Origin: Escherichia phage Andreotti
Reading direction: 5' to 3' (one strand)
DNA: 64,000 nucleotides
Sequence record: MN850610.1
Shown piece by piece: positions 1 through 64,000 of the stretch (positions within the stretch are counted from its first letter, which is position 1; each line of letters begins with the position of its first letter). Below the pieces are notes generated by a model, which saw nothing but the letters and a program-made list of their open reading frames with translations, did no database searches and was not told the DNA's origin. Position numbers and translations under genes: made by a program.

Positions 1-1851
1 CTCATTAGGCATGTAAGCTTCTAATACAGAGTTTCGGATTCCACCATTTTCTTTGATACGTTGTGCTAAGTCATCCCAATCATATCGTAGTTTTGCATCA
101 TGCTTCTCATCAATCTTCTTGTTGGCTGTCTTTGGAGGAACCCAGCCTTCAGGATACTTAGTGAACTTCATGTACTCTGGAACTCCACGCTCTTTAGCAA
201 GTCTCAGAGAGGCTTCATGTAGATAGTAAGAGTGCATCTCTGCAAGTTCATGAAGCTTCGTTTTACCTGCTCGTGAAGAGTAGTTCACGTAGTTCTTCGC
301 AAGGTAATGAGCCACATTTGTAAGGCCAATCCCAACAGAACGACGCTTCTGAACATGGTTACGCATCGACGGATACGGATAATCCATAAGGTCAATAACG
401 GAGTCAACCATTGCAAGAGCATAATAAGCAACGTCAGCGTATTCATCTTCTGAAATTCTCCCTGCAACCAAACTAGCTAGGAAGCAAAGAGCCACCTCAC
501 CATCCTCTTTCACAGCATCGTCTCTGTAAAGGTCTGTCTCTTTCTCAAAACCATACACTGGCAATACAATTTCCATACAAAGATTTGACATCTTCAATGG
601 TTCTTTAAATGGTGTATGTGTGTTTGCATTGTTGGTGAAGAATGGATACACACGACCTGTAGCATAACGCTGTTGAATAAACAGCTTAGCAATTTCACGA
701 GCCTTGACTCGTCTGTGCTTAACACCTGAATGTACTGCATGACCAACTGCCATAGCAAACTCATCAGCAGATGCTGTGTAGAACATGTCATAGAGTTTTG
801 GTGCATCTTTGTAAGAGAATAGCAACCAATCTGTATCATACTGAACACACTGCCAAAAATAATCGTTTGTGCCGAATGAATAGTCCATCTCATTAATACG
901 TTTAGAAGGAACCGTTGTAGGGTGCTTCAAACGCAGTAAATCTTCAATCTGCGGGTCTAGAGCAGTGTAGAAGTTATTAGCTGAACCGCCACGACTCTTC
1001 TGTTTGTTTGCCTCTACAGATGAACGTACAAGCTTGTAATAAGGTAGTTTACCCATGTGCTCAATCGTATTTTGACGGATACCATCACCAATAGTACGTG
1101 TCTCCATCAGCATACCAATACCAGCTTGCTTTGTGGTCATATCATAAGCAACCTTTGCAGCAATACCAAGAGACTCAGCAGTATCATTTGCCTTAATCAA
1201 ACAGCATGACGCATAACCTGATTTAGTTGCTCTTAACCCGTTTAAATAGGGCGTAGGAGCGTTAATCTTCAGGTCAGATAGGTAAGTGTACAGCTTGATA
1301 ACATCTTGCAGTCTACGGTGCTTTGGTTGCTTCTCAAAGGCTTTCATAGCCATACCCATGAACATAAATTGTGGTGACTCAAAAAGTCTTCCCGTTTTAA
1401 TATCACGGATACCATACTTGTCTCTGAACTGTTTCAAGACTGCATAACCGTAAGAGATATCTTTTGAGTGTACGATGTAACCTTGCAGGTATTCAAGCTC
1501 TTCCTGTGAATAGTCCATCTTCTCCCAAAGTCCCGCCCTCTCCATGTTTTTAACGAAGGTAACCAGCGTAGGAACCTTAGTAAAACCTCCAAAGGCTTCT
1601 TTGTAGATAATTCCTAGAAGTAGCCGTCCAGCCATATCTGAGTACTCTTGAGTTTGTTTATCAACACAAACATCAATCATGGCTTGGTGCATCTCTTTTG
1701 TAGTGCAACCTTCATAGACACGTTTCATGGCTTCCATAGTGACTTCTGACCAGATAATACCACGCTTATCTGCCCATGATGCCCACTTATTCAGTCTTTC
1801 TGGGTCAAAGTTTACTACTGTACCGTTTGATTTTTTAATTGTCTTAATCAT
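1..1851 (-). CDS. nrdA: ribonucleotide reductase class I large subunit (NrdA-like), partial; C-terminal part lies beyond window start
   Basis: ATG at 1851 (revcomp), open in frame to window edge; manual translation MIKTIKKSNG... contains SNLCMEIVLP, resembling the class I RNR active-site loop; hairpin just upstream. Confidence 0.8.
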   Translation of the reverse strand, partial: MIKTIKKSNGTVVNFDPERLNKWASWADKRGIIWSEVTMEAMKRVYEGCTTKEMHQAMIDVCVDKQTQEYSDMAGRLLLGIIYKEAFGGFTKVPTLVTFVKNMERAGLWEKMDYSQEELEYLQGYIVHSKDISYGYAVLKQFRDKYGIRDIKTGRLFESPQFMFMGMAMKAFEKQPKHRRLQDVIKLYTYLSDLKINAPTPYLNGLRATKSGYASCCLIKANDTAESLGIAAKVAYDMTTKQAGIGMLMETRTIGDGIRQNTIEHMGKLPYYKLVRSSVEANKQKSRGGSANNFYTALDPQIEDLLRLKHPTTVPSKRINEMDYSFGTNDYFWQCVQYDTDWLLFSYKDAPKLYDMFYTASADEFAMAVGHAVHSGVKHRRVKAREIAKLFIQQRYATGRVYPFFTNNANTHTPFKEPLKMSNLCMEIVLPVYGFEKETDLYRDDAVKEDGEVALCFLASLVAGRISEDEYADVAYYALAMVDSVIDLMDYPYPSMRNHVQKRRSVGIGLTNVAHYLAKNYVNYSSRAGKTKLHELAEMHSYYLHEASLRLAKERGVPEYMKFTKYPEGWVPPKTANKKIDEKHDAKLRYDWDDLAQRIKENGGIRNSVLEAYMPNE

Positions 1852-1874
1852 TTTTTGAATCCTACAGATGAAAA

Positions 1875-1892
1875 GAGCCTCCGAAGAGGCTC
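1875..1892 (-). terminator. hairpin GAGCCTC-CGAA-GAGGCTC between 111-aa ORF and nrdA; possible minus-strand terminator or attenuator
   Basis: perfect 7-bp stem, A-run on plus side before the stem (U-run after it on minus transcript). Confidence 0.35.
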
Positions 1893-1898
1893 CCTAGT

Positions 1899-2234
1899 TT
1901 AAATCTTGAAAATTTGCTCATTCTGCCACATATCGTAAAACTTATCACTTACCTTTGTGACTGAAGAAGTGTGCATACAGTTCAGGAACCACGATGGTGT
2001 ATTACCATTCATAATTGCTTCAAGCTCTTGTGCAGTGCTCTCATCCATGTCTGCAACAACGTAATTACCTCGTATCTTGCAAACAATTCTTCCAAACAAG
2101 ATTGCACTTCTGCCTCTTCGGTCATCACAGTACATAACTGTGTCCCCGTGCTTAACATCTTGTCCGATACTATCAACACCTAATTTAGCACCTGAGATAA
2201 TGTCATCATAAGATAGCTTTTTTGCTTTAGACAC
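1899..2234 (-). CDS. hypothetical protein (111 aa)
   Basis: ORF track; co-directional with neighbours, minimal gaps. Confidence 0.5.
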   Translation of the reverse strand: MSKAKKLSYDDIISGAKLGVDSIGQDVKHGDTVMYCDDRRGRSAILFGRIVCKIRGNYVVADMDESTAQELEAIMNGNTPSWFLNCMHTSSVTKVSDKFYDMWQNEQIFKI

Positions 2235-2559
2235 GGTATTTCTCCAAGTTTCTTTTTAGATACAACCAACCATAGTCAGTCCTTTCTACACCCATAAAGA
2301 GCGGAGCCATCACAACTTTACCGAAAGTATTCCTGTGTTGGCAGATTTCAAAGGAATACTCTTTCTCGATATCAATCCCATATTTGTACAGGACTGCTTT
2401 TAAAACTTGTTCATTATCCAGAAGTGTATCTGGAGTCTCACCATACTTCTCAAGTAACGGGTCATACATAAACACCGTCATAGAAATATTGTAGTTTGAG
2501 AAGTGGCTCTTCTGAGCCACACCTTCTTTATTAATGTTCTGTGAATCCATTATAACCAA
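2227..2559 (-). CDS. hypothetical protein (110 aa)
   Basis: ORF track; short overlaps with flanking ORFs typical of phage operons. Confidence 0.5.
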   Translation of the reverse strand: MVIMDSQNINKEGVAQKSHFSNYNISMTVFMYDPLLEKYGETPDTLLDNEQVLKAVLYKYGIDIEKEYSFEICQHRNTFGKVVMAPLFMGVERTDYGWLYLKRNLEKYRV

Positions 2560-3286
2560 CCCCTTTTAACCAGCACTTCAGGTTATTAGCATCATAATTC
2601 AGTTTCGGGTATGAGGTTACATGGAACTGCTCACCATCATAGTAGACAATATCTGCAATCCATAGTCCGTTCTCTTTACAGAAGTCTTTATCTGCTTTAG
2701 AGGTAATTGGATTAACTTCTACAAAACCATCTACACCCAAATCCTTTAAGCTACCTACAATACCTTTGCAGATAACGCATGTCTCAGATACTACCACAAA
2801 AAGTTCTTGGCTTTCAAGCTCTACAATGTATTCACCAAGCTGTACTTTAGGGAGATTTGATTGCTTCATAATCTTCCCATCGTCTGCACGGACAATCGCA
2901 TACCACTCTTTACCATCAACCACTGACATTCGAATAATACACTCTTGACCAGTACGCTTCTCAATATCTGCAAGACGTTTTAAAGCTTCTTCATAGTCAT
3001 CTGTGTACTTCAGGTCATTATTATGGCAAACAGCTTTCATAGCACCGTTATGGTCATGTTGTGACAGGTAAATCAAACCGTCAAGAACATATTGCAAATC
3101 TGCCTGAGCATCCAGTGTCTCAATGGGGTCTTTCTCTTCAATTGCTTTTACAAGCTCTTTTGCTTCTTCAAGCATACACAGAGATTGAGATTTTAAAGAT
3201 TCCCAATACTCATTACTGTAAGGTTGCTTTTGAGTGTTTCCACAACGAAGGTTCCAGTTTTTTACTGATTCTCTTGAGTTAAACAT
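2531..3286 (-). CDS. hypothetical protein (251 aa); N-terminal helical region weakly reminiscent of MazG-type NTP pyrophosphohydrolases
   Basis: ORF track; segment EEAKELVKAIEEKDPIETLDAQADLQYVLDGL resembles the EExxEL...DxL pattern; unverified. Confidence 0.5.
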   Translation of the reverse strand: MFNSRESVKNWNLRCGNTQKQPYSNEYWESLKSQSLCMLEEAKELVKAIEEKDPIETLDAQADLQYVLDGLIYLSQHDHNGAMKAVCHNNDLKYTDDYEEALKRLADIEKRTGQECIIRMSVVDGKEWYAIVRADDGKIMKQSNLPKVQLGEYIVELESQELFVVVSETCVICKGIVGSLKDLGVDGFVEVNPITSKADKDFCKENGLWIADIVYYDGEQFHVTSYPKLNYDANNLKCWLKGVGYNGFTEH

Positions 3287-3510
3287 TCGGACTCCTTAAA
3301 ATATCTGTTAACTTTTAGCTCTCGTGTTTCAATATATTCTAGATGCTCACGTAGCTCTTGACGTTTAAGCATTAGGTGCTGCATTTGTGATTCAACGGCT
3401 TCAACTTCTTTAATTATTGACTCTCTAGCATTTGCAAGAATGCGCTCAAGTTCTTCAATCTTACTGTCAACTTTTGCTACATGACTCACAGCTTTGCTTT
3501 TGTTAAACAT
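3262..3510 (-). CDS. hypothetical coiled-coil protein (82 aa)
   Basis: ORF track; heptad-like charged and hydrophobic pattern. Confidence 0.4.
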   Translation of the reverse strand: MFNKSKAVSHVAKVDSKIEELERILANARESIIKEVEAVESQMQHLMLKRQELREHLEYIETRELKVNRYFKESECLTQENQ

Positions 3511-3531
3511 TTTATTCTCTCTTAATAGTTA

Positions 3532-4032
3532 TCAAGCACAATTTGCTTTCATTACCTTATGGATTCTTTTTTCAGCATCTTCATAAGTTTCTTTAGTAAT
3601 AAACTTAATTGCTGCAATATTGGCATTGTAGAAGAGTCTGAGCTTCGAGTCAATCCTTTTTGTCATTACATCGAACTTATGCTGAAGGTTTGCTTCACCA
3701 TAAACTAGGCCACCTTTTGTGTAGTAGGTTTGGATAATGTAAAAATCAAAAGATTCCTTTCCAAAGCTCTCAATATCTTTTTTAATATACTCAGAAGAAG
3801 TTTCATAAGTCATCCAATCACTCTCCTTAGTGACTACCTTCTTCCGAGTCTTCCCAGCAACTTTTCTTTTGGTCACACTATTAAGCTGCTTCTTACCCAA
3901 ATAGTACTGTCCAGTCTTTTTGCAGTACACTAGGTAGACAAAACCAAAGTGCTTTGCTGGGTCAACTTCACCACATAGTGAAACCCAATGTCCATATTCA
4001 GGGCAATTGCCAAAACCTTTAACTTTAATCAT
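3532..4032 (-). CDS. GIY-YIG-like endonuclease (putative homing endonuclease)
   Basis: N-terminal GFVYLVYCKKTGQYYLGKK resembles the GIY...YIG motif; lies next to an HNH gene. Confidence 0.5.
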   Translation of the reverse strand: MIKVKGFGNCPEYGHWVSLCGEVDPAKHFGFVYLVYCKKTGQYYLGKKQLNSVTKRKVAGKTRKKVVTKESDWMTYETSSEYIKKDIESFGKESFDFYIIQTYYTKGGLVYGEANLQHKFDVMTKRIDSKLRLFYNANIAAIKFITKETYEDAEKRIHKVMKANCA

Positions 4033-4565
4033 TCATGAGCTTCTCCGTGATTTGTAAACTCTCTATGGAGTTCTTCTCTTTTCTTTTTGACAACTGATTC
4101 AGCCTCAGTGATAGAGTCAAATAAACCTAGATGGTAGCATACTTTATTATGCTTGACTTGTGCAGCCCACCTACCCCTTTGCTTGTGGTAATATACACCC
4201 TTCACACCAGACTTATTATCTTTTCTTTTGACTGCATTGCAGTTGTTGTCTGACCTGCTACACTCTCTCAAATTGTCGAACCAGTTGTCGTGCCTGATAC
4301 CATTCTTGTGGTCAACAAATTTTGGGAGGTATCCTTTCATATACAAGAATGCCAGTCTGTGTGCTGCATATCTTTTTCCGAAGAGTTTTATATAAATATA
4401 ACCACTATGATGTTTAAGACCTGCTACTGAGCCAGCTTTGGCCTTACCTTTTCTACCAACTAACCAAGTAAAGACCCCTGTTTCGGGGTCATAGTGCAGG
4501 TATTCTTTAAGAGTTTGTTGAGTTAACATTTGGTGTCCACCCATACTTATCAAAAGTGAAATCAT
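4029..4565 (-). CDS. HNH endonuclease with AP2-like C-terminal domain (putative homing endonuclease); true start may be internal (about 4529)
   Basis: YDPETGVFTW N-terminal motif; HNH-type region HRLAFLYMKGYLPKFVDHKNGIRHDNWFDNLRE; paralog of 14118-14633; 5' end overlaps the 3' end of the FEN gene. Confidence 0.75.
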   Translation of the reverse strand: MISLLISMGGHQMLTQQTLKEYLHYDPETGVFTWLVGRKGKAKAGSVAGLKHHSGYIYIKLFGKRYAAHRLAFLYMKGYLPKFVDHKNGIRHDNWFDNLRECSRSDNNCNAVKRKDNKSGVKGVYYHKQRGRWAAQVKHNKVCYHLGLFDSITEAESVVKKKREELHREFTNHGEAHE

Positions 4566-5553
4566 CTTTCTTGTTTCTTTCCTGATAAGCTAAGAAAAAG
4601 TGTTGCTGCATTAGCTCTAAGGGTGTTCTGGTAATTGTTTGACCATCCCACGAGACATAAGTGTATGACTCTTTCTTAGCATAAAGCTCATAAATTGCAT
4701 CAAGACACTCTTTGTAAGTGGTTTTACCTTCAAGGGCTTTCATTATAGTAACCTTACCAACACCCTTTAAACCAAAATAGTTATCCGCATTATCACCAGC
4801 CACAGCTTGGTAACAAAGAAATTTAAAACCTACCCCAACTGTCTTCTTAGCTTTTGGTGTCGATTTTATTGGGCAATCCCAAATTTCACCAACGTTGTTA
4901 TCAGCAATGAAAATCAAAGGTGACTTTTCATAGGTCATATCAATGCAGTAAGTCCCTTCAGCTTGGCGAAGGTCTTTATCAATACTCATTAAGGCAGCCT
5001 TTTTTCCCATCTTTTCAGCTTTAGCAATAACGATAGAGTCTGCTTCAAATCCATCAAGAATTAGTTTGAACTCTGGTCTTGACAGAAGATACTCACGACA
5101 AGCGACTAAGTGTGTTGGTGTGACAGCATCTTTACGGTTACCTTGATATTGGTGTTCAAGACCTTTAATGTCTTTATGTTTATGCACACCTTTCTCTGTT
5201 AAATAACCTACCCAAGTTCTTTCTTTACCCACAATCTTAAGCCATTCCTGAAGAACCTGTTGAGTAGCCATGATAGCTTCTTTTTCACTCTTAGCTTCTT
5301 TCCAAGTCTGTCTTTCCCATTCATCTTCATCAAATGTCAGGCCAAGTTCTTCCACAAGGATTCTCTGGTCTGCTAACCATCTTGCAGCGTCTTTCGCATT
5401 ATCAAATGGTTCAGATTCCTCTGCTGTGAGTTTATTGACATATTTATATTTTGCTTTCTCAACTACACAAGCACCTTTATAGGCAATACTGTCAGAGTCG
5501 ATAAAAACATGTGTAACTGAATCGGGAAGTTTTGGTAATGTGTACTTCTCCAT
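4507..5553 (-). CDS. 5'-3' exonuclease / flap endonuclease (FEN, T5 D15- or T7 gp6-like)
   Basis: motifs FIDSDSIAY, DGFEADSIVIA and GDNADNYFGLKGVGKVT match FEN-family acidic clusters and helix-hairpin-helix; RBS GGAGAG 5 nt upstream of ATG. Confidence 0.8.
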   Translation of the reverse strand: MEKYTLPKLPDSVTHVFIDSDSIAYKGACVVEKAKYKYVNKLTAEESEPFDNAKDAARWLADQRILVEELGLTFDEDEWERQTWKEAKSEKEAIMATQQVLQEWLKIVGKERTWVGYLTEKGVHKHKDIKGLEHQYQGNRKDAVTPTHLVACREYLLSRPEFKLILDGFEADSIVIAKAEKMGKKAALMSIDKDLRQAEGTYCIDMTYEKSPLIFIADNNVGEIWDCPIKSTPKAKKTVGVGFKFLCYQAVAGDNADNYFGLKGVGKVTIMKALEGKTTYKECLDAIYELYAKKESYTYVSWDGQTITRTPLELMQQHFFLAYQERNKKDDFTFDKYGWTPNVNSTNS

Positions 5554-5570
5554 TATGGCTCTCCATATGA

Positions 5571-5598
5571 AAAAGCCCCATACTAAGTACAGGGCTTT
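5571..5598 (-). terminator. candidate rho-independent terminator downstream of 5616-6473
   Basis: imperfect hairpin AGCCCC...GGGGCT with A-run on its plus side (U-run on minus transcript). Confidence 0.4.
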
Positions 5599-5615
5599 AA
5601 AGTAACTTTTAGAGA

Positions 5616-6473
5616 TTAGTCTTCTGTATCGAAGTCTTCATCTTCTTCGTCATCTGGGTCTGGCAAGTCTTCATCATCACCATCATCAGAATCGTTCGAA
5701 GGTTTGTGGTCTTTTGCGTCTTCTTCAGTGATTTCACCGTTATCTTCAACACCATCAAGACCAAGCATAGCCAGTTCATCTTCATCCAGTTCAGGTTCAC
5801 CATTAGCACCGTTACCACCAGTGTAAGGTACAAGAGTATCAATGATAAACTGTTCCTGAATAGGTTTTGTCAGAACATTGTTCTCAAAAGTGTAGAAGTG
5901 AGTAGAGAGAATCACACTACCGAAAGAACCGTTACCAACTGCAATATCTGGATGAATTACATCATAGTTCTTGTCATCTTCATGTTTATCAGATGCTTGA
6001 GCTTTGATTTTCTTCATCGGCTGTTTAACAGCTACACGCTTACCATTTACTTCTTCAATCAGCATTACAGGGAATGACTGTTTAGCTGTCCATACAGCAC
6101 CATCTTTATAAGCTGCTGCACGACTTACTTTCAAGATGTAGTAAGTGTCTGCTTCAAATGGTGGTTTGCAGCCAAACTTCTCTTCGAAGTCATCTGCATC
6201 AACTGCTTCAGTAGTAACTTTATCCCAACCTTCTGGGTTCTTCTTAGACTTAGTAAACTCTTTAAAGAGTTTGTTACCGTCTTCTGCCAGAATTGATACG
6301 CTGTAGTTACAGTCTTTGCCTGGGAATTTCTTATCAATAGACTTACCTTTTCCCGGACGTGGTGAAGTGTTCAGGTAATAAAACCAGACATCTTTCAGCA
6401 GGTAACGCAGAGTTTGACGTTCAGTACCATTGTACTTCTCTACCGGAGCTTTCATTTTAACAACTTTAGACAT
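5616..6473 (-). CDS. putative ssDNA-binding protein with acidic C-terminal tail
   Basis: strongly acidic C-terminus DDGDDEDLPDPDDEEDEDFDTED as in phage SSBs (T7 gp2.5, T4 gp32); sits between primase-helicase and FEN; inferred. Confidence 0.4.
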   Translation of the reverse strand: MSKVVKMKAPVEKYNGTERQTLRYLLKDVWFYYLNTSPRPGKGKSIDKKFPGKDCNYSVSILAEDGNKLFKEFTKSKKNPEGWDKVTTEAVDADDFEEKFGCKPPFEADTYYILKVSRAAAYKDGAVWTAKQSFPVMLIEEVNGKRVAVKQPMKKIKAQASDKHEDDKNYDVIHPDIAVGNGSFGSVILSTHFYTFENNVLTKPIQEQFIIDTLVPYTGGNGANGEPELDEDELAMLGLDGVEDNGEITEEDAKDHKPSNDSDDGDDEDLPDPDDEEDEDFDTED

Positions 6474-6545
6474 TATTTAAACCTCTATCTCAATTTATGA
6501 AGAGTACCAATTCTAGTTTGTTGATACTCTATTGTCAAATACTAA

Positions 6546-6694
6546 TTACTGGAAGTTGTGCTTATCTTTAGAAGCTGCTTTACGTGCAGTTTTTCCAGTT
6601 CTTACACGTTTTTCTTCATAGTATTTTGCTGGTTTTCCAGCAGTGGCTTTTAAGGAATCCCCAAAAACTTTTTCAAATGCTTTAGAGTGTTTCA
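6546..6694 (-). CDS. small basic protein (49 aa), not in ORF track (below length cut-off)
   Basis: manual translation MKHSKAFEKVFGDSLKATAGKPAKYYEEKRVRTGKTARKAASKDKHNFQ; GGAGA about 6 nt upstream of ATG. Confidence 0.3.
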
Positions 6695-6985
6695 TGATAT
6701 TCTCCGATATACTTGATATTCAAACACATTCTCTTTAATTATAAACAGCCAACTAATATTATGCTGAGGCAGCGCAATGATGACTGTAATCATGCTTTGG
6801 TGGAAATCTTCTTTTATCTCAACTTCCCCGTCGCATTTCATAAGGAGCATTCTATAGAACCTATCAATCTTTGTCAAACACTCTTCCTGAAATTTATTTA
6901 AACTTTTTTCTTCAAAGAAGGGTGTGAACCCCTCTCTTTTATAACTATCACTCAGTTTCGAATGGGCAGTCATCTGCATCCTCAC
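6692..6985 (-). CDS. hypothetical protein (97 aa)
   Basis: ORF track; 3' end of primase-helicase gene overlaps its 5' end. Confidence 0.45.
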   Translation of the reverse strand: MRMQMTAHSKLSDSYKREGFTPFFEEKSLNKFQEECLTKIDRFYRMLLMKCDGEVEIKEDFHQSMITVIIALPQHNISWLFIIKENVFEYQVYRRIS

Positions 6986-8933
6986 TTAATACAGGTGGAA
7001 TCGTTGAGCTTTGACGCTGCTCTTCAGTATAGACTTCACCAGTCTCACGGTCAAACACTTCATCCTCATAATGTGGCAAAGAGTCATCATAATGGTCTTC
7101 AGCTTCACCAATACCAAACTGTTGGCGAATATTTTCTGCTGCGCCATCAATGTCAACTCCACAACCAGATGCTTTGATAAGACGCCCTGTATCTGGATTG
7201 TACCAAGTATGACCAGCAATACCAGTTGACTTACCATGACGACGACATTTAGTTAGCTTGATTTTTGTCAAGTTTTTCTTAACAGGGTCTGGGTCAACCT
7301 TGTTACGCATTAACAGAATGTTGTTCATAGAAATCTGGAAATACGCACCAGAACCTTTAATATCCTCTTCAGAGATATCTCCACCTTCAGAGTTAGCCTT
7401 CTGACCACCTGCACTCTTACGAACGTGACAGACGTTCACCTGTGCATACTGGTAGCGTTTGCAACGACGCAATAGCTCAGATAAAACTTCCTCTTCATCC
7501 GTATCTGAACGTGACAGAGCCAACGTAATAGGGTCAAGAATAATAATCTTACAGTCTAAGCTGTTAACAAGATAGTCAACAAACTCCAGCAAGTTATCTT
7601 GGTCAATTGCCCCTTGATGGTCAACGATGTGGATACGACGACCTTTAGACAGTTCTGCGTGTGCCTTCTTCAATTCATCCCAATCACGTTCGTCATAAGG
7701 AATCTCAGAAATCTGCTTGCTAAGGTGGATTGCACAGAGCATCTCCATCAACTCTTCATAGGTATCTTCTACAGGAATTACACCAATATTGTAATCGGTA
7801 TCTTTCCAAGCAGTATAAATCATTTCACGGGTGTAAGCTGATTTACCTACTGAGGATGGTGCTGCCAGAGTTGTAATCTCACCTAAACCGTAACCACCAT
7901 AAGTCAGTCTGTTCAAATCCCCGAAAGATTCTGGGAAAGGAATCAATGGAATCTGACCACGATTCTTCATTGCCTCAAAACCATCTGCGAAGTTCTTGAT
8001 ACCAGCAGGACAGTAACGAGGTGCATTGTAGATACGCTGCTTAAATCCTTCCAGAACTGTATCTTTCTCTTTATAGAACTTTGTCCACCATTCGTTAAGG
8101 TCTTTTACACCCTCTGGATACTGGAATAAACGAACCTTCTCAATCGGAAGGATACCAGCAGCCTCTTTGGTAGCTTTAGCACCTGCTTCATCATTATCAA
8201 AGCACAAGTAAATCTCATCAAATGATGTGATGTACTGATAGTTGTCTTTGATAGACTTAATGTTTGCACCTGATGGGACAGATACGTGACAGTAATTCTT
8301 ACGACGAGACTTGTCCTTAATCGCAAGAGAAGTCATATAGATTGCTGTCGCACATTCCATCTCACCTTCCCAGATGAATAGGCGGTTACCACCTTCTGGA
8401 GCAATCCATGAACCGAACATTGCAAGTTCACCTTTAATATCTCCAACACCACCAGAAAAGTCTTTTAGCTTACCACGTAGGTGCTCTTTTGGATGGTCTT
8501 CTGGATAACGATGACGTACACGGTAACCGACGTGCTCTAGCTTACCATCTTCATTACGTTTGTAAGTTGGATAGAAATGCGCATCAATTTCACCGTCACT
8601 GTCAATGTCAACCTTGATACCCAAACGCTCAAGAACTTTTGCAGGAATCTTCCTATCCTTTAAGTCCATTGCTTCAAGGTTTTCTTTGACATCTTCTAAA
8701 TCCATTCCACGGAAAGTACGGTTTTTATTGTCTGAACCAGTAGAATAAGTGCTCACGATTTGTCCTTTATCAAAATCCCACTCTGGGAAACCTTTGTTAC
8801 AGCTAAAGCAAGTCATCGAATAAGAATCATCGTCATGATGATAGATTGAACCAGCATCTGATGAACCACAACGTGGACATGCACAATGACCAATAAACTG
8901 ACCAGCCTCTTTCAATTTACGACCTTTAGACAT
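6948..8933 (-). CDS. bifunctional DNA primase/helicase (T7 gp4-like)
   Basis: N-terminal Cys4 zinc ribbon (CPRCGSSD...CFSC), central TOPRIM-like region, C-terminal Walker A GLGEITTLAAPSSVGKS and Walker B IIILDPITLA; start moved to ATG at 8933 with GAAGAGG RBS. Confidence 0.85.
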   Translation of the reverse strand: MSKGRKLKEAGQFIGHCACPRCGSSDAGSIYHHDDDSYSMTCFSCNKGFPEWDFDKGQIVSTYSTGSDNKNRTFRGMDLEDVKENLEAMDLKDRKIPAKVLERLGIKVDIDSDGEIDAHFYPTYKRNEDGKLEHVGYRVRHRYPEDHPKEHLRGKLKDFSGGVGDIKGELAMFGSWIAPEGGNRLFIWEGEMECATAIYMTSLAIKDKSRRKNYCHVSVPSGANIKSIKDNYQYITSFDEIYLCFDNDEAGAKATKEAAGILPIEKVRLFQYPEGVKDLNEWWTKFYKEKDTVLEGFKQRIYNAPRYCPAGIKNFADGFEAMKNRGQIPLIPFPESFGDLNRLTYGGYGLGEITTLAAPSSVGKSAYTREMIYTAWKDTDYNIGVIPVEDTYEELMEMLCAIHLSKQISEIPYDERDWDELKKAHAELSKGRRIHIVDHQGAIDQDNLLEFVDYLVNSLDCKIIILDPITLALSRSDTDEEEVLSELLRRCKRYQYAQVNVCHVRKSAGGQKANSEGGDISEEDIKGSGAYFQISMNNILLMRNKVDPDPVKKNLTKIKLTKCRRHGKSTGIAGHTWYNPDTGRLIKASGCGVDIDGAAENIRQQFGIGEAEDHYDDSLPHYEDEVFDRETGEVYTEEQRQSSTIPPVLSEDADDCPFETE

Positions 8934-9126
8934 TAGCACCTCTTCGTTGTAGTTCTGCTTTTAATCCATTTTCAATCTTATCCAGTTCATGAATTTCATC
9001 TGCAATCTCTTTCCTTCGTGATTCAACTCTCTTAAGACGTTCAATCATTACCTCATTGGAAAGAGATGAGAGTTCCACTAAACGGTGGTCAATAACTTTA
9101 AAATTGTCTTTTACTCTCATCTTCAT
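8926..9126 (-). CDS. hypothetical protein (66 aa)
   Basis: ORF track; charged helical composition. Confidence 0.4.
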   Translation of the reverse strand: MKMRVKDNFKVIDHRLVELSSLSNEVMIERLKRVESRRKEIADEIHELDKIENGLKAELQRRGANV

Positions 9127-9134
9127 TCTCTCTT

Positions 9135-9878
9135 TTAAATCTTCAGGATAGCTCTTAGTTTGCTCTCAAGGTCTTCAAGAGTACCATTATTATGAATAAT
9201 GTCACGCTCATATTTTGTAGAAATGCCATTTTCTGAAACATGTGATGAAACTTTGTCCACATTGTCTCTTTTTACTTCAATAGTTTGGTGTGCAAATCTA
9301 CTCAGCCACTCAGCTTCAGAGTCAAATCTTAAATCACTGATTAAAACAACACCTTCTTGATTTCTAAGTGAGCAAACATCAAAGAAATTTACCATTCGTT
9401 TTTCGAGGTCTTTAGACCAGAACTTGTCACCCATAACTTTACGGATAACTTCAGTGCCCCAAATCTGTTGAATTTGTCTTGATGAGAATTTATACTTTTT
9501 ACTAAATCCCAGACGTGTTAATAGAGTCGGTTTAGCAACCTTCTTAAGCTCCATGATTAATCGTCCGGTTAACTCTGACATAAGCTTAAAATCCATATGG
9601 TAACGTTCGCCTTTGAAGGTGAACTCCATAGCTTCAGTAACTTTGAACATTAGCTCAGGATATGATAAGTCAAATACCTGTGGAGTCTCTTTAGTTTCAC
9701 CATACAGGTCATTCCAAGTCAGGTCAAATATCTTTGATGCAGATAGCTTAAGGTTGTCTGCATAAGCCATTACAGCAACATTATAGCCATATTCATCCTC
9801 TAAGATGTTCTTCACAATAGAACATGAGGTGTCTTTTCCAGAACGTGCCTTTCCAGTAAATGCGATAATATTACTCAT
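9135..9878 (-). CDS. deoxynucleoside monophosphate kinase (T4 gp1-like)
   Basis: N-terminal P-loop IAFTGKARSGKDT similar to T4 dNMP kinase FLSGVKRSGKDT; about 240 aa. Confidence 0.7.
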   Translation of the reverse strand: MSNIIAFTGKARSGKDTSCSIVKNILEDEYGYNVAVMAYADNLKLSASKIFDLTWNDLYGETKETPQVFDLSYPELMFKVTEAMEFTFKGERYHMDFKLMSELTGRLIMELKKVAKPTLLTRLGFSKKYKFSSRQIQQIWGTEVIRKVMGDKFWSKDLEKRMVNFFDVCSLRNQEGVVLISDLRFDSEAEWLSRFAHQTIEVKRDNVDKVSSHVSENGISTKYERDIIHNNGTLEDLESKLRAILKI

Positions 9879-9901
9879 TTTATCTCCCTTAATTACTAAA
9901 A

Positions 9902-9922
9902 AGCCCCCAACTAAGGAGGCTT
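9902..9922 (-). terminator. candidate terminator hairpin downstream of 9940-10740
   Basis: AGCCCCC...GGAGGCT stem with A-run on plus side. Confidence 0.35.
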
Positions 9923-9939
9923 GTAAGATTTATAAAGAC

Positions 9940-10740
9940 TTAGTGCAGTTGCTCAGCAGACTCTTTTTCAGCCATAGCTGAGATTTGCTTCACAAAATCA
10001 TCACCGAAGTTAATGCGTAGTTTCTCTTCAATGATTGAAGCACCAATGTTCACCAAAACATCATTGATTGCTTGCATACTAACGCCACCAGTCATCTCCT
10101 CAATGAACTCAATACTCACACCCATCATCTGTGAAAGTTGGATTAGTGCAACGATATTCATCATCGTGGAGATAGCTGGAATCATCAGTGCAACTTTCAC
10201 CTGAAGTGGTTCTATATCAGCTACAGAGTCATTTTCAACAGCTTCTTCCAAAGACTCTTTAGTTTGCTGGATAATCTCTTTGATTCGTGGGTTTAATTCT
10301 TCTACGCCCCAATCAAGTTTTTCATATCGTGAAAGTTTCTCTTCCATACGCTTCTCAAGAACAGCCATAACAGCACTCGTTGATGAGATAAGCGTATCAA
10401 TAATGAAATCAGTGTCCTTAGTCAGCAACAGTTCCTTATCTTCGTCTGACATCCTGATATAGTCATTCTTTTGCATTTCATAAAAAATGAACTCAGCAAG
10501 TGCATCAACACCAACCGCAATAGATGCCAGAGCAAGTGTAGTGTCTGTTAACATCATGTTGACCTGTTCTGCAAAAGCACCGTTATCAGACTTGTCTTCA
10601 GGCAAGTTATAGCTTGCAGGCATAAACTGTTCTGTGTAGTTGTTACCACGAAGAATCATAGCCATGCTTTCTACGGCATTGATTAAGAATGCTTCATCAA
10701 CACCTTTCTCTTCAAGCATCTTTTCTACATCGATATTCAT
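9940..10740 (-). CDS. hypothetical acidic protein (266 aa)
   Basis: ORF track; Asp/Glu-rich. Confidence 0.55.
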   Translation of the reverse strand: MNIDVEKMLEEKGVDEAFLINAVESMAMILRGNNYTEQFMPASYNLPEDKSDNGAFAEQVNMMLTDTTLALASIAVGVDALAEFIFYEMQKNDYIRMSDEDKELLLTKDTDFIIDTLISSTSAVMAVLEKRMEEKLSRYEKLDWGVEELNPRIKEIIQQTKESLEEAVENDSVADIEPLQVKVALMIPAISTMMNIVALIQLSQMMGVSIEFIEEMTGGVSMQAINDVLVNIGASIIEEKLRINFGDDFVKQISAMAEKESAEQLH

Positions 10741-10741
10741 A

Positions 10742-11164
10742 TTATTTCTCTCTCAGTTGGTTAAGTTTCTTTCTAGAACATTTTAAGTTTTCGGATGAAG
10801 AAAAGTCAAGTGTCTTTTCAGAACGTGGATAATAGTGCCTATCCCAAGAAGTTTCAACATCGTTAATCAGTGACGCTAGATTACACAGGTCTGTACCACT
10901 TTGCAACCTCTTTTTAAGAGAATCTAGTAAAGCAACTGTGTCTTTAGCTTTACGTCTCGCTGTAGCAACATCTTTCATATGCTCAAACACAGAGCATTTT
11001 AAGTCATCTTCATAGTTTTCAGATAACTCTATTTCATGTTGTATATCAACCATTCTCCTGTGATGGTGAGCATATTCCCGTTGAGCAGCAATGTCAAGTT
11101 CTTCCAACTTCTGCAAAGCTCTAACAAAGTCAGCTATGTCTGGGTGAACAAACATTTTCTGCAT
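10742..11164 (-). CDS. hypothetical protein (140 aa); first gene of a minus-strand operon
   Basis: ORF track; divergent from the DNA polymerase operon. Confidence 0.5.
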   Translation of the reverse strand: MQKMFVHPDIADFVRALQKLEELDIAAQREYAHHHRRMVDIQHEIELSENYEDDLKCSVFEHMKDVATARRKAKDTVALLDSLKKRLQSGTDLCNLASLINDVETSWDRHYYPRSEKTLDFSSSENLKCSRKKLNQLREK

Positions 11165-11340
11165 GTAAGCCTCTTTTAAGTAACTATTAAGTTTTAATCT
11201 TTTATCTTAACGTATTCTATACGTTATACTTTAAAGCTTTTTAAAAGCTATTAAATAATCTTTTAAGAGTTTTAAAGTATCTGTATAGTTAAACTGTTAA
11301 GTAACCTTTTAAGTAAAAACCCACTTCGCAAAGATTAACA

Positions 11341-11362
11341 CCTTGTCAAGTGCATTGTCAAC
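11341..11362. promoter_or_regulatory. conserved control element CCTTGTCAAGTGCATTGTCAAC in divergent intergenic region
   Basis: near-identical 22-mer recurs at 53989-54010 in the other divergent region; contains palindromic CTTGTCAAG core and second TTGTCAA; TATAAT at 11371-11376. Confidence 0.4.
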
Positions 11363-11421
11363 TTGCTTTTTATAATTTTTTGCAGTAATGTATGAGGTTA
11401 ATGATTTTAGAGGGAGTAAAA

Positions 11422-14121
11422 ATGGAAAACGTAGATTTTAAAAACTTACATTTAGTTGGTGATACAGAAACTGATGGTTTACTCCTTGAGTTCACTAAAG
11501 TGCACGTAATGGCTTTCGCAGACTATAAATCTGACGATGAAGAGCCGCCTGTATGGGTCTTTACAGATGAGCCTATCCTCGGTCACAAGTATACCAAGTA
11601 TATTAAGGGTGGCTTACGTGAAGGTATTGAGTTTGCGTTAAAGGCAAAACGTCTTTGCATCCATAACGGTCTCGGTTATGACTGGTGGGTTTTCAATCAC
11701 ATTGCACCTGATTTATGGAACTTTGATAATCCAAAGTGTAAACCGTGGAGTAATTTCTTTCAGGATTCTCTTATCCAGTCTCGTGTTCAGTGGATGGATA
11801 GACCAACTCCAAAGGGTTATAAAGGTGCTCATGGTTTGGCTGCATGGGGTGCTCGTGTCGGTGTTCGTAAACCAGAGATTGAACATTGGGGTGTGTGGAA
11901 TGCAGAAATCTTCACTCGTGTTGTAGAAGATATCCGTATTAACGCCAAAACTAAACGGGCACTTGATAACGAGTATCTCAAGCTTAAGAAGTGTGGTATA
12001 GACACTTATGAAACTTACATGCGAGCTAAAGAAACATCTTTCTGGATGAGTCAACAGGCTATCAATGGTTGGAAAGCTGATAAAGAGCTTATGGAGTTCC
12101 ATGTAAAGGAACTTGACAAGTTGACTAATGAACTTGCTTCAGAAGTTGAACCGCATCTACCTCCAACTATTAAGACCAAAGGTAAAGTCACTGGAGAAGA
12201 GTTTGCAAAAGCTTGGAATGAGTATGTTGAAGCATTTGGTCATGCAGATGGACTGAAAAGAATTACCAAGTACCCTAAGACGAAGTATCGTCAGCAGGTG
12301 CGTAATGGTGAGATGCAGACTTATGAAATCAAACCATTTGGTAAGCCAACTACAAAGATTTTTAACATTGAAAAAAGGAATTGCTATACACCAACCAACT
12401 CTGTAACTGGTGAAGAGTACAAGGAAGGTTTTGTAGCAATGAAGGATGCTCGTGCAATTTGCAATGAGTTGAATGCAAAGATTGGTAAGAAATGCAAAGA
12501 CTGGAAGCCAGTAAAAACAGTCAAAACTGTGAAGTACTATAACAGCCACGTTGTTAACCACTTTGAACTTGAGTCAAGTCGCTACACAGGTTTGATTGAT
12601 GCACCATATACACCAATTGAGTTTGAAGTTTCTCGTATGACTCAGGTAGCAGTTGTTAAAGACTACTTGAAATCGGTTGGTTGGATTCCAGATGACTGGA
12701 ACTACAAGAAAGACTCAGACGGTCGCCCTGTCAAAGTTTGTCGTTTCAAAGACAATAAAAAGATGATTACAAAACATCCTAAGTGGCAGGAAATGGTTGA
12801 GCGGTGTGGTTTGAGCTATGTTGAGCACGAAGGTGTACAGTACATTGAGCATAATTGGTCTGTGAAGAAATACACAGATTTGCTTGAACCTTGCTTAATC
12901 CGTACTTCACCAAAACTTACTGAATCATCTTATGATACGATTGAAGGTGAGCTTGGGCAGAAGATTGCTAAATACTACACTTTGATGCACCGACGCAGAA
13001 CTATTGAGAACTCAAAGGATGACGAGAAAGGTTGGCTGAACCAGATTCGTCCAGATGGTCGCCTTAGTGCTGGTGCAATGGTATTTGGTACTTCAACTGG
13101 ACGTATGACCCAGTATGGTATTGTAAACGTACCGTCTGGTGCTGCTGTCTATGGAGAACCAATGAGGGCAGTGTGGATTTGTGAAGAGGGAACCAACGTA
13201 GTCTCTGTTGATATGAACTCAGCCCAGCTAGTTCTACTTTGTAACTTTATGGGTGATAAAGAGTTCACCAAAGCGGTAACGCAAGGTAAAGAAGAGATTG
13301 AGTTTATTCGTCAAGAAGATGGACGCTATTACTGCAAACATTTTGATGAGTACCTAAACCCAGAGATTGATAAGTACCTTCGCTATGACTCTGAGAATGA
13401 CCTGTACGTTGTCTATTCAGGGACTGATGCACATACACTGAACAGTATTTACTTTAGCTTGAATGATGAGCAGGATATCTTGACTTGTCGAGCTACTCAG
13501 GATGAGAATCTTCTTCATGAGATTAGCAAAGGTCGTAAGAAAGCTAAGAATGGTATCTATGCACTACTGTTTGGTGCAGGTGATGAAAAGTTTGCTAAAA
13601 CTATTAAGGCAGCCACTACTCAGGAAGGTGCATTAACTAAACAGACTTACTTTGTGCGTTTGCCAAAGATTAAGAAACTATTAGATGACTTGGAAGATGA
13701 CTACAAAGCAACTAAAAAGGCACTTGAAGAGGTGTTTGGTAAGACTGCTGCAATCTCTAAAGGGGGCTTTGTAAAGGTTGCTGGAGCTTGGTTGTGGTGT
13801 AAATCTCCACATAAGTTATTGAATTATTTGCTCATGGGTTCGGAGGCTCAGATTCAGAATGAGGCAATTAACCTTGCTTGTAGAAGAGCATGTGAAGAAG
13901 GGTTGACAAAATTAAATGGACGAAAACCAGCAATTGGTGCTAGGCTTTTGCTGGCATACCACGATGAAAACAGTTGGGAGTGCCCAGAAAGTATGACTCA
14001 AGAAGTTAAAGCCATAACTGACTGGATGTATGGTCAGGCATCTAAGAATTTAGGTTTGAAGAGTGAGACGCTTGTAACTGGCACAGGAAAGGTTGGTAAG
14101 AGCTGGTATGAGGTACATTGA
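11422..14121 (+). CDS. DNA polymerase, family A (T7-like), with 3'-5' exonuclease domain
   Basis: Exo I motif DTETDGL; pol motif A-like VDMNSAQL, motif B KKAKNGIYALLFGAG, motif C HDE; start placed at ATG 11422 with GAGGGAG RBS rather than track start 11392. Confidence 0.9.
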   Translation: MENVDFKNLHLVGDTETDGLLLEFTKVHVMAFADYKSDDEEPPVWVFTDEPILGHKYTKYIKGGLREGIEFALKAKRLCIHNGLGYDWWVFNHIAPDLWNFDNPKCKPWSNFFQDSLIQSRVQWMDRPTPKGYKGAHGLAAWGARVGVRKPEIEHWGVWNAEIFTRVVEDIRINAKTKRALDNEYLKLKKCGIDTYETYMRAKETSFWMSQQAINGWKADKELMEFHVKELDKLTNELASEVEPHLPPTIKTKGKVTGEEFAKAWNEYVEAFGHADGLKRITKYPKTKYRQQVRNGEMQTYEIKPFGKPTTKIFNIEKRNCYTPTNSVTGEEYKEGFVAMKDARAICNELNAKIGKKCKDWKPVKTVKTVKYYNSHVVNHFELESSRYTGLIDAPYTPIEFEVSRMTQVAVVKDYLKSVGWIPDDWNYKKDSDGRPVKVCRFKDNKKMITKHPKWQEMVERCGLSYVEHEGVQYIEHNWSVKKYTDLLEPCLIRTSPKLTESSYDTIEGELGQKIAKYYTLMHRRRTIENSKDDEKGWLNQIRPDGRLSAGAMVFGTSTGRMTQYGIVNVPSGAAVYGEPMRAVWICEEGTNVVSVDMNSAQLVLLCNFMGDKEFTKAVTQGKEEIEFIRQEDGRYYCKHFDEYLNPEIDKYLRYDSENDLYVVYSGTDAHTLNSIYFSLNDEQDILTCRATQDENLLHEISKGRKKAKNGIYALLFGAGDEKFAKTIKAATTQEGALTKQTYFVRLPKIKKLLDDLEDDYKATKKALEEVFGKTAAISKGGFVKVAGAWLWCKSPHKLLNYLLMGSEAQIQNEAINLACRRACEEGLTKLNGRKPAIGARLLLAYHDENSWECPESMTQEVKAITDWMYGQASKNLGLKSETLVTGTGKVGKSWYEVH

Positions 14122-14633
14122 TGAGAGATTGTGGATTCACACATGAACAGTTAAAGTCTTGGTTAGATTATGACCCCGAAACAGGGGTCTTAACATGGAT
14201 TGGCAGACCCCCACATAGTAGTAGGGTGGTTATTGGAAGCCAAGCCGGAGCAATTAAGCGCACAAGGTCTGGTGTGTATATGCACACACAGATTTTAGGA
14301 TACAGGACAGGTAATCACCGAATTGCTTGGTTCTGGATGACAGGTAAGTGGCCTGATAAACACATTGACCACAAAGATGGAGATGGTTTGAATAACGCTT
14401 GGGACAATCTAAGAGAGGCCACAAAAGAACAGAATATGTCTAATAGGAGACAACCTAGAACATCAAAAAACTTAAAAGGTACAAGTAGAAGCAAGTCTGG
14501 TAAGTGGATAGCCCAGATTAACCATAATGGCAAGACTATACATATAGGAACATACACAACAGAAGAAGAAGCCCATAAAGCTTACTGTGAAGCTGCTGTG
14601 AAACTCCACGGAGAGTTTGCAAAACTATCTTGA
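14118..14633 (+). CDS. HNH endonuclease with AP2-like domain (putative homing endonuclease)
   Basis: YDPETGVLTW motif; HNH region HRIAWFWMTGKWPDKHIDHKDGDGLNNAWDNLRE; start overlaps polymerase stop (ATGA); paralog of 4029-4565. Confidence 0.75.
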   Translation: MMRDCGFTHEQLKSWLDYDPETGVLTWIGRPPHSSRVVIGSQAGAIKRTRSGVYMHTQILGYRTGNHRIAWFWMTGKWPDKHIDHKDGDGLNNAWDNLREATKEQNMSNRRQPRTSKNLKGTSRSKSGKWIAQINHNGKTIHIGTYTTEEEAHKAYCEAAVKLHGEFAKLS

Positions 14634-14684
14634 CAAGGTGCTCATGGAAGAGTACCTTATACAATATCTTATATAGGAGGGCTT

Positions 14685-14894
14685 ATGAGCCACCGTGGAA
14701 GAACCCATGCAGCGATGATGAAAGGTGCTTCAAAGGAAACTATCAAGAACCGTAAGCAGAAGTTGTTTGAGAGAATGAATAGACTCATTGATAACACTTC
14801 CCTGTCTGGTGGTGAGAAAGTTTTCCTTAAAAGTAACCTTAAAAGTATTGCACAAGAACTTGTAGATATTGAATATTGGAGACATCAAAAATGA
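14685..14894 (+). CDS. hypothetical protein (69 aa)
   Basis: ORF track; AGGAGG upstream of ATG. Confidence 0.45.
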   Translation: MSHRGRTHAAMMKGASKETIKNRKQKLFERMNRLIDNTSLSGGEKVFLKSNLKSIAQELVDIEYWRHQK

Positions 14895-15109
14895 CACTTG
14901 CAGACGTTATTCAGCAACTTCATGATAACTGCTACACTCCAGAGTTAATTCAGGAGATGTCCATTGTAGTCATGCCTAGCAAGTTCGTAAAAACCTTTAA
15001 CAACGACGCTTTAAGGTCTACACACATCCTTATCGTTGATGGTAAGATTGCAAAAGACCGTACTGGAGTACTCAAAGGCGAACGTATTGATATTCTGGAG
15101 TTGCTATGA
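14876..15109 (+). CDS. hypothetical protein (77 aa)
   Basis: ORF track; overlaps previous ORF by a few codons. Confidence 0.45.
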   Translation: METSKMTLADVIQQLHDNCYTPELIQEMSIVVMPSKFVKTFNNDALRSTHILIVDGKIAKDRTGVLKGERIDILELL

Positions 15110-15241
15110 AGAAAATGTACAGTCTATGGGGAAGGGTTGGTAAGGGTTTTGACTGGACACTTCTTCGTTCAAACGTTAAACGTAGTGAATTACCAGAACT
15201 CATCACTCACTATTTAAAAACATACAGAGAGGTAGACTATC

Positions 15242-15499
15242 GTGAACAATAAGGTTAAGAGTTGTGTGAAAGCAATGGTTGCACTTGGAGTAATTTTTCT
15301 GGCTGGCTGCAACCCATCTTATGAAAACAAAGATGCTTCTTACAGCCTCCCTCCAGAGATGCAAGACTGCAAAATCTACAAACTCAATGGTGATGCTATA
15401 AGCAGAGATATTGTTGTTGTCAGATGCCCAAACTCTCAAACAACAACATCTTATAGCTATGGCAAAAATGGTCAATCACATACTACGGTTATTGAGTGA
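15242..15499 (+). CDS. small lipoprotein (85-aa precursor), GTG start
   Basis: signal peptide MNNKVKSCVKAMVALGVIFLAGC with lipobox LAGC; two further Cys in mature part; GAGAGG RBS. Confidence 0.5.
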   Translation: MNNKVKSCVKAMVALGVIFLAGCNPSYENKDASYSLPPEMQDCKIYKLNGDAISRDIVVVRCPNSQTTTSYSYGKNGQSHTTVIE

Positions 15500-15509
15500 G
15501 GTTTTCACG

Positions 15510-15716
15510 ATGGAAGTATTAGTAAACTATATCTATCGTTATGATGTTGTTCACTCCACTACAACCATAGCTCAACGTAACCCAATAGTCCCACGAGAAG
15601 GTGAATTGGTTCGCATTGATGGTTGGACTTACACTGTTGAGAGCATCATTCATAAGTTTGATGTTGCTGGTGATGTTCAAGTTATCGACGTAGAGATTGG
15701 TGGTAAGAGAAAATGA
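15510..15716 (+). CDS. hypothetical protein (68 aa); internal start of track ORF 15411-15716
   Basis: ATG at 15510 (MEVLVNYIYRYD...) avoids overlap with lipoprotein ORF. Confidence 0.4.
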   Translation: MEVLVNYIYRYDVVHSTTTIAQRNPIVPREGELVRIDGWTYTVESIIHKFDVAGDVQVIDVEIGGKRK

Positions 15717-15931
15717 CTGTAGAAGATAAATTTAAGAACGCAGTTCTTACAGAAGATGGTGAGCTTGAAACATTCATTCTTCGTGTTGATGGTAAGCTAT
15801 TCCGGTGTCGTTGTGGGTCAAACTGTTTCCATAAACCAGATAAAAATGACTTAGAGCTTTACGCATGTAATGCTTGCAATACTTGGTATCACTCAGAGGT
15901 TAAAAATGACAATCCTATACAAACAAAATAA
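15713..15931 (+). CDS. hypothetical zinc-ribbon-like protein (72 aa)
   Basis: CRCGSNC...CNACN cysteine pairs. Confidence 0.45.
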   Translation: MTVEDKFKNAVLTEDGELETFILRVDGKLFRCRCGSNCFHKPDKNDLELYACNACNTWYHSEVKNDNPIQTK

Positions 15932-17009
15932 AGATGGTTCCTTCAACGTCTGGTCATGCGTTGCTGTAGGTGACAAAGTTATCACAACCTACGGTAAAGA
16001 AAATGGCAAGATGATGTTTGAAGAGTACACAGCAGAGCCTAAGAACATCGGTAAAAAGAATGAGCGTAACGCTGAACAGCAAGCTCTCTTTGAAGTTGCT
16101 GCTAAGTATAAAAAGCAAGTTGACCGTAAAGGCTACGCTTACACAAAAGAGTCTGCAAAGAATACTGAGAAAGTAGGTGTACAACTTGCTCATGATGCTG
16201 CAAAGGTTAGTCATGCAAAGTATCTGAAGTTCCCTGCTGATGCTCAACCAAAACTTGATGGTGTACGTTGTAGAATTTCAAGACACTTAAGTATTGGCAG
16301 TGTATTTACAGCATATTCTCGTGAGAATACTGTTTACAAAATCCCTACTGAACTAATACCTGACATTATGGCAATGTTAAGGCTCCACAAAGATGTTGAT
16401 GAATTTGATGGAGAGATTTATGCTCATGGGTGGGACTTAGAAGATATTGTCTCCATGATTAAAAATGAAGACAATCCTGACAGACACTTACTTAAGTTCT
16501 ACTGGTATGATATCTGTGACAGTACTAAAACGTGGCCTGAGCGTAGAGATATTATTGAGACTTCACCATTGAATGACTTTAGAGACGGCTGTAAAGTTGT
16601 CCCTGTTAAATCTCGTCGTGTAAATTCTTGGGAAGAGTTTGATGAAGCTCATGATAAGTGGGTTGAAGCTAAGTTTGAAGGTGCAATGTACCGTTCAATC
16701 TCTGAAGAATCTTTCTACGAGTGTGGTCACCGTTCATACTTCTTGATTAAACACAAGAAGATGCACACTGAAGAGTTTAAAGTGACTGGTGTAAAGACCG
16801 ATAAGCGTGGTCATGGCAAGTTCGTTGTAGAGACTCTTCCTAATGTCTTTGTAGATGTTTCATGGAAAACTACCCATGAGAAGAAGAAGTATCTTGCTGA
16901 ACATCCTGAAGAGTTTATCGGGAAACCTTTAACGGTTCAGTTCCAGAAGATGACTCGTAAGGGGTCTTTACAGTTCCCTGTAGGGCTAGTTATTAGGGAT
17001 TATGAATAA
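15906..17009 (+). CDS. ATP-dependent DNA ligase
   Basis: ligase motif I KLDGVR; size about 367 aa; start set to ATG 15906 (MTILYKQNKDG). Confidence 0.8.
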   Translation: MTILYKQNKDGSFNVWSCVAVGDKVITTYGKENGKMMFEEYTAEPKNIGKKNERNAEQQALFEVAAKYKKQVDRKGYAYTKESAKNTEKVGVQLAHDAAKVSHAKYLKFPADAQPKLDGVRCRISRHLSIGSVFTAYSRENTVYKIPTELIPDIMAMLRLHKDVDEFDGEIYAHGWDLEDIVSMIKNEDNPDRHLLKFYWYDICDSTKTWPERRDIIETSPLNDFRDGCKVVPVKSRRVNSWEEFDEAHDKWVEAKFEGAMYRSISEESFYECGHRSYFLIKHKKMHTEEFKVTGVKTDKRGHGKFVVETLPNVFVDVSWKTTHEKKKYLAEHPEEFIGKPLTVQFQKMTRKGSLQFPVGLVIRDYE

Positions 17010-17012
17010 ACT

Positions 17013-17171
17013 ATGTTCAGTACAGTCATTCTGTTTATACTGGTTGTCTTTGTATTGTCATACGTTGCAAGTAAGCTTTTGGACACATCTTTTGCAATGG
17101 GTGTCTTGTTTACAATCTTTTGTTTCGTGACACATATAGCTATCAGAACTTTTTTTATAAAAAGTTGTTGA
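17013..17171 (+). CDS. possible small hydrophobic protein (52 aa)
   Basis: manual ORF MFSTVILFILVVFVLSYVASKLL...; weak RBS; overlaps predicted promoter, so doubtful. Confidence 0.2.
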   Translation: MFSTVILFILVVFVLSYVASKLLDTSFAMGVLFTIFCFVTHIAIRTFFIKSC

Positions 17172-17195
17172 CATAGAAAATTTGGTGAGTATACT
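17168..17195 (+). promoter_or_regulatory. sigma70-like promoter TTGACA-N16-TATACT
   Basis: consensus -35 TTGACA at 17168-17173, 16-nt spacer, -10 TATACT at 17190-17195; upstream of repeat region and gene 17577. Confidence 0.5.
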
Positions 17196-17225
17196 GAGCA
17201 GCATAAACCAACGGGTACTCACCAA

Positions 17226-17500
17226 CATCACTTAAGAGTCTTTGAAAAGGGTTTTTTAAGTGATGTGGGGCGAGGCTCGGTGAGGTGGGGTAAGGCATAG
17301 TGCGGTGCTGTTTGGTATGGGTAGTTAGTCTCAGCTACATTAAAATGAGACTTACCTTTTTAAAAGGTCTTTAAACAGGGTCTTTTAATAAGGTTGTGTG
17401 ATGTGATGTATGGTGCTGTGGAGTTTGGTTAGGTCCGGTCAGGTATGGTATGGTGATGTGAGGTATGGGTGGATGGTAGTAGCCACGTTAAAAATCTACC
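17226..17500 (+). repeat. GT-rich composite repeat region 1: hairpin c (17226-17265), GT-rich block, hairpin e (17327-17352), conserved 37-mer f (17357-17393), GT-rich block, hairpin h (17475-17500)
   Basis: elements recur in same order at 18637-19029; blocks built from GGTNN pentamers. Confidence 0.75.
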
Positions 17501-17558
17501 AAGTTTCTAAAGAGTCTTCTGTTGAGGGTTCTTTACAAACAACTTAACAATCAACTAA

Positions 17559-18164
<606 letters not shown>

Positions 18165-18166
18165 TT

Positions 18167-18607
18167 ATGAATACAAAAGCATTAGCAGCAAAGTTTAGTT
18201 ACGGTGACACTGTATCACACTCTGAGATGGATACCTTCTTAGGTATTGTGAAGCCAACTTATCAAGGTGACATTGTTAAGTACGAAGATGAAATGAAGGC
18301 TTATGCGCTTACACGTCTAAACCGACTTGAGAAGTTTATTGAGAAGCTTCTTAAAGAAGAGAAGATTTATCTGGTTGCTTCAATGGGTGTTGGTTATCGT
18401 GTGGTTGAGCCTAAGCATCAAGCAACTATTGCAAAACGCAAAATGTCTGGTAAGATTGGTCGTGCTTTAAAGCAAGCCACTCAAGCGATTGAGAATGTGA
18501 ACACTATGGCACTTAGCCATCAAGAACGTTCACGACTAATTGAACAGCAAAACCACTTAGCTGCTATGAAAGCTAACATTAACAAGCAACGTAGAAAACC
18601 TTTCTAA
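18167..18607 (+). CDS. hypothetical protein (146 aa)
   Basis: ORF track; followed by terminator. Confidence 0.6.
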   Translation: MNTKALAAKFSYGDTVSHSEMDTFLGIVKPTYQGDIVKYEDEMKAYALTRLNRLEKFIEKLLKEEKIYLVASMGVGYRVVEPKHQATIAKRKMSGKIGRALKQATQAIENVNTMALSHQERSRLIEQQNHLAAMKANINKQRRKPF

Positions 18608-18616
18608 GTTGACTAG

Positions 18617-18641
18617 GTAGCCTCTTCGGAGGCTCCTTTTT
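18617..18641 (+). terminator. rho-independent terminator
   Basis: AGCCTC-TTCG-GAGGCT hairpin followed by CCTTTTT. Confidence 0.6.
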
Positions 18642-19029
18642 AAAAGGTCTTTAAACAGGGTCTTTTAATAAGGTATTGTTCGGTGTTGTATGGTAGGGTC
18701 TGGTCCGGCAGGGTCTGGTTCGGTCCGGTAGGGTCTGGTATGGGTAGTTAATCGGAGCTACATAAAAATTCGATTACATCACTTAAGAGTCTTTTAAGAG
18801 GGTTTTTAAGTGAGGTGTGGCACGGTAATGCTAGGTAGGGTCAGGTCAGGTCAGGTGAGGTAAGGTGTGGGTAGTTAGTCTCAGCTACATTAAAATGAGA
18901 CTTACCTTTTTAAAAGGTCTTTAAGAGGGTCTTTTAATAAGGTATTGTATGGTGTAGTTTGGTTAGGTATGGTTGGGTGTGGTAAGGTAGGGTATGGAAG
19001 GATGGCAGTAGCCTTATAAAAAATCTGCC
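18637..19029 (+). repeat. GT-rich composite repeat region 2: f (18637-18673), GT block, hairpin e' (18751-18774), hairpin c' (18777-18815), GT block, hairpin e (18877-18902), f (18906-18943), GT block, hairpin h' (19004-19029)
   Basis: direct repeats of region 1 elements; e/e' and h/h' differ by stem-preserving substitutions. Confidence 0.75.
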
Positions 19030-19048
19030 AAATAAGCTATAAAATCTG

Positions 19049-19077
19049 TTGACAAGTCAGGTGTTATAGCTTATTTT
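19049..19077 (+). promoter_or_regulatory. candidate sigma70-like promoter TTGACA-N17-TATTTT
   Basis: consensus -35 TTGACA; weak -10; 45 nt upstream of secreted-protein gene. Confidence 0.3.
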
Positions 19078-19121
19078 TATACTCAATGTAATACAAAATT
19101 TAATATAACTTTGAGGTCATT

Positions 19122-19505
19122 ATGAAAAAGGTTTTATTAGCTGCTGCAATGGTTATGGCAATGAATTTACCAGTTAATGCAACAGAACTTCCAAATGTGG
19201 ACTTATCAGGTGTTCCAGAAGACACTTGCCAGATTGTTAAAGGTGTTGCTCTAGCTAATGGTGAGTTACTTAAACCAATCTCTGAAGAGTCTTTAACAGA
19301 GATGACTGATAAGGTAACTGACTATCAGTATCGTGTTCTTGCAGAGTATTTCCTACAATCTGCAAATATTAAAGAGAAGCACCCTGATGATATTGATGTA
19401 CAGGCTATGCTCAATCATCGTATTCAGTTTAAAGAAGACTTGATGCAAAAAGCTATGTATGGTGTTGAGTATTTCTTAGAAAACAGAAGCTGCACAGGTA
19501 TTTGA
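19122..19505 (+). CDS. secreted/periplasmic protein (127 aa) with Sec-type signal peptide
   Basis: N-terminus MKKVLLAAAMVMAMNLPVNA-TE (positive n-region, hydrophobic core, AxA-like cleavage site). Confidence 0.55.
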   Translation: MKKVLLAAAMVMAMNLPVNATELPNVDLSGVPEDTCQIVKGVALANGELLKPISEESLTEMTDKVTDYQYRVLAEYFLQSANIKEKHPDDIDVQAMLNHRIQFKEDLMQKAMYGVEYFLENRSCTGI

Positions 19506-19506
19506 T

Positions 19507-19719
19507 ATGGCTCTTAAAAAGTTACATCCCAGAAGCGGTTATGGTAAGATAATTGACGATACAGACGGCTTTACAGTCTTTACAGTCATCTGTCAAGATG
19601 ATTCACAGATTGAAAAGGTTCTTGATGATTATCTTAATGATGAACGTGAAAAGGTTAGAGCTACAAACATAGATTCATTGCTTGACACTTCACGCAAACG
19701 GAAGAAGAAAGATGAATGA
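19507..19719 (+). CDS. hypothetical protein (70 aa)
   Basis: ORF track; tightly coupled to flanking ORFs. Confidence 0.4.
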   Translation: MALKKLHPRSGYGKIIDDTDGFTVFTVICQDDSQIEKVLDDYLNDEREKVRATNIDSLLDTSRKRKKKDE

Positions 19720-20011
19720 GGTTTTTGACCCTTATGCCCCACAAGATGATTGGGAGGCTGATAGAGAGGCTGAAATGGAGAGTTATATTTGTCCAATGGA
19801 TGTAGACGAAATGAGAGACTTCGTTGCACATCGTTTTAAGAGAGAGATTAAATCCAGAGGTCTTTCTCAAGAGCAAGTTGCTAAAATTTGTGGTATCTCT
19901 CAGGCTCGTGTATCCAACATAATCCATCTCACTGGTAACGTCTCCCTTGAGTATATGTTGGAAGTATGTGAAAAATTTGGTGTTAATTTCAATTTAAGGT
20001 TGGCAGATTAA
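19712..20011 (+). CDS. helix-turn-helix DNA-binding protein (about 99 aa)
   Basis: HTH-like segment LSQEQVAKICGISQARVSNI; start set to MNEV at 19712. Confidence 0.5.
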   Translation: MNEVFDPYAPQDDWEADREAEMESYICPMDVDEMRDFVAHRFKREIKSRGLSQEQVAKICGISQARVSNIIHLTGNVSLEYMLEVCEKFGVNFNLRLAD

Positions 20012-20012
20012 T

Positions 20013-20372
20013 ATGAAACGTGAAAACATTATCCACTCTGAAAACTTCGCATTAGGCTTTTATGGCGTACCAACTCACCTTGAAAAGTATTATGGTGTGA
20101 AGATTCTCTCCAATCTCATTATGGCTTACAAAGATGGTAAGATTAAGCACACTGAGAAGAAACGTGTCATGGGCTATATGGCTGTAGGTTCAGCAATCTC
20201 GAACATTAAGCTGGAAACCACTAGCAGTCAGATTGTAAAAGACCACTTCATCAAAGAGCTTTACCAGAATCTTGATGGTGTAGATGTTCAGGCTGTTTGG
20301 TTGGATGTTGATGGTCATAATTACACAAGTTTTGTTTTCAAAAACGATGACATTAAGTGTTTGTTCCCATAA
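20013..20372 (+). CDS. hypothetical protein (119 aa)
   Basis: ORF track. Confidence 0.5.
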   Translation: MKRENIIHSENFALGFYGVPTHLEKYYGVKILSNLIMAYKDGKIKHTEKKRVMGYMAVGSAISNIKLETTSSQIVKDHFIKELYQNLDGVDVQAVWLDVDGHNYTSFVFKNDDIKCLFP

Positions 20373-20385
20373 TAGGTGATTAACT

Positions 20386-20901
20386 ATGATTGATATCTTC
20401 TTACAAGATGCTCATGCAGACTTCCTTAAAGAGATGCTTAAAAAGTTTATGGCTTCACAGTATGAGAATGAAGCATCTTTTAAAATAGTTACATGTGGCG
20501 ACGAAGCTGGTTTTGTTGAGATTGAACATGAAGGTACTGGAAAGACTGTTTGTAAGCTACCTGATAGCATGTTCTCTAAAACGTTCTTAACAAAGACTAG
20601 TATAAATGTTAAGCTTGTTCCTCAGATTGAAACATACTCTGGTACAGATTACCCTAAAGGCTTCAAGTCACTGATGAAACACTTCTTAGATGACTTTGTG
20701 AGTAATCTTCTAAGTGAGGTAACAGAAAGCCGTACAATATTAACTGTAGAGAATCTAGGGAACACTATCAGGGTTACTTCTGACCGATATTCTATGAGTC
20801 TCTTCGACTTTGTACCTAAGAACTTTGATGGTATTCTGGATGAAGAAGATGACTGTGTAGACTTTATATTGGTTCTTGAACCAGTTTTTGAGGTTAAATA
20901 G
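20386..20901 (+). CDS. hypothetical acidic protein (171 aa)
   Basis: ORF track. Confidence 0.5.
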   Translation: MIDIFLQDAHADFLKEMLKKFMASQYENEASFKIVTCGDEAGFVEIEHEGTGKTVCKLPDSMFSKTFLTKTSINVKLVPQIETYSGTDYPKGFKSLMKHFLDDFVSNLLSEVTESRTILTVENLGNTIRVTSDRYSMSLFDFVPKNFDGILDEEDDCVDFILVLEPVFEVK

Positions 20902-21162
20902 ATGAAAATTGAACACTGCTATGAGTCTGATGGAACACCTATCCGTTGTCCACATTGTGGGTGTACAGACTTACAAGGCGAGGTAAGTGAAATAGTCAAC
21001 GGTCATATTGCTGAAGAAAGTACCCGATGCACAGTGTGTAATGAAATTATCGCTTTCTGGGCTTATGGTTCATACCAACCCTCTCCACATTTTATCTACC
21101 ATCGTAGTAAAGTTGTGAAGAGTGTCATCAACTGGTTCATTAAGAAAGGGTTTACAAAATGA
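20902..21162 (+). CDS. hypothetical zinc-ribbon-like protein (86 aa)
   Basis: CPHCGC...CTVCN cysteine pairs. Confidence 0.45.
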   Translation: MKIEHCYESDGTPIRCPHCGCTDLQGEVSEIVNGHIAEESTRCTVCNEIIAFWAYGSYQPSPHFIYHRSKVVKSVINWFIKKGFTK

Positions 21163-21704
21163 TTAAACTAATATTTGCAAGTGGTGAAAACGGTGAATTT
21201 GGTACTCCAACTGGTATGCCGTGGCCTCGACATAAACAGGACATGCAAGAGTTTAAGAGACTCACTAAAAATAACTTAGTAGTCATGGGTAATGAGACTT
21301 TTAAGACTCTGGGTAGTAAACCTTTACCAGAACGTTCAAACCTCATCTTAACAAATTCTGTACCATACTTAGGCATAGACTTTGGCAAAGATGATGTAAT
21401 GTATGCTAAAGCCAGTAAAGAGTCATTTGGAGCATTTTTGAAGTATCTTGATAGCTCTATTGATGAAGATGTCTTTGTAATTGGTGGTGCAGGTGTTCTT
21501 GTCGATGCTTTGCCGTATGCTGGTGTAGTTTTCCATACAGTTTTCCATAAAGTCACTGAAGAGGCCACTGTGTATTTACCTTTTGAAAACTTCTTCGATA
21601 AACTGTATGATAACCGTGTATTTGCAAAGGTGCAGTCAAGACCCTCAGATGATGGTAAAGCAACCTTTGAGATTTATGTTCCACAAGTAAAAGGACACTT
21701 TTGA
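21159..21704 (+). CDS. dihydrofolate reductase
   Basis: similar to T4 Frd pattern: MIKLIF..., GMPWPRHKQDMQEFKRLT, VVMGNETFKTLG, VIGGAGVLVDALPYAG; adjacent to thyA. Confidence 0.8.
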   Translation: MIKLIFASGENGEFGTPTGMPWPRHKQDMQEFKRLTKNNLVVMGNETFKTLGSKPLPERSNLILTNSVPYLGIDFGKDDVMYAKASKESFGAFLKYLDSSIDEDVFVIGGAGVLVDALPYAGVVFHTVFHKVTEEATVYLPFENFFDKLYDNRVFAKVQSRPSDDGKATFEIYVPQVKGHF

Positions 21705-21705
21705 T

Positions 21706-22605
21706 ATGTCACAAGCTGATTTGAGTTACAAAAATATCCTGAACCATGTTCTATCTGTTGGTGAACTGCGTACTACACGAACTGGGGATGTTATCTCTGC
21801 ATTTGCTCCACCACAGTTTCGTTTTGATATGCGTACTGGTTTCCCACTCTTAACATCTAAACAGGTGTTTACACGGCAAGTTATTGGGGAAGCTTTATGG
21901 TTCCTGAATGGTGAGAATAAACTTGGCGAACTCCGTTACCGTACTTGGGGTGAAAATGATGGGGAACGCTGGACTATCTGGTCAGATGATTTTAAACGCT
22001 GGTTAAGCTCTAACTATTCTTCTGAGCAAGACTGGTTAGAAGATGCAGGTGGGAGAATCTACGGGGTTCAGTGGAGAAACTTTGAAGGTCATAACGGTTG
22101 TGTTGTAGACCAGTTAGAGACCTTAGTAACGAAGATGAAAGGTGATATCACAGACCGTTACATGCTTGTTAATGCTTGGAATGCAGCAGATATTGCAGCT
22201 AACTCAATGGCTTTAGCACCTTGTCATGTTCTGTTTCAGATTTATATCACTAACGAAGGTGAGGTTGACTTACAATGGTATCAACGTTCTGTAGACACCT
22301 TTTTAGGTCTTCCATTTAACATTGCATCTTATGGTTTTATTCTGGAAGTACTTTGCAAGATGACTGGATATACTCCACGGTACTTGATAGGTGTCTTTGG
22401 GGATACTCAGATTTATCAGAACCATATGAAGCAGGTTTATGAACTGATGAACAATGAAGAGTTCCATGCACCAACTTTTGAGATTGGTCTACAACTTAAT
22501 ACTTTAAGTGACCTGAAACATCTTACTGCAAGTGACTTTATCGGTGGAATTAGTAACTACCAACATGCAGGAAAGATTGAAGCACCTTTGTCAGTAGGTA
22601 AGTAG
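21706..22605 (+). CDS. thyA: thymidylate synthase
   Basis: 299 aa; ThyA-like blocks (RTGDVISAFAPPQFRFDMRTGFPLLTSKQVF, LAPCHVLFQ active-site Cys context); coupled to DHFR. Confidence 0.9.
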   Translation: MSQADLSYKNILNHVLSVGELRTTRTGDVISAFAPPQFRFDMRTGFPLLTSKQVFTRQVIGEALWFLNGENKLGELRYRTWGENDGERWTIWSDDFKRWLSSNYSSEQDWLEDAGGRIYGVQWRNFEGHNGCVVDQLETLVTKMKGDITDRYMLVNAWNAADIAANSMALAPCHVLFQIYITNEGEVDLQWYQRSVDTFLGLPFNIASYGFILEVLCKMTGYTPRYLIGVFGDTQIYQNHMKQVYELMNNEEFHAPTFEIGLQLNTLSDLKHLTASDFIGGISNYQHAGKIEAPLSVGK

Positions 22606-22613
22606 AAACAAAA

Positions 22614-22637
22614 AAGGCTCCCGTAAAAAGGAGCCTT
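22614..22637. terminator. bidirectional rho-independent terminator between convergent thyA and tail-module genes
   Basis: perfect 8-bp stem AAGGCTCC / GGAGCCTT, loop CGTAAAAA, A-run before and T-run after. Confidence 0.65.
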
Positions 22638-22643
22638 AAAATT

Positions 22644-23015
22644 TTATTTTTCAGTATTCTTTGTGTTCTTCTCAGTAATAGCTTGGAGGGCTGATACTGA
22701 TTGAGCCAGATTATTTACACTGTCAGAGAATTTATCAAGAGTTTTGGTAAGTTTTGCGTTTTCACCCTTAACATTCTCTAACTGAACTTTCTGGTTCTCC
22801 ATCCCTAGCTGAATCAGTCTCATGTCAGACTGTAAATCACGAATAGCTGAATAGTTACTTTTGGAATAATTATCTAGCTGCTGTAACTTTGTTGTGACAG
22901 ACACTTCTTGCTTACCACTTGAAACTTGCATAGTGGTATACATCCCAATAACACTAAAAATACCAACAACAATTACACCAATATTGTTTTTAAAAGCTTC
23001 CTCTAGCCACTTCAT
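22644..23015 (-). CDS. membrane-anchored coiled-coil protein (123 aa)
   Basis: N-terminal hydrophobic helix IGVIVVGIFSVIGMYTT followed by coiled-coil-like sequence. Confidence 0.5.
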   Translation of the reverse strand: MKWLEEAFKNNIGVIVVGIFSVIGMYTTMQVSSGKQEVSVTTKLQQLDNYSKSNYSAIRDLQSDMRLIQLGMENQKVQLENVKGENAKLTKTLDKFSDSVNNLAQSVSALQAITEKNTKNTEK

Positions 23016-23209
23016 TTATTCTCCCCCTTAAAAGCTTTTTCTAAGTTATCTACGAACTCATCATCAATAGGTGTGTCTGTTTTACTCGCAAGATATCTTG
23101 CAAGCCTAAAGAACACTTTCTCAATCATGTATTCACTTAGAAGGGATAAAATGAGTTTCCAGAAGAAGCTACCTAGATTTTTTAGAAGAATTGCTAGGAT
23201 TGTAGGCAT
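23012..23209 (-). CDS. hypothetical small protein with hydrophobic N-terminal segment (65 aa)
   Basis: ORF track; downstream of tail fibre gene. Confidence 0.4.
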   Translation of the reverse strand: MPTILAILLKNLGSFFWKLILSLLSEYMIEKVFFRLARYLASKTDTPIDDEFVDNLEKAFKGENK

Positions 23210-23288
23210 TTAATCACCTCATCAGCCAAGATGGTGAGAATACCCATAAAGAATATTAACACCATCTTAACAATCAGTCAACAAGGGA

Positions 23289-25631
23289 TTAAGCAGTTCT
23301 CACCCAAGCCATTAACTTGTAGAACTGGTTAGTAACACTAAATGCTGAACCAGAACCTGTACCACCAGTGTTACCACTTACTGTATGACTGTGAGCACCA
23401 ATACCAACACTGTGAGCATGGTTACCAGCAGAAGCGGCAGTACCACTTACGGAGTGGGTGTGAGCACCGTTAGCATCGGTGTAACCCGGTCCTACACCAA
23501 TACTACCACCACCACCACCAGAGTAGTGTGTAGAGTTCTGACCAATCCACGAAATGGAATGGTTGTGGTTACCAGCAGATGAAGTAGAGCCACTTACAGA
23601 GTGAGTGTGAGCACCAGTCGTGTTAGTGTTTTTTGTTCCGTAGTCAAACGATGAGGTAGTCGCAGAAAAACTGTGCGTGTGCGAAGGTAAGTTACCAACA
23701 GCTAACGTTACAGAATCTGAACCACCAGTTGTAGCAACATCTGAACCATTTGCTGCTGCAATTCTAATAGTCCTACCAACACCATTCTTCAGATACGTCC
23801 AAGTTAGGCCAGGCAGTGCTGTATTAGGGTTAACATTACTGTTAAACCACGTCACAATACCTACTGGATAGATTTTATTCAGGTCTGTAGAGTCACTAAT
23901 TGCTTCTGCAATCTTCTGGTCAGTTTCAGCTTTAGTGTATGCACCAATCTCTGAAGGGGTAGGTTTCTGAGCTTCAGTGTAAACCTTAGACCATTCAACC
24001 TCAAAGCCAAGTGTGTCTCTGGCTGACCTGTACCACATCCCACCATTTTTCGATTCAAATCTTAATTGTGCAGATGGTGTTAGGGCTTTCGCATTAGAGG
24101 CCATGTGCAAGACTAAACGGTTTTGCCCACTAGATTTTGTCTCAAGATAGATTCCTGATGGTTGGTCCCAAGCCACACCACCAGCAGCCTCGGTCTTCGA
24201 AGCTCTGAATGCTGACCAGAAATACTTTGAATCGGCTTTGTCTTTACCGTAATACCTTGCATCAAAGTTTGTGAAGTTGCTAGGTTGTACTTGACCACCA
24301 ATTACTAAGTTTGCATTAATTGATACTTCGGAACCAATGCTTAGTCTTTTACCAGTTTTATAGTTATACAACCTAACAGTGTCACTGCCGTCGTCATCAT
24401 TGCCAACATACCACCTATTCGTTCCATCATAATCCTTACCCATAATGTAAAGTTCGGAGGTTGATTTTCCTTGTAACACGAGAGCTTCACCATTAGTGTT
24501 AATAACCTGCTTTGCAGTGAACGTGTTACTTCCATTAGTTCTTGCAATTGTACTTAATGTTGCTGCTGGAATGTATCTAGAGTCAATGTTAGCCCAATCT
24601 GAAGGCTGAACTTGACCAGTGATTTTCACAGTCTTAGTAGTGGTAATCACATTTGACAAAGAGATAGTTGTACTCGTGGTGTAGTTATGTAGGTTGACTA
24701 CAGAATCAGAGTTATCAGTCCCTAAGTAGAACTTGTTTGTCCCATCAGCCTTCTGCCCCAGCAAGTATAGTCCAGTTGCAGCAGTGGCATTCTTAATGAC
24801 TAGTACAGCGTTATCTCTGGTGATATTGAACTCTCCTACAAAATTGTTAATACCCCTGAAGGTGTTATTGCCAACTAGCTGTGCAAATCTCTGATTAGCT
24901 GCTGTCTGTGTGAAGTATCTTGCATCCAAGTTAGAGAAGTCAGAAGGTTGCACTTGACCATTGATTGATAAAGACCTATTAAAAGAAGCAGCCGTGCCTA
25001 GAGTGAGGATGGAACCTAGTTTACTCTCGATTTGAACATCAAGACTACCCCTAATCAGGTTCCCAATAGCCCAAGTTTTTTCATTACTTGCATCCCTACC
25101 TACAATAGCAGAGTATGCTCTATCCCCACTCACAGGAGACCTTAGTGTTAACTGTTCCCCATTTGCTACAATTGTCTGTCTAGAGTTAAATGTGTTTGTA
25201 ACAGCCAACCTTGCATATCTTGCGTCATTCTCTTCATTAGTTCTCATCCCAAGTTCATTAGGGCTTGGCTTATTCAGAGTATGATAAACAGTTGCAGACC
25301 TTGAAGCATCTGCAATAGTTAGTTTAAGACCGTTTGCATTGATTTTAAAAGCCTTTAAAACATCCCCCATAGTAATCTCAGAAGAGTCTGTAGGGTCAAA
25401 TACTGCCTTACCACCATAAAGTAACTTGACAATTCCTAAGTCACCCGTCATAGTGCTACCAGCAATCTGAACAAATCTTTCTAGTTTAAAAGACGCTAAG
25501 AAGTCTTGATAGGTCATTCGACGGTCTTCATCACCTAACATTTCAGGTCTCTTTTTAACCCTGACATGGAGAAGGTCGTCTGAACGGATTGTGTCGATTG
25601 AGTTTAATTCACTCAACTTGTAATCTGCCAT
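23289..25631 (-). CDS. tail fibre protein (780 aa) with His-rich HxH repeats near C-terminus
   Basis: Ser/Thr/Gly/Asn-rich repeats; C-terminal AHTHSV, NHNHSI, AHSHTV, NHAHSV motifs; C-terminus paralogous to 25678-26826. Confidence 0.7.
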   Translation of the reverse strand: MADYKLSELNSIDTIRSDDLLHVRVKKRPEMLGDEDRRMTYQDFLASFKLERFVQIAGSTMTGDLGIVKLLYGGKAVFDPTDSSEITMGDVLKAFKINANGLKLTIADASRSATVYHTLNKPSPNELGMRTNEENDARYARLAVTNTFNSRQTIVANGEQLTLRSPVSGDRAYSAIVGRDASNEKTWAIGNLIRGSLDVQIESKLGSILTLGTAASFNRSLSINGQVQPSDFSNLDARYFTQTAANQRFAQLVGNNTFRGINNFVGEFNITRDNAVLVIKNATAATGLYLLGQKADGTNKFYLGTDNSDSVVNLHNYTTSTTISLSNVITTTKTVKITGQVQPSDWANIDSRYIPAATLSTIARTNGSNTFTAKQVINTNGEALVLQGKSTSELYIMGKDYDGTNRWYVGNDDDGSDTVRLYNYKTGKRLSIGSEVSINANLVIGGQVQPSNFTNFDARYYGKDKADSKYFWSAFRASKTEAAGGVAWDQPSGIYLETKSSGQNRLVLHMASNAKALTPSAQLRFESKNGGMWYRSARDTLGFEVEWSKVYTEAQKPTPSEIGAYTKAETDQKIAEAISDSTDLNKIYPVGIVTWFNSNVNPNTALPGLTWTYLKNGVGRTIRIAAANGSDVATTGGSDSVTLAVGNLPSHTHSFSATTSSFDYGTKNTNTTGAHTHSVSGSTSSAGNHNHSISWIGQNSTHYSGGGGGSIGVGPGYTDANGAHTHSVSGTAASAGNHAHSVGIGAHSHTVSGNTGGTGSGSAFSVTNQFYKLMAWVRTA

Positions 25632-25677
25632 TATAAATTTTCCTCTTAAAAGGGGCTATACAGCCCCTGTAAAGAAA

Positions 25678-26826
25678 TTAAGCTGTTCTCTGCCATACAT
25701 ACAATACGAAGGATGGCTGTTCAACACTAAATGCTTGACCAGAACCAGTTGGACCAGTTGTGCCAGAGTGCGAATGCTCACCTGCTCCGGTTACTGTTAC
25801 TGTTGCTGAGTGGCTGTGGGAACCAATTGCAACAGAATGGCTGTGAGCACCAATACCAACCGTATGATTATGCGCACCAATTGCTACAGAGTGAGTGTGG
25901 TTGTTAGCTGTTGTCAACGTAGCTCTTGGGTCATAGCTTGCCCCCTCAACCGATAAACCTCTCCAGCCACCATCAGCATAGCCACGGTTAATGAATGTTG
26001 TTTGTGTTAAGCCAGCGGCACTTGTTGTTCTGTTGCCATAGTCGTAAGTAGATACGGTCTTGGTTCCGTAGTCAAACGTTGTAGTCCCTTTAGTGCCATA
26101 ATCAAAAGCACTGATAGAGGACGTTGCACCATGAGTGTGACCGCCACCAGTGACATACACTGAGTGGGTATGTGCAGGGATGTTATTAACCGTCAATGCA
26201 GTAGTCTGTGAACCAAACGTTGAACCAACTGGCCTAGAAGCACTATCATAACCTACAAGTGCTCTTCCTTTTGAAACTAACTCCCAAGTGCCTCCACAAA
26301 TTAAATATGTAGAAGGGTTTGCAGGATTCATAGAGAGATGGATAGTACCTACTGGATAAGAAGCCTGAACAGCCTTGTACAAGTTATTTACTGCTCTTGC
26401 TGTAGCATACTTATCTGCATCCTCGTTATAAAGGTTAGATGTCACCCAGTTCTGAACATTACTTAACCCAACCTGTGCCTTAGTGGTATTGTGTGGGTTG
26501 CTCTTATCATCAATATGTTGTTGAATAAGATTATTAACCTCTTCTGAAGACATAATCTGTAGATTTGCTCTTGCCTCAGCTACATTAACAATGTCTGATA
26601 AGTTATTTTCAGCAACTAACTGGAGAGCATTAATAACGTTATCTAAACCAATTTGTGTCTTAGTAACACCATGAGGGTTATTTCTTAGGCTTGAGTGTGG
26701 AGCAAGTAATTGCTCAAGAGTGCATCTCTTATCCTCGATACCCTGTTTAAGATGGAAGATATCACTAAGGTCAATTGGTAAGGCTGCTTGAGGCAAGGCA
26801 CTAATTTGAATTTCACCTACTGCCAT
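25678..26826 (-). CDS. tail fibre protein (382 aa), paralogous C-terminal domain
   Basis: HTHSV / HNHTV / HSHSV repeats; C-terminal ...GSGQAFSVEQPSFVLYVWQRTA like ...GSGSAFSVTNQFYKLMAWVRTA. Confidence 0.65.
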   Translation of the reverse strand: MAVGEIQISALPQAALPIDLSDIFHLKQGIEDKRCTLEQLLAPHSSLRNNPHGVTKTQIGLDNVINALQLVAENNLSDIVNVAEARANLQIMSSEEVNNLIQQHIDDKSNPHNTTKAQVGLSNVQNWVTSNLYNEDADKYATARAVNNLYKAVQASYPVGTIHLSMNPANPSTYLICGGTWELVSKGRALVGYDSASRPVGSTFGSQTTALTVNNIPAHTHSVYVTGGGHTHGATSSISAFDYGTKGTTTFDYGTKTVSTYDYGNRTTSAAGLTQTTFINRGYADGGWRGLSVEGASYDPRATLTTANNHTHSVAIGAHNHTVGIGAHSHSVAIGSHSHSATVTVTGAGEHSHSGTTGPTGSGQAFSVEQPSFVLYVWQRTA

Positions 26827-26828
26827 TA

Positions 26829-34844
<8,016 letters not shown>

Positions 34845-34845
<1 letters not shown>

Positions 34846-35084
34846 TACATTTTTCCTGCTCTTCTAAGTTCGTTGTAAGCAATTTCCTCTTTATACGACC
34901 TCTGAATTTCAAGAAATTGTCTCAATGATAATAAATCAGAGAATGTCATAGCAAAGAGTTGGTCAAGTGTTTCTTTACACCCTTCCATACCATAAATAGC
35001 AAGCACAAATTTCATCTCGTCTGCTTCTTCATAGGTTGCCTCTACAGCAGCATCAGTTAGTGGTGTCTGTAGAGTGTTACCCAT
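34845..35084 (-). CDS. tail assembly chaperone-like small protein (79 aa)
   Basis: position between tube and tape measure genes. Confidence 0.4.
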
Positions 35085-35086
35085 GT

Positions 35087-35485
35087 TTACTGAGAAGTTA
35101 GGCTTTTGAAAATGCTTGCTTCGAAAAAACTTCCGAAGTTTGCCTCCAGCGCAAATGCTAAGTAATCAATGAACTCACCATAGTTTGCTTGGAAGTACGT
35201 ATCAATATTAAGTGGGAAGTCATCAACAGTTGCCCCTTGAAATAACAGGGTTGCCATCTCTTCAAGGTTAATTTCTTCAATTCTGTCAAAACAAGCTTCA
35301 ACAAGCTCTTTAAATGGAACCATTGGAGCTTCTTTCTTATCTTTATCCGTAAGACTTGACAGCATCTGTGCAAATGTTGGAACAACAATTTTACCCAACT
35401 TCATAGACATCTTAATACCATCTCTTGCCCCAAGCAGGATGATATTTACTTTCTTACCATTAATTACTCTAGATTCTGTTTTCAT
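35087..35485 (-). CDS. tail assembly chaperone-like protein (132 aa)
   Basis: position between tube and tape measure genes. Confidence 0.4.
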   Translation of the reverse strand: MKTESRVINGKKVNIILLGARDGIKMSMKLGKIVVPTFAQMLSSLTDKDKKEAPMVPFKELVEACFDRIEEINLEEMATLLFQGATVDDFPLNIDTYFQANYGEFIDYLAFALEANFGSFFEASIFKSLTSQ

Positions 35486-35520
35486 TGTGATTCCTTAATA
35501 CTTTTAAAAGAAACAAAAAA

Positions 35521-35550
35521 GGGGAAGACCTTTTAAAGTCTCCCCCTTAT
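35521..35550 (-). terminator. candidate terminator/attenuator after tail tube gene
   Basis: GGGGAAGAC...GTCTCCCC hairpin with A-run on plus side (U-run on minus transcript). Confidence 0.4.
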
Positions 35551-35558
35551 AGGATTTA

Positions 35559-36005
35559 TTAAACACTTGACGCTGGAATTGTAGAAGTGTAGTCTAACTT
35601 CTCACAACCAAAAATCCAAGTTTTAGAGTTCTGGTCACGACCAAGTTCAATCTGCGGTAACTCCTGCAACCAAGCGTTAATACCAGTTGCCAGAACAGAG
35701 CCTGATGGGTCGTAGATTACGAAGTTAGAAGAGATATCTTCTTCAAGTTCCATATTGTCTTGTTTAGCTTGAATTGCAGAAAGCATCTGGTTAGAGAGAG
35801 AAGTCTGCATTAACTCAATCTCAATAGTACCTGTCTTGTCTGCATTTCTTGTCAGAGCAACTTGACCACCTGCACCAACAACTGGTGTCACGAGTGGTGA
35901 TGTTCTCTGTAGACGCAAGAATGAGTCTGGGGCAAAGCCTTCAATGGCAATACCATTCCAGCTACATACAACGTCTTTAGGGGAATATTGCTGATACATA
36001 GCCAT
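35559..36005 (-). CDS. tail tube protein (by size and position)
   Basis: 148 aa directly downstream of the 450-aa sheath-like gene. Confidence 0.5.
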   Translation of the reverse strand: MAMYQQYSPKDVVCSWNGIAIEGFAPDSFLRLQRTSPLVTPVVGAGGQVALTRNADKTGTIEIELMQTSLSNQMLSAIQAKQDNMELEEDISSNFVIYDPSGSVLATGINAWLQELPQIELGRDQNSKTWIFGCEKLDYTSTIPASSV

Positions 36006-36020
36006 TCCAATTTACCTCTA

Positions 36021-37373
36021 TTATTCGTAAGCCACTGTACCTTTCAAGTCAACATCCAAGATAGCCCCTGCTAAGATACCTGCGAAGGTAACATCTTTCA
36101 GGATACGTGCTTTCTTGTCTGCTAAAGCAACTTGAGAGGCTTTAGGAACATTAACTGTGTAAGATGACAGGAAGTTTCTGTTGACTGCTCTTTGCAGAGA
36201 GGTTTCAATGACTTGACGAATACGGGTAATACCAGTATCATCATAAGTAATCTTACCACCCTTCTGGTTAATTAGCAAGTCTCTCAGAGAAGTTTTCAGG
36301 TCTGATTCTAACCAGTCAACACCACGGACGATATCAATCCATTCCCCACCAGAAGTAATCCCTCTACGAACCACTGGAACACCACCATCAAGGTCAATAA
36401 AGTTACAGTGACGTACATCTAAAGCAGACTTCTGAATACTTGTCAGAGGTCTCTGATTAGATGGTTGTAGAGAAGCTGCTACGCCAGTTAGCTGAGCATT
36501 ACCCCAAGCAATTGAGCCTGCATCATATGGAGCACCATAAGCAATGTATGCCATCTCTGGGTAATCTTCTGCTGCTGCGTGATGCCACAAGCAAACTGTA
36601 CGAGTGTACATATTCTTAGCAAGCTGTGCTGGAACATCATTTGCACTGGCTAATTCTGTACCTTGTAGGGCTGTTACATCAGAGTTAGCCGTAAAGAAGA
36701 TTTTCTTACGAGCCTGAATCTCAGAAGCCATTGCTAAGACAAACTGTTGAGTTCTGTCTTCTGCTGCAATGAAATACCAGTCAGTAGAGTAAGCTTCGAT
36801 AGCTGCCAGAGCAGTTGCTGCTGTATCAGCAGTTGTACTTGCAATATATACAGTCTGTGCTGTGGTTGTTACTTTCACAAAGTCATTATCACCAGCTTTG
36901 GTAATAATCATTGTGGCAGAGCCATTGCTACCAGTTACATTCACAGAAACCTTATCTTTGATTGTTGGGTCAGCTTCAATCTGTGTTTTAAACTGTTGCA
37001 ACACTACCTCAGCAGTGTCTGAATCTTGTGCTGTGTACTGGTATGGTTGAGAAATTCCACCGCCAACAGCTACAGTAATTGAGTAGTCTGTACTTTCGGT
37101 AACGGCATCAGGAATTGATACAGTGTACTGCATAGCACGTCTACCAATATAAAGCTGAGTTACTTTAGGAGTCTGACTCCAAAGTTGTTTAGCAGCCTTA
37201 TATGCAGCAGACCTCTCATCGAAATCTTCAGCAACTTCAGTTAAGGAAGTGTAACCACGTACTCTTTCTTCAAAGTTATCTGTTGAAGCTAAGAATAGTG
37301 GCAAACCAAAACCTTCTCTTGTAGTTCCTGCGGTGTTCAATGTAATATCTACATTAACAATTGGATTCCACAT
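36021..37373 (-). CDS. tail sheath protein (by size and position)
   Basis: 450 aa, precedes tube gene; contractile-tail gene order. Confidence 0.5.
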   Translation of the reverse strand: MWNPIVNVDITLNTAGTTREGFGLPLFLASTDNFEERVRGYTSLTEVAEDFDERSAAYKAAKQLWSQTPKVTQLYIGRRAMQYTVSIPDAVTESTDYSITVAVGGGISQPYQYTAQDSDTAEVVLQQFKTQIEADPTIKDKVSVNVTGSNGSATMIITKAGDNDFVKVTTTAQTVYIASTTADTAATALAAIEAYSTDWYFIAAEDRTQQFVLAMASEIQARKKIFFTANSDVTALQGTELASANDVPAQLAKNMYTRTVCLWHHAAAEDYPEMAYIAYGAPYDAGSIAWGNAQLTGVAASLQPSNQRPLTSIQKSALDVRHCNFIDLDGGVPVVRRGITSGGEWIDIVRGVDWLESDLKTSLRDLLINQKGGKITYDDTGITRIRQVIETSLQRAVNRNFLSSYTVNVPKASQVALADKKARILKDVTFAGILAGAILDVDLKGTVAYE

Positions 37374-37973
37374 TTATTTTACCCCTTTGGAGTCTACATC
37401 TAGATGGATAGTATATTCTGGTGGCTCTTGTCCTTCTTCATAAACCAACTCACCATCAACAATGACACGCTCAATAATACTTCCACGTTCATCCTTCAGG
37501 ACTGAGTTTTTTACAAGAGTTACAACAAGAGGTGCAGAATTTTCGAAATCTGTATTGAGATAAGTATAGTCATTCGGGATAGCTCCAGTGTCTAGTACTG
37601 TAGCTCCTGTTTCTTCAAGGATTAAATCTCTGACTGAACTCATCTCTAATCGTTGTTTAAGCTCAAGCATAATACTGTGAGCACCTTTACCATTCACCGT
37701 AATTAATACTGGAATCTGAAAAGCAATTCTGTAGCAAACTACATCATCCTCAACAAACTTATCAAGAACCCAACCATAAGGTGTTGCAGCATCTTGACAA
37801 TATACGGTAATAAATGGCTGGTCAGGTTTTAAACCTTTGTCATTTGAGTTATCAGAAGGGTAAGCTCTAATTACATTTGGTCTATTATTTTTATCACGAG
37901 CTAGTCTGTGACCAATAACACCCACTAAGGTTCTAACTAGACCTTTTTCAAGTTCTGCTGTTTCTAACTGCAT
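37374..37973 (-). CDS. hypothetical head-tail joining/completion protein (199 aa)
   Basis: position between capsid and sheath genes. Confidence 0.4.
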   Translation of the reverse strand: MQLETAELEKGLVRTLVGVIGHRLARDKNNRPNVIRAYPSDNSNDKGLKPDQPFITVYCQDAATPYGWVLDKFVEDDVVCYRIAFQIPVLITVNGKGAHSIMLELKQRLEMSSVRDLILEETGATVLDTGAIPNDYTYLNTDFENSAPLVVTLVKNSVLKDERGSIIERVIVDGELVYEEGQEPPEYTIHLDVDSKGVK

Positions 37974-38349
37974 TCATTTTATCCCTTCTAATAATGATAT
38001 ATTCATAATGGGATGTATGGGCTAATTGCTGTGACCAATCCATAGTCATAAATACTTCATACTCATGACCATCAATCATAACAATATCAGACTCATTCCA
38101 CTCTACATCATCTGAAGTTCTAAGTCTATATGTGGTATACAGGATTCTTGTATCGGTAAGCCTGATACCTTCCGGTAAAGCAATTTGTGTACCATTCTTT
38201 ACAGAACCTTTGATATATGGCTGGATATTACCTTTACAGTTAACCTCTACAATATCTTGTGAAGCTACCCAATCACCATCATCATTATAATAACCGTCTT
38301 CAGAGACTTTACGCTTTACTACAAAGCTGTGTCTGTTTAAGAGTCTCAT
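37948..38349 (-). CDS. hypothetical head-tail joining protein (133 aa)
   Basis: position. Confidence 0.4.
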   Translation of the reverse strand: MRLLNRHSFVVKRKVSEDGYYNDDGDWVASQDIVEVNCKGNIQPYIKGSVKNGTQIALPEGIRLTDTRILYTTYRLRTSDDVEWNESDIVMIDGHEYEVFMTMDWSQQLAHTSHYEYIIIRRDKMNAVRNSRT

Positions 38350-38828
38350 TTCTTAATACCCTTCTTAGTAGAAATTTTATAAGCAAGGTTATCTCTTAAG
38401 TCACCTGTCTCAACAAGAGGTGCGTTAAAGCCTTTTTTCTTGACTGTGGAAGGTGCGTTAGGAGGGAGGATAGCAGAATTACCAAAACCCCTTTTAATTG
38501 CCTTTTGAGCATTCTTTGCAAATGCTTCTAAGGTATCTGAAGGGTCTGTGTTGAGACTGCTAAGTTGCTTATATAGATTCTTCTTAGTCTGCTCTAACAA
38601 GGTCTGTTTGTTTAGCATCATAGTGATTTCAAACAACCTACGATATACTTTACCAGAAGCTGAAGGAACCCCAATAACTTCTTGCAAATACATTAAAGCA
38701 GGATAAGAAAAACCAGAGCTATGTTGACCTTGTTCTTGAAAATACCCAACTTGAGCATTAGCCGTTTGCAAGTTCTTCATAGCCCCGACTAATTTTGCTC
38801 TAGCGGGGTGAATAACCCTTTTAACCAT
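38346..38828 (-). CDS. hypothetical head-tail joining protein (160 aa)
   Basis: position. Confidence 0.4.
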   Translation of the reverse strand: MVKRVIHPARAKLVGAMKNLQTANAQVGYFQEQGQHSSGFSYPALMYLQEVIGVPSASGKVYRRLFEITMMLNKQTLLEQTKKNLYKQLSSLNTDPSDTLEAFAKNAQKAIKRGFGNSAILPPNAPSTVKKKGFNAPLVETGDLRDNLAYKISTKKGIKK

Positions 38829-39277
38829 TATTCATCTCGCTCGATAATAAATACGCCATTAACACGGTTGCAGTAATCTCTGCCTTCGTATCTGGCAGCA
38901 TCACCATATTCTGTGTATTTCTTGACAGAGCAAGGATTCTGACGACGCATGTCAATATCACACTGATTAATACCACCTGCATAGGGTAGTCCTGAAACAG
39001 AGCTTTTAACAAGGTCGTCATAAACAGCTTTCAGAGACTTGAATCTGGAAGAGTTACGTAAATAAACACCACCAACCTTCTCATCTCCCATCTTGGCTAC
39101 TTGAAAGAGTAAATATTTAAGAGCTTTGATGGCTGCTTTCTTTTCATCCTTTCCAGATTCTAGATAGAACCACTCTAGCACAGACTGCTCAATAAGAATT
39201 TCATCATTATTGGTGTCTGTGCAGAGGATTCTTACTCTATCAAGAGGGTTATTGGCTGGGTCGCCTGTATAACACAT
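38828..39277 (-). CDS. hypothetical head completion protein (149 aa)
   Basis: position. Confidence 0.4.
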   Translation of the reverse strand: MCYTGDPANNPLDRVRILCTDTNNDEILIEQSVLEWFYLESGKDEKKAAIKALKYLLFQVAKMGDEKVGGVYLRNSSRFKSLKAVYDDLVKSSVSGLPYAGGINQCDIDMRRQNPCSVKKYTEYGDAARYEGRDYCNRVNGVFIIERDE

Positions 39278-39298
39278 TCATAACCCTCCTTAAGAATA

Positions 39299-40408
39299 TT
39301 ATTCTTGAGCGTCAGAACGAACATCTACCAGCAACTGAGGACGTGTGCAGTATGGCAGCATGTAAGAGTGAGCTTCAAAGTCAATACCTTCGTCACGGTC
39401 TTTTTCGTATTCGAATACGTACAGTTCCTGACCCAAAGTATTTGCATAACCCATCTTAGGACATGGGCCATATGCCACTTCGAAGATGTTGTTTGCTTCA
39501 CCCAGCATAGAAACGTTAGGGAAAGCATGACCTACACCTACAGTTCCATCCTGAGTAACACCATCAATACTAACCAGAGTATGAACCTTACCACGCTTGT
39601 CTTTGAACTTACCGTTGTACTGGACAAACTTAACACCACCGTAGTAGAAAGTGTTCATATGAGCCTGAACGCCGTCAGCACCACCAGTTCTCAGAGAACC
39701 AGTAATCTGTTGCCAAGCCAGTGGAGTCTGCTGTGCAAGATAAGCGTCACGAATCTTAGGGTGCTTAACCAGTTTGCTGAAGAATACACGGTCAACAACT
39801 ACGTGAATTTCTTCACCGTTGATTACAGTGCCAGTCTTAGCTTCGTCTTCCATGTGCATACGCAGTTCTTCAATAGCAGCATCGATGTCAGCATTAGGGT
39901 TGTCAAGGTCGAAGTAAATAGTCTTCTTCTCAACGTCGAACTGCTTGTACAGGTCAGCATACAGAGTACCACGAGCATCAACAACTTTACCCTTCAGAGC
40001 TTGCATAAACAAGAACTCACGAGTAATATCGAACTTGGTACGAATCTTCATCAGCTTCTTAGCACGTACTACAGCTTCAGTAGTCAGTTCGTTTGCAGTG
40101 CCTGGCTGACGTACACCCTGAATCTCATCAGGAGTAATGCTTTCAACTTCTTTGAAGTACATCATTGGGAAGCTGATTTGACGAACACGCTCAGGTGCGC
40201 TAGTCTCTGCTTTACGGCTATCACGGTCTACCGCATCAAGCAAGCTAACATCCCAATCAGTCAAGTCCATAAGGAAAGTAGTTTGGGTGATTGGTGCTGA
40301 ACGGAACAGACCTAAGTTGGAAATATACCCATAAGTATTAGGGATAGACTGGACTTCACCAGTCAGGTCAGCAAGGAAAAATCTGCTTTTTTCAGAATTA
40401 GTCAACAT
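39299..40408 (-). CDS. major capsid protein (by size and position)
   Basis: 369 aa downstream of protease/scaffold and decoration-like genes; long antisense ORF 39305-40300 judged spurious. Confidence 0.6.
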   Translation of the reverse strand: MLTNSEKSRFFLADLTGEVQSIPNTYGYISNLGLFRSAPITQTTFLMDLTDWDVSLLDAVDRDSRKAETSAPERVRQISFPMMYFKEVESITPDEIQGVRQPGTANELTTEAVVRAKKLMKIRTKFDITREFLFMQALKGKVVDARGTLYADLYKQFDVEKKTIYFDLDNPNADIDAAIEELRMHMEDEAKTGTVINGEEIHVVVDRVFFSKLVKHPKIRDAYLAQQTPLAWQQITGSLRTGGADGVQAHMNTFYYGGVKFVQYNGKFKDKRGKVHTLVSIDGVTQDGTVGVGHAFPNVSMLGEANNIFEVAYGPCPKMGYANTLGQELYVFEYEKDRDEGIDFEAHSYMLPYCTRPQLLVDVRSDAQE

Positions 40409-40441
40409 TGTAAAATTCTCCAGAATGTCTTATTATTGTTA

Positions 40442-40819
40442 TTACAGGCCAGTTGGTACGAAATCAATACCTTTAGCAGCCAGAGCTTTCTTGACTTCAG
40501 TAGCATCAACGCTTGATTCAAGAGTTAGCAGGTCTTTCAGTTCTGCATCACGGTGGATACCTACCACTTTCAACTGACCATGATAAGACAGTTGCAGGTC
40601 TGCGTAGAAATTAACGATACATACAGAGTCTGCTTGGGCTTCTTCTCCAGCTTGTACCTTAGTACCATCTGCTTTCAGAACTTCACCTACGCGGTATTCT
40701 GTTGAAGCAACTGGAGTGTACTCTTTACGAGAGTGGCCTGTTGGTGTAATCTGTTCCCAAAGAATGATATCATTCAGAGGTTCTCTGTTACCTAACTTAG
40801 TAAAACCTTGATATGCCAT
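40442..40819 (-). CDS. putative head decoration protein (125 aa)
   Basis: small protein between protease and capsid genes. Confidence 0.4.
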   Translation of the reverse strand: MAYQGFTKLGNREPLNDIILWEQITPTGHSRKEYTPVASTEYRVGEVLKADGTKVQAGEEAQADSVCIVNFYADLQLSYHGQLKVVGIHRDAELKDLLTLESSVDATEVKKALAAKGIDFVPTGL

Positions 40820-40830
40820 TATTGTGTTCC

Positions 40831-42177
40831 TTATTTGATAAGAGATTTTAGAGCATTCTGGAGAGCCAGTTTGCGTTGTTCAGCGGTGTCTTCGGAAGCA
40901 TTCTTAGCTGGTTCTTTTTCTTCTTCAACCAAATCAGCTTCGCCGTCATTACCCATTTCTTCCATAGCATTAGAATGTTCAAGAACAGCACCAGCAGTTT
41001 CTTTCAGCTTGGTAATTTCTGATTCTTTTTCTTCCATTGCAGAAGCATGGGACGCGATAGTTTCATTAAGTTTCTGGTTAGCACCTTCCATAGCATTCAT
41101 AAACAGAACACTCAGAGGGTTGTCAAGACCAGCACCTAAAATAGTCGTTGCAGCTTCTTTTGCATCAAATCCAAAAGCTTCAGCAGAAGCAGAAATCTTA
41201 TTAGTCAAATCTGACAAAGCAGCTTCCTGTTCTTTAGCTTTCATTTGAGCAACCTGAAGACGCAAAGCTTCTAGTTCTTGCTTTTCTTGTTCAGTCATTT
41301 CTTCACCTGAATTGTTAACGTTTAAACTTACAGGAGCCTCTTCAGAACCTTGTAAGTAATTTAAGAAATCATCTTGAGACATGATTGAGTTAATTAAACC
41401 AAGTTCAAGAGCTTCCTGAGCAGAATAAACATTCGCCTCAGTATTCTTTACAGCTTCTTCAGAGAGATTACGAGATTCGGCTACAAAACCTGTAAAGGTT
41501 GCGTAGGTATCATTAATTCTCTTTTGAAGTCTTTCTTTGCTTTCTTCTGAGAGTGCTTGGAATGGTGAACCCATACCTTTAAACTCACCAGCTTTGATGA
41601 CGTTAATTGTTACGCCATTCTTTTCAAATGCCTTAGTTAATTCCTGATGAACCATAATTACACCAATAGAACCAACATCTGCATCTGGTGATGCAATAAT
41701 TTCTTCAGCAGAAGATGCAAGAGCGTATGCAGCGGAACAAGCGAACTCATCTACATAAGCAATAATTTTCTTTTGGCCTCTTGAAGCCATAATGTGACGT
41801 GCTAATTCAAAGCAACCTGAAGCTTCACCACCACCGGAATCAATATGCAGAACAATAGTCTTGATTGACTCATCTGCTAAAGCTTCGTCAAAGCCTCTAC
41901 GCAAACCTTCATAAGAGCTTAATCCACCAGTACACATTGCATCAATGAATGTCATACGATGGGTTAAACCACCCATAATAGGAATAATAGCAATGTCATC
42001 TTTTACTTTTAAAAGACTTCTTGCTTCACCTTTGGGTTTATCAAAGTTTACTGCTGCTTGGACATCACCCAGCAATCTGTTATTCACATAAGTTGCTGCT
42101 GAGTGAGCTAATGATTCAGTGGCTAGTAAAGGTTGGTTGAATAATCTATCAGCAAGTCTGAAGATATTCGAACTCAT
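40831..42177 (-). CDS. prohead protease (S49/ClpP-like) fused to scaffold-like C-terminal region
   Basis: N-terminal half has ClpP/S49-like blocks (IPIMGGL..., HIDSGGGEASG, GSIGVIMVHQ); C-terminal half Ala/Glu-rich coiled coil. Confidence 0.65.
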   Translation of the reverse strand: MSSNIFRLADRLFNQPLLATESLAHSAATYVNNRLLGDVQAAVNFDKPKGEARSLLKVKDDIAIIPIMGGLTHRMTFIDAMCTGGLSSYEGLRRGFDEALADESIKTIVLHIDSGGGEASGCFELARHIMASRGQKKIIAYVDEFACSAAYALASSAEEIIASPDADVGSIGVIMVHQELTKAFEKNGVTINVIKAGEFKGMGSPFQALSEESKERLQKRINDTYATFTGFVAESRNLSEEAVKNTEANVYSAQEALELGLINSIMSQDDFLNYLQGSEEAPVSLNVNNSGEEMTEQEKQELEALRLQVAQMKAKEQEAALSDLTNKISASAEAFGFDAKEAATTILGAGLDNPLSVLFMNAMEGANQKLNETIASHASAMEEKESEITKLKETAGAVLEHSNAMEEMGNDGEADLVEEEKEPAKNASEDTAEQRKLALQNALKSLIK

Positions 42178-42188
42178 TTTTACTCACC

Positions 42189-42521
42189 CTATTTGTTTAA
42201 ATCTACAGAGACTGAAGAGATAACATAGATACCTTCTTCAGCAAAGAATTGAGGTTTGCTAAGAGCACCAGTTGCCACGCATTTATCGTTAGCATCCCAC
42301 AAGCTATAGTGTGAGACCGTTGCAGAAGCTGGAACAGTAATATTAACTGTATCTTCTGAGGCAATTAAGCCATTATCCGGTTCAGAAAAATAAATAGCCA
42401 CTGGCTGAGTAACCTTATTTGCTGTAGGGTCTGCCGTTGGGTCTACATTGTGTAAAATAATAGTCGTTGGGGTTAGCGTGGCGAGGATTTTATTCTTACC
42501 ATCAATAGTTAATGTTCCCAT
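42189..42521 (-). CDS. hypothetical virion-module protein (110 aa)
   Basis: ORF track. Confidence 0.4.
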   Translation of the reverse strand: MGTLTIDGKNKILATLTPTTIILHNVDPTADPTANKVTQPVAIYFSEPDNGLIASEDTVNITVPASATVSHYSLWDANDKCVATGALSKPQFFAEEGIYVISSVSVDLNK

Positions 42522-43021
42522 TAATTAAACCTTACTTTTTGTTTAAGGACTGTTGAATGGTTACCAGATTCATCTACCACATTTACAATCATATCATATA
42601 CTTTACCTTTGACAAGTACTTTGTAATCATTTTGTGAAAAAATGTATTCAAGTCTGTTTGTTTCTTTATTAACTGTCATTGGAGATTGAAATGCAGTGTC
42701 GAGGGTAATGAAAGCGGCTTCAATGCTATTAACATTGATACGTTTATTCTCGCAGTTATATAACTTTACACCCAAAAGGCATGAACTGTCAAATGGAATT
42801 TTAACAATTTCACTACAATTTCCTGAAATAAACGGTTTTCCACTCATTGGTGCATCAAGTAACCTGCAAATAGTGAAAACGTCAGAGGTTCCACCATCAC
42901 TTACATAACCTGAAAGGCTGACCCTTGAGCCAGCCCCTACAGATAATTTGTCAGTGATAATAAGAACACCTCTATACGAATGCACTCGTGTAGCATTTGA
43001 AATAGAGATAACTTCAGCCAT
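42521..43021 (-). CDS. hypothetical virion-module protein (166 aa)
   Basis: ORF track. Confidence 0.4.
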   Translation of the reverse strand: MAEVISISNATRVHSYRGVLIITDKLSVGAGSRVSLSGYVSDGGTSDVFTICRLLDAPMSGKPFISGNCSEIVKIPFDSSCLLGVKLYNCENKRINVNSIEAAFITLDTAFQSPMTVNKETNRLEYIFSQNDYKVLVKGKVYDMIVNVVDESGNHSTVLKQKVRFN

Positions 43022-44487
43022 TATTTATTTGCCTTATTTGCTGTGCTTGGGTCTTTCGCTGAAGGTGTCTTTGCAGTACCTTCTCCAGCGGTCTTATAAC
43101 CATCTCCTGAGCGGCTTTGACTATTTGGAGAAAGCTTTTCAGATACTGGTTGAGACTCATCAGCAGGAGGAAGACCAATATGCTCTCTAAGCTTGTTAGA
43201 TAGCTCTTTGTCAACTTCCAAAGCACCTACTGCAACAGTCTTCTGGATATAAGAGCCAATTGCTTCAAGGTCTGGAGTTTCGATATCATCATATGTGATT
43301 TGTACATGTTCTTCATCGTCCCACATATTAAGAGCATAAGTCTGTGCAACTAAATCACGGTTAATTACGTTCTTAATTTGCTTCAGCAGAATATCTACCG
43401 ACATTGCTAGTAAGCTTGTCTTAGAATCTGCAAGAGAGAATGAACCGTATTTTGACTGACCCATAGCAAGAACATCTGACATAAATGCCATCATAATCTG
43501 CTTGGAATATCTGTCAATAATAGAACCTGTGTCGTATGCTTTAGCACCCTGTCTAGAAACTAATGAGAACTCGAAAATATCCTCTTTAGTATCTGGGTCG
43601 ATATATCTAGGCCAGATTAAACCTGCTCTGTCATTTGCAATCATATCATTAACAACAGTTTTGCAGTATTGTACGAAAGCTTTCTTTTCAGGTTCTGCAT
43701 TTTCATCCAGATAGTCCGGTGGTAAACCAATCTTTGGCATACCTACCAAGTCTCTTGAAACACCAACAGCTTCATACTCTTCAATCTGTACTTTATATTT
43801 CCACGGTACATAAGCATTAAGTAATGGTGAACGACCTTCTGGGTTTCCATATTCATCGTCATACTTAAACAGCATGAATTTAGCTCGTGGAAGTTTTCTT
43901 GTCAGTGGTCTTTCTCCGAGATTAATTGCTCCAGCAATATGTGAAACATTTCTCAGATTCTGTCTAACACCAGTAACTTTTCTAAAGTCTTCGTCAAAGT
44001 ACCACTTATCAAGCGTTGACTGGTTTCTGATTGGCAATTTAGCCCATCCGATTAAACCATCATCGAATTTCGATTGGTACTTCCCTTTCTTACCCTGACG
44101 CTTCTTATAAACTTTTTCATTAACACAGAACCCATAAGTGCAGAATGACATTACAGAATTAATAAAATCTGCCCAATCATGCTCCATGTCATCCATTAAA
44201 GAATTAAAGAAGTCTGCTCTTTCAAGCATTTTAGGGTCTTGCTCTTTTCCCTTTGGAGGTACGAATCTCCAGTTGACTTTTCTGACAAACATCTTAATAA
44301 TATTTACAGATGCTGCTACAGCAGGGTCACGCATCATTAATTGGAAAGTTTTAATACTTTCAGGGAACCTTAGTGCCTGACGAGGTTCTTCATAGATTCT
44401 TCCATTCTTAACCTTCAGACCCAAAGAACCTACTTCACCCATTCTAAATGGTGGTAAGCTTTCTTGTGTTTCTGTAATATCTGCCAT
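43021..44487 (-). CDS. portal protein (by size and position)
   Basis: 488 aa immediately downstream of large terminase. Confidence 0.65.
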   Translation of the reverse strand: MADITETQESLPPFRMGEVGSLGLKVKNGRIYEEPRQALRFPESIKTFQLMMRDPAVAASVNIIKMFVRKVNWRFVPPKGKEQDPKMLERADFFNSLMDDMEHDWADFINSVMSFCTYGFCVNEKVYKKRQGKKGKYQSKFDDGLIGWAKLPIRNQSTLDKWYFDEDFRKVTGVRQNLRNVSHIAGAINLGERPLTRKLPRAKFMLFKYDDEYGNPEGRSPLLNAYVPWKYKVQIEEYEAVGVSRDLVGMPKIGLPPDYLDENAEPEKKAFVQYCKTVVNDMIANDRAGLIWPRYIDPDTKEDIFEFSLVSRQGAKAYDTGSIIDRYSKQIMMAFMSDVLAMGQSKYGSFSLADSKTSLLAMSVDILLKQIKNVINRDLVAQTYALNMWDDEEHVQITYDDIETPDLEAIGSYIQKTVAVGALEVDKELSNKLREHIGLPPADESQPVSEKLSPNSQSRSGDGYKTAGEGTAKTPSAKDPSTANKANK

Positions 44488-44504
44488 TCTTCTTCACCTA
44501 GCTA

Positions 44505-46121
44505 TCAACGTCTAAGCCCCTCATATGGGTTTCCTCTCACTAAGTCTGTGTGAGCACCCATTGATGGTGGCTTGAATAATTTAACTTCGTTAAGACTGTT
44601 GAAAGCATCACTGGTAGCATCCACTTGGTCATCTTTAGTTTTACCATCACCACAAAAACCTTCAAGTTCTTGAAAGTAAGCTTCATTCCAACTACCTCTC
44701 AAGACTTTTACAAGTCCAGCTTCAGAAGCAGCAGAAAATCCCGCAAATCGGGTAACTTTATCTTTATTTGTTGGTTTGGCTCTTGCACGATAGCCTTTCT
44801 CGGCAAGTTTCCTGATGAGGGATGTTGCGTAGGATTTACCAGCAGCGCCTGGGTCTTGAGGGATAAAAATACCAGTTCGCTTACCGTCACTTTCAGCAGT
44901 CAAATTAATTTGTGTTTCGACTCCAGAGGGTCTATCTCTAAATCTTACTACATCAATGATATAATAGCAACCGTCTTTTTTAGATTTACCCATCTTAACA
45001 CCTGCTGTCCAGTCTGGATTAGGGTTAACCTCAGATGGTAAAGTTGCTGCTAAGTCCCATGCTCTAACATCAAATACATCTTCTGGGAGTGAATCAACAA
45101 TTTCACACCATTGTCTTTGCCAATAGTTTGAACCTTCTGCACGAGCCTTCCAGTTACCGAAACGAAGTCTTGCAACGTTTACAGGAGTGTTGTTTTCAAG
45201 CTTACCGCGATACTTTGGTTCTAAGAAGTCAAGAATTGGGTTATCATCAATCGTACCAGAGATGAAGGTGTATGTTTGAGGAATCTCAAGAGGGAACATT
45301 TCAAGAATCTTGTCTCTCTCCCAATCAGAAACCATCACACCATCGTTCATTACATACCAACGAATACGACCACACTTTTCAGGGTCTGGATAACCTTCTT
45401 CATCTAAGAATGGTTCTACCCAATCATAAATAAAATGGTCTCTGTCTGGGTTCATGGAAATCTTCATGTATGAATCGCCTTCAGCACCAGAACGTAGACG
45501 GGTTTGTAGGTATGAAATCTGTGAAGCAGAGAAGTGTGTACCTTCGTCAAAGTAAATAGCTGAGTATTCAATACCCTGATGACCTTCAGCGTGCTTTTCA
45601 AGTTCTAGGTAGGTAAACTTGATAGTTGCCCCAGAAGGGAATGTAATAGTCATCTTCTGCTCGTGAGGAACCCCACCAAACTTACCAAATAGTTTCTTTG
45701 CAGCAGGCCATAAACCACCTTGTAACTGTGTTGTATTTCGACGGAAATATACAGCATTATAGTTAGGGTCTTCAATAAACCTTAAAGAGTCCATTAACAA
45801 TGCGGCAGTTTTACCAGCACCAGCAGCACCACCATAGAGAACCAAGTCAGCATTAGTATTTAAAAAGACCTCTTGAGAACCCGGTTGAGGGGCTACATAG
45901 TTCTTATCAGTCATCAATTTAAAGATGAGGCGAACTTGGTCTGGTGTGTATCTTAATAAAGTCAGAATTTGAGTTGGAAGGAATTTAGAGGGGTCTTTAC
46001 CGAATGATTTAATAATTTCTTTTACTTCATCAGAAAGCCCCAACTCTCCAGCTAGGACTTTCCTAACATCTTCCACTCGCTTCTGCTTAACAGCATTTAA
46101 GTCCATTAAGCACCTCCGCAA
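44505..46121 (-). CDS. terminase large subunit
   Basis: Walker A LYGGAAGAGKTAAL near N-terminus, C-terminal nuclease-like acidic residues; 538 aa; first large gene of virion operon. Confidence 0.85.
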   Translation of the reverse strand: MRRCLMDLNAVKQKRVEDVRKVLAGELGLSDEVKEIIKSFGKDPSKFLPTQILTLLRYTPDQVRLIFKLMTDKNYVAPQPGSQEVFLNTNADLVLYGGAAGAGKTAALLMDSLRFIEDPNYNAVYFRRNTTQLQGGLWPAAKKLFGKFGGVPHEQKMTITFPSGATIKFTYLELEKHAEGHQGIEYSAIYFDEGTHFSASQISYLQTRLRSGAEGDSYMKISMNPDRDHFIYDWVEPFLDEEGYPDPEKCGRIRWYVMNDGVMVSDWERDKILEMFPLEIPQTYTFISGTIDDNPILDFLEPKYRGKLENNTPVNVARLRFGNWKARAEGSNYWQRQWCEIVDSLPEDVFDVRAWDLAATLPSEVNPNPDWTAGVKMGKSKKDGCYYIIDVVRFRDRPSGVETQINLTAESDGKRTGIFIPQDPGAAGKSYATSLIRKLAEKGYRARAKPTNKDKVTRFAGFSAASEAGLVKVLRGSWNEAYFQELEGFCGDGKTKDDQVDATSDAFNSLNEVKLFKPPSMGAHTDLVRGNPYEGLRR

Positions 46122-46127
46122 ATAGAA

Positions 46128-46328
46128 TTATTCAGAGTCTGTAGCAGTCTCTTCTTTCTTAACTTCGAACTTTGCATCAACAGCATCAAGAAGTGCATCC
46201 ATAGATGCTTCTTTAATATCAATACCTGTTGCTACAGACAATCTGTCTGCAATTGCCATGATAGTATTCTGCATAAATTCTAGCTTTTTGTTAGCTTCAT
46301 AAAGTTCTTTATAAACGGTCTCACTCAT
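46128..46328 (-). CDS. hypothetical small protein upstream of terminase (66 aa)
   Basis: ORF track; too small to call small terminase confidently. Confidence 0.4.
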   Translation of the reverse strand: MSETVYKELYEANKKLEFMQNTIMAIADRLSVATGIDIKEASMDALLDAVDAKFEVKKEETATDSE

Positions 46329-46453
46329 TATGTTTTCTCCAAATAATTAACCATGTTTCTCCTTAAAAAAGACGGCACGGAGACCGTCAAGGAGAAACCA
46401 CAATGTACGTCAGAGACATACTGTATAAGTCTTCTTATAAAGTATAACTCTGT

Positions 46454-46514
46454 AAAAAAGCCCTGTCTAAAAATACTCTTCGGTAGCGAAAGGAAGAATA
46501 CTTATAGCAGGGCA
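46454..46514 (-). terminator. extended imperfect hairpin after tRNA array (candidate terminator)
   Basis: GCCCTG...CAGGGC long stem with A-run on plus side. Confidence 0.3.
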
Positions 46515-46540
46515 TTATTATTATTTTAATTGAGAGAGAG

Positions 46541-46616
46541 TAAAATAACTTGGAGAATCCGAAGGGACTCGAACCCTTATAAACCTGTTTTGCAGACAGG
46601 CACATATCCATTTCTG
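46541..46616 (-). tRNA. tRNA-Cys (anticodon GCA)
   Basis: manual cloverleaf: 7-bp acceptor GAATCCG/CGGATTC, T-arm AAGGG-TTCGAGT-CCCTT, anticodon loop CUGCAAA, CCA encoded. Confidence 0.75.
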
Positions 46617-46620
46617 TCAC

Positions 46621-46713
46621 GGATTCAAATTGGAGGAAGATACCAGACTTGAACTGGTACACCGATTTCTCAGCTACTGGCAGTTTAGCAAACTGCTCCC
46701 TTACCTTTTAGGG
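46621..46713 (-). tRNA. tRNA-Ser (anticodon GCU), class II with long variable arm
   Basis: 93 nt; acceptor GGAAGAT/ATCTTCC, anticodon stem GCAGT/ACTGC, loop UUGCUAA, T-loop TTCAAGT. Confidence 0.7.
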
Positions 46714-46724
46714 TTAATCTTCCA

Positions 46725-47459
46725 TTATTTCTGTAATGCGCTCTTCATTTCTGGTGTTGCAATAGTGTCAATCACACCAGTTTTACAAGCATCGTCAAAC
46801 CAGTCTGGTAAGATACCTGCTAAGAACCCATTGATATTCGTTTTAAGGTACTCTGCAATAAGGGCAGCTTCTTCTTCAATCATCTGCACAACTTCATCTG
46901 CATAAGCTGTAATCTTTGAAATACCTTCATTAATCTTACTGACAGCTTGGTTAGCTAAATCAGAAACAGTATCAAGACCCTTATCAATAGCATCTTGTAA
47001 GTCACTTAACACACCATTAACACTATCTAGTGTACTGTTCATCATGTCAATAGCTTTTTGACCATACTCTGTAGCAACACCCATGATACCACTGAATGGT
47101 GTACAACCAACTTGTTCTCCTGCTGCACCCATAACATTGGAATACCCCTTTGCTACCTGCATACGTGATGAAAACTCATCAATAGATTTTTGACCGTAGT
47201 CTGTCAGAGTTTTAGTAGTTGCTGTAGTGCTTGTAAGGCTTGTTGTAAAGCTGTTTAGAAGGACTGTTGTAAGTCCAGCAGCAACAAGTTTCTCCTTCAT
47301 TGTAGGGTCTGTTACAGAACTAATAGAGCTTACAAGTGATGTAGAAGCAGCTACGGTTCCACCGAGAACTGCTGCACCAGTAATAAGCGGGTTAGAGAAC
47401 CCTTTACCAGTTTTTAAGAGATTAAAAATCTCCTTACCTTGTTCTGTCATCTCTTTCAT
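46725..47459 (-). CDS. hypothetical protein (244 aa) embedded in tRNA array
   Basis: track ORF 46725-47522 trimmed to ATG 47459 (MKEMTEQ...) so it does not overlap tRNA-Phe; Ser/Thr/Ala-rich. Confidence 0.55.
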   Translation of the reverse strand: MKEMTEQGKEIFNLLKTGKGFSNPLITGAAVLGGTVAASTSLVSSISSVTDPTMKEKLVAAGLTTVLLNSFTTSLTSTTATTKTLTDYGQKSIDEFSSRMQVAKGYSNVMGAAGEQVGCTPFSGIMGVATEYGQKAIDMMNSTLDSVNGVLSDLQDAIDKGLDTVSDLANQAVSKINEGISKITAYADEVVQMIEEEAALIAEYLKTNINGFLAGILPDWFDDACKTGVIDTIATPEMKSALQK

Positions 47460-47475
47460 TAAGCACCTTTGAAAT

Positions 47476-47552
47476 TGGTAGTCCAGTGGGATTTGAACCC
47501 TCTTCTCATGTTTTTCAGACACGCGCTTTAACCATATAAGCTACTTGGACTA
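47476..47552 (-). tRNA. tRNA-Phe (anticodon GAA), tentative
   Basis: anticodon arm CGTGT-CUGAAAA-ACATG; T-loop TTCAAAT with one stem mismatch; ends approximate. Confidence 0.55.
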
Positions 47553-47557
47553 TAAAT

Positions 47558-47633
47558 TGGGGTGACCTACGGGATTTGAACCCGTATAGACCATGTTCAC
47601 AGCATGGGTCATTACCGTTTATGATAAGGCCAC
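47558..47633 (-). tRNA. tRNA-His (anticodon GUG)
   Basis: acceptor with one G-U, T-arm ACGGG-TTCAAAT-CCCGT, anticodon stem CCATG/CATGG, CCA encoded. Confidence 0.7.
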
Positions 47634-47664
47634 ATTTAAGGACTCTCGCAAGAATCCTTAGAAG

Positions 47665-47740
47665 TGGCAGCGGCATAAGGATTTGAACCTTAATAGGACA
47701 GCTTCAGAGGCTGCTGCATTGCCAGTTATGCTATACCGCT
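47665..47740 (-). tRNA. tRNA-Gln (anticodon CUG)
   Basis: T-arm TAAGG-TTCAAAT-CCTTA; anticodon loop CUCUGAA; CCA encoded. Confidence 0.65.
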
Positions 47741-47745
47741 AAATT

Positions 47746-47824
47746 TGGTACTCCATATCGGATTCGAACCGATACATAACACAGATTTTAAGTCTGGCCT
47801 CTCTGCCAATTGGAGTAATGGAGC
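47746..47824 (-). tRNA. tRNA with Leu anticodon UAA, short variable region (atypical)
   Basis: T-arm ATCGG-TTCGAAT-CCGAT, anticodon loop CUUAAAA, D-loop AAUUGGCAG, A73, CCA encoded, 79 nt. Confidence 0.55.
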
Positions 47825-47826
47825 AT

Positions 47827-47902
47827 TGGCGGGGGATGTTGGAATTGAACCAACTTCTTCGATTTCAAAGACCGAGGTTTTAACCTTGTAAACTAATCCC
47901 CT
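47827..47902 (-). tRNA. tRNA-Gln (anticodon UUG)
   Basis: T-arm GTTGG-TTCAATT-CCAAC, anticodon loop CUUUGAA; 1-72 mismatch. Confidence 0.6.
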
Positions 47903-47910
47903 TTAAATCT

Positions 47911-48468
47911 TTACTTTCTCAGTGGATGAATAAAGAATGCCAACATAACTCTTTCCCTTGAGAATGCTCTTTCTTCTGGGACAACACTTTTTAGTTTCCA
48001 TCCAACATAAATTCTCCAGTAAAACTGTTTACCAAAGATTTTAATTGACGGAATAAAAGCGAATAATCCCCAAGCATTGTTGTTCCACATTAGGAGATAA
48101 CCTGTCTGATTATCTTCAGGGTCAGAACTTACGTTGATATTACCTTTCCACTTAGTAACATCTTTTACATCTCTTCCTAATACATGGTAAGAGAAGTTAT
48201 AAGCTTTGTTTCTCCAGAGCCATCCAACTCTCTGCATATAAACACCGAGCTTGCCAATCTTTCTAATCTTAGCCCATCTCTCAACGTGGCCTTTATCACC
48301 ATCAATCGGGTTGTCATAGGTCTCCATCCATCTGAATCCAAAAGGTAGATGCCCTTTCTTCTCACTGTAGAATGGAACTACGAAAGGTGCTAAGATGACT
48401 GCTAGGGTTGCTGCAAATGGTTCTAGTAAAGCTAGGAAAATCCATGAAGCATACTTCAAATATCTCAT
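47911..48468 (-). CDS. hypothetical membrane protein (185 aa) within tRNA array
   Basis: N-terminal hydrophobic segment WIFLALLEPFAATLAVILAPFVVPF; AAGAGG RBS. Confidence 0.55.
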   Translation of the reverse strand: MRYLKYASWIFLALLEPFAATLAVILAPFVVPFYSEKKGHLPFGFRWMETYDNPIDGDKGHVERWAKIRKIGKLGVYMQRVGWLWRNKAYNFSYHVLGRDVKDVTKWKGNINVSSDPEDNQTGYLLMWNNNAWGLFAFIPSIKIFGKQFYWRIYVGWKLKSVVPEERAFSRERVMLAFFIHPLRK

Positions 48469-48486
48469 CTAAATAGCCTCTTAAAA

Positions 48487-48564
48487 TTGGTGTTCCAAGA
48501 CGGATTCGAACCGTCACTAATACAAGGTTTGAGCTTGCATCCTCTGCCAATTGGGATACTGGAA
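48487..48564 (-). tRNA. tRNA with Leu anticodon CAA, short variable region (atypical)
   Basis: T-arm GACGG-TTCGAAT-CCGTC, anticodon arm GCAAG-CUCAAAC-CUUGU, D-loop AAUUGGCAG, A73. Confidence 0.55.
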
Positions 48565-48565
48565 C

Positions 48566-48640
48566 ATGGTACTCACTAAAGGACTTGAACCTTTTTCTTC
48601 ATCTTGTAAGGGTGATGTTTTACCATATAAACTAAGCGAG
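48566..48640 (-). tRNA. tRNA-Val (anticodon UAC)
   Basis: T-arm AAAGG-TTCAAGT-CCTTT; anticodon stem 5 bp incl. G-U, loop CUUACAA. Confidence 0.7.
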
Positions 48641-48736
48641 TGTGAAAGAGGTCTGAAGTTGTGCCGCTAACTCAACTCCGTGGAATTTGTTACGGTCTTC
48701 AGTTGACACCAGCGGTCTTTCACTTGACCTCTGAAT

Positions 48737-48813
48737 TGGTGCTGCTCACAGGACTCGAACCTGCATTTCCATCCTTACAAGGGATGTGTAATAGCCAATT
48801 ATACGAAAGCAGC
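48737..48813 (-). tRNA. tRNA-Thr (anticodon UGU)
   Basis: T-loop TTCGAGT; anticodon stem 5 bp, loop CUUGUAA. Confidence 0.7.
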
Positions 48814-48819
48814 ATTGTT

Positions 48820-48894
48820 TGGAGCATCCAGAGGGAATCGAACCCTCAACCTCAGTTTGGAAGACTGTAATTTTCCCGTTTAAACTATGGATGC
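48820..48894 (-). tRNA. tRNA-Gly (anticodon UCC)
   Basis: perfect acceptor, T-arm GAGGG-TTCGATT-CCCTC, anticodon loop CUUCCAA. Confidence 0.7.
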
Positions 48895-48900
48895 ACTAAT

Positions 48901-48976
48901 TGGTGGAGTCACTGAGAATTGAACTCAGTTCCCAAGTTTGCAAAACTCGAATTTTAACCATATAAACTATGACCCC
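48901..48976 (-). tRNA. tRNA-Ala (anticodon UGC)
   Basis: G3-U70 pair in acceptor (Ala identity element); T-arm CTGAG-TTCAATT-CTCAG; anticodon loop UUUGCAA. Confidence 0.7.
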
Positions 48977-48982
48977 ATTGTT

Positions 48983-49058
48983 TGGTACAGGTGGAGGGAA
49001 TTGAACCCATCGTCTTACTGATTAAGAGTCAGCCGCATAACCATTTTGCTACACCTGC
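48983..49058 (-). tRNA. tRNA-Lys (anticodon CUU), tentative
   Basis: T-loop TTCAATT with one stem mismatch; anticodon loop CUCUUAA. Confidence 0.55.
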
Positions 49059-49065
49059 ATTAATT

Positions 49066-49143
49066 TGGTAGGAGACAAGGGATTCGAACCCTCAAACATC
49101 TCGTTCTAAGCGAGATAGGTTTACCAATTACCGTCAATCTCCC
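49066..49143 (-). tRNA. tRNA with Leu anticodon UAG, short variable region (atypical)
   Basis: anticodon arm TCTCG-CUUAGAA-CGAGA perfect; T-loop TTCGAAT; D-loop AAUUGGUAA; A73. Confidence 0.55.
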
Positions 49144-49400
49144 ATTAAATCTTTTTAGAGAACTCCTAAGAACCTAAGCAACAAGGTTCCACAACAAGCT
49201 GTAATAACCTTAGAAGCCCTCTAAAAAGACCTAAAAAGGTCTTTGCATAGTCTTGTTTAATCCGGTGACTAGAACCTTTGGAGAGCTTGATATTATCTCT
49301 TCTCCGTGACACCTACTAGGTGTTTTATCAGTGTGTACGACAATACACGAGGGATACCAAAGCAACATCCGAATGAAGCTTGGCTTTAAATCTTATTAGG

Positions 49401-49488
49401 CGGTAAGTAAAGGAGTCGAACCCTCACCGTATCTCTACAGTGGCAACTGTTTTCAAGACAGTTTGGCTACCATTAGCCGCTACCTACC
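49401..49488 (-). tRNA. tRNA-Ser (anticodon UGA), class II
   Basis: 88 nt; 6-bp anticodon stem AACTGT/ACAGTT, loop CUUGAAA; 19-nt variable arm; T-loop TTCGACT; CCA not encoded. Confidence 0.65.
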
Positions 49489-49501
49489 CCTAATAAGATT
49501 T

Positions 49502-49584
49502 TGGCATGGGACGGAGGAGTTGAACCCCTTTGAAACGGTGTTGGAAGCCGTTGCTCATGCCTTAGAGTCTTAACATCGTCCCAT
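49502..49584 (-). tRNA. tRNA-Trp (anticodon CCA) with enlarged D region
   Basis: perfect acceptor ATGGGAC/GTCCCAT, anticodon arm ACGGC-UUCCAAC-ACCGU; about 7 extra nt between acceptor and anticodon stem. Confidence 0.5.
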
Positions 49585-49724
49585 ACTATAATTCGAAGCT
49601 TACCGTATTATCTCAACACTGTAAAGCCCCTTCTCAGATTATTTACATGTTCTGGAAAACATGAGATACAGACCACCTCCCTACAGGAAGACCCGCTAAG
49701 GTCGTCTAAGTAATCTGCTAACTA

Positions 49725-49801
49725 ATTGGCACACCCTACAGGATTCGAACCTGTAACTAACGATTTAGAAGACCGTTGCTCTATCCAATTGAACTAAGGG
49801 T
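49725..49801 (-). tRNA. tRNA-Arg (anticodon UCU)
   Basis: T-arm ACAGG-TTCGAAT-CCTGT; anticodon loop CUUCUAA. Confidence 0.65.
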
Positions 49802-50049
49802 GCATTAATCTTTAAAGACTCTCTTAGAAAGCCCTTAAAGATGCCCACCTTATTAATCATACCGTGGGCGAGTACGCCAAATTCTTTGATGAGGGATTGG
49901 AAGACCTCACTGGTGTTTAGCCTATCAAGCTACTGCCAGAAAAACATTGTCGTTTGCATTTATTTTAAATTTGCAAAATAGACGCTACGCAACGAAAACT
50001 AAGGGTACTATAAAGTAGTCACATCTCAATGTCAACAACTTTATTGAAT

Positions 50050-50124
50050 TTGGTTGTAGGTGAGGGTATCGAACCCTCTTCTAACGGTTATCAGCCGTTT
50101 GCATTACCATTTATGCTAACCCAC
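50050..50124 (-). tRNA. tRNA-Ile (anticodon GAU)
   Basis: T-arm GAGGG-TTCGATA-CCCTC; perfect 5-bp anticodon stem, loop CUGAUAA. Confidence 0.75.
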
Positions 50125-50126
50125 AA

Positions 50127-50203
50127 TTGGAGGTTCAGATGGGATTCGAACCCACATTCATAGGGCTTATGAGACCCTTGCATTACCTTATCTGCGACTG
50201 AAC
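50127..50203 (-). tRNA. tRNA-Met (anticodon CAU), elongator-type
   Basis: perfect acceptor GGTTCAG/CTGAACC; T-loop TTCGAAT; anticodon loop CUCAUAA. Confidence 0.65.
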
Positions 50204-50207
50204 CATT

Positions 50208-50283
50208 TTGGTAGAAGTGGAGGGATTCGAACCCATCGCCTGTCAGATTAAAAGTCTGCCGCATCACCATTCTGCTACACTTC
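50208..50283 (-). tRNA. tRNA-Lys (anticodon UUU)
   Basis: T-loop TTCGAAT; anticodon loop CUUUUAA. Confidence 0.6.
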
Positions 50284-50293
50284 CATTAAATTA

Positions 50294-50440
50294 TCTTTGT
50301 AGATAAGCTACCCAGACTTGCTTAAGGTCTGTAGCGATGTGCCTTTATGGGTTTAAAATCTAGAATTTACCCTTTCACCCTTTGTGGTCGCATACTCACA
50401 GGTAAGCTTAATAACTTATCTACAAAGATAATTACCAGAC
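50294..50440 (-). repeat. structured non-coding element bounded by a perfect 17-bp inverted repeat
   Basis: TTATCTTTGTAGATAAG (50294-50310) and its exact reverse complement (50424-50440) enclose 113 nt containing nested inverted repeat GCTACCCAGAC / GTCTGTAGC. Confidence 0.6.
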
Positions 50441-50713
50441 CGTTATTTATCATCTTAAGTGCTACCATTACACCAACTCGACATCTGCCGAGTGAAGGAA
50501 TCGAACCTTCGCCTTTTCTTTACCGAGAAATAGATTGTTTAAGTTTTGCTGTAAACGGTCTTCTGTAAATTTGTTGAGCCAGACCAAGTTTTAAATTTTT
50601 CAAAATTGAATTGGCTTGAAATTTTAAGTAACTTGCTGAATTTGGTCTTCTGCTCCTTTAAAGGATACTCGTAAGAACCCTTTAAGGGAGGGGCTAAATA
50701 GCCCTCTCAAAAT

Positions 50714-50789
50714 TGGCGAGGTATGCGAGAATCGAACTCGCGGCTCAGGAGAGACAGTCCCGTATTTTGCCCATCTAAACTAATACCCC
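50714..50789 (-). tRNA. tRNA-Asp (anticodon GUC), tentative
   Basis: acceptor GGGGTAT/ATACCTC, T-arm GCGAG-TTCGATT-CTCGC; anticodon loop CUGUCUC has U at position 37. Confidence 0.55.
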
Positions 50790-50795
50790 AAAAAT

Positions 50796-51224
50796 CTATG
50801 TACCATTTCTTAGGTACTTCTCTTTACGCCTTGCTGGATTGTAGTGCTTGCGTCCTTCTGCGTTTTTAGCAAGTCTGCAAGGTTCACACCTACAACCTCT
50901 TCTATAACCAGACACTGTGCCATGTTTAATTGGTGTGTATTTCCTATCACCAATCTGGGCTGGCCTAGTTGCTTTTGAATTACATTGTATGTGGCTGTAA
51001 GATATATTGTCAAGTGAGAAGAAAAGCTCTTTTGCATTCTCTTCATGTCTCCAAGGAACTTTATGTTCTATAGAGAAATCAACTCTGGACATTTCTTTTC
51101 CACAATGGTGACACTTATTCTGTCCAGTTTTACAAACCAAATCAAAGAGTAAATCTTTAACAAGCCTGTTCTGGGCTGTTCCTAAGCTCATACCAAGTTG
51201 TGACTTGTAAACTTCATTCTTCAT
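50796..51224 (-). CDS. HNH endonuclease (putative homing endonuclease) inside tRNA array
   Basis: CHHCGKEMSRVDFSIEHKVPWRHEEN...H (HNH-type His/Asn spacing); C-terminal GYRRGCRCEPCR. Confidence 0.7.
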   Translation of the reverse strand: MKNEVYKSQLGMSLGTAQNRLVKDLLFDLVCKTGQNKCHHCGKEMSRVDFSIEHKVPWRHEENAKELFFSLDNISYSHIQCNSKATRPAQIGDRKYTPIKHGTVSGYRRGCRCEPCRLAKNAEGRKHYNPARRKEKYLRNGT

Positions 51225-51246
51225 AGTATCAACATCTTATTAAAAT

Positions 51247-51331
51247 TGGTGCGCCCATCTGGACTCGAACCAGAAACCTTGAAAGGGACAGTTTTACAGA
51301 CTGCTGCATTGACCATCTCTGCCATGAACGC
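51247..51331 (-). tRNA. tRNA-Tyr (anticodon GUA), class II
   Basis: 85 nt; T-arm TCTGG-TTCGAGT-CCAGA; anticodon loop CUGUAAA; hairpin variable arm; CCA encoded. Confidence 0.65.
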
Positions 51332-51341
51332 ATTTAAATTT

Positions 51342-51418
51342 TGGCGGTTAGTCAGGGATTCGAACCCTGTGCCATTCGCTTAACAGGCGACCGCACATAC
51401 CTTATGTGCTTCCTAACC
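51342..51418 (-). tRNA. tRNA-Asn (anticodon GUU)
   Basis: T-arm CAGGG-TTCGAAT-CCCTG; anticodon loop CUGUUAA. Confidence 0.65.
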
Positions 51419-51495
51419 TTAATACATTGCCAGACCGTGTTTTTTCTTTTATCCGCAAAAAGTATTTTGTTGCTGTAAACGGTCTTCTGTAAATT

Positions 51496-51571
51496 TGGAG
51501 GCGGGTGCAGGAGTCGAACCTGCCGATACCATGCTAATGAGACATGTGAGACGCCCTTTCTCTATACCCGC
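51496..51571 (-). tRNA. second CAU-anticodon tRNA (Met, or Ile2 via lysidine), irregular acceptor
   Basis: T-arm GCAGG-TTCGACT-CCTGC; anticodon loop CUCAUUA; acceptor pairs only with a 1-nt register shift. Confidence 0.45.
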
Positions 51572-51663
51572 AATTCTTAATGACCAGACCAAATCTCTTC
51601 TTTGTCCGATTTACCTTCAGATGAATAAGATTAAGTTTGCTGTAATTGGTCTTCTGTCAAAAC

Positions 51664-51741
51664 TGGCGTTCCAGAAGGGATTTGAACCCTCAGATATCCA
51701 CTTTGAAAGAGTGGTGACTATACCATTTTGTCTACTGGAAC
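51664..51741 (-). tRNA. tRNA-Glu (anticodon UUC)
   Basis: perfect acceptor; T-loop TTCAAAT; perfect 5-bp anticodon stem, loop CUUUCAA. Confidence 0.7.
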
Positions 51742-51748
51742 ATTAATT

Positions 51749-51825
51749 TGGTCTCTGTTGGAGGATTTGAACCTCCGGCCTTACCGCCCCAAACGGAACG
51801 CTCTACCAAGCTGAGCTAAACAGAG
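51749..51825 (-). tRNA. tRNA-Pro (anticodon UGG)
   Basis: perfect acceptor CTCTGTT/AACAGAG, T-arm GGAGG-TTCAAAT-CCTCC, anticodon loop UUUGGGG (G37). Confidence 0.7.
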
Positions 51826-51990
51826 ATAAACTTTTCAAACTCTATGTAACCACTTTAACATTATTTTTTAGTGGTTGTCAAGAACTTTTTTAAAATATTT
51901 TTCAGTATCTTAGAAAAGCTCTCGTTTCGTCTCTATGTAGAACATATTAAAGGGTATCAAACACATTGTCAATACCCTTTTTAAAACTTT

Positions 51991-53406
51991 TTACCAGATA
52001 TAACGGTCAATCATTACTGCTTTGAGCATTACACTGATTGGGTCAAACTTCTCACCACCAAGCAGAGCTTTTAAAGTGGCTGGAGAGAACCCTGATACCA
52101 TTGCTACACCGTTATCCTTAACAGATACTTCGCAAGTACCATTACGGTTTGCTAAGTACCAGAATACCAGTTGTGGCATCTCATATCCAGCTTTTTTGTA
52201 CTTACTCTGAATTGCTTCAAAGTTTGTACGTCCGTTAGCTCCATCAACCTGATTGAACTCCATATCGGAGAAGATGATAAGCTTACTTGGCATATCTTTC
52301 TGAGTCAAGTTGTTTCTTTTACCTGTTTCAAGAATGCGGTCAAAAGCTGCTTGTAAGTTAGTTGAGCCATATTCAACGTGTCGCATCACCTGACGATGAC
52401 GGTTTCGTAAATCACCACTCAGTTCGATGAAGTGAGGGTTTGTTGAATAAACCATCAACTCATTCTTAAAGCAACCTGTATTGCGTTCTGCTACATACAA
52501 GGCAAGTGATACACCAATATCAAGAGCAGTAATGGAGCCAAAATTCACCCAAGACATTGAGCTTGAAACATCAGACATACATAGAATGTTTTCACCCTCT
52601 GCCATCCAGTTTGGTAGTGCTTTCCACTGCTCATTAGCAACATCTGCATTACCATACTTAACAGATTTAATCACATCGTATGGGTAAACAGCACCAGCGT
52701 TAATCTTAGTCTCACCTTTTGATAAGGACTCGATGTAAGCTTTGTAACGTTCCCCATCTTTACGGTTAAAGAGTTTTTGGTAACGTGCAGCAGCAAGTGA
52801 AGGAATCTTACTGTAGTCAATCTTACCAAACTCATTAGCAGAGATTTTTTGCTCAACTGTATCAGAGAGTGCAGACAACAGTGTGCGGTACTCTTTCTCA
52901 CTCAAGTTGGCAAATTTGCAGAAACGTTTTACAAACTGCTTGTGACGTGGTTTGACTCGTGGTAACCACTTAGCTGCCAAACCTGCTGTTGCAGGGTCTA
53001 GTAATGCTGCTTCTAAATGTTTGAAGGCATCTGTCTCGAAACGAGTACCTACGAAGATTTTGAAGTCATCAAAACGACCAAGTTCTGCAATCTTATCCAT
53101 AATGCGAAGAACCTGTGCAGGCTCTAAAACTTTGTCTTCAATCGCTTGAAGCAAAACAGTTCTGAAGGCTTTACGCTCACCCATACCTTCTCGTACATCT
53201 CGCATATGCAGTAAAATACGAACTGAAACATCAACATCCTCACGCAAAGCTTTGTAGAACAGGTCTGGTAAGATTTCTACATTGCTACGACTTGAACCAG
53301 CAGCTTTGTAAAAGTCTACAAGAGCAGACATTGATGAAGTATGGTTTACAGCACCATTTTCAGTTCGACCTGCATGAAGGTGCGCATGTTTAAATAACTC
53401 GCTCAT
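51991..53406 (-). CDS. von Willebrand factor A (vWA) domain protein with N-terminal helical domain (471 aa)
   Basis: MIDAS-type DxSxS motif in LCMSDVSSSM followed by alternating hydrophobic strands; about 250-aa helical N-terminal region; directly upstream of tRNA array. Confidence 0.6.
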   Translation of the reverse strand: MSELFKHAHLHAGRTENGAVNHTSSMSALVDFYKAAGSSRSNVEILPDLFYKALREDVDVSVRILLHMRDVREGMGERKAFRTVLLQAIEDKVLEPAQVLRIMDKIAELGRFDDFKIFVGTRFETDAFKHLEAALLDPATAGLAAKWLPRVKPRHKQFVKRFCKFANLSEKEYRTLLSALSDTVEQKISANEFGKIDYSKIPSLAAARYQKLFNRKDGERYKAYIESLSKGETKINAGAVYPYDVIKSVKYGNADVANEQWKALPNWMAEGENILCMSDVSSSMSWVNFGSITALDIGVSLALYVAERNTGCFKNELMVYSTNPHFIELSGDLRNRHRQVMRHVEYGSTNLQAAFDRILETGKRNNLTQKDMPSKLIIFSDMEFNQVDGANGRTNFEAIQSKYKKAGYEMPQLVFWYLANRNGTCEVSVKDNGVAMVSGFSPATLKALLGGEKFDPISVMLKAVMIDRYIW

Positions 53407-53487
53407 ATTTTACTCTCTTCTCTCATTTGTTGTTTGATGTGACAGACTTTAGAGCAACTTTGTAGAGTCTGTCAACATCTTTTAAAA

Positions 53488-53859
53488 TTATTTTTTGAGG
53501 GTTGCAACAGCAGAGAACGTTGGTTTGTTATCTGTCTGAGACTGACCACCGTTATCAGGAGTCTTCTTAGTGTCTGCTGCAAGTGCTTTCATCTCACCTG
53601 CTGAGTGAGTAAAGATGGTTTTACCGACCTCAATCATGCTCTTGATGGTTACGTCATCTGTGTTTAACCCGAACTCTGCAAGCTTAGCAGCGTCCCTTGT
53701 AACAATCGCCTCAAACAACTTTGCAGCAAACTCAGCAGAATTATCAATGGTTAGTTGAGCTTTTACGAGTGAACTTTTGTTACGTGAGCCTTTCGGTCTT
53801 CCAGATGGGTTTCCAGACTGGCCTTTTTTAAACTGGCCTTTGTTTGTTCTGTTTTTCAT
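53488..53859 (-). CDS. hypothetical basic protein with N-terminal GNPSGRPKG motif (123 aa)
   Basis: N-terminus KKGQSGNPSGRPKGSRNK; Ala/Lys-rich. Confidence 0.5.
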   Translation of the reverse strand: MKNRTNKGQFKKGQSGNPSGRPKGSRNKSSLVKAQLTIDNSAEFAAKLFEAIVTRDAAKLAEFGLNTDDVTIKSMIEVGKTIFTHSAGEMKALAADTKKTPDNGGQSQTDNKPTFSAVATLKK

Positions 53860-53988
53860 TGGTATGCCTCTTATAAGACCTCTTAAAAGGCTTTTAAGAT
53901 AAAAGATAGATATCCAGAAAGATATCTGTTTAAATAGCCTTTTTAGAGGAACCTTTTAAGTTATCTTCTAAGTATTTATAAGCCTACA

Positions 53989-54010
53989 CCTTGTCAAGTA
54001 CTTTGTCAAC
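53989..54010. promoter_or_regulatory. conserved control element CCTTGTCAAGTACTTTGTCAAC in divergent intergenic region
   Basis: 20 of 22 nt identical to 11341-11362; lies between divergent operons. Confidence 0.4.
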
Positions 54011-54108
54011 AACTTTTTTAACTTGCAATAGTTCTTGACTTGTTGTATGGATTACTGTACCATCTTACTTAAAGCTGTAGGTCTGCCTTGTTCTACAAAG
54101 GAGACTTA

Positions 54109-54270
54109 ATGAGAAAATCAAATAAACCGAAGAAAGGTAAGAATACCAATCACTGTAAGGAATCAAAAAGGGTAGAGTTAATCTACTATTCATCCTCTGA
54201 AATTGGTCTGTACCTGTTCTTTCAAAATTACAGAAGACAAGAGGATTATCTATGTGTAGTTCCCAATTAG
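54109..54270 (+). CDS. hypothetical small basic protein (53 aa)
   Basis: track ORF 54088-54270 trimmed to ATG 54109 with AAAGGAGA RBS. Confidence 0.35.
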   Translation: MRKSNKPKKGKNTNHCKESKRVELIYYSSSEIGLYLFFQNYRRQEDYLCVVPN

Positions 54271-54485
54271 AAATCGCAGATATTATAGATTTATATCAAA
54301 CTGCAAAGAGTCATGGCTATATAACCTCAATTGGAAAGAATAGTCACTATGATGCTTTGACTGGAATGTATTTCAGGGCAATGGCTCAATCTAGTGAACA
54401 ACACTTAATGGTTTCTTCCAGTGAGTTTACTTCGTTTCTCTATTGCAGCAAAATTATAAATCGCAGGAGAACTGAAAAATGTTAA
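54252..54485 (+). CDS. hypothetical protein (77 aa)
   Basis: ORF track. Confidence 0.35.
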   Translation: MCSSQLEIADIIDLYQTAKSHGYITSIGKNSHYDALTGMYFRAMAQSSEQHLMVSSSEFTSFLYCSKIINRRRTEKC

Positions 54486-55069
54486 CAGTAAGTTTTAATT
54501 ACAATAGTGATGGCTCTGTATCAATTAATTCACCATATGCAAATGACCTACTTAAAGAGCTAGTCAATCAGTGTGATAGAGGTCTTCACTATGTTCAAAA
54601 TTCTTTTAAACAGAAGACTATTGCTAATAACTTGATGCGTGTAACAGTGACGGCATCGAATCCAAATTATGACTTTGATAGTGAAAGTCCGTACTCATTA
54701 GTTGCGCTTGGAGAGAGCAGCCAATTCAAACTTGTTTGCCACGACTCAGAAACATTCCTTAAGGTATTTTCAAACCTTATCCATAATAATAAGTACAGCT
54801 ACGTTGATGGTAGTGTAAACTTCTATCCAGCAAACTATACATGTTTGTTGGTTGACAATATGAGAAAAAGTAAGCAAGAACCTACAGAAATTTCATTTGA
54901 TGTGAACTCTAGTCCAGACGCAGAAACAAGTAAGAACTTTGATATGAGTTACGCATTGTCACTCAGTAAGAAATCCGAGTTCATTGATTATGTCAATGGA
55001 TTTGGTTTTAAGTTTGATGAGAGTATGAATCTTAAAAAACTTAAGAACCTACTTAAGACCAAAGCTTAA
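54479..55069 (+). CDS. hypothetical protein (196 aa)
   Basis: ORF track. Confidence 0.55.
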   Translation: MLTVSFNYNSDGSVSINSPYANDLLKELVNQCDRGLHYVQNSFKQKTIANNLMRVTVTASNPNYDFDSESPYSLVALGESSQFKLVCHDSETFLKVFSNLIHNNKYSYVDGSVNFYPANYTCLLVDNMRKSKQEPTEISFDVNSSPDAETSKNFDMSYALSLSKKSEFIDYVNGFGFKFDESMNLKKLKNLLKTKA

Positions 55070-55116
55070 GTGTGAATAGGGGCTGATGCCCCTTTAACTA
55101 TTTATAAGGATATTTA

Positions 55117-55488
55117 ATGAAAGCTAAGAGTGCAAAAGACTTTTATTACTTCCTACAATCCTATATCAATTCCGTGCAAAATGGTGAAAGGTACAACCTT
55201 AATGATGTTATCCCAACACCTTTGACATGGAGACTCAGCAAATGGCCTGAAGAAGATATTACACCAACAAGCGAACAGCGTACCTACAAACCTGAAATCA
55301 ATATTCCAGATTCTGAGAACCTATTATATCCAATGTTCCATATTGTTGGACTTGGAAGATTCCTTATGGATATCCAGTATGTAATTGGTAAAGGTTATAA
55401 GGTTAAAGGTATTGTTGTTGGTGATGTATCTCCGCATCACAAAGGTTATTTTAGACTAAACGCACATTTAGAGGCTAAAAAGAAATGA
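55117..55488 (+). CDS. hypothetical protein (123 aa), paralog of N-terminal domain of next gene
   Basis: shares pattern with N-terminus of 55485-56618 (F..F...I..V..G.RY..., YKP...P.S..LLY, FFMDLQY). Confidence 0.55.
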   Translation: MKAKSAKDFYYFLQSYINSVQNGERYNLNDVIPTPLTWRLSKWPEEDITPTSEQRTYKPEINIPDSENLLYPMFHIVGLGRFLMDIQYVIGKGYKVKGIVVGDVSPHHKGYFRLNAHLEAKKK

Positions 55489-56618
55489 TTAAAGCAAAGA
55501 CTTACCCAGACTTCAAAGAGTTTGTGAAGGGTTTCATTGCAAATGTAAAGGCTGGTAAGAGATATGATTTTAGAACATATCAAGAGGCTATTTTACCACT
55601 TACCTATAGTTCATATTGGCCTGAAGCTGATATTGCAGAAGCTGAGAAGTTTGACTACAAACCAGACTACAAAGTTCCATTTAGTGATGAATTGCTTTAC
55701 AGTGTTGGTGCACAGATGAGAACTGCTGATTTCTTCATGGATTTGCAGTATGCAATCATCAATGGTAAAGATGTTGACACAATTTACTGTGAATGGTTGG
55801 CAAGAGTTAAACCGTTCTCAATGTTGAATGCTAAGTTGAAGGATGCTATTAAGCCACCAGCAATTACTCAGCAACCAACAGGTCAAACAGTCAATGAGGG
55901 TGGCACACTTACTCTAAGCATTCTAGCAACTAACGCCACTGGATATCAGTGGAAGAAGGATGGTGAGGATATCCCTAGTGCCAATTCTGCAACTTACACA
56001 AAACAGTCAGTAGCACCTTCTGACGCTGGTTCATACACTTGTGTTGTATCTGGAGAGGGTGGAACAAGTGTTACCTCAGATGCAGCAACAGTGACTGTGA
56101 ACGCACTACCTGTGATTACCAAGCAACCTTCTAACCAGACTATTAATGAAGGTGGAAACATCAACTTAGCAGTTACTGCAACTGGTGCAACTGGTTACCA
56201 ATGGAAGAAAGATGGCTCTGACATTCCTTCAGCGACAAATGCTACCTATAGCAAGTCTGGTGCTCTGCCAGCAGATGCAGGTTCATACACTTGCGTTGTA
56301 ACAGGTGCAGGTGGTTCTGTCACTTCTAGCCCTGCAACGGTTATTGTTAACGCACTTCCGGTAATCACTCAACAGCCAACCAATCAAGAAATCACTGAAG
56401 GTGAGACTTTAATACTGAATGTTGTGGCAACAGGTGCAACAGGTTACCAGTGGAAGAAAGGTGAGGAAGACATCCTCGATGCAACTGCTGCAACTTACAC
56501 CAAAGAAGGTGCAACCACTGCTGATGCAGGAAGCTACACTTGTGTAGTTACTGGTGCAGGTGGCTCTGTAACATCTAATGCAGTAACAGTTACAGTTAAC
56601 CCAGCAGGGGAGGCATAA
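55485..56618 (+). CDS. protein with three tandem Ig-like repeats (377 aa)
   Basis: three about 80-aa repeats with conserved ATGYQWKKDG...ATYTK...ADAGSYTCVV pattern (Ig-like, Hoc-like); N-terminal domain paralogous to 55117-55488. Confidence 0.65.
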   Translation: MIKAKTYPDFKEFVKGFIANVKAGKRYDFRTYQEAILPLTYSSYWPEADIAEAEKFDYKPDYKVPFSDELLYSVGAQMRTADFFMDLQYAIINGKDVDTIYCEWLARVKPFSMLNAKLKDAIKPPAITQQPTGQTVNEGGTLTLSILATNATGYQWKKDGEDIPSANSATYTKQSVAPSDAGSYTCVVSGEGGTSVTSDAATVTVNALPVITKQPSNQTINEGGNINLAVTATGATGYQWKKDGSDIPSATNATYSKSGALPADAGSYTCVVTGAGGSVTSSPATVIVNALPVITQQPTNQEITEGETLILNVVATGATGYQWKKGEEDILDATAATYTKEGATTADAGSYTCVVTGAGGSVTSNAVTVTVNPAGEA

Positions 56619-57082
56619 TGCAACTCTCAAGAAAAGGTTTAGAAGCTATTAAGTTCTTTGAAGGTCTTAAGCTTGAGGCTTACGAAGATTCTGCTGGAAT
56701 CCCCACAATTGGGTATGGGACAATTCGTATTGGTGGGAAGCCTGTTAAGATGGGTATGAAGATTACCGCTGAACAAGCTGAACAGTATCTTCTCGCAGAT
56801 GTTGAAAAGTTCGTTGCAGCAGTGAACAAAGCTATCAAGATTCCAACTTCTCAGAACGAGTTTGATGCACTTGTAAGTGAAACATACAACATTGGTATCA
56901 CAGCTATGCAGGACTCTACATTTATCAAGCGCCACAACGCTGGTAATAAGGTAGGTTGTGCAGAAGCTATGCAGTGGTGGAACAAGGTTACAGTCAAAGG
57001 TCAGAAGGTCACTTCAAACGGCCTGAAAAACAGACGTAGAATGGAAGCTGACATTTATCTTGACAGTGTATACCCAAAGTAA
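56618..57082 (+). CDS. endolysin, lysozyme-like (GH24-type)
   Basis: N-terminal LEAIKFFEGLKLEAYEDSAGIPTIGYG resembles the catalytic Glu/Asp region of phage lysozymes; 154 aa; followed by terminator. Confidence 0.75.
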   Translation: MQLSRKGLEAIKFFEGLKLEAYEDSAGIPTIGYGTIRIGGKPVKMGMKITAEQAEQYLLADVEKFVAAVNKAIKIPTSQNEFDALVSETYNIGITAMQDSTFIKRHNAGNKVGCAEAMQWWNKVTVKGQKVTSNGLKNRRRMEADIYLDSVYPK

Positions 57083-57092
57083 TATCTTCATA

Positions 57093-57117
57093 GGCTCCTT
57101 CGGGAGCCTTTTTTTAT
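57093..57117 (+). terminator. rho-independent terminator
   Basis: AGGCTCC-TTCG-GGAGCCT hairpin followed by TTTTTTT. Confidence 0.65.
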
Positions 57118-57134
57118 TTTCTAAGGAGAAAACT

Positions 57135-57533
57135 ATGAAGCTTTGGGCTAGTGACTTTGGAACTTTTAAGTACACTCGTAACGGCTCGCTTGTACGTATC
57201 ATTGGAAGTAACGTTGTTACAGTTGGAGATAGGGTACATACAAGGTTTACTGTTGAGTTGGTTGAACTATCGCCTATTGAGTCTGCTAATAATGGTTTAT
57301 TCAAGTTTGAAACTTACCATGTAAATGAGCATGGACAGTTTAATACTCTAGGTGAAAGTGGTCTCGATATTATTTCAGAGAACCCATTGACAAGAGAGCA
57401 ACTTGCAGGTTACTATAAAACCATTCTTGAAAGAACTTTGGCGACACATGAGCATGAAGCCAGATATCACATTGAACGGTGTGAAGTTCTAAAAGCAAAA
57501 ATCGAACAAGCAGAGAGAGGTTTTTATGAATAA
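57135..57533 (+). CDS. hypothetical protein (132 aa)
   Basis: track ORF 57060-57533 trimmed to ATG 57135 with AAGGAG RBS. Confidence 0.55.
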   Translation: MKLWASDFGTFKYTRNGSLVRIIGSNVVTVGDRVHTRFTVELVELSPIESANNGLFKFETYHVNEHGQFNTLGESGLDIISENPLTREQLAGYYKTILERTLATHEHEARYHIERCEVLKAKIEQAERGFYE

Positions 57534-57924
57534 AGATGTTAGAGATATCCAAGTAAAGGTGGACACATTTGGTCATGATGGTCGAGAAGACATTGGTTTT
57601 GCCGACGCAGTAATATACAAGTGCAACGGAGATTTATTCCTTCAGTTTACAGGGTCTGGAAGCACACTTCATCGAGTACGAGATGATGAAGACGGTTGTC
57701 CTGTATTTGGTTGGTTTGATTTAGAGTTCCCTCTTTACGCAATCCACTATCCAGATGGTGGAGAAGACTGGACAACTCAATCAATCTTTGATGAGCTTAA
57801 CGGTGTTCCAGTTGAGCAAGAAGAGCAAGAGCCTGTTGAACTCACCTTCACTTTTATCAAAGAAGAGAAAGTGGGTGATTTGTCAGTAACTGAAGCAATT
57901 CAAGTCTCACAGGTTATTCGTTAA
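57526..57924 (+). CDS. hypothetical acidic protein (132 aa)
   Basis: ORF track. Confidence 0.5.
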   Translation: MNKDVRDIQVKVDTFGHDGREDIGFADAVIYKCNGDLFLQFTGSGSTLHRVRDDEDGCPVFGWFDLEFPLYAIHYPDGGEDWTTQSIFDELNGVPVEQEEQEPVELTFTFIKEEKVGDLSVTEAIQVSQVIR

Positions 57925-58217
57925 TGAGTAAAGTACAGGTTGTTTTCCCTATTTGTGACTTCTCACTAGAGCGTGAACTTGACCTGTACGAAGAAATTAC
58001 TGACGAAATCATCTGGTCTGTTGTAGAAGAGGCTATCAAGAAACTGTATGGTGGCCTCTTAAATCCATCAAGTAAAAAGCTCAACACTAAACAAGTAGCT
58101 GATACGTATACTTCATATGATGCCTACAACAAACCTTTTGAGAATACCTGCTTTGACCTTATGGTAGGTAATAATAAAGTCAACTACTTCTTCGTCAGAG
58201 AGTTTAACGATGAGTAA
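57924..58217 (+). CDS. hypothetical protein (97 aa)
   Basis: ORF track. Confidence 0.5.
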   Translation: MSKVQVVFPICDFSLERELDLYEEITDEIIWSVVEEAIKKLYGGLLNPSSKKLNTKQVADTYTSYDAYNKPFENTCFDLMVGNNKVNYFFVREFNDE

Positions 58218-58554
58218 GCTCCACGTCATAGTGTATAAAAACTTCTCAGACATCAAAGAGTCTTTAACCAATAAGCTTGATATGCAACGGAAAAGACTCT
58301 TTTTAATGTACGACATCGACAACTACAACCATCCTAAAGAGTTTAACTACAAAGATGGTACAAAGGTTGTTGAATTTGAAGATTCTGTAACGGTGTATGT
58401 CAAACATGACTTACCAGCAAAGTATATAGGGATGTTAGAGTACTATATATTCAAACACACAGGTATGCGTGGTGAATCTGTCAAGATATCTTCTATAGAA
58501 GTTTTTGAGAAACCTAACACACAACTTAAAAAGTATTTAATGAGGAAACTGTAA
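58210..58554 (+). CDS. hypothetical protein (114 aa)
   Basis: ORF track. Confidence 0.5.
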   Translation: MSKLHVIVYKNFSDIKESLTNKLDMQRKRLFLMYDIDNYNHPKEFNYKDGTKVVEFEDSVTVYVKHDLPAKYIGMLEYYIFKHTGMRGESVKISSIEVFEKPNTQLKKYLMRKL

Positions 58555-59135
58555 TGTCCGAAGAGCAACAGAATATCACTCCACAAGTAACACTGGTACA
58601 ACATTTTGGAAATATTGAAGGTTGTATTGCACTTTTTCAACCAAGTATCAACTCTCCTGCAAAAGTTTGCAAGTTGACTATGAATGTTAACAACATCAGT
58701 GTTTGCCTTGTTGAAGAAGTTCAATATTTCAAGTTCAATGACAGAGAGGTTGATGCTGCACTATTGAAGTATCGAGCAAACCTCGAAAAAGATATTGACC
58801 ACAAAGAACTTGTAACATTGTTTGGCGACCTTCACAAGCTTCTTGAAAAGGTTATGAAACGCACATACTACATGAACAATGGTTCAATTATCACCACTTT
58901 GATTTCACCATGTATTTCAGAGCCGATTTTAACTGATGACGGTGGGTACTACGTGGTAGCATCAGCAGACCCTGATTGGTGGATGAAGAACACAGCACTT
59001 AAGACGGTTATCGAGGCTATCCGTGAACATATCCCTTCATTCAGCCCGTGGAAAGGTAAAAGTGATGATTTTATCGCACTATTGAGTGAAGAGAGTAACA
59101 AGCGCAGTGCATTACTGCCTAAAAAATACTCTTGA
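58554..59135 (+). CDS. hypothetical protein (193 aa)
   Basis: ORF track. Confidence 0.55.
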   Translation: MSEEQQNITPQVTLVQHFGNIEGCIALFQPSINSPAKVCKLTMNVNNISVCLVEEVQYFKFNDREVDAALLKYRANLEKDIDHKELVTLFGDLHKLLEKVMKRTYYMNNGSIITTLISPCISEPILTDDGGYYVVASADPDWWMKNTALKTVIEAIREHIPSFSPWKGKSDDFIALLSEESNKRSALLPKKYS

Positions 59136-59218
59136 CCGAGTATACAAAACTGATTATGATGGGAGCTATCGAGAGGTAGTTCCCTTTTTAGTTTCTAGAT
59201 AAGAGACATGGTAAAAGA

Positions 59219-59437
59219 ATGAAAAAGTTAACTACAGTTGAAGATTACTACAAACTTTCCCTGTTAGAACAGTATCGTAGAAGCCAGAATATCAGAAAAT
59301 GCTATGGTAAGCACGCTGAAGGTGACTTTTACCGTTGCTATGATGCAGATTTAAAAGGCGTAACACCTAGAGGGAAAGTCCTGCAAAGACTTGTTGACCT
59401 TGAGTGGAACAAACGATTGAGAGGGGTTGGAAAATGA
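59219..59437 (+). CDS. hypothetical protein (72 aa)
   Basis: ORF track. Confidence 0.45.
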   Translation: MKKLTTVEDYYKLSLLEQYRRSQNIRKCYGKHAEGDFYRCYDADLKGVTPRGKVLQRLVDLEWNKRLRGVGK

Positions 59438-59937
59438 TTTACGAAGAAAGATACAAGATAGATTTTCAGGATACTTGCCATCATACTTCTTTAAGAGTGA
59501 CGAAACCAAATGGAGAGGTTGGTATCATAGCACATTTTGGTGGTGATTATTGGTATGGTACAGGTTGCTTTGAAGGCTACACTCAAGAATACCTGAAAGC
59601 TTTCTACAGAGACTTTGCAAATGACTACAACAGAGTTGTTGACGAAAAGAATAAGTGTATTAAGCATGAACACCATGCCAGAGGTTGCCTAAGTATTGTT
59701 ATGGTACTGGCGTTCTTCTTAGCAATGTTACTGGCAGTATCAGCAATTAGCTGCATAGCTCAAGATTTGACCATTACACAGATTACTGCAAAGATACACG
59801 ATATCTGGTACTTGTATGCTGTTCCTTTAGCTGGTATTATCATCTCACTAATAAGGTTCAGAGTTCATAAGAAACGACTTAAGGATTCTGAGGTTAAACT
59901 TGAAGAGGTAAGTAAAGAATGCAACCTACAATTATAG
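59404..59937 (+). CDS. hypothetical membrane protein (177 aa) with two C-terminal transmembrane helices
   Basis: hydrophobic segments LSIVMVLAFFLAMLLAVSAISCIA and YLYAVPLAGIIISLI. Confidence 0.5.
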   Translation: MEQTIERGWKMIYEERYKIDFQDTCHHTSLRVTKPNGEVGIIAHFGGDYWYGTGCFEGYTQEYLKAFYRDFANDYNRVVDEKNKCIKHEHHARGCLSIVMVLAFFLAMLLAVSAISCIAQDLTITQITAKIHDIWYLYAVPLAGIIISLIRFRVHKKRLKDSEVKLEEVSKECNLQL

Positions 59938-60013
59938 CTGTATGTGTTCGTTTTGCAATCGCTGAAATGATTAACAAGGCAATCTTAAAAGATGCCTATG
60001 GAGAGACTAAGTA

Positions 60014-60238
60014 ATGATTAAGACACCTGTACCAATTTTTGGATTTCCTTCTATAGAAGAGTTCAAAGTTTATCTTGACAAAAACTTCTACAACGAGCAG
60101 CCTGTTACTTTGCTGAAGAGTGACTTATCAGAGCTTCTTGATATGGTTATCAAGGCAACTTCTGAGAAGGGACCTGAGCAGAAAGCTGAGAAGAAGACTA
60201 GTAAGAAATCCGATAAGAAGACTGAAAAGTCTGAGTAA
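60014..60238 (+). CDS. hypothetical protein with lysine-rich C-terminal tail (74 aa)
   Basis: ORF track. Confidence 0.45.
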   Translation: MIKTPVPIFGFPSIEEFKVYLDKNFYNEQPVTLLKSDLSELLDMVIKATSEKGPEQKAEKKTSKKSDKKTEKSE

Positions 60239-60290
60239 TAACTTAGGGGTTACTTGATAGCCCCTTTGTAGAAACTTAGAAGGTAGCGAA

Positions 60291-60755
60291 ATGAAAATTA
60301 AAGAAGTCGTTCAAAAAGCAATGCTTGACAACTCAACTAAAGATGAAATGTACAAAGAGATTTGTGATAAGTTGAATTGTTCAAGACATGCTGCTAAGGC
60401 TCTTGTACATTGTTTTATCTGGGAATGCTCAGAGGCTTATATGCAATATGTAGCTTTTGAGAGTTCTCACTTGCTAGGTGATGTAGAAGCTGGTGATAAG
60501 CTAAAAGAGCCTGAGATGAAAACAGTCCCTAGAGTCGGTAATACATACCCTCTTAAAGATTTCAAGACTGGAAAGATTGTTGCAAAAGGTGTAGTAGAAT
60601 CTGTCTATCATGATGGTAAATACTTACTTAAAATATTTGAGTATGATAGCCGCTATACACACTTATGTGGTCTTACATTCTTAGTAACAGAAGAAGACCT
60701 CATTAAAAACAATGACAACAAGTTTGCAGTACCAGATTACCAAGTTTTACGATAA
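60291..60755 (+). CDS. hypothetical protein (154 aa)
   Basis: ORF track. Confidence 0.5.
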   Translation: MKIKEVVQKAMLDNSTKDEMYKEICDKLNCSRHAAKALVHCFIWECSEAYMQYVAFESSHLLGDVEAGDKLKEPEMKTVPRVGNTYPLKDFKTGKIVAKGVVESVYHDGKYLLKIFEYDSRYTHLCGLTFLVTEEDLIKNNDNKFAVPDYQVLR

Positions 60756-61317
60756 TGGTGTGATATCTATGGAAAAAGATAACTTAAAAGAAGTTGAAGG
60801 TAACTACCTAGTACTTGACTGGAGTGATGTTCGAGAAGCACTCTCCGAAGAAAATCTTGACTGGTTCGAACAAATTATCTTTGCAGTACGGCATAACAGA
60901 GAAGTTGAAAATGGTAAAGAGCCATTAGAAGGAATCTTTGTAGAGAAGTCTTATCCGTTCTATGAAGACACTTTACAGAAAGTTAAAATGTACTTTAAAC
61001 AGAAGAACCGTAAAGTGGTCACTATGGTATCTCTTGGTGGACAGAGTATGTCTATTATGGAAGATATCAACCCTAAGAGACCGAGTAAAGGCGTTTGTAT
61101 AAAAATCACAGGACATGAAGAGTATATCTCAGTTGATGACTTTAGTGCATTCTGTAATGGCTCTTGTGTCTTTAATGGTTTTCACTATGATATCCGAGTG
61201 TACCCAATCAAGGGAGATGATATCATGATGCAGGTATTTGATAACAACAATGGCTTTACTCATTTTTATCAGACAACCAAGTCATCACTAAAAACAGTTC
61301 TGGAAACACTGATTTAA
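60712..61317 (+). CDS. hypothetical protein (201 aa; start uncertain, alternative ATG at 60769)
   Basis: ORF track; last gene of plus operon, followed by terminator. Confidence 0.5.
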   Translation: MTTSLQYQITKFYDNGVISMEKDNLKEVEGNYLVLDWSDVREALSEENLDWFEQIIFAVRHNREVENGKEPLEGIFVEKSYPFYEDTLQKVKMYFKQKNRKVVTMVSLGGQSMSIMEDINPKRPSKGVCIKITGHEEYISVDDFSAFCNGSCVFNGFHYDIRVYPIKGDDIMMQVFDNNNGFTHFYQTTKSSLKTVLETLI

Positions 61318-61328
61318 AATATCTTAAG

Positions 61329-61356
61329 AGCCTCCTTAATTGGGGGCTTTTTATTT
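61329..61356 (+). terminator. rho-independent terminator ending plus-strand operon
   Basis: AGCCTCC-TTAATT-GGGGGCT hairpin followed by TTTTTATTTTTAT. Confidence 0.6.
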
Positions 61357-62904
61357 TTATAAAATTTTATCGGTTGTCCCAACCTCTGGGTCACCATCAT
61401 ATGTGAACAAAATATCTATCCTTCTTAACAACCCTCTTAATCTTACTCTCTATATAGTTATATAGTACTATATAGTATCTTAGTAACTATCTAGTGGTCT
61501 TAATAGCCCCTCTGTATAACCCTTCTAACAAGCCCTCTAACAAACCCTCTTAACAACCTATACAATCACCTTAACCATCCCTCTACACCTTCTTAGAAGC
61601 TCCTATACACCTCTTAATCTCTATGTCACATAGATGGCTCTCTATAGGTGTTCACTAGGTATTACTAAGCCTCTATATAGACTGTTTTAACAAACTTAAC
61701 AGGGATATCTTTACAGACCTTATCTCACAAGGTCTAACACGGTACTAACAAGGTATCTTATAAGCCTGTTATTACCTGTATTTTTAAAAGACTGTCTAGG
61801 TAATTATTCAGAATCTTAAAATTTTTATAAAATAGGACTATCAAGTCATTTTTTAGGGTCTTTGAAGGAACTGAAAAATATCTGTCTAGGATGTATATCT
61901 GCTTGGTAACCCTTAACAGCTCCCTTACAAGTACTTTGCAAAATTTTAAAATATCCTTAACAATCTCTTAACAATTCTCTCAAGCTCTTAACATCTCTTC
62001 AGAGGTCTTAACAGATTCTTAACAGAACTAACAAGGCTGTAACAAATTCTTAACAGTCGATACATGGTCTTTATAGTTTCTTAACAGATGACTAACAAGA
62101 GCTAACAAGTTAATTTTAAAGAGTTATTTTGTTAAGATAATTAACAAGTTCCTAACAAGTGTTTAATCTTTTTAACAAGCTATTAACATGGTCACTACTC
62201 TTTTCTTATCATTCCCTTTCCTTTCTTAATTGGTATTGTTACCAATCCCTAGTGATTCCTTAAACATGCCTCTTAAAAGCTCTCTATAGCCCCTTATAAG
62301 TTCTTTTAAGCCTCTTCCTAGTATTTACCCCTCAACTGTATGGATAGCTCTTTATAGGGCTTTTCAGGGGCTTTTAAGGCTATGCCAAAGGTTCTTACAA
62401 GGCTTTTACGTGGTCTTAACAGAGATTTAACAAGGGGCTAACAAGTTGCTAACAAGTGCCTTAAAAGCATAACTATGTAGGGATTGTTAAGAAATTGTTA
62501 AGAAAATGTTAAGGGGGCTAGCATTTACGTAACTTTTAAGCTACTTCAAAGTAACTTTAAAGCCCCTATAACATACTTTTAAGACACTAACAAGCCCTTT
62601 TTAGTTATTCACAAGATAGCTAACGAGATAATAAAGCTTATACCCTTATAAGATTCTTTTAAGGCTCTGGGAAGCTTTATAAAGGGCTTTTAAGGGTGAG
62701 GTAATGCAATCCCTTAAGTTAGGTTGATAAGGCTGTTATAGGGCGTTATAGAGCGTTTAAGGGGTTGCCCTTCCCTCTCGGGTTATGGGCTTATATTTAA
62801 GTTGATTTGATAAAAGGCTATAGAGTAGACTATAGAGTTATTGCTTTTTAAGGTCTGATAAGATTCTGGAAAGGAAAGGGAAAGGGATTGTATAAGGATT
62901 TGAT
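61357..62904. repeat. ORF-free iteron field: dozens of copies of CTAACAAG / CTTAACAG / TTAACAA and TATAGAG-type motifs
   Basis: no ORF of 60 aa or more in any frame across about 1.55 kb; runs with 10-11 bp phasing (TAACA starts at 62009, 62020, 62030, 62041, 62051, 62082, 62093, 62103); lies between convergent terminators. Confidence 0.8.
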
Positions 62905-62908
62905 AGAC

Positions 62909-62933
62909 GTAAAAAAGCCCCATTTAAGGGGCT
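62909..62933 (-). terminator. rho-independent terminator for minus-strand genes 62972-63830
   Basis: AGCCCC-ATTTAA-GGGGCT hairpin preceded on plus strand by GTAAAAA (U-run after hairpin on minus transcript). Confidence 0.55.
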
Positions 62934-62971
62934 GTAAAGGTATCTGGGGCTATTTAGCCCCGTTGCGGCGT

Positions 62972-63220
62972 TTAGTTAATGCCTTCTTTGTCGTAGTACA
63001 GGGATACAATTTTTTCACCCCAATAGTGATAAGTGTAACCCTCTTTGAGAACTTCCTCTTTTGTTTCTTTCCAGAATTCATCAGAGGGGTTGTAGTCACT
63101 GATGGTCTGGCTGATAAGGCCTTTCACCATTTCAAAGGCGTTATCAGTACCTACAAGGTCAAATTTAACGTCCAGAGAGTAGAAGCCAAATTCGTTAACA
63201 GTTGCGCGGATAGTAGCCAT
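62972..63220 (-). CDS. hypothetical protein (82 aa)
   Basis: RBS GGAGA 7 nt upstream of ATG; preferred over overlapping plus-strand ORF 62888-63247. Confidence 0.5.
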   Translation of the reverse strand: MATIRATVNEFGFYSLDVKFDLVGTDNAFEMVKGLISQTISDYNPSDEFWKETKEEVLKEGYTYHYWGEKIVSLYYDKEGIN

Positions 63221-63299
63221 TTTAGAATCTCCAGTTTAGGAAGTTGATTAAGGGTTTTGTTTAGCGGGGAAGGTCATCCCCTCCCCGTTGATTGACAAT

Positions 63300-63830
63300 T
63301 TACAGACTTTTGATTGTTTCGTCAATATCTTTTTCAATATCTTTTAAAGTTTTTTCTAAGTTCTTGATATTGAAAGATAAACCTTCTCCCAGTGTCTTAG
63401 AGTAACCGCTAGGTCGATGGTCGTAAAGCTCGATTTCTTCCACTTCGAAGAGGCTAACAGTCCAACCGCCTACGCCATAGGCTGAAGCAACAGAGTTTTC
63501 AGGGGCTTTATAGAACTTGTTAAGATTCTGGATAGAACGCTCATAAGCCATTTTATAGCCGTTTAAAAGGTTTTTAACGTGGTTACGAACGTTTTTACAC
63601 TCATCTAAGTAAATCTCTAAGAATAACGGCAATAATTCCGCTACAGCTTGCATAAAGTGAGAGACTACAACGGTTGCAACATTACGACGATGTACATAAT
63701 AAGCCCCGTTTTCTGACTTAGTGATGGTTGCAAAGTGTACCCCATTGCAGCGAAATTCGTAGGTATCTTTAACAGGCTTAGACATTACAGCATTTGAACG
63801 AATGTAGTTGATAGCTTGAAATTTGTTCAT
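63300..63830 (-). CDS. hypothetical protein (176 aa)
   Basis: track ORF 63300-63857 trimmed to ATG 63830 (MNKFQAINY...) with AGGAGA RBS; upstream codons of track ORF read through the palindrome centre. Confidence 0.55.
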   Translation of the reverse strand: MNKFQAINYIRSNAVMSKPVKDTYEFRCNGVHFATITKSENGAYYVHRRNVATVVVSHFMQAVAELLPLFLEIYLDECKNVRNHVKNLLNGYKMAYERSIQNLNKFYKAPENSVASAYGVGGWTVSLFEVEEIELYDHRPSGYSKTLGEGLSFNIKNLEKTLKDIEKDIDETIKSL

Positions 63831-64000
63831 TTTAGAATCTCCTAGTTTAAGGACCACTAAATAAAGTCCTTAAACTAGGAGATTCTAAAATGAACAAATT
63901 TCAAGCTATCAACTACATTCGTTCAAATGCTGTAATGTCTAAGCCTGTTAAAGATACCTACGAATTTCGCTGCAATGGGGTACACTTTGCAACCATCACT
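63712..64000. repeat. long perfect inverted repeat (palindrome) centred near 63862, truncated by window end
   Basis: plus 63879-64000 is the exact reverse complement of about 63721-63840; inner arms CCTAGTTTAAGGAC / GTCCTTAAACTAGG flank an 11-nt loop. Confidence 0.85.
63888..64000 (+). CDS. mirror copy of the 5' end of gene 63300-63830 (partial; continues past window)
   Basis: plus strand encodes MNKFQAINYIRSNAVMSKPVKDTYEFRCNGVHFATIT, identical to N-terminus of the minus-strand gene. Confidence 0.35.

Follow-up and report, generated by a model that had tools for sequence, protein, structure and literature searches.

Genes at the exonuclease and polymerase junctions

The 64-kb window, the whole stretch of DNA that was analysed, originates from a Felix O1-like phage (Felixounavirus). 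It is about 95% identical to both phage ASO1B and Felix O1, with 95.6% identity to ASO1B over 13 kb, and 298 related records match the region. The window contains two genes of the HNH-AP2 family, HNH-1 and HNH-2, and no further member. Very probably, the two are small selfish nuclease genes located directly behind the exonuclease and DNA polymerase genes. The three open reading frames of the original prediction, 3532–4032 and 4029–4565 on the minus strand and 14118–14633 on the plus strand, are all present.

The gene of a 5′–3′ exonuclease (T7 gp6/FEN-like; 4507–5553, minus strand) was identified by its match to phrog_107 (5e-66) and weak Pfam 5_3_exonuc matches. It is followed by HNH-1 (4029–4529, minus strand), which encodes 166 residues. 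The longest open reading frame of HNH-1 begins at 4565, and the conserved ATG, which is common to all HNH-1 alleles and in register with the start of HNH-2, is at 4529 (MLTQQTLKEY...). The predicted overlap with the end of the flap endonuclease gene is real, but it is 23 nt long from ATG 4529, not 59 nt as counted from 4565. The stop codon of HNH-1 and the start of the GIY-YIG gene (3532–4032, minus strand) form an ATGA overlap at 4029–4032.

The family A DNA polymerase gene (11392–14121, plus strand; Pfam DNA_pol_A 3e-16, phrog_17 1e-113) is uninterrupted in the window. Its stop codon TGA (14119–14121) and the start codon ATG (14121) of the 170-residue HNH-2 (14121–14633, plus strand) form the sequence TGATG with a one-nucleotide overlap, and GAGG is located 7 nt upstream. 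HNH-2 does begin on the polymerase stop codon, as had been proposed, but the ATGA overlap assigned to this position belongs to the junction of HNH-1 with the GIY-YIG gene. An alternative start of HNH-2 at TTG 14118 is less likely. The HNH-2 stop codon is within the sequence TTGACA (14630–14635), which opens a conserved intergenic region. HNH-2 is delimited by the polymerase stop codon on one side and by this region, which precedes the next gene, on the other. This right-hand flank (14634–14894, plus strand) comprises 51 conserved intergenic nucleotides and a homologue of Felix O1 ORF94 (14685–14894); in alignments with empty-site phages it begins 6–7 nt past the polymerase stop. The intergenic region is annotated as a promoter in AYO145A; the spacing of its hexamers is non-canonical, and it was not reported by a promoter scan. 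HNH-1 and HNH-2 are separate from their flanking genes, in another reading frame, and not located inside an intron or intein.

Domains and catalytic motifs of HNH-1 and HNH-2

HNH-1 and HNH-2 are paralogues with 37% identity over 164 residues (E 3e-30), and their alignment extends through the AP2 region. Both carry the motif YDPETGV(F/L)TW, as noted in the original prediction. The domain searches suggested there were borne out in part. The HNH_3 profile (I-HmuI-like, 'HNN') matched both proteins above its curated threshold of 24.8 bits (HNH-1, 1.1e-12, 47.9 bits; HNH-2, 1.3e-14, 53.9 bits), and SegE_GIY-YIG matched the product of the GIY-YIG gene. The AP2 profile exceeded its cut-off of 33.3 bits in HNH-2 (9.7e-9, 35.8 bits) and was slightly below it in HNH-1 (2.8e-7, 31.2 bits), while NUMOD4 had no Pfam match at E ≤ 0.1 for either protein. 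HNH-1 also matches phrog_99 (2.4e-75). Sequence matches of HNH-2 in the PDB include the AP2/ERF domains 7wq5 (6.5e-8), 5wx9 and 1gcc, and a weak match to I-HmuI (1u3e, E 0.048).

The catalytic residues are VDHKNG..DN..NLRE..DNNCN in HNH-1 and IDHKDG..NN..NLRE..QNMSN in HNH-2. The D, H, N, NLR and N positions are invariant across 10–39 alleles, and one frameshifted copy is the only allele in which the pattern DH...DN...NLR...N is not intact. The predicted catalytic motifs of HNH-1 and HNH-2 are intact. Based on these features and on the polymorphism described below, HNH-1 and HNH-2 are most likely paralogous free-standing homing endonuclease genes (HEGs) of the HNH(HNN)-AP2 type.

Empty sites and allele types

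Alignments with phages free of the inserts revealed precise empty sites at both HNH positions, and the polymorphism that had been expected at these junctions is real. In the alignment with NBEco005, AYO145A and Meda, the HNH-1 cassette spans approximately 4033–4530, with 494 bp more than in empty-site phages, and it occupies what is otherwise an 11-nt overlap of the exonuclease and GIY-YIG genes. At the second site, about 505 bp are missing past the polymerase stop. The HNH-1 cassette rewrites the last codons of the exonuclease gene, which ends with ...KYGWTPNVNSTNS in the window and with ...KKYNWEPCMNED in empty-site phages; a tblastn search with the exonuclease matched residues 1–348 in occupied loci and 1–344 in empty ones.

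Occupancy was surveyed in even-spread samples of GenBank phages. The exonuclease site was occupied in 20 of the 57 informative rows (about 35%) and empty in the remaining 37. The polymerase site contained an HNH gene in about 30 of 51 (approximately 60%) and was exactly empty in six, the remainder having other small inserts or deletions. Both HNH genes are present or absent at one exact site between conserved genes, and their distribution is patchy rather than universal, with motifs retained rather than lost. There are at least three allele types at the exonuclease site, with 95–100%, 58% and 54–56% amino-acid identity to HNH-1, and at least five at the polymerase site. Several diverged alleles compete for each site. 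All polymerase-site HEG types share a 3′-terminal module (14560–14630, plus strand) with 89–100% nucleotide identity, which is absent from empty sites. The HNH-1 copy of phage Si3 is frameshifted, a sign of degeneration.

Most relatives have an occupied polymerase site, and part of the pattern could therefore stem from sites filled long ago, in which alleles turned over and were lost at times, rather than from frequent new invasion.

Horizontal transfer and linkage to flanking sequences

In locus L064, the polymerase gene is 72% identical in nucleotide sequence to that of the window, whereas HNH-2 is 96.4% identical, and the step in identity is exactly at 14121/14122. Similarly, the HEGs of L065 and Meda are 96–99% identical, with polymerase flanks at 75–83%. 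The reverse is found in LMP25, in which the C-terminus of the polymerase protein is 99% identical and the HEG is a different one, 44% identical. The phylogeny of the elements is incongruent with that of their flanks, and these sequence comparisons provide clear indications of horizontal transfer of the HNH genes.

It is improbable that the HNH-AP2 genes are instead domesticated, as AP2-binding regulators of transcription or replication or as general nucleases, and owe their patchiness to repeated ancestral loss. Such a role would fit the occupancy of the polymerase site across three genera, the integration of the genes into the expression signals of the operon (they are translationally coupled, and their 3′ ends either contain the ribosome-binding site of the following gene or border on the intergenic region), and the invariant nucleotide element in the reading frames, which suggests an integrated function. 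Nevertheless, exact empty sites occur in genomes that are otherwise 93–100% identical, and alleles at one site differ by 40–60% in protein between flanks with more than 90% identity. The step at the boundary of the HNH-2 reading frame in L064 speaks for gain, not loss, and the catalytic residues are retained.

Divergence troughs adjoin both HNH sites in a background of 93–100% identity. Troughs would also arise if phage lineages simply exchanged segments by ordinary mosaic recombination and the HNH genes were hitch-hiking passengers, and HEG-free ones exist elsewhere in the 13-kb region, for example around 6700 and 10300; an intron-associated polymerase allele contributes too. This explanation is very unlikely, as the two troughs of greatest depth and width adjoin the cassettes, the breakpoints match the boundaries of the reading frames, and the last five codons of the polymerase gene are specific for each HEG type and unlike the empty-site version. 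The variant in the window, TGG TAT GAG GTA CAT TGA, goes with HEG types a and b. The 3′ allele of the exonuclease gene was linked to HEG presence in 9/12 versus 2/14, an association confounded by common descent among the sampled phages and by some loci being the same phage in two collections. The flanking sequence appears to co-vary with the cassette type, and the phylogenetic non-independence of the samples weakens this test.

The GIY-YIG gene

The GIY-YIG gene encodes a SegE-like protein of 166 residues consisting of the nuclease domain only (PF19835 SegE_GIY-YIG, 4.7e-27, 95.1 bits, cut-off 25). The gene was found in 297 records, compared with the 298 that match the region, including Erwinia phages. 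Its position is constant in all 35 loci examined, and its identity bands run parallel to those of the region as a whole, as far as the Erwinia phages. Between genera, its amino-acid identity (86–87%) is higher than its nucleotide identity (79–81%), which points to purifying selection. All family-invariant residues, W16, G30, Y33, Y44, G46, K48, W73, Y76, S79, E113 and N136, are present, and 47 diverse members all have Y33, Y44, E113 and N136; the canonical Arg was not found in the comparison of family residues. The protein terminates right past the nuclease domain, without a C-terminal DNA-binding region of the NUMOD3, IENR1 or HTH type. Such an extension is present in homologues such as P0010 (270 residues) and in many representatives of 230–360 residues. 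A comparison of its structure with that of I-TevI (1ln0) gave a weak match (E 0.63, TM 0.49).

The gene shares the SegE_GIY-YIG domain and the conserved Tyr...Tyr...Glu...Asn with T4 SegE and the catalytic domain of I-TevI. Unlike them, it lacks the C-terminal DNA-binding region, is not polymorphic, and has no identified canonical Arg. It has neither the DNA-binding extension nor the patchy distribution of Seg-type homing endonucleases. Judged by its distribution and domain content, it is a fixed, vertically inherited core gene of Ounavirinae, and it is placed outside the mobile arrangement because it is universal, vertically inherited and restricted to the nuclease domain. The classical free-standing arrangement proposed for all three genes can therefore be kept for the two HNH-AP2 genes and not for the GIY-YIG gene. 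Its Pfam match, retained family residues, longer relatives with C-terminal extensions and the name 'GIY-YIG homing endonuclease' in many GenBank records could suggest a tandem mobile pair at the exonuclease locus, which its near-universal presence, constant position, purifying selection and missing extension make highly improbable.

Proposed mechanism of homing

The comparisons show how the genes are arranged, that they are polymorphic and horizontally transferred, and that their flanks are linked to them; from this we infer the cleavage activity, target site and homing of HNH-1 and HNH-2. Each cassette, about 500 bp long, lies precisely at the 3′ end of a replication gene that is essential. 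No dedicated promoter was recognizable for HNH-1 or HNH-2. Their expression probably depends on the host operon and on translational coupling: each start codon overlaps or adjoins the preceding gene, and the stop codon of HNH-1 overlaps the start of the GIY-YIG gene. In a mixed infection, the nuclease would cut or nick, close to the junction, an allele that is HEG-less or differently occupied. Repair by recombination with the HEG-bearing genome would then copy the cassette along with neighbouring sequence of the polymerase or exonuclease gene. An allele that carries the HEG would be protected because its site is split and the last codons are changed. Several diverged HEG alleles probably replace one another at both sites and recombine via their shared 5′ and 3′ end modules.

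Comparison with known homing endonucleases

I-HmuI and I-HmuII, HNH_3 nicking endonucleases of the Bacillus phages SPO1 and SP82, target the polymerase gene, and flanking exon sequence is co-converted. HNH-1 and HNH-2 belong to the same Pfam catalytic family, but they are free-standing and have a predicted AP2 domain, whereas I-HmuI is intron-encoded and has a helix-turn-helix C-terminal domain. The free-standing HEGs of T4 (seg and mob, including SegG and MobE) are small nuclease genes between conserved genes, polymorphic and co-inherited with flanking markers; they lack their own promoter or are tightly regulated, and take part in intronless homing and marker exclusion. They are of the GIY-YIG+NUMOD or mob-type HNH class, unlike HNH-1 and HNH-2, and differ from the Felix O1-like series, in which diverged alleles at a single site share end modules. 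PMC8300805 cites a review by Edgell et al. (2010).

HNH cassettes at both sites are already known and annotated for this phage group, and the GIY-YIG gene is likewise annotated. Six HNH HEGs were described in Felix O1 in 2010 (PMC3185647), and its HNH-AP2 protein is listed as a founding example (PMC4237383). Felix O1 ORF106 (NP_944978) and ORF95 (NP_944955), as well as ASO1B_105 and ASO1B_094, share the two positions and the HNH_3 and AP2 architecture with the genes in the window. HNH-1 shares 95% identity with ORF106 and 100% with ASO1B_105; HNH-2 shares 99% with ASO1B_094. In contrast, the polymerase-site allele of Felix O1 is 39% identical and overlaps by 19 nt with the polymerase end, which has the terminus TWYAVH*. 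A gain-and-decay model was proposed for the free-standing HNN-AP2 genes of the Xanthomonas phages Xp10, OP1 and Xop411 (PMC2248197). These genes have the same pattern of boxes (HRLAW..., DH, DNR, NLRE and xN, then AP2), are also free-standing and multicopy per genome, and degenerate after fixation (PMC2248197). They differ in phage family and insertion sites, and PMC2248197 contains neither a site-specific allele series nor a nucleotide hairpin.

An invariant inverted repeat within the HNH-AP2 genes

One finding alone is new: the HNH-AP2 genes contain a DNA/RNA hairpin that is perfectly conserved. The inverted repeat GACCCC-GAAACA-GGGGTC is located at 4473–4490 (minus strand) in HNH-1, where it encodes D-P-E-T-G-V, and at 14172–14189 (plus strand) in HNH-2. 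It is positioned 40–52 nt into each Ounavirinae HNH-AP2 reading frame, and GACCCC-N6-GGGGTC is invariant, at synonymous positions, in every one of these alleles. The inverted repeat is missing from about 70 homologues in other phages, which encode the identical peptide. The comparison of alleles indicates selection at the nucleotide level, and there is an even chance that the repeat acts in cis as a nucleic-acid element of the HEG cassettes themselves. As an RNA hairpin, it may attenuate or time the expression of a toxic nuclease from the host operon. The repeat may instead be an operator for the AP2 domain; Magnani and colleagues reportedly described in 2004 the binding of G/C runs by AP2 domains of HNH-AP2 proteins. 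It may also be a hotspot of recombination or template switching at the border of the 5′ module common to the alleles, and would let them swap their specificity cores.

Probable homing endonuclease genes adjoining replication genes

The genome of the Felix O1-like Escherichia phage Andreotti (MN850610.1, genus Felixounavirus) contains two HNH-AP2 genes next to replication genes. HNH-1 (4029-4529, minus strand) is located at the 3' end of the exonuclease gene (4507-5553, minus strand), and HNH-2 (14121-14633, plus strand) at the 3' end of the family A DNA polymerase gene (11392-14121, plus strand). A GIY-YIG gene (3532-4032, minus strand, 166 residues) adjoins HNH-1, and all three open reading frames of the original prediction are present. 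The two HNH-AP2 genes are very probably free-standing homing endonuclease cassettes at polymorphic sites. That part of the prediction is borne out by exact empty sites, series of alleles, and cross-lineage transfer, each described below.

The 13-kb stretch around the genes retains the Felix O1 order from ORF111 to ORF88, and its identity is 95.6% with Escherichia phage vB_EcoM_ASO1B and 94.7% with Salmonella phage Felix O1. Matches to the stretch occur in 298 phage records, nearly all from Ounavirinae (Felixounavirus, Suspvirus, Mooglevirus, and Erwinia phages). The gene arrangement is ordinary: publications on the HNH-AP2 homing endonuclease genes (HEGs) of Felix O1 date back to the 2000s, and GenBank entries annotate them. 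Six HNH homing endonuclease genes were reported with the Felix O1 genome (PMC3185647), and a Felix O1 HNH-AP2 protein belongs to the cases from which an origin of plant AP2 domains in such endonucleases was proposed (PMC4237383). Surveys of the T4 group counted HNH-AP2 genes as a separate class (PMC2993671), and Xanthomonas phage genomes display the same HNN-AP2 box pattern as found here, for which a gain-and-decay model was proposed (PMC2248197). Because of these papers, and because the window's HNH genes are 99-100% identical to annotated ASO1B proteins, the HNH/AP2 finding is already known. To this knowledge we add precise boundaries for both cassettes, a description of how several alleles substitute for each other at either site via common end modules, and the HEG-type-specific terminal codons of the polymerase gene. 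The only new lead is a hairpin conserved at synonymous sites.

Pfam profiles identified an HNH_3 domain in HNH-1 (E-value 1.1e-12) and HNH-2 (1.3e-14). The AP2 domain of HNH-2 (9.7e-9, 35.8 bits) exceeds the Pfam cut-off of 33.3 bits, and that of HNH-1 (2.8e-7, 31.2 bits) is slightly below it. The suggested NUMOD4 domain was not found in the Pfam search, and NCBIfam gave no matches for HNH-1, HNH-2, or the GIY-YIG protein. Among solved structures, HNH-2 matches plant AP2/ERF domains and, weakly, I-HmuI. The two proteins share 37% identity across 164 residues (E-value 3e-30), and a phmmer search of all open reading frames of at least 50 residues found no other family member in the 64-kb window. 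No further HEGs are listed for the rest of the window's range in the closest annotated relative. The DH...DN...NLR...N residues are retained in all alleles, with the single exception of the frameshifted HNH-1 of Salmonella phage Si3. The frameshift (locus L017, position ~3565) results from the loss of one nucleotide from the C4 run in the hairpin stem; either the copy is decaying or the homopolymer was misread in sequencing. A one-nucleotide difference resembling that of Si3 is also seen in some unannotated GE_vB records.

Cassette boundaries and expression

The boundaries of the cassettes were determined by aligning the window with phages without these genes (NBEco005, AYO145A, and Meda). In the empty exonuclease site, the exonuclease and GIY-YIG genes overlap by 11 nt (ATGAAGATTAA), and the junction in NBEco005 or AYO145A reads ...TGTATGAATGAAGATTAAAGG.... 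The window contains an additional 494 bp relative to the empty site. The cassette rewrote the C-terminal codons of the exonuclease, which ends with ...KYGWTPNVNSTNS in the window versus ...KKYNWEPCMNED in the empty state, and the start of the GIY-YIG gene is re-coupled to the stop of HNH-1 through an ATGA overlap at 4029-4032. The prediction had placed an ATGA overlap between the polymerase gene and HNH-2; the junction there is TGATG, with the polymerase stop TGA at 14119-14121 and the HNH-2 ATG at 14121, 7 nt downstream of GAGG. The predicted overlap of HNH-1 with the exonuclease gene holds, but the start has to be revised. The ATG at 4529 (MLTQQTLKEY...) is conserved in all alleles and aligns with the HNH-2 start, and the overlap is therefore 23 nt long.

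In the empty polymerase site, 6-7 nt separate the stop codon from TTGACA and the conserved intergenic region of 51 nt that precedes the ORF94 homologue (14685-14894); the polymerase end in NBEco005 or AYO145A is ...TGGCTTGAGGTTCACTAATTAGTGTTGACA.... In the window, ~505 bp separate the polymerase stop from the intergenic region, and the stop of HNH-2 is positioned within TTGACA. Scans for promoters and terminators belonging to either cassette found no more sites than in shuffled sequence. Therefore, we infer that HNH-1 and HNH-2 are expressed by read-through and translational coupling. A "promoter" annotated in AYO145A after HNH-2 has a hexamer spacing of 22-24 nt and is absent from the scan results, and we do not call it a promoter.

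Distribution and allele types

Full-length DNA matches were found in 42 records for HNH-1 and 49 for HNH-2. Occupancy was surveyed with junction-spanning queries, using rows spread evenly across all matching records. The exonuclease site is occupied in 20 and empty in 37 of the 57 informative rows. The polymerase site contains an HNH gene in ~30 of 51 rows; the remaining rows include six exact empties, nine sites with an unrelated ~200-bp open reading frame, and four deletions.

Allele typing by tblastn in 72 loci from GenBank and IMG/VR distinguished at least three types at the exonuclease site, with identities to HNH-1 of 95-100%, 58%, and 54-56%. There are at least five types at the polymerase site, with identities to HNH-2 of 96-100% and 88-89% (both the window's type), 48-49%, 43-47%, and 38-40% (Felix O1 type). 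Alleles of the same site have common ends and different middles. The first 22 residues are common to all exonuclease-site types, and the last ~20 also to types A and C. At the polymerase site, the last 71 nt of the gene (14560-14630) are 89-100% identical across all types, while the proteins are otherwise 38-49% identical; this 3' module is not present in empty polymerase sites. The 3' ends of the HEGs contain the ribosome-binding site of the GIY-YIG gene or adjoin the conserved intergenic region. The similarity of the ends is plausibly maintained both by constraint from the downstream gene and by recombination among competing alleles. The HEGs make the 3' regions of the polymerase and exonuclease genes poor phylogenetic markers, and they mark recombination hotspots in a genus that is applied to Salmonella typing and biocontrol.

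Mobility of the HNH-AP2 genes

The 84.7-kb metagenomic phage contig IMGVR_UViG_3300045988_028620 contains a polymerase gene with an identity of ~72% to that of the window and ~68-70% to its counterpart in Erwinia phage phiEa104. Its copy of HNH-2 (3400-3901) is located at the same junction as in the window, with a nucleotide identity of 96.4%. Precisely at 14121/14122, the identity rises from 78% to 98%, and the high identity stops at 14621. The contig is a clean case of cross-lineage HEG transfer. Phages SP116 and Meda contain the same HEG at 96-99% identity in a polymerase background of 75-83%. The polymerase end of LMP25 is 98% like that of the window, yet it is followed by a different HEG (44% identity). 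A literature search for the records VpaE1 and "VpaE1_ev" as a possible experimental HEG gain found no paper.

Sliding identity profiles showed that the deepest divergence adjoins both cassettes, against a background of 93-100%. In HEG-less phages, the identity is 75-84% over the 3' 600 nt of the exonuclease gene and 78-81% over the 5' 130 nt of the GIY-YIG gene. For the final 200 nt of the polymerase gene, the identity is 70-78% in seven of seven profiled relatives, including those bearing a HEG. Among Felixounavirus loci, 9 of the 12 with a HEG and 2 of the 14 without one have the window-like 3' allele of the exonuclease gene (Fisher p = 0.004, from non-independent samples). The segment 13901-14118 is hypervariable. 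Its identity is 70-82% in almost every relative (ASO1B, with the same HEG, is one of them), and only five loci, carrying the same or a different HEG, reach 97-99%.

The final five codons of the polymerase gene are specific to the cassette type. The terminus is TGG CTT GAR GTN CAC TAA in 14 of 15 Felixounavirus-like empty sites, TGG TAT GAG GTA CAT TGA in HEG types a and b, TGG TTG GAA GTR CAT TRA in types c and d, and ACA TGG TAC GCC GTA CAC TAA in the Felix O1 type. Such a pattern would arise if the endonucleases recognised the empty junction and the occupied alleles carried protective changes. The codon variants therefore point to the empty junction as the putative target of the endonucleases. 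In IMGVR_UViG_2706796270, the polymerase gene has the terminus of types a and b (TGGTATGAGGTACAC, WYEVH*), but the site contains a small unrelated ~200-bp open reading frame and no HNH gene; this terminus may have been left behind by a lost HEG, or the allele may be resistant.

GIY-YIG gene

The GIY-YIG gene had been grouped with the mobile HNH genes, which is wrong, as it is present in 297 records, compared to the 298 that match the region, in a constant position. It occurs in essentially all relatives, at an identical place in all loci examined, and its identity bands follow those of the whole region. Between genera, its protein is more conserved than its DNA. Considering this distribution, we conclude that the gene encodes a fixed core nuclease, outside the mobile arrangement.

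The protein matches SegE_GIY-YIG (PF19835, 4.7e-27) in Pfam, and PHROGs agrees. A word-indexed protein search returned ten hits only; the family became visible in an exhaustive search, with 1,347 representatives at E ≤ 1e-3. All residues invariant in 47 diverse members are kept (W16, G30, Y33, Y44, G46, K48, W73, Y76, S79, E113, and N136), and the C-terminal extension of many homologues is missing from the protein. A sequence search of the PDB gave nothing meaningful. The AlphaFold2 model, calculated from a nine-sequence alignment, is of moderate quality (pLDDT 70.8, below 50 in the catalytic region 111-149), and Foldseek found no significant match to it in the PDB, with I-TevI (1ln0) second at an E-value of 0.63. 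Therefore, the family membership rests on the Pfam profile and the conserved residues. The common database labels "NAD synthetase", which originates from phrog_447, and "GIY-YIG homing endonuclease" should be corrected, as neither is supported and mobility is not demonstrable. A frameshift divides the gene of phage EC6.

Conserved hairpin in the HNH-AP2 genes

The terminator scan flagged GACCCCGAAACAGGGGTC inside HNH-1, and an identical 18-mer is present in HNH-2. The perfect 6-bp inverted repeat GACCCC-N6-GGGGTC occupies 4473-4490 in HNH-1 and 14172-14189 in HNH-2; these are the two matches in the whole window, where 0.03 are expected. The hairpin is predicted in local folds with z-scores of -2.8 and -3.5, and is positioned at the 3' edge of the common 5' module. 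A literature search found no paper with the 18-mer.

The repeat encodes D-P-x-x-G-V of the motif common to both proteins. The twelve stem bases are constant in 20 distinct hairpin-bearing variants, which include all Felixounavirus, Suspvirus, and Mooglevirus types from both sites, while the loop has five versions and the adjoining codons vary synonymously. Twelve type representatives with a median protein identity of 45% use two to four codons at 21 of the 26 columns with an invariant amino acid; the single-codon columns are four stem codons and one Asp only. We conclude that the hairpin stems are under selection at the nucleotide level.

The hairpin is not a feature of the whole HNH-AP2 family, since ~70 homologous genes of other phages, found with degenerate peptide patterns, encode YDP(E/D)TG(V/I) with all sorts of codons and have one to four complementary positions. 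It is also unlikely to be a canonical intrinsic terminator, because the U-rich tail that follows in the case of HNH-1 is not conserved among the types. The candidate roles are an expression attenuator, an AP2 operator, and a recombination boundary. If functional, the hairpin would illustrate on a small scale how a signal for regulation or recombination can move with a selfish gene. It recurs in one metagenomic contig and, with another loop, in an HNH-AP2 gene of Klebsiella Vequintavirinae. Further sporadic occurrences come mostly from GC-rich contigs, in which codon bias can explain them.

The peptide YDPETG(V)xTW (residues 13-22 of HNH-1 and 17-26 of HNH-2) closely resembles chignolin, a designed beta-hairpin miniprotein with the sequence GYDPETGTWG; chignolin is also the subject of the papers in which YDPETG was found. 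Because of this resemblance, the conserved nucleic-acid hairpin likely encodes a beta-hairpin turn of the protein.

Other insertions in the replication module

The polymerase gene is uninterrupted in the window. In many relatives it is split at ~13563/13564 by an intron-like insertion of 229-800 bp (fetched loci L013, 183-945; L012, 708-936; L003; and L066-L071), which in JH2 and Si3 contains an "endonuclease VII"-type gene. Identity to the window is just 78-86% across the segment 13101-13900 of the insertion-bearing relatives. Several independent mobile insertions are present in the replication and nucleotide-metabolism module of the genus, as the anaerobic ribonucleotide reductase gene (nrdD) of relatives also contains an HNH gene. 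This extra gene is located within the split nrdD of Meda (L003, 4434-4898) and skuden (L004, 1718-2182), beyond the range of the window.

Follow-up and report, generated by a model that had tools for sequence, protein, structure and literature searches.

Among the closest described systems is Llp of phage T5, a small lipoprotein of a virulent phage that is made shortly after infection. Its periplasmic, beta-rich domain is built from four strands in two sheets, and a disulfide (C11-C58) that ties the N- and C-termini together is needed for FhuA binding. The target of Llp is the plug of a TonB-dependent transporter, and llp adjoins the receptor-binding gene oad (pb5). The Cor proteins of phages T1, phi80, N15 and HK022 are also small lipoproteins; they have two cysteines in the mature part, the second at the extreme C-terminus, and cor is placed beside tail-fibre genes, in T1 straight after the tail genes. 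In the Rz1-type o-spanins the periplasmic part is short, rich in proline and largely unstructured; their genes lie within, overlap or adjoin an i-spanin gene, among lysis genes. Finally, the virulent myovirus T4 makes the early envelope proteins Spackle (Sp) and Imm. Neither is a lipoprotein: Sp is soluble, helical and periplasmic, and Imm resides in the inner membrane.

We compared these systems with a gene in a 64-kb stretch of phage DNA, which was analysed whole and is called the window below. The window was assigned to Felixounavirus by its nucleotide identity of about 95% to Salmonella phage Felix O1. The gene is an ORF of 85 codons plus stop at 15242-15499 on the plus strand, delimited from the ORF list, the sequence, orthology, the PHROG 902 match and dN/dS. 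Its orthologue in Felix O1 is ORF91 (NP_944949.1, "hypothetical protein"), and the corresponding gene of the close relative Mushroom is likewise orthologous. The original prediction had placed a small lipoprotein gene in a replication module, and both the gene and its place proved real: the DNA polymerase/HNH genes (11392-14633) stand on one side of it and the DNA ligase gene (ending at 17009) on the other, all closely spaced on one strand. The neighbouring genes are small soluble ORFs and the GC content of the gene resembles theirs. No promoter-like or terminator-like site was seen flanking the ORF within the polymerase-to-ligase string. Since the gene sits among replication genes, its position makes early or middle expression plausible, which would be in keeping with the timing of Llp. 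The literature yielded no usable expression-timing or transcriptome data for Felix O1.

The start codon is probably one of two GTG codons, at 15242 or 15266, and the choice is not certain. The first, which had been claimed to have a good ribosome-binding site (RBS), indeed follows a Shine-Dalgarno-like GAGAGG (15227-15232, plus strand) with a 9-nt spacer, as judged from the sequence and the codon comparison with orthologues. Its RBS is the best among the candidate starts, the Mushroom annotators placed the RBS at the equivalent position, and this start was chosen in both the Felix O1 and the Mushroom annotations. The in-frame GTG at 15266-15268 (Val9, plus strand) remains an alternative start with a weaker RBS; from here the precursor would be 77 aa long and its signal peptide 14 residues, about the length seen in orthologues that begin MWK... 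or MLK... (15 residues). In the other Ounavirinae wV8, Sl26, Michonne and Sf13, an ATG start stands 15 codons ahead of the lipobox cysteine and is preceded by AGGAGA or GAGAGG. At the position of this ATG, the Felix O1 lineage, and with it the window, has TGT. An ATG at 15275 was taken as the start in one RAST annotation and gives no valid lipoprotein signal.

Residues 1-22 (15242-15307, plus strand) form a predicted signal peptide with a Lys-rich n-region, the core AMVALGVIFL and the lipobox L20-A21-G22 before Cys23. The precursor N-terminus reads MNNKVKSCVKAMVALGVIFLAGC, and the mature part then continues NPSY.... Cys23 (codon 15308-15310, plus strand) is the predicted lipid-attachment residue and first mature residue; it is invariant in the family alignments A1 and A2 and conserved at 90% or more in A3. 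We scanned with the PROSITE rule PS51257, which combines K or R in the first seven residues, an uncharged hydrophobic stretch and a Cys at positions 15-35 with the lipobox pattern [LIVMFWSTAG]2-[LIVMFYSTAGCQ]-[AGS]-C. The rule matched from GTG 15242 (Cys at 23) and from GTG 15266 (Cys at 15) and gave no match from ATG 15275. Furthermore, the lipoprotein signal is kept in 252 of 256 family members despite a divergent hydrophobic region. Among the four exceptions are two sequences with a short N-terminus and one in which Tyr replaces the lipobox Cys; the fourth has a Cys within the six residues that the regular expression scans, a feature that should not make it fail. The Pfam lipid-attachment model LPAM_1 gave weak matches for distant family members. 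The claim of an 85-aa precursor with the lipobox LAGC thus agrees with these results, and we predict with high confidence that the product is a lipoprotein.

A lipobox pattern alone occurs at chance level in 64 kb, as PS51257-type signals were counted in two ORFs of the window against a mean of 1.65 in 20 shuffles; the case for the gene therefore rests on conservation. The second such ORF, at 56409-56630, is an antisense artefact. In the comparison with Felix O1, the lipoprotein ORF carries nine synonymous and no non-synonymous differences. The dN/dS ratio is 0.04-0.08 against more distant Felixounaviruses and 0-0.08 overall, over 60 codons, and the gene was found throughout the Ounavirinae. 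From these low ratios, together with the retention of the lipobox across the family, we conclude that a real gene under selection is virtually beyond doubt.

The residue at +2 after Cys23 is Asn, which is not the enterobacterial inner-membrane retention residue. By the +2 rule established in E. coli, the lipoprotein would be sorted to the outer membrane. This localisation argument is soft, as the rule varies among bacterial groups. Asp stands at +2 in 46 of the 252 members with a signal, including E. coli jumbo-phage copies with C-D-A-S, and predicts inner-membrane retention in enterobacteria; an outer-membrane anchor is therefore probably dispensable for function.

The protein almost certainly belongs to the DUF4884 / PHROG 902 family. 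It matched PHROG 902 over residues 2-83 (E=2.9e-18), and all 121 retrieved relatives, one of them 96% identical, are labelled PF16225 (DUF4884) from precomputed matches that are not marked 'weak'. A local Pfam-A scan of the window protein gave no match to any model even at E<=10, and neither did an NCBIfam scan. An HMM of the mature domain from 30 diverse members found the window ORF with E=1.3e-29, a value that is partly circular because the window protein itself was among the aligned members. An exhaustive search for the family returned 1168 representatives at E<=1e-3, of which 629 remained at E<=1e-10, so that it comprises at least 629 clusters at 50% identity. The family signature is a lipobox Cys, about 20 residues, a Cys, about 18 residues and then CPN-x-T-x-T-x-Y-xx-GK. 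The Felixounavirus members lack a C-terminal extension (VVIDGETYVKQ) common to many other members.

DUF4884 genes were found in Felix O1-like, T4-like and jumbo phages, in phages of Acinetobacter, Vibrio and Aeromonas, putatively in T5-like and reportedly in T1-like phages. They usually lie among replication or nucleotide-metabolism genes. In Obolenskvirus the gene follows a DnaB-type helicase gene, in 114-kb Vibrio phages it lies between the genes for an origin-binding protein and a helicase, and in Acinetobacter contigs of about 100 kb it is near ribonucleotide reductase genes. In Acj61, a T4-like phage, it adjoins spackle (sp) and primase; the adjacency to spackle was seen in this single genome. 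No neighbour is shared among seven lineages that would mark a conserved partner gene, and DUF4884 is a stand-alone single-gene module in many unrelated virulent phages of Gram-negative bacteria. A scan of bacterial genomes with a tighter family alignment found a single locus, in Hylemonella, whose context was uninformative. In the literature DUF4884 occurs only as a label, attached to BT_3183 of B. thetaiotaomicron and to one ORF of Henu8, a T1-like phage, and we found there no experiment or publication that gives it a function.

The mature domain of 63 aa (15308-15496, plus strand) is predicted to be all-beta with five strands. An AlphaFold2 run on 118 mature-domain sequences gave a five-stranded model with a mean pLDDT of 79.7; an earlier input of 30 sequences including the signal peptide had given pLDDT 63, and that model was too poor. 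Independent BFVD models of family members superpose at TM 0.6-0.8. As claimed, the mature part has exactly two further cysteines. Cys43 (codon 15368-15370, plus strand) stands at the start of strand 2 and Cys62 (codon 15425-15427, plus strand) just past strand 3, with strand boundaries taken from the model, and both are invariant in alignments A1, A2 and A3. The spacing from the lipid Cys to Cys43 is 20 +/- 1 and that from Cys43 to Cys62 is 17-19 in most members. A Cys43-Cys62 disulfide that staples the strand 2-3 hairpin is predicted. Alignment A2 additionally has P63 and K75 invariant and N64, T67, T69, Y71 and G74 at 90% or more. The most conserved stretch in alignments A1-A3 and A5, V59-K75 (15416-15466, plus strand), reads VVRCPNSQTTTSYSYGK in the window and VVRCPNSxT[ST]TxYxxGK as a family signature. 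Its core, VVRCPNSxTxTxY..GK, is nearly invariant across phages of Enterobacterales, Vibrio, Aeromonas and Acinetobacter, and the stretch is a candidate interaction surface. A PDB sequence search with the lipoprotein gave matches limited to signal peptides, and fold searches with the mature domain gave no informative structural match.

As the best explanation overall, we tentatively propose that this DUF4884 lipoprotein acts on a conserved component of the host envelope and gives receptor-independent protection. The precursor would leave the cytoplasm by Sec, Cys23 would be lipidated, and the signal peptide would then be cut by signal peptidase II. The beta domain would face the periplasm, where the Cys43-Cys62 disulfide would form. 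The mature lipoprotein would bind an envelope component conserved across hosts, not the phage's own receptor, a mode that would differ from that of T5 Llp, and binding would change the infected cell's envelope while replication is under way. The benefit would most likely be receptor-independent protection against secondary infection or envelope damage, similar in purpose to T4 Sp and Imm. A core that is nearly invariant across hosts, under purifying and not diversifying selection, argues for a conserved target over a specific receptor, and we lean slightly towards a periplasmic effector acting on a conserved host target. Whether its periplasmic effect amounts to superinfection exclusion is more doubtful, and receptor-independent exclusion by the lipoprotein is a possibility. 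It is unlikely that DUF4884 is a pan-phage envelope effector that closes the infected cell to genome entry independently of the receptor; its target would be a component shared by Enterobacterales, Vibrio and Acinetobacter, for example the peptidoglycan layer, the outer-membrane biogenesis machine or the cell-puncturing/lysozyme device of the incoming tail.

The alternative that survives best is an envelope-directed factor for host takeover or counter-defence that is unrelated to exclusion. Such a protein could inhibit an envelope stress sensor, a peptidoglycan hydrolase, the outer-membrane biogenesis machine, vesiculation or an abortive-infection system triggered from the periplasm. The invariant core across hosts, the purifying selection, the variable membrane anchor and the stand-alone gene would suit it as well, as would the presumed expression alongside the replication genes. 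However, no known defence or anti-defence family was matched (PADLOC: none), the mature domain brought up no informative structural counterpart, and no phage lipoprotein of this kind was found in the literature searched, which lowers its prior relative to exclusion. We regard takeover or counter-defence as unlikely.

The original prediction had drawn its analogy from T5 Llp. A lipoprotein of the Llp/Cor type would bind the phage's own outer-membrane receptor from the periplasmic face and switch it off, which would prevent superinfection and keep progeny from being lost on cell debris. The general build fits: a small lipoprotein with a periplasmic beta-rich domain and one disulfide, both predicted here, from a virulent phage as with Llp, and two mature-part cysteines as in the Cor proteins. 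There is also a short local resemblance to Llp (P-x-[DE]-[LI]-x-C-x-[IA]-Y-x-[LM]), two jumbo-phage homologues are annotated 'Cor superinfection exclusion protein' and 'lytic conversion lipoprotein', and two of three distant homologues matched PHROG 1119 (Cor) weakly, at E of about 1e-3. In hhalign, alignment A2 and a 13-sequence Cor profile aligned over columns 1-21 only, that is, the signal peptide and lipobox, and this profile-profile comparison ruled out the Cor link that the annotation and the weak PHROG 1119 matches had suggested. A 118-sequence profile aligned with mature Llp at 1% probability (E 0.056, 9 columns), and the 88% probability obtained against full-length Llp was carried by the signal peptide. 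Neither Llp nor Cor was found in three fold searches, and a Cor HMM matched neither the window nor the genome of Mushroom, which is complete.

The disulfide topology and the gene position also differ. The two cysteines of the lipoprotein lie about 19 residues apart in the middle of the domain, unlike C11-C58 of Llp, and neither is at the extreme C-terminus as in Cor. While llp and cor flank receptor-binding genes, the lipoprotein gene adjoins none and lies between polymerase and ligase genes; the nearest tail-fibre orthologues (23289-26826, minus strand) are about 7.8 kb off and separated from it by the ligase, dihydrofolate reductase and thymidylate synthase genes. In contrast to T5, whose Llp acts on a transporter plug, Felix O1-type phages reportedly use LPS and no protein receptor, so that there is no obvious plug-type receptor to jam. 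The conserved protein is, moreover, present in phages with very different hosts and receptors. Henu8 reportedly has both genes, with Cor and DUF4884 at separate loci in its published ORF table; in T1 itself, an HMM search found Cor present and DUF4884 absent. We conclude with good confidence that the lipoprotein is not a homologue of Llp or Cor, and a receptor blocker of this type is very improbable. The small lipoprotein among replication genes thus stands, whereas the analogy to Llp in homology, disulfide topology and gene position does not.

A role in lysis is very improbable as well. The lipoprotein could be an additional o-spanin-like component, or it could regulate lysis timing from the periplasm, for example as an antiholin or lysis-inhibition factor, and some observations are compatible with this: as a small predicted outer-membrane lipoprotein with periplasmic cysteines it is like the Rz1-type o-spanins, one distant homologue weakly matched an Rz-like spanin PHROG (E 0.05, over the signal peptide only), and Felixounaviruses have rIIA and rIIB genes. 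However, Mushroom has an overlapped i-spanin/o-spanin pair elsewhere (positions 84161-84671 of its record), and this true pair ruled out o-spanin identity. No spanin homologue was found within the window, no i-spanin-like gene adjoins the ORF, and more than 30 kb separates it from the genes for holin (47914-48468) and endolysin (56618-57079). The predicted beta fold, the Cys pair, which seems to be intramolecular, and the low proline content (four in 63 residues) are unlike Rz1, and the gene lies among replication genes and not lysis genes. The family also spans phages with unrelated lysis systems.

Finally, a chance ORF or a non-functional remnant with a coincidental lipobox, to which the chance-level count of lipobox signals and the loss of the ancestral ATG in the Felix O1 lineage could point, is in practice already refuted by the conservation data, namely the absence of non-synonymous differences from Felix O1, the low dN/dS and the hundreds of clusters with conserved cysteines and lipobox, as well as by the start codon that has taken over from the ATG and has a good RBS.

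Because the gene is already on record as a hypothetical protein in Felix O1-like phages, the finding by itself adds little. The family context is more useful: hundreds of virulent phages, widely differing in type and host, share this small lipoprotein with its near-invariant core. Several phage groups that bear DUF4884 are used or proposed for diagnostics, biocontrol or therapy. If DUF4884 alters the envelope of the infected cell, it would affect the mutual interference of phages in a cocktail and could point to a conserved weak spot of the Gram-negative envelope. Some family members bear the database label 'Cor superinfection exclusion protein' or 'lytic conversion lipoprotein', which rests on signal-peptide similarity and should not be propagated.

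For the conserved-envelope effector that we prefer, the most plausible functional analogy among the known systems is T4 Sp and Imm. Neither the Sp nor the Imm family was found in PHROG, Pfam or NCBIfam scans, and the only link is the adjacency to sp in Acj61. The analogy is one of function: Sp and Imm block the entry of a superinfecting genome without touching the receptor, as summarised in the Llp preprint. If the pan-phage possibility raised above were true, DUF4884 would represent a third class of superinfection exclusion, beside the receptor jammers Llp and Cor and the Imm/Sp type of T4, and one common to myoviruses, siphoviruses and jumbo phages.

The lipoprotein ORF (15242-15499, plus strand) is the counterpart of Felix O1 ORF91 (Felix01p170, NP_944949.1) and of CPT_Mushroom42, and the 1.4 kb around it is 93-96% identical in nucleotide sequence to Felix O1 and many other Felixounaviruses. 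The Felix O1 and Mushroom genes are annotated as "hypothetical protein" with an identical 85-codon reading. The translation, MNNKVKSCVKAMVALGVIFLAGC-NPSYENKDASYSLPPEMQDCKIYKLNGDAISRDIVVVRCPNSQTTTSYSYGKNGQSHTTVIE, satisfies the PROSITE lipoprotein rule with the cysteine at position 23. Two further cysteines, C43 and C62, lie in the mature part, and GAGAGG is located 9 nt upstream of the GTG start. Since these features all agree, the original prediction of an 85-aa precursor with a lipobox, two mature cysteines and a GTG start with a good ribosome-binding site (RBS) was correct. We compared the start codon by codon with other Ounavirinae orthologues. In wV8, Sl26, Michonne, Sf13 and a Citrobacter-phage contig, an ATG start preceded by AGGAGA or GAGAGG lies 15 codons before the lipobox cysteine. 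The Felix O1 lineage, including the window, has TGT at this site and a degraded RBS, which argues for a start at GTG 15242 or, less likely, GTG 15266; each gives a valid lipoprotein signal.

The lipobox pattern by itself is not above chance in the window, as it was found in two ORFs compared with a mean of 1.65 in shuffled sequence. The other ORF (56409-56630, minus strand) is Cys-rich, runs antisense to the start region of the endolysin gene (from 56618) and resembles a chance ORF, demonstrating that the pattern alone is no evidence. Despite the chance-level pattern, conservation argues that the lipoprotein gene is real. It differs from that of Felix O1 by 9 synonymous and 0 non-synonymous changes over 60 mature-domain codons, and its dN/dS against Sl26, ULIM3 and wV8 is 0.04-0.08. 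In addition, the relatives retain the lipobox while varying freely in the hydrophobic part of the signal, as a genuine lipoprotein should; together with the PROSITE rule, this supports the lipoprotein reading first proposed. A lipoprotein signal is present in 252 of 256 family members, and three cysteines keep a near-fixed spacing of ~20 and ~18 residues in this set. The family divides into subfamilies, exemplified in alignment A2 by P0036, P0042 and P0071 and by P0020, P0052, P0061 and P0092. Two extra cysteines occur in 26/252 members. In the family alignment A2 they surround the GK turn (CGKxC), which suggests a second disulfide. Many members carry the C-terminal extension 'VVIDGETYV[KR][QE]', and the Felixounavirus proteins are without it.

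The window lipoprotein matched PHROG 902 ("unknown function") with E=2.9e-18, and all retrieved relatives (P0001-P0121) bear the precomputed Pfam label PF16225 (DUF4884 according to the contig look-up) with no 'weak' mark. PF16225/DUF4884 was absent from a Pfam-A scan of the window protein and its relatives even at E<=10; the mismatch with the precomputed label may mean that the model is missing from the scanned copy or that hits were filtered out. NCBIfam, PADLOC and PDB sequence searches returned signal-peptide matches at most. In the searchable literature, no function is reported for DUF4884, which appears as a label only, attached to BT_3183 of Bacteroides thetaiotaomicron and to one ORF of the T1-like phage Henu8. 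Because the family is known, though uncharacterised, and the gene is already catalogued in it, there is little new in this instance; taken together, the DUF4884 proteins would be worth studying experimentally.

Relatives were detected by tblastn in 591 phage records reaching far beyond the genus: Felixounavirus, Mooglevirus, ~114-kb Vibrio phages, the T4-like Acinetobacter phage Acj61, Obolenskvirus, jumbo phages of E. coli, Yersinia, Erwinia and Serratia, and ~140-kb E. coli phages. An exhaustive profile search of 1.84 billion representatives gave 1168 proteins at E<=1e-3 and 629 at E<=1e-10; nearly all of the best 150 listed are 75-110 aa long. A core-motif scan of ~185,000 bacterial genomes (species representatives) returned one locus only, in Hylemonella gracilis ATCC 19624 (NZ_AEGR01000062.1; L019 6004-6282), where one of the eight neighbouring ORFs matched a PHROG family (unknown function) and the other seven none. 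The DUF4884 form bearing the core motif is essentially phage-borne. A Felixounavirus-type copy with 88% amino-acid identity was found in 'Staphylococcus phage SA1' (147 kb; GU169904.1 94364-94591), and the 1.4-kb nucleotide search also matched one 'Staphylococcus' record, which suggests a mixed or chimeric assembly. Among Felixounavirus-type metagenomic variants, P0006 joins the N-terminal residues of the upstream ORF92 (MKKMYSLWG) to the lipoprotein and has its second conserved cysteine replaced by Tyr, and P0012 has a frameshift after residue 43. Both are rare and possibly decaying copies or sequencing errors.

The gene lies in a tightly packed, plus-strand string running from DNA polymerase (11392-14121) through an HNH/AP2 endonuclease (14118-14633) and six small ORFs to DNA ligase (ending at 17009). 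On the plus strand, the ORF is flanked by neither a promoter-like nor a terminator-like site, and it matches its neighbours in GC content. It belongs to the polymerase-to-ligase unit rather than being a moron with its own expression, and its placement among replication genes, as predicted, stands. The window encodes the polymerase in one continuous ORF of 909 aa, compared with 906 aa in Felix O1; that of Mushroom (L003 25365-28375) is annotated as two pieces ~380 bp apart. Directly after the ligase gene, a 52-aa ORF (17013-17171, plus strand) containing two extended hydrophobic segments (MFSTVILFILVVFVLSYVASKLL...GVLFTIFCFVTHIAIRTFF) could encode a small membrane protein. Its 3' end is where the strongest sigma-70-like match (17168-17195, plus strand; 11/12 positions) of an 8-kb scan (10800-18800) begins. 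Elsewhere, the DUF4884 gene directly follows a DnaB-type helicase gene (Obolenskvirus), lies between those for an origin-binding protein and a helicase (Vibrio phages), or is downstream of ribonucleotide reductase genes (~100-kb Acinetobacter contigs). In Acj61 (L006 2501-3091, Acj61p058/Acj61p057), it is immediately upstream of spackle (sp), with gene 61.1 and the primase gene 61 coming next; no other connection to a known exclusion gene was found. No neighbour is shared across the seven lineages compared, so the DUF4884 gene is a single-gene module.

The gene is conserved, under selection, lipobox-bearing, assigned to DUF4884/PHROG 902 and embedded among replication genes. From established lipoprotein biology, the precursor would be exported by Sec, lipidated at Cys23, then cleaved by signal peptidase II; with Asn at +2, it would move on to the outer membrane through the Lol system. 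Asp at +2 is an enterobacterial inner-membrane retention signal. It occurs in 46/252 members, among them the copies in E. coli jumbo phages (C-D-A-S), which suggests that the lipoprotein works irrespective of the membrane in which it is anchored and that its target is periplasmic. This target is probably a host component conserved across Gammaproteobacteria rather than a lineage-specific receptor, because phages that differ widely in host and receptor share a nearly invariant core motif and because selection is purifying, not diversifying.

The purpose of the lipoprotein is the most speculative part of this proposal. Tentatively, the single most likely role is to protect the infected cell from superinfection or envelope damage independently of the receptor, favoured because of the analogy with characterised early envelope proteins of virulent phages (T5 Llp, T4 Imm and Sp) and the sp adjacency in Acj61. 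Another role, in envelope takeover or counter-defence, comes second and is rather unlikely.

Llp-type receptor blocking follows and is improbable. The family matched full-length Llp (query 100% identical to the T5 record) with 88% probability in profile-profile comparison; with the signal peptide removed, the probability was 1% (E 0.056, 9 columns). Against a Cor profile built from T1 Cor taken from the T1 record, 21 columns aligned, covering the signal peptide and lipobox only. Two jumbo-phage homologues are labelled "Cor superinfection exclusion protein" (EcMJ_513 of vB_Ec-M-J, L005 2507-2758) and "lytic conversion lipoprotein" (fEgEco12, PP777464.1 309872-310048), and some homologues have weak PHROG 1119 matches. 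Given the restriction of the alignment to the signal peptide and lipobox, these labels and matches reflect shared signal peptides. Annotation has drifted among DUF4884 and Llp entries: RefSeq names T5 llp itself (NC_005859.1 110429-110659) 'Cor superinfection exclusion protein', and the Llp orthologue of phage EC100 (OK665835.1 107530-107760) is called 'lysozyme'.

A lysis role ranks just below and is likewise improbable. Holin (47914-48468, minus strand) and endolysin (56618-57079) orthologues are present in the window; an o-spanin was rejected, since Mushroom (95% identical here) has its own overlapped i-spanin/o-spanin pair near rIIB, no i-spanin-like gene adjoins the ORF and no spanin homologue is found in the 64-kb window. 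A comparative study also reports that spanins of this genus belong to a distinct lysis module (PMC8300805).

In Llp, the C11-C58 disulfide joins both termini and is required for FhuA binding, and Cor models have a like architecture; the cysteine pair of the window lipoprotein is instead 19 residues apart and mid-domain. The llp gene adjoins the receptor-binding gene pb5, its product binding the FhuA plug from the periplasm, and the comparable factor of phage Rtp, which binds LptD, adjoins its receptor-binding protein gene. According to the published ORF table, Henu8 has a DUF4884 gene in the early region and a Cor gene by the tail fibres; in T1, Cor is present and DUF4884 was not found. In contrast to llp and the Rtp factor, the window gene is ~7.8 kb from the tail-fibre orthologues (23289-26826), which are on the minus strand. 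Signal-peptide-only alignments, cysteine topology and location away from the tail fibres make an Llp/Cor homologue improbable and do not support the T5 Llp-like receptor blocker of the original prediction.

Follow-up and report, generated by a model that had tools for sequence, protein, structure and literature searches.

The region at positions 17168-19077 of the DNA analysed here, a 64,000-nucleotide stretch of Escherichia phage Andreotti (MN850610.1; hereafter the window), is a type II VIPR (Viral Interference Programmable Repeat) locus of the SUSP1 clade in a Felix O1-like phage, a reading to which we assign a probability of about 0.95. VIPR is already known from two preprints of 2026 (bioRxiv 10.64898/2026.04.26.720920 and 10.64898/2026.04.26.720927), whose accessible portions are the source of all statements on the published system made below, and the locus adds no new principle to it. 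VIPR represents a new form of RNA-based DNA recognition, with a gapped two-in-five code and a protein of ~20 kDa, and the present analysis indicates that the system is recognisable by reading raw sequence alone.

In SUSP1, a phage of the same subfamily, the intergenic DNA around the vipr and vap genes gives rise to RNAs of ~100 nt (vrRNAs), each of which consists of 9–16 GGY/NN repeats and an invariable ~40-nt 3' tail with a pseudoknot; these vrRNAs have been sequenced and co-purify with Vipr, a minimal RAMP protein related to Cas5, Cas6, and Cas7 (10.64898/2026.04.26.720920, 10.64898/2026.04.26.720927). The target, double-stranded DNA of the form (xNN)n, is set by the NN dinucleotides; the skipped base is usually the codon wobble position, and binding of the Vipr-vrRNA complex represses transcription without requiring a PAM (both preprints). 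Cryo-EM revealed one protomer per repeat, with the guanine pair held by H17, D177, R138, and W178 and the pyrimidine placed in a purine-excluding pocket (10.64898/2026.04.26.720927). The filament is capped by the 3' pseudoknot, and on the target a gapped R-loop triplex is formed (both preprints). A satellite with structural-gene homology to the phage was the target of 18 of the 20 SUSP1-clade guides that had identifiable targets, and the authors propose that VIPR predates CRISPR (both preprints).

The source phage is a Felix O1-like myovirus of the genus Felixounavirus. Over the 2.4 kb around the locus, its closest relative is Escherichia phage heid (97% identity), and 278 phage records match; the genome papers of Felix O1 and UAB_Phi87 do not mention the repeats. 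The locus contains two non-coding blocks (17196-17576 and 18608-19121), which are bounded by the DNA ligase gene and the gene at 19122 and flank two genes (17577-18164 and 18167-18607), there being no other gene within the repeat-bounded block. Both blocks are composed of units in which an inverted-repeat spacer (type A or B) is followed by a pentamer tract and a conserved element of ~34 nt with a hairpin. Two of these units are located upstream of vipr-vap1 and three downstream.

All features of the locus are on the plus strand. The first guide is preceded by a promoter-like site, P1 (TTGACA-N16-TATACT, 17168-17195), which matches the consensus at 11 of 12 positions, in agreement with its earlier description as near-consensus, and which is kept in all relatives examined, vipr-less ones included. 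Spacer hairpin A1 (17222-17269; inverted repeat CATCACTTAA...TTAAGTGATG; RNA fold -20.3 kcal/mol, z = -5.2) has a 3' arm that continues in register into the first pentamer array, the tract of vrRNA-1 (17259-17318), whose 12 GGYNN units carry the dinucleotides GA GG GA TC GA GG AA AT GC GC TT AT. The 3' tail of vrRNA-1 (17319-17352) is a pseudoknot with hairpin e. Spacer hairpin B1 (17353-17394; fold -12.5 kcal/mol) contains a 37-mer that the first-pass annotation had singled out and that was found at 17358 and 18638; it leads into the 15 units of vrRNA-2 (17392-17466; TG GA GA AT GC GG TT TA CC CA AT AT GA GA AT) and a tail forming a pseudoknot with hairpin h (17467-17500).

The vipr gene (17577-18164) encodes a 195-aa RAMP-type RNA-binding protein and is followed by the accessory gene vap1 (18167-18607; 146 aa) and by a terminator-like GC hairpin with a T tract (18619-18644; fold -13.6 kcal/mol), the T tract of which begins spacer hairpin B2 (18633-18674; inverted repeat, RNA fold). 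The downstream block then contains vrRNA-3 (14 units, 18672-18741; AT TC GT AT AG CT CC AG CT TC CC AG CT AT), with a tail (18742-18775) that forms a pseudoknot with hairpin e', in whose stem a G.U pair is present; spacer hairpin A2 (18773-18815; inverted repeat, RNA fold); vrRNA-4 (12 units, 18809-18868; GA GT AC AA TA AG CA CA CA GA AA GT), the tail of which (18869-18902) is a second copy of type e; spacer hairpin B3 (18903-18943), identified as a repeat; and vrRNA-5 (11 units, 18941-18995; AT AT GT TT TA AT TG GT AA AG AT), with a tail (18996-19029) that forms a pseudoknot with hairpin h'. Beyond it lies an inverted repeat, I1, with a T run after it (19030-19077; fold -17.8 kcal/mol, z = -5.2). 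I1 overlaps the promoter-like site P2 of the next gene (19049-19077) and probably marks where the array transcript ends.

Two further observations concern the vicinity of P1. A perfect 8-bp inverted repeat, GGTGAGTA / TACTCACC (17184-17191 / 17216-17223), spans the -10 element and the transcript start and is kept at P1 in the eight relatives inspected, save for one right-arm base in SapYZU01; the repeat may act as an operator or as a 5' stem. A small hydrophobic ORF of 52 aa (phrog_22006; 17013-17171) lies between the ligase gene and P1; it is present in Moogle and Meda and absent in Si3, JH2, and D4.

The earlier description of GGTNN blocks with recurring modules was borne out, in that five in-register arrays are present, on both sides of the operon. 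Each is made up of 11–15 units of [G/T/A]G[T/C]NN that stay in phase throughout, and the identity at lag 5 is 0.53–0.64 in the five arrays versus ~0.33 in shuffles (z = 3.4–5.4). Although a scan of the window for GGT density flagged further stretches, the tail is present only at the five arrays; a flagged stretch that we inspected (59504-59576) is plain GGT-rich sequence with no tail. To describe the unit across the clade, we used 36 related loci from Felixounavirus, Mooglevirus, and Suspvirus, which yielded 85 distinct arrays and 1076 units. In this set, position 1 of the pentamer is G in 76% of the units and position 2 is G in 99%, position 3 is always a pyrimidine (T in 90%), and the entropies of positions 4 and 5 are 1.92 and 1.87 bits, respectively; the arrays are 9–18 units long. 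The spacers and 34-nt elements are almost invariant across the 36 loci, and the last two bases of the pentamer are hypervariable. The pentamers had initially been regarded as filler between the hairpins. This view has to be reversed, because the hypervariable NN is the guide, the functional core of the element, and matches a satellite. Perfect GGY units make up only 42–67% of the promoter-proximal arrays, which, together with the occurrence of G at position 1 in just 76% of the units, suggests that part of the 5' units may not be bound by Vipr. Perfect-GGY content did not cleanly separate the orphan arrays described below from the arrays in vipr-positive loci.

The protein encoded next to the arrays provides the most direct link to VIPR. 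In a search of solved structures, the vipr product matched chain 36pp_D of PDB entry 36pp, 'SUSP1 Vipr protein', with an E-value of 2e-128, and it is identical to SUSP1 Vipr at 191 of 195 residues (98%). The preprints assign to the clade those proteins that are >90% identical to SUSP1 Vipr (10.64898/2026.04.26.720920, 10.64898/2026.04.26.720927), and the vipr product lies well within this range. The residues reported to hold GGY in SUSP1 Vipr (H17, R138, D177, W178, R179, E71, M72, and C173; 10.64898/2026.04.26.720927) are all kept. The second gene of the SUSP1 operon is named vap1 (both preprints), and 145 of the 146 residues (99%) of the 18167-18607 product are identical to those of the SUSP1 gene in the equivalent position. 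The repeat rule, tract lengths, tail fold, and minimal vipr-then-vap1 layout also fit membership in type II. The first-pass annotation had offered a small-RNA family or a hairpin-recognising protein among its explanations. The former was well aimed, as the units have the sequence features of guides of the VIPR type, with Vipr encoded alongside. The latter was right in that the family is protein-bound, but it is the GGY of every pentamer, not the hairpin, that is recognised (10.64898/2026.04.26.720927).

The association between protein and repeat was also recovered independently by a blind scan for a DNA pattern. Searching IMG/VR for seven consecutive GGTNN units, we found at least 57 loci with variable-NN tracts, often many in a row. 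An all-against-all comparison of their ORFs revealed one dominant family of ~200 aa, which is present in 33 of the 57 loci among the matches listed, where it usually adjoins the tracts directly and on the same strand; this family includes homologues (21–39% identity) of the product of 17577-18161 of the window. Several unrelated IMG/VR contigs contain far larger GGYNN arrays, such as 18 consecutive tracts in L130 (3233-4394) and single tracts of 30–42 units in L137; L054 likewise has larger arrays, and in L043 and L044 the arrays seem, from crude ORF calls, to run against most of the ORFs around them. The arrays of these five contigs probably represent other VIPR types. Several candidate explanations were dropped upon the Vipr match, namely an R-loop origin, an antisense-strand Rho-loading site, RecA or Chi-like pairing sequences, primase-site arrays, a TRAP-like host ring binder, and cold-shock-protein sites (GTCTTT).

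All five guides of the phage (vr1 to vr5, corresponding to vrRNA-1 to vrRNA-5) point, by their sequence matches, at one family of E. coli satellites of ~11 kb. When metagenomes were scanned with nine core units of vr4, 52 loci were returned, 26 of which have a target sequence in common with an NN match of 22/24. The other guides were scored on those 26 loci (227 kb), with 300 shuffles of unit order per guide; as these loci had been chosen via vr4, the significance of vr4 itself lies in the 26 homologous matches among the 52 loci. The best targets of vr1 (21/24) and vr2 (25/30) are in the serine-integrase gene of the satellite, both on the sense strand, and that of vr3 (24/28) is in its tape-measure gene, antisense; the vr4 target (22/24) lies inside a 108-aa satellite ORF, and the best target of vr5 (20/22) was found in two satellite loci, L205 and L232. 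None of the 300 shuffles per guide reached the observed scores, and the guides match 83–92% of the NN positions, none perfectly, in the satellites sampled. These matches depend on a skip of 1 nt, skip lengths of 0, 2, and 3 giving background only. The skipped base is codon position 3 in the best targets of vr1, vr2, and vr3, and position 2 for vr4 in the called ORF. Within the 64-kb window itself, the best matches with a 1-nt skip cover 16–18 positions (at most 71%, against a threshold of 80%), and thus no self-target was found.

The same tendency is seen across the clade. On the satellite set, 60 of the 85 guides scored higher than every one of their 40 shuffles, where ~2 would be expected, and three guides match at 24/24. 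Because short guides reach 80% by chance (at least one of 40 shuffles did so for 24 of the 85 guides), we relied on the shuffle comparison and not on the 80% threshold. The published convergence of guides on a helper-dependent satellite therefore holds for the five guides of this phage as well as for 60 of the 85 guides of Felixounavirus, Mooglevirus, and Suspvirus. Other databases gave no convincing targets: 10 units of vr4 found no match in IMG/VR, 8 units of vr1 and of vr3 found only seed-level chance matches there, in unrelated contigs, and vr5 matched only unrelated AT-rich taxa among species-representative genomes.

The targeted element is an E. coli chromosomal island of ~11 kb that encodes a large serine recombinase, a Dam methyltransferase, an O/DnaD-like HTH replication initiator, and several small ORFs, in addition to homologues of the tape-measure gene (window 32617-34845) and a Dit-like gene (31820-32617) of the phage. 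It is located between ymdF and wrbA in strain 97-3250 and inside a DUF72 gene in strain W444, where vr2 matches at 25/30 and vr3 at 23/28. The tape-measure (742 aa) and Dit-like (265 aa) genes of the phage, which are on the minus strand, show patches of 81–92% nucleotide identity to L210 (6737-9806), L272, and L273. The guide vr3 hits the satellite copy of the tape-measure gene; in the window itself, its match is at most 18/28.

A vrRNA-like unit also occurs on the chromosome of E. coli O111:H- 11128 (L153, 11985-12080), with 11 pentamers and a tail of type h in which the second stem has covaried to GTCG/CGAC. Such a chromosomal unit is present in 153 of 5426 E. coli genomes, and it adjoins a small recombinase gene like that ending the satellite island. 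This chromosomal unit fits the remark in the preprints that satellites encode guides of their own (10.64898/2026.04.26.720920, 10.64898/2026.04.26.720927). No target for the five guides of the phage was found in L153.

The repeats had originally been interpreted as the 5' leader of the 17577-18607 operon, that is, as a cis-acting structured element (attenuator or riboswitch-like) that controls it. Two units do sit between P1 and the vipr start codon, and in the SUSP1 constructs vrRNA1 and vipr were placed on one fragment behind a single inducible vector promoter (10.64898/2026.04.26.720920, 10.64898/2026.04.26.720927). However, three of the five units lie 3' of the terminator-like hairpin of the operon, and units stay behind P1 in nine loci that have no vipr at all, which argues against a cis-acting leader. 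Moreover, such a leader leaves unexplained why the NN dinucleotides correspond to a foreign element at one particular spacing, and no matching Rfam family exists: the search that had been suggested, run on 16-20 kb with reporting by E-value, returned only snoRNA and leader hits at chance level. We therefore regard control in cis as very unlikely. The array units are trans-acting guides, for which the term 'leader' is right only by position.

The vipr-less loci are informative in their own right. Approximately 230 records contain the repeat and 117 contain a Vipr that is >90% identical, indicating that roughly half of the relatives are without the operon. P1 and one or two units are kept in nine vipr-less loci (L004, L008, L013, L019, L024, L032, L033, L034, and L063). 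In those with two units, the guides still match the satellite, one of them perfectly (L004, 24/24), and these loci look like recent deletions between repeats. The loci with a single unit (Si3, JH2, Meda, and L063) have 25–73% perfect GGY and no satellite match above 73%, and the A stem is broken in three of the four; they look like decay. Orphan guides could be loaded on the Vipr of a co-infecting relative, or compete for it, and may thus be something other than mere deletion scars.

The conserved structure of the units resides mainly in the tails. The compensatory differences that had been reported between hairpins e (17327-17352) and e' (18751-18774), with the G.U pair, and between hairpins h (17475-17500) and h' (19004-19029) are present as described. 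The 34-nt tails form four classes (e, e', h, and h') with stems that differ yet remain complementary. The loops had been described as conserved, and they are, but they are not plain loops: the conserved segment pairs with the four bases that precede the hairpin (GTAG/CTAC, GTGG/CCAC, or AAGG/CCTT), which indicates an H-type pseudoknot with an A-rich third loop, so that the hairpin is one half of the 3' cap. Among the 22 distinct tails of the 36 related loci, pairing holds in 93.8% of cells, and both sides are changed in 9 of the 11 pairs, whereas sliding the partner columns by 1–3 lowers pairing to 28–37% of cells. The pseudoknot helix is 100% paired, and three of its four pairs covary. The 22 tails belong to four paralogous classes and thus represent few independent substitution events; several single-copy variants are also compensated or wobble-compatible. 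The covariation exceeds what was initially noticed, and the stems are selected for pairing as RNA. Covariation of the tail pseudoknot has been published (Fig. S9), and the pseudoknot itself is visible in the cryo-EM structure (10.64898/2026.04.26.720920, 10.64898/2026.04.26.720927).

These stems also bear on the idea that the repeats act as DNA, as an R-loop replication origin, iterons, a recombinase hot spot, or a G-quadruplex tract. The non-template strand is G-rich after a strong promoter (GC skew up to 0.65), the spacers contain TTAAGAG repeats with a period of 11 nt, and the element adjoins the polymerase and ligase genes, all of which might be expected of such an element. Nevertheless, the stem changes involving G.U pairs work solely in plus-strand RNA, and in unrelated phages (IMG/VR, among the matches listed) the arrays are accompanied by an RNA-binding RAMP protein. 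The G runs that a quadruplex needs are interrupted by TGT and AGT units, for which reason the G-quadruplex was dropped. In SUSP1, the corresponding RNA was sequenced and co-purified with Vipr (10.64898/2026.04.26.720920, 10.64898/2026.04.26.720927). A function at the DNA level is thus extremely improbable.

A sponge or decoy RNA that titrates a host RNA-binding protein, in the manner of CsrB or a TRAP ligand, is likewise an extremely improbable explanation of these arrays, even though a triplet every 5 nt over 9–18 units is the geometry expected of an oligomeric RNA binder and the TRAP protein binds triplets spaced 2–3 nt apart. The spacers also contain GTCTTT[G/A/T] motifs, which we take to be a preferred site of cold-shock proteins. 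The binder, however, is known and encoded next door (Vipr), and a sponge has no need for hypervariable NN dinucleotides that match a satellite with a one-base skip.

Returning to the reading of the units as VIPR guides, the spacer hairpins may explain how single guides arise from the arrays. When the relatives were checked for disruption of the stems, changes in the tail stems proved to be largely compensated (22 tails), whereas those in the stem of the A hairpin are uncompensated, and for this reason we do not claim the A stem as a selected RNA helix. In the B hairpin, every stem variant in the relatives is G.U-compatible. The CCTTTTT of B1 immediately follows a type-e tail stem, giving a terminator-like layout as in the terminator after vap1. 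We infer that the A and B hairpins, and the arrangement of a tail followed by a T run, terminate the array transcript or process it into single guides. The combined proposal, in which these elements are the array-cutting signals and the orphan guides load onto, or compete for, the Vipr of a co-infecting relative, is tentative and, taken jointly, rather unlikely. In the accessible, partly term-searched text of the VIPR preprint and its supplement, we found no discussion of the guide-cutting signals of type II arrays and no coverage of orphan guides or inter-guide hairpin spacers. The orphan guides and inter-guide hairpins thus provide concrete leads on array maturation and decay.

By analogy with SUSP1, both flanks of vipr-vap1 would be transcribed into vrRNAs of ~100 nt, five in this phage, each with 11–15 GGYNN units and a 3' pseudoknot cap. 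One Vipr protomer per unit would sequester GGY and present NN, and the resulting filament would read double-stranded DNA as (xNN)n, with one base skipped per unit. Binding would then form a gapped R-loop triplex and block transcription. The phage would in this way silence the satellite, a parasite of its own infection.

Two other regions of the window deserve mention. A stretch of ~1.6 kb at 61320-62950 contains no ORF of 50 aa or more and is full of motifs with a period of 11–12 nt (CTTAACA, CTAACAAG, CCCTCTAAC, and TTTAAGGGC). It lies just left of the experimentally mapped genome end, as judged from the alignment to ORF1 of UAB_Phi87 (185 aa, minus strand), and may therefore be a packaging or terminal region. 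One of its sequences, TAATTGGTATTGTTACCAATCCCTA, recurs beside the vrRNA-like unit of E. coli O111 (L153, about 11245-11270), and a comparison of the terminal non-coding region of the phage (~1.7 kb) with E. coli genomes gave no match. In addition, an ORF at 14118-14633 overlaps the DNA polymerase gene (11392-14121) at its end; the homologous gene of heid carries a homing-endonuclease annotation, and at this position wV8 lacks an annotated gene.

The closest known system is the type II VIPR of SUSP1, with which the present locus shares the GGY/NN tracts, the classes of tail pseudoknot, the spacer sequences, the position of the genes between the ligase gene and the next operon, and the convergence of the guides on an E. 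coli satellite with structural-gene homology to the phage. The two loci differ in that two guides are located upstream of vipr here and one in SUSP1, with totals of five and four, respectively, and none of the five NN codes is in common. Some arrays of the clade have 17–18 units and thus exceed the range of 9–16 stated in the accessible text of the preprint. The host phage, moreover, belongs to another genus, Felixounavirus.

A more distant analogy is the TRAP-trp leader RNA of Bacillus, in which an oligomeric protein binds conserved triplets separated by 2-nt spacers in about 11 units. TRAP forms a closed ring, acts by attenuation in cis, and has uninformative spacers, whereas VIPR forms a filament in which the spacers are the guide.

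The arrays are also distinct from a CRISPR array, a candidate that we rejected because the variable part consists of repeated pentamers and four tail and two spacer classes make up the conserved parts. No recognisable cas gene was found among the ORFs at 14-23 kb, with Pfam and PHROGs searches run for the four proteins nearest the arrays. According to the accessible portions of the preprints, VIPR nevertheless resembles Class 1 CRISPR-Cas, with its Cas7-family RAMPs, in having a RAMP protein with an RRM core, a glycine-rich loop, and a thumb, which polymerises on a guide RNA at a fixed periodicity, and in having a structured handle that caps the variable part. By the same source, VIPR differs from Class 1 CRISPR-Cas in its period of 5 nt, in pairing by two of every five bases with one target base skipped per unit, and in having no repeat-spacer array, cas1/cas2 adaptation genes, or PAM; it is encoded by phages, and its type II silences its target and does not cleave it.

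Follow-up and report, generated by a model that had tools for sequence, protein, structure and literature searches.

A predicted exported protein of Felix O1-type phages, encoded first in a replication and nucleotide-metabolism operon

The locus and its gene family

The window, which is the whole 64-kb stretch of DNA analysed here, belongs to a Felixounavirus (Felix O1-like myovirus). Phages of the Felix O1 type find wide use in typing, biocontrol and therapy directed at Salmonella and E. coli, and for most of their genes no function has been assigned. The gene order at the locus is DNA polymerase, ligase, ORF87, helix-turn-helix regulator, dihydrofolate reductase and thymidylate synthase, in agreement with annotated records. 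A 127-residue protein had been predicted from nt 19122–19505 of the plus strand. This reading frame is confirmed, its translation is as quoted and starts with MKKVLLAAAMVMAMNLPVNA, and the coordinates and sequences of the original prediction were exact on re-check. The features of the locus are as follows.

18619–18641, plus strand: intrinsic terminator of the upstream gene pair, AGCCTCTTCGGAGGCT then a T-run (terminator scan)
19030–19076, plus strand: inverted repeat with 19-nt arms (19030–19048 and 19058–19076) and a 9-nt loop holding the −35 hexamer, then TTTTTATAC (RNA folding)
19049–19054, plus strand: −35 hexamer TTGACA of the predicted promoter P_A (read directly; kept in the L011 variant though the other three loop bases differ)
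19072–19077, plus strand: −10 hexamer TATTTT of P_A, where the T-run behind the hairpin also begins (read directly)
19090–19107, plus strand: AT-rich near-palindrome AATACAAAATTTAATATA in the predicted 5′ UTR (cross-lineage comparison)
19113–19116, plus strand: Shine-Dalgarno sequence GAGG, 5 nt before the ATG (a GGAG/GAGG-type motif precedes the ATG in 9 aligned loci)
19122–19505, plus strand: coding sequence of the 127-residue precursor, ortholog of Felix O1 ORF87 / Felix01p159, phrog_4332 (homology, dN/dS)
19122–19181, plus strand: Sec-type signal peptide, residues 1–20, made up of MKK, VLLAAAMVMAMNL and PVNA, with a predicted signal peptidase I cut after A20 (rule-based analysis, 33-cluster comparison)
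19182–19502, plus strand: predicted mature acidic protein of 107 residues, three helices, invariant C36 and C124 (AlphaFold2, invariant columns, pI)
19507–22605, plus strand: the other operon cistrons, encoding a 70-residue protein, a Cro/C1-type helix-turn-helix regulator (19712–20011), proteins of 119 and 171 residues, an 86-residue CxxC protein, dihydrofolate reductase and thymidylate synthase
22614–22637, both strands: bidirectional terminator closing the operon, also annotated in AYO145A and corresponding to t79/t80 in Felix O1

The 1.8 kb around the gene display 93–96% identity with many Felixounavirus genomes from Escherichia, Salmonella and Shigella, and the Felixounavirus orthologs of the protein are 94–100% identical and occupy the same genome position. 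By tblastn the gene is present in 258 phage records, with at least 90% identity in 214 (Felixounavirus), and the Suspvirus and Mooglevirus orthologs show 30–36% identity to the window protein. A phmmer search of 1.84 billion representative proteins returned relatives at 31–34% identity; its other matches were the nearly identical cluster of Felixounavirus and a single truncated fragment. The profile search of 5.8 billion proteins gave 33 clusters of 116–127 residues each with a query coverage of 91–100%, all of them from Felix O1-type phages (members of the Ounavirinae or close relatives known from metagenomes). P0008, the most distant member, belongs to a metagenomic phage (L011) with the same gene order from polymerase through thymidylate synthase to tail fibre. 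A single match of 1571 residues in the phmmer and profile searches was judged spurious and disregarded. Since, that fragment apart, the exhaustive phmmer search and the profile search return only full-length members of one and the same family, the ORF87 (phrog_4332) family is, as far as homology searching tells, small, closed and restricted to the Felix O1-type lineage.

The PHROG scan returned phrog_4332 as the sole family, with a match covering the whole protein (E 3e-66). Scans of the protein against Pfam, NCBIfam and PADLOC gave no meaningful match. The sub-threshold matches were Smoothelin (Pfam, E 0.19), fimbrial StaA and PDC-M61B (PADLOC, E 0.0065, 13 bits). The match to the fimbrial subunit precursor StaA is weak, lies at the N-terminus, is driven by the signal peptide and falls far under its cut-off. 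PDB sequences, searched with the single protein and with the family profile, yielded nothing relevant. By profile matching, the ORF87 protein belongs to phrog_4332 and to no characterised family. Felix O1 ORF87 (127 residues) was listed with "no homologs" in 2010, and the family is labelled "hypothetical protein" in the annotations examined among about 258 carrier phage genomes.

Within genera dN/dS is 0.06–0.24, synonymous changes far exceeding non-synonymous ones. Length, position and key residues are preserved across lineages, and synteny is intact even in the most distant relative. On this comparative evidence 19122–19505 is a real gene under purifying selection. The protein is almost invariant within a genus. 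Between genera it is the most diverged of its neighbourhood, at 30–36% identity versus 50–77% for four neighbours; the ligase is 85–89% identical, and only the 171-residue protein comes close (33–42%). The mature parts alone share about 30–41% identity between lineages among the 33 clusters.

The gene is already public as a "hypothetical protein" and the site before it as a "promoter". The literature was searched for a Felixounavirus transcriptome, an ORF87 signal peptide and superinfection exclusion in Felix O1, and nothing specific was found; by these searches the export signal, the cysteine pair, the three-helix model, the operon assignment and the promoter within a hairpin appear to be undescribed.

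The promoter, the hairpin and the operon

The sequence TTGACA-N17-TATTTT, reported upstream of the gene, is present at 19049–19077. P_A matches the consensus at 10 of 12 positions, has a 17-nt spacer and ends 45 nt before the ATG, with a −10 hexamer that matches at only 4 of 6. Hexamers, a spacing of 16–18 nt and the right strand, as expected of a sigma-70 promoter, are thus all found. The neighbouring TATACT (19078–19083) was rejected as an alternative −10, since the spacer would be 23 nt. The window has 39 sites that match at 10 or more of the 12 positions, a mild enrichment over the 25.1 ± 4.7 of dinucleotide shuffles, and by chance about 0.02 such sites are expected per 100-nt upstream stretch on the right strand. 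By itself the match is a weak indication, and conservation carries the case. In 183 of 230 phage genomes the 106 nt from 19020 to 19125 are conserved at 99% identity or more. The metagenomic L011 preserves AAAATCTG-TTGACA, the 17-nt spacing and TATTTT-TATAC around a different spacer sequence. Michonne, ESh22 and EP1 have no P_A element; their ortholog is preceded by a different, equally good promoter of the form TTGACA-N16-TATACT (GTTGTTGACA-N16-TATACT), in which the hexamers are conserved and the spacers vary. The P_A site is already marked as a promoter in the AYO145A record (KR014248).

Downstream of the gene there is neither a terminator nor a gap: each cistron adjoins or overlaps the next as far as thymidylate synthase, with no terminator before the one at 22614–22637. 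Because the cistrons are contiguous to this terminator, P_A is assigned as the promoter of an operon of eight genes; the terminator at 18619 means that the genes downstream of it need a new start. The operon order is the same in SUSP2, Michonne, Sf17, ESh22 and the metagenomic L011. The gene had been predicted to have its own host-type promoter. A conserved promoter of the sigma-70 type is upheld, and its private character is not, as it heads the eight-gene operon.

The same promoter DNA is found in Suspvirus SUSP2 and Mooglevirus Sf17, where it precedes a coding sequence only 32–35% identical to the window gene; their similarity to the window ends about 20–30 nt before the ATG. In vB_SflM_004 the break falls at the boundary between signal peptide and mature chain instead. 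Read from these alignments, the region from the promoter into ORF87 is a recombination joint.

The arms of the inverted repeat are complementary at 17 of 19 positions, and the −35 hexamer lies at the centre of the repeat. The RNA folds with −25 kcal/mol (z −5.1, unmatched by any of 200 shuffles) into a stem of 13 + 5 bp, then UUUUUAUAC. The hairpin, with its AU-rich stem and 9-nt loop, was not called by the scan for consensus terminators. An Rfam scan of 16900–19300 found no family. L011 keeps the stem, its outer five pairs showing a double change from A-U to G-C and two single changes to G-U (two sequence variants in all). With two variants to judge from, the G-U pairs would point to an RNA structure more than to a DNA operator. 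The hairpin and T-run presumably act as a terminator for upstream transcripts, with the T-run reused as the −10 hexamer of P_A. The unusual TATTTT would be explained by this double use.

The same arrangement allows a different reading, in which TTGACA-N17-TATTTT is inactive as a promoter, the element is a terminator or processing hairpin only, and the gene is read through from upstream promoters such as that at 17168–17195. The hexamers do lie within a strong hairpin and T-run, two positions of the −10 deviate from the consensus, and promoter-like sites with 9 of 12 matches are no commoner than chance in this AT-rich window. However, L011 retains the loop TTGACA, the spacing and TATTTT while the neighbouring loop bases change, and in lineages that lack P_A a different promoter close to consensus occupies this position. 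The terminator at 18619 together with the hairpin would, moreover, leave the essential dihydrofolate reductase and thymidylate synthase untranscribed. We hold this reading to be very unlikely and retain P_A as the probable operon promoter.

A motif related to the AT-rich near-palindrome is located between the −10 hexamer and the Shine-Dalgarno sequence in every lineage examined, with either type of promoter. A second copy of the palindrome is found at 14658–14675, directly before another small ORF. The two matches in the window compare with 0.39 expected, which is statistically weak. The palindrome could be an operator bound by the operon's own Cro/C1-type regulator, or a translational element. 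A divergent minus-strand promoter at the palindrome was rejected, since no usable −10 is present.

Functional data were found for two orthologs. Felix O1 ORF87 was positive in RT-PCR, a coarse assay, with a maximal signal at 25 min, and the same 25-min class contains the ligase (88), the polymerase (96) and thymidylate synthase (80) (PMC3185647 Table 3, Supplementary Table 1). The SUSP1 ortholog AVU07_agp037, mapped to Felix01p159 and phrog_4332 in a genome-wide dCas13d knockdown screen, had a fitness of −0.76 and was scored 'Not Fit' (PMC11879866 supplementary files 8, 16). The SUSP1 ortholog is therefore dispensable on the laboratory (K-12-derived) E. coli strain used.

The export signal and the mature protein

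A Sec-type signal peptide had been proposed at the N-terminus, and it is borne out by a tripartite architecture conserved in 33 of 33 clusters. In the window protein the n-region MKK (+2) leads into 18 uncharged residues, 13 of which make up the hydrophobic core, followed by a single (−3, −1) site, VNA|TE. A helix-breaking Pro stands at −4 in Felix-type sequences. Residues M1, K2, K3 and A20, the Ala at −1, are invariant in all 33 clusters, residue −3 is V, A, T or S throughout, and the core always comprises 11–13 residues. The sequence of the core is swapped wholesale among clusters, for instance VLLAAAMVMAMNL, LMVGVILATLSF, IALCLFAALSF and LLVAALIFASF. As the core sequence is replaced and the architecture kept, selection acts on the property and not on the sequence. 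A charged n-region, an h-region of about 7–15 residues and a polar c-region that has small residues at −3 and −1, the hallmarks of signal peptidase I precursors, are all found.

By a simple rule this is the sole classical Sec-type N-terminus among the 144 ORFs of the window. In the AlphaFold2 model of the precursor, residues 1–18 have low confidence and the signal peptide is disordered. The lipobox [LVI][ASTVI][GAS]C is absent from the six representative sequences, and a lipoprotein like the T5 Llp or Cor exclusion proteins was therefore rejected. No second hydrophobic segment was found in the 127-residue protein. A Felix-type signal is joined to a Moogle-type mature chain in Shigella phage vB_SflM_004 (P0014). 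The export signal is well supported by the comparison of clusters, and from it we infer cleavage and a periplasmic location of the mature protein.

If the N-terminus were left uncleaved, the product would be an inner-membrane-anchored (type II) protein, or one that is not exported at all. The AlphaFold model is uninformative on residues 1–18, and cleavage itself is deduced from the sequence pattern, which leaves some room for this. Yet a core of 11–13 residues is too short for a stable transmembrane helix. The invariant Ala at −1, the residue at −3 that is always small or aliphatic in the 33 clusters, and the Pro at −4 of Felix-type sequences are likewise at odds with an uncleaved anchor, and two invariant Cys suit an oxidising compartment. 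Only a very slim chance is given to the anchor, and a cleaved, periplasmic product is the reading followed below.

The predicted mature chain has 107 residues, about 12.2 kDa and a pI of 4.5. Structure prediction, which had been suggested as a check on the mature protein, gave a confident three-helix model (AlphaFold2 with the 33-sequence alignment, pLDDT 95.3, pTM 0.85). The helices span mature residues 11–25, 35–66 and 73–101, and the precursor model gives the same helices. The mature part has exactly two invariant Cys, one in the first helix (C36) and one close to the C-terminus (C124). The 33 clusters further share invariant G47, E48, K51, D63, Y76, G114 and G126. C36 and C124 probably form a disulfide in the periplasm, and they could instead form intermolecular bonds.

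Foldseek searches of the PDB with the precursor and mature models gave a best E of 0.68 and TM-scores up to 0.43 among the 50 matches listed, all generic three-helix bundles. Against BFVD, the precursor matched a member of its own family from Shigella phage Sf13 and generic helical bundles. Among the PDB and predicted viral structures Foldseek found no structural relative outside the family (other matches E >0.5, TM <0.45), and no fold match to T4 Spackle, T4 RI, CpxP/Spy-like proteins or lysozyme inhibitors. A proteinaceous lysozyme inhibitor (Ivy, MliC/PliC, PliG or PliI) was rejected as a candidate, since no Pfam family matches and the model is all-helical, the fold of these families being beta-rich. 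A confident model that lacks a structural relative makes the protein an easy target for structure and binding studies.

Possible functions and comparison with known systems

Phages control superinfection, lysis timing and receptor availability outside the cytoplasm. The only classical export signal in the 64-kb window is that of the ORF87 protein, which suggests that this protein acts there. The best overall explanation, which we put forward tentatively and rate somewhat below an even chance, is that of an exported three-helix accessory protein, expressed from the operon promoter P_A and having an exclusion-type role. Under this explanation host sigma-70 RNA polymerase would read the gene from 19049–19077 as the first cistron of the eight-gene replication and nucleotide-metabolism operon, and the hairpin and T-run around P_A would probably halt upstream transcripts, the T-run doubling as the −10 hexamer. 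The host Sec system would export the precursor, and signal peptidase I would cut after Ala20. The product would be a soluble, acidic three-helix periplasmic protein of 107 residues with a probable disulfide between the invariant Cys. It may then bind a periplasm-exposed protein and thereby alter envelope events in the already infected cell. The target would most likely be a component of related phages entering the cell, so that the outcome is Spackle-like superinfection exclusion; a conserved host protein is the less likely choice.

A phage-encoded, genus-specific partner is favoured over a host protein because the ORF87 protein diverges between genera and is invariant within a genus, and the hosts are closely related Enterobacteriaceae. 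Phage-phage exclusion at the envelope is a guess, drawn from the Spackle-like anatomy and this pattern of divergence, and we favour it among the roles considered while rating it as less likely than not. The strong conservation within a genus speaks against an ongoing arms race at the genus level. An exclusion factor would be expected to peak earlier than the 25 min seen by RT-PCR, although this assay was coarse. The hub, spike, tape-measure and baseplate ORFs of the window showed no recognisable lysozyme or peptidoglycan-hydrolase domain, so that a literal Spackle mechanism is without a visible target there.

As had been suggested at the outset, an exported protein may also antagonise a component of the host envelope, such as a periplasmic protease, an envelope-stress sensor or the periplasmic portion of a membrane-bound anti-phage system, and matter only on natural hosts that carry the component. 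The predicted periplasmic location agrees with this, and a host-specific factor would be expected to be dispensable on a laboratory K-12-derived strain, as is the SUSP1 ortholog. However, core periplasmic proteins vary little among E. coli, Salmonella, Shigella and Citrobacter, and the ORF87 protein is only 30–36% identical between phage genera that share these hosts. PADLOC offered no convincing family, its single match being the one at E 0.0065 and 13 bits, and we know of no host feature that co-varies with the ORF87 protein. A host target is held to be unlikely.

A regulator of lysis timing like the T4 RI antiholin, which would hold back lysis by binding the phage's own lysis protein at its periplasmic domain, shares with the ORF87 protein the small size, the helical build and the putative periplasmic location. 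Its knockdown would not reduce plating. No holin has been identified beside the Felix O1 lysin, and rIIA/rIIB are present (PMC4837284). The short cleavable signal with its invariant Ala at −1 is nevertheless not a signal-anchor-release domain, no similarity to RI structures in the PDB was detected, and the gene belongs to a replication and nucleotide-metabolism operon away from the lysis genes. Nor do the neighbours co-diverge: the PseT.3-like membrane protein with one transmembrane domain (22644–23015) is 91% identical between the window and SUSP1, the ORF87 protein 32%. A role in lysis timing is judged distinctly unlikely. An i-spanin (Rz-type) was rejected on the short cleavable signal, on the next gene (70 residues), which has neither signal nor lipobox, and on the replication and nucleotide-metabolism context. 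The tentative explanation retained is that of an exported accessory protein with an exclusion-type role.

If the protein does exclude other phages or counter an envelope defence, it would bear on the design of phage cocktails and account for some host-range differences. The most far-reaching version of this, which is unlikely, would be an effector of new fold in the periplasm that lets Felix O1-type phages block the entry of competing phages or disarm an envelope defence through a target unlike that of any known exclusion protein, given the lack of a tail lysozyme among the tail genes of the window, in an operon governed by an overlapping terminator, promoter and palindrome, the last perhaps being the regulator's operator. 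The present outcome is a sound upgrade of annotation and a reasonable experimental lead, and not a new mechanism or a new kind of system.

Overlapping terminator-promoter elements are known from phage early regions. The present element resembles them in having a hairpin and T-run that directly precede and overlap a sigma-70 promoter from which transcription would start anew for the next unit. It differs in that the −35 hexamer forms the putative hairpin loop and the T-run the −10 hexamer, both activities being predicted.

T4 RI has an uncleaved signal-anchor-release domain. The ORF87 protein is like RI in being small, helical and putatively periplasmic, in coming from a virulent myovirus with rII genes and in being dispensable for plating. 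It is unlike RI in its predicted cleavable signal and in its gene context. Membership of the RI family was rejected, as no PDB sequence or fold matched and the N-terminus is a predicted cleavable signal.

T4 Spackle (gp61.3) is the product of an early gene, with a cleaved periplasmic signal and a mature chain of 75 residues that forms a helical bundle with a Cys29–Cys81 disulfide (PMC7677548). Spackle did not match in PDB sequence searches, single or profile, at E up to 10, and membership of its family was rejected since neither a sequence match nor, among the 50 Foldseek matches listed, a fold match was found. Spackle has five helices versus three in the ORF87 model, and its target, the tail lysozyme domain, was not found in the tail genes of the window. 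The anatomy is otherwise similar. Both proteins belong to virulent myoviruses and combine an N-terminal periplasmic signal, predicted in the case of the ORF87 protein, with a small all-helical mature chain (75 versus 107 residues). Both have one Cys in the first helix and one near the C-terminus (Cys29 and Cys81 in Spackle, C36 and C124 in the ORF87 protein), and both genes would be transcribed by the host polymerase before the late genes. Spackle binds a basic patch, suggesting a negatively charged surface, and the ORF87 protein is acidic.

Composite repeat blocks and the gene pair between them

The region upstream of the exported-protein gene carries a composite repeat and, enclosed by its copies, a pair of genes.

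17225-17500 and 18635-19003: composite repeat block, in two or three copies
17562-18607: two ORFs, 200 aa and 146 aa long (phrog_4652 and phrog_5926)

In each block, AT-rich hairpins, ACATCACTTAA...TTAAGTGATGT and CCTTTTTAAAAG...CTTTTAATAAGG, precede G/T-rich tracts that repeat strictly every 5 nt (GGTCT GGTCC GGCAG GGTCT GGTTC ...); TRF reported periods of 5, 10, 15 and 20. A scan of 16900-19300 gave no Rfam match to the blocks. The blocks may serve as a replication origin or as an RNA leader that binds protein, or may be DNA prone to form G-quadruplexes.

The 200-aa and 146-aa genes are flanked by the duplicated blocks. Their products display 97-99% identity among Felixounavirus, SUSP2 and Sf17, with the adjoining genes at 32-89%. 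The pair is missing from Felix O1, Michonne, ESh22 and EP1. Felix O1 has one repeat block only, located between the ligase gene and ORF87, the ortholog of the exported-protein gene; no block is present in Michonne, ESh22, EP1 or the distant metagenomic relative L011. The pair looks like a module that was exchanged recently and put into a repeat block. The 146-aa gene of SUSP1 was scored 'Semi-Fit' in a dCas13d knockdown screen (PMC11879866).

Promoter-like sites and near-palindromes

17168-17195: second near-consensus promoter, GTTGTTGACA-N16-TATACT, 11/12 matches
14630-14688: TTGACA, 22 nt, TATACAATATCTTATATAGGAGG, then ATG at 14686

The promoter-like site at 17168-17195 lies directly 3' of the ligase gene and was found in all 10 of the 10 loci, that is, in every lineage with that stretch available for comparison. 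It is overlapped by a hairpin reaching down to about 17230: the promoter spacer contains the 5' arm, and the 3' arm follows about 20-35 nt downstream. The arms vary in sequence among the Felix-type phages, Michonne, ESh22 and EP1, and their complementarity is kept. RNA started at this promoter would lack the 5' arm, so the hairpin could form only in read-through RNA or in DNA.

The AT-rich near-palindrome within 14630-14688, at 14658-14675, is of the same type as the one at 19090-19107, which lies in the predicted 5'UTR upstream of the exported-protein ORF. The two may be an operator or translational element common to the plus-strand unit.

Chimeric and misannotated orthologs

The exported protein of Shigella phage vB_SflM_004 is chimeric in the family alignment: a signal peptide of the Felix type (residues 1-20) is joined to a mature part of the Mooglevirus type, which places a recombination joint exactly at the boundary between signal peptide and mature chain. 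The ortholog of Shigella phage ESh22 (2369-2824 of its locus, L007) is annotated as 151 aa, which is 25 codons too long at the start. The extra N-terminal stretch lies over the promoter; the start that is conserved lies at 2444, at the MKK codon.

Two further proteins in and beside the operon

20902-21162: 86-aa ORF with CxxC...CxxC, in the operon of the exported-protein gene
22644-23015, minus strand: 123-aa protein encoded next to the operon; it has a single transmembrane segment at its N-terminus and is predicted to form a long coiled-coil

The 86-aa ORF matches ECs_2282-type zinc-binding proteins (E 0.0015) and the Lar restriction-alleviation family (E 0.0048) weakly, below threshold, and may encode a small anti-restriction or zinc-ribbon protein.

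The Felix O1 ortholog of the 123-aa protein, ORF79, was termed PseT.3-like (PMC3185647). In the SUSP1 record the ortholog is labeled 'putative holin'. This label may be wrong, since PseT.3 of T4 is regarded as an i-spanin.
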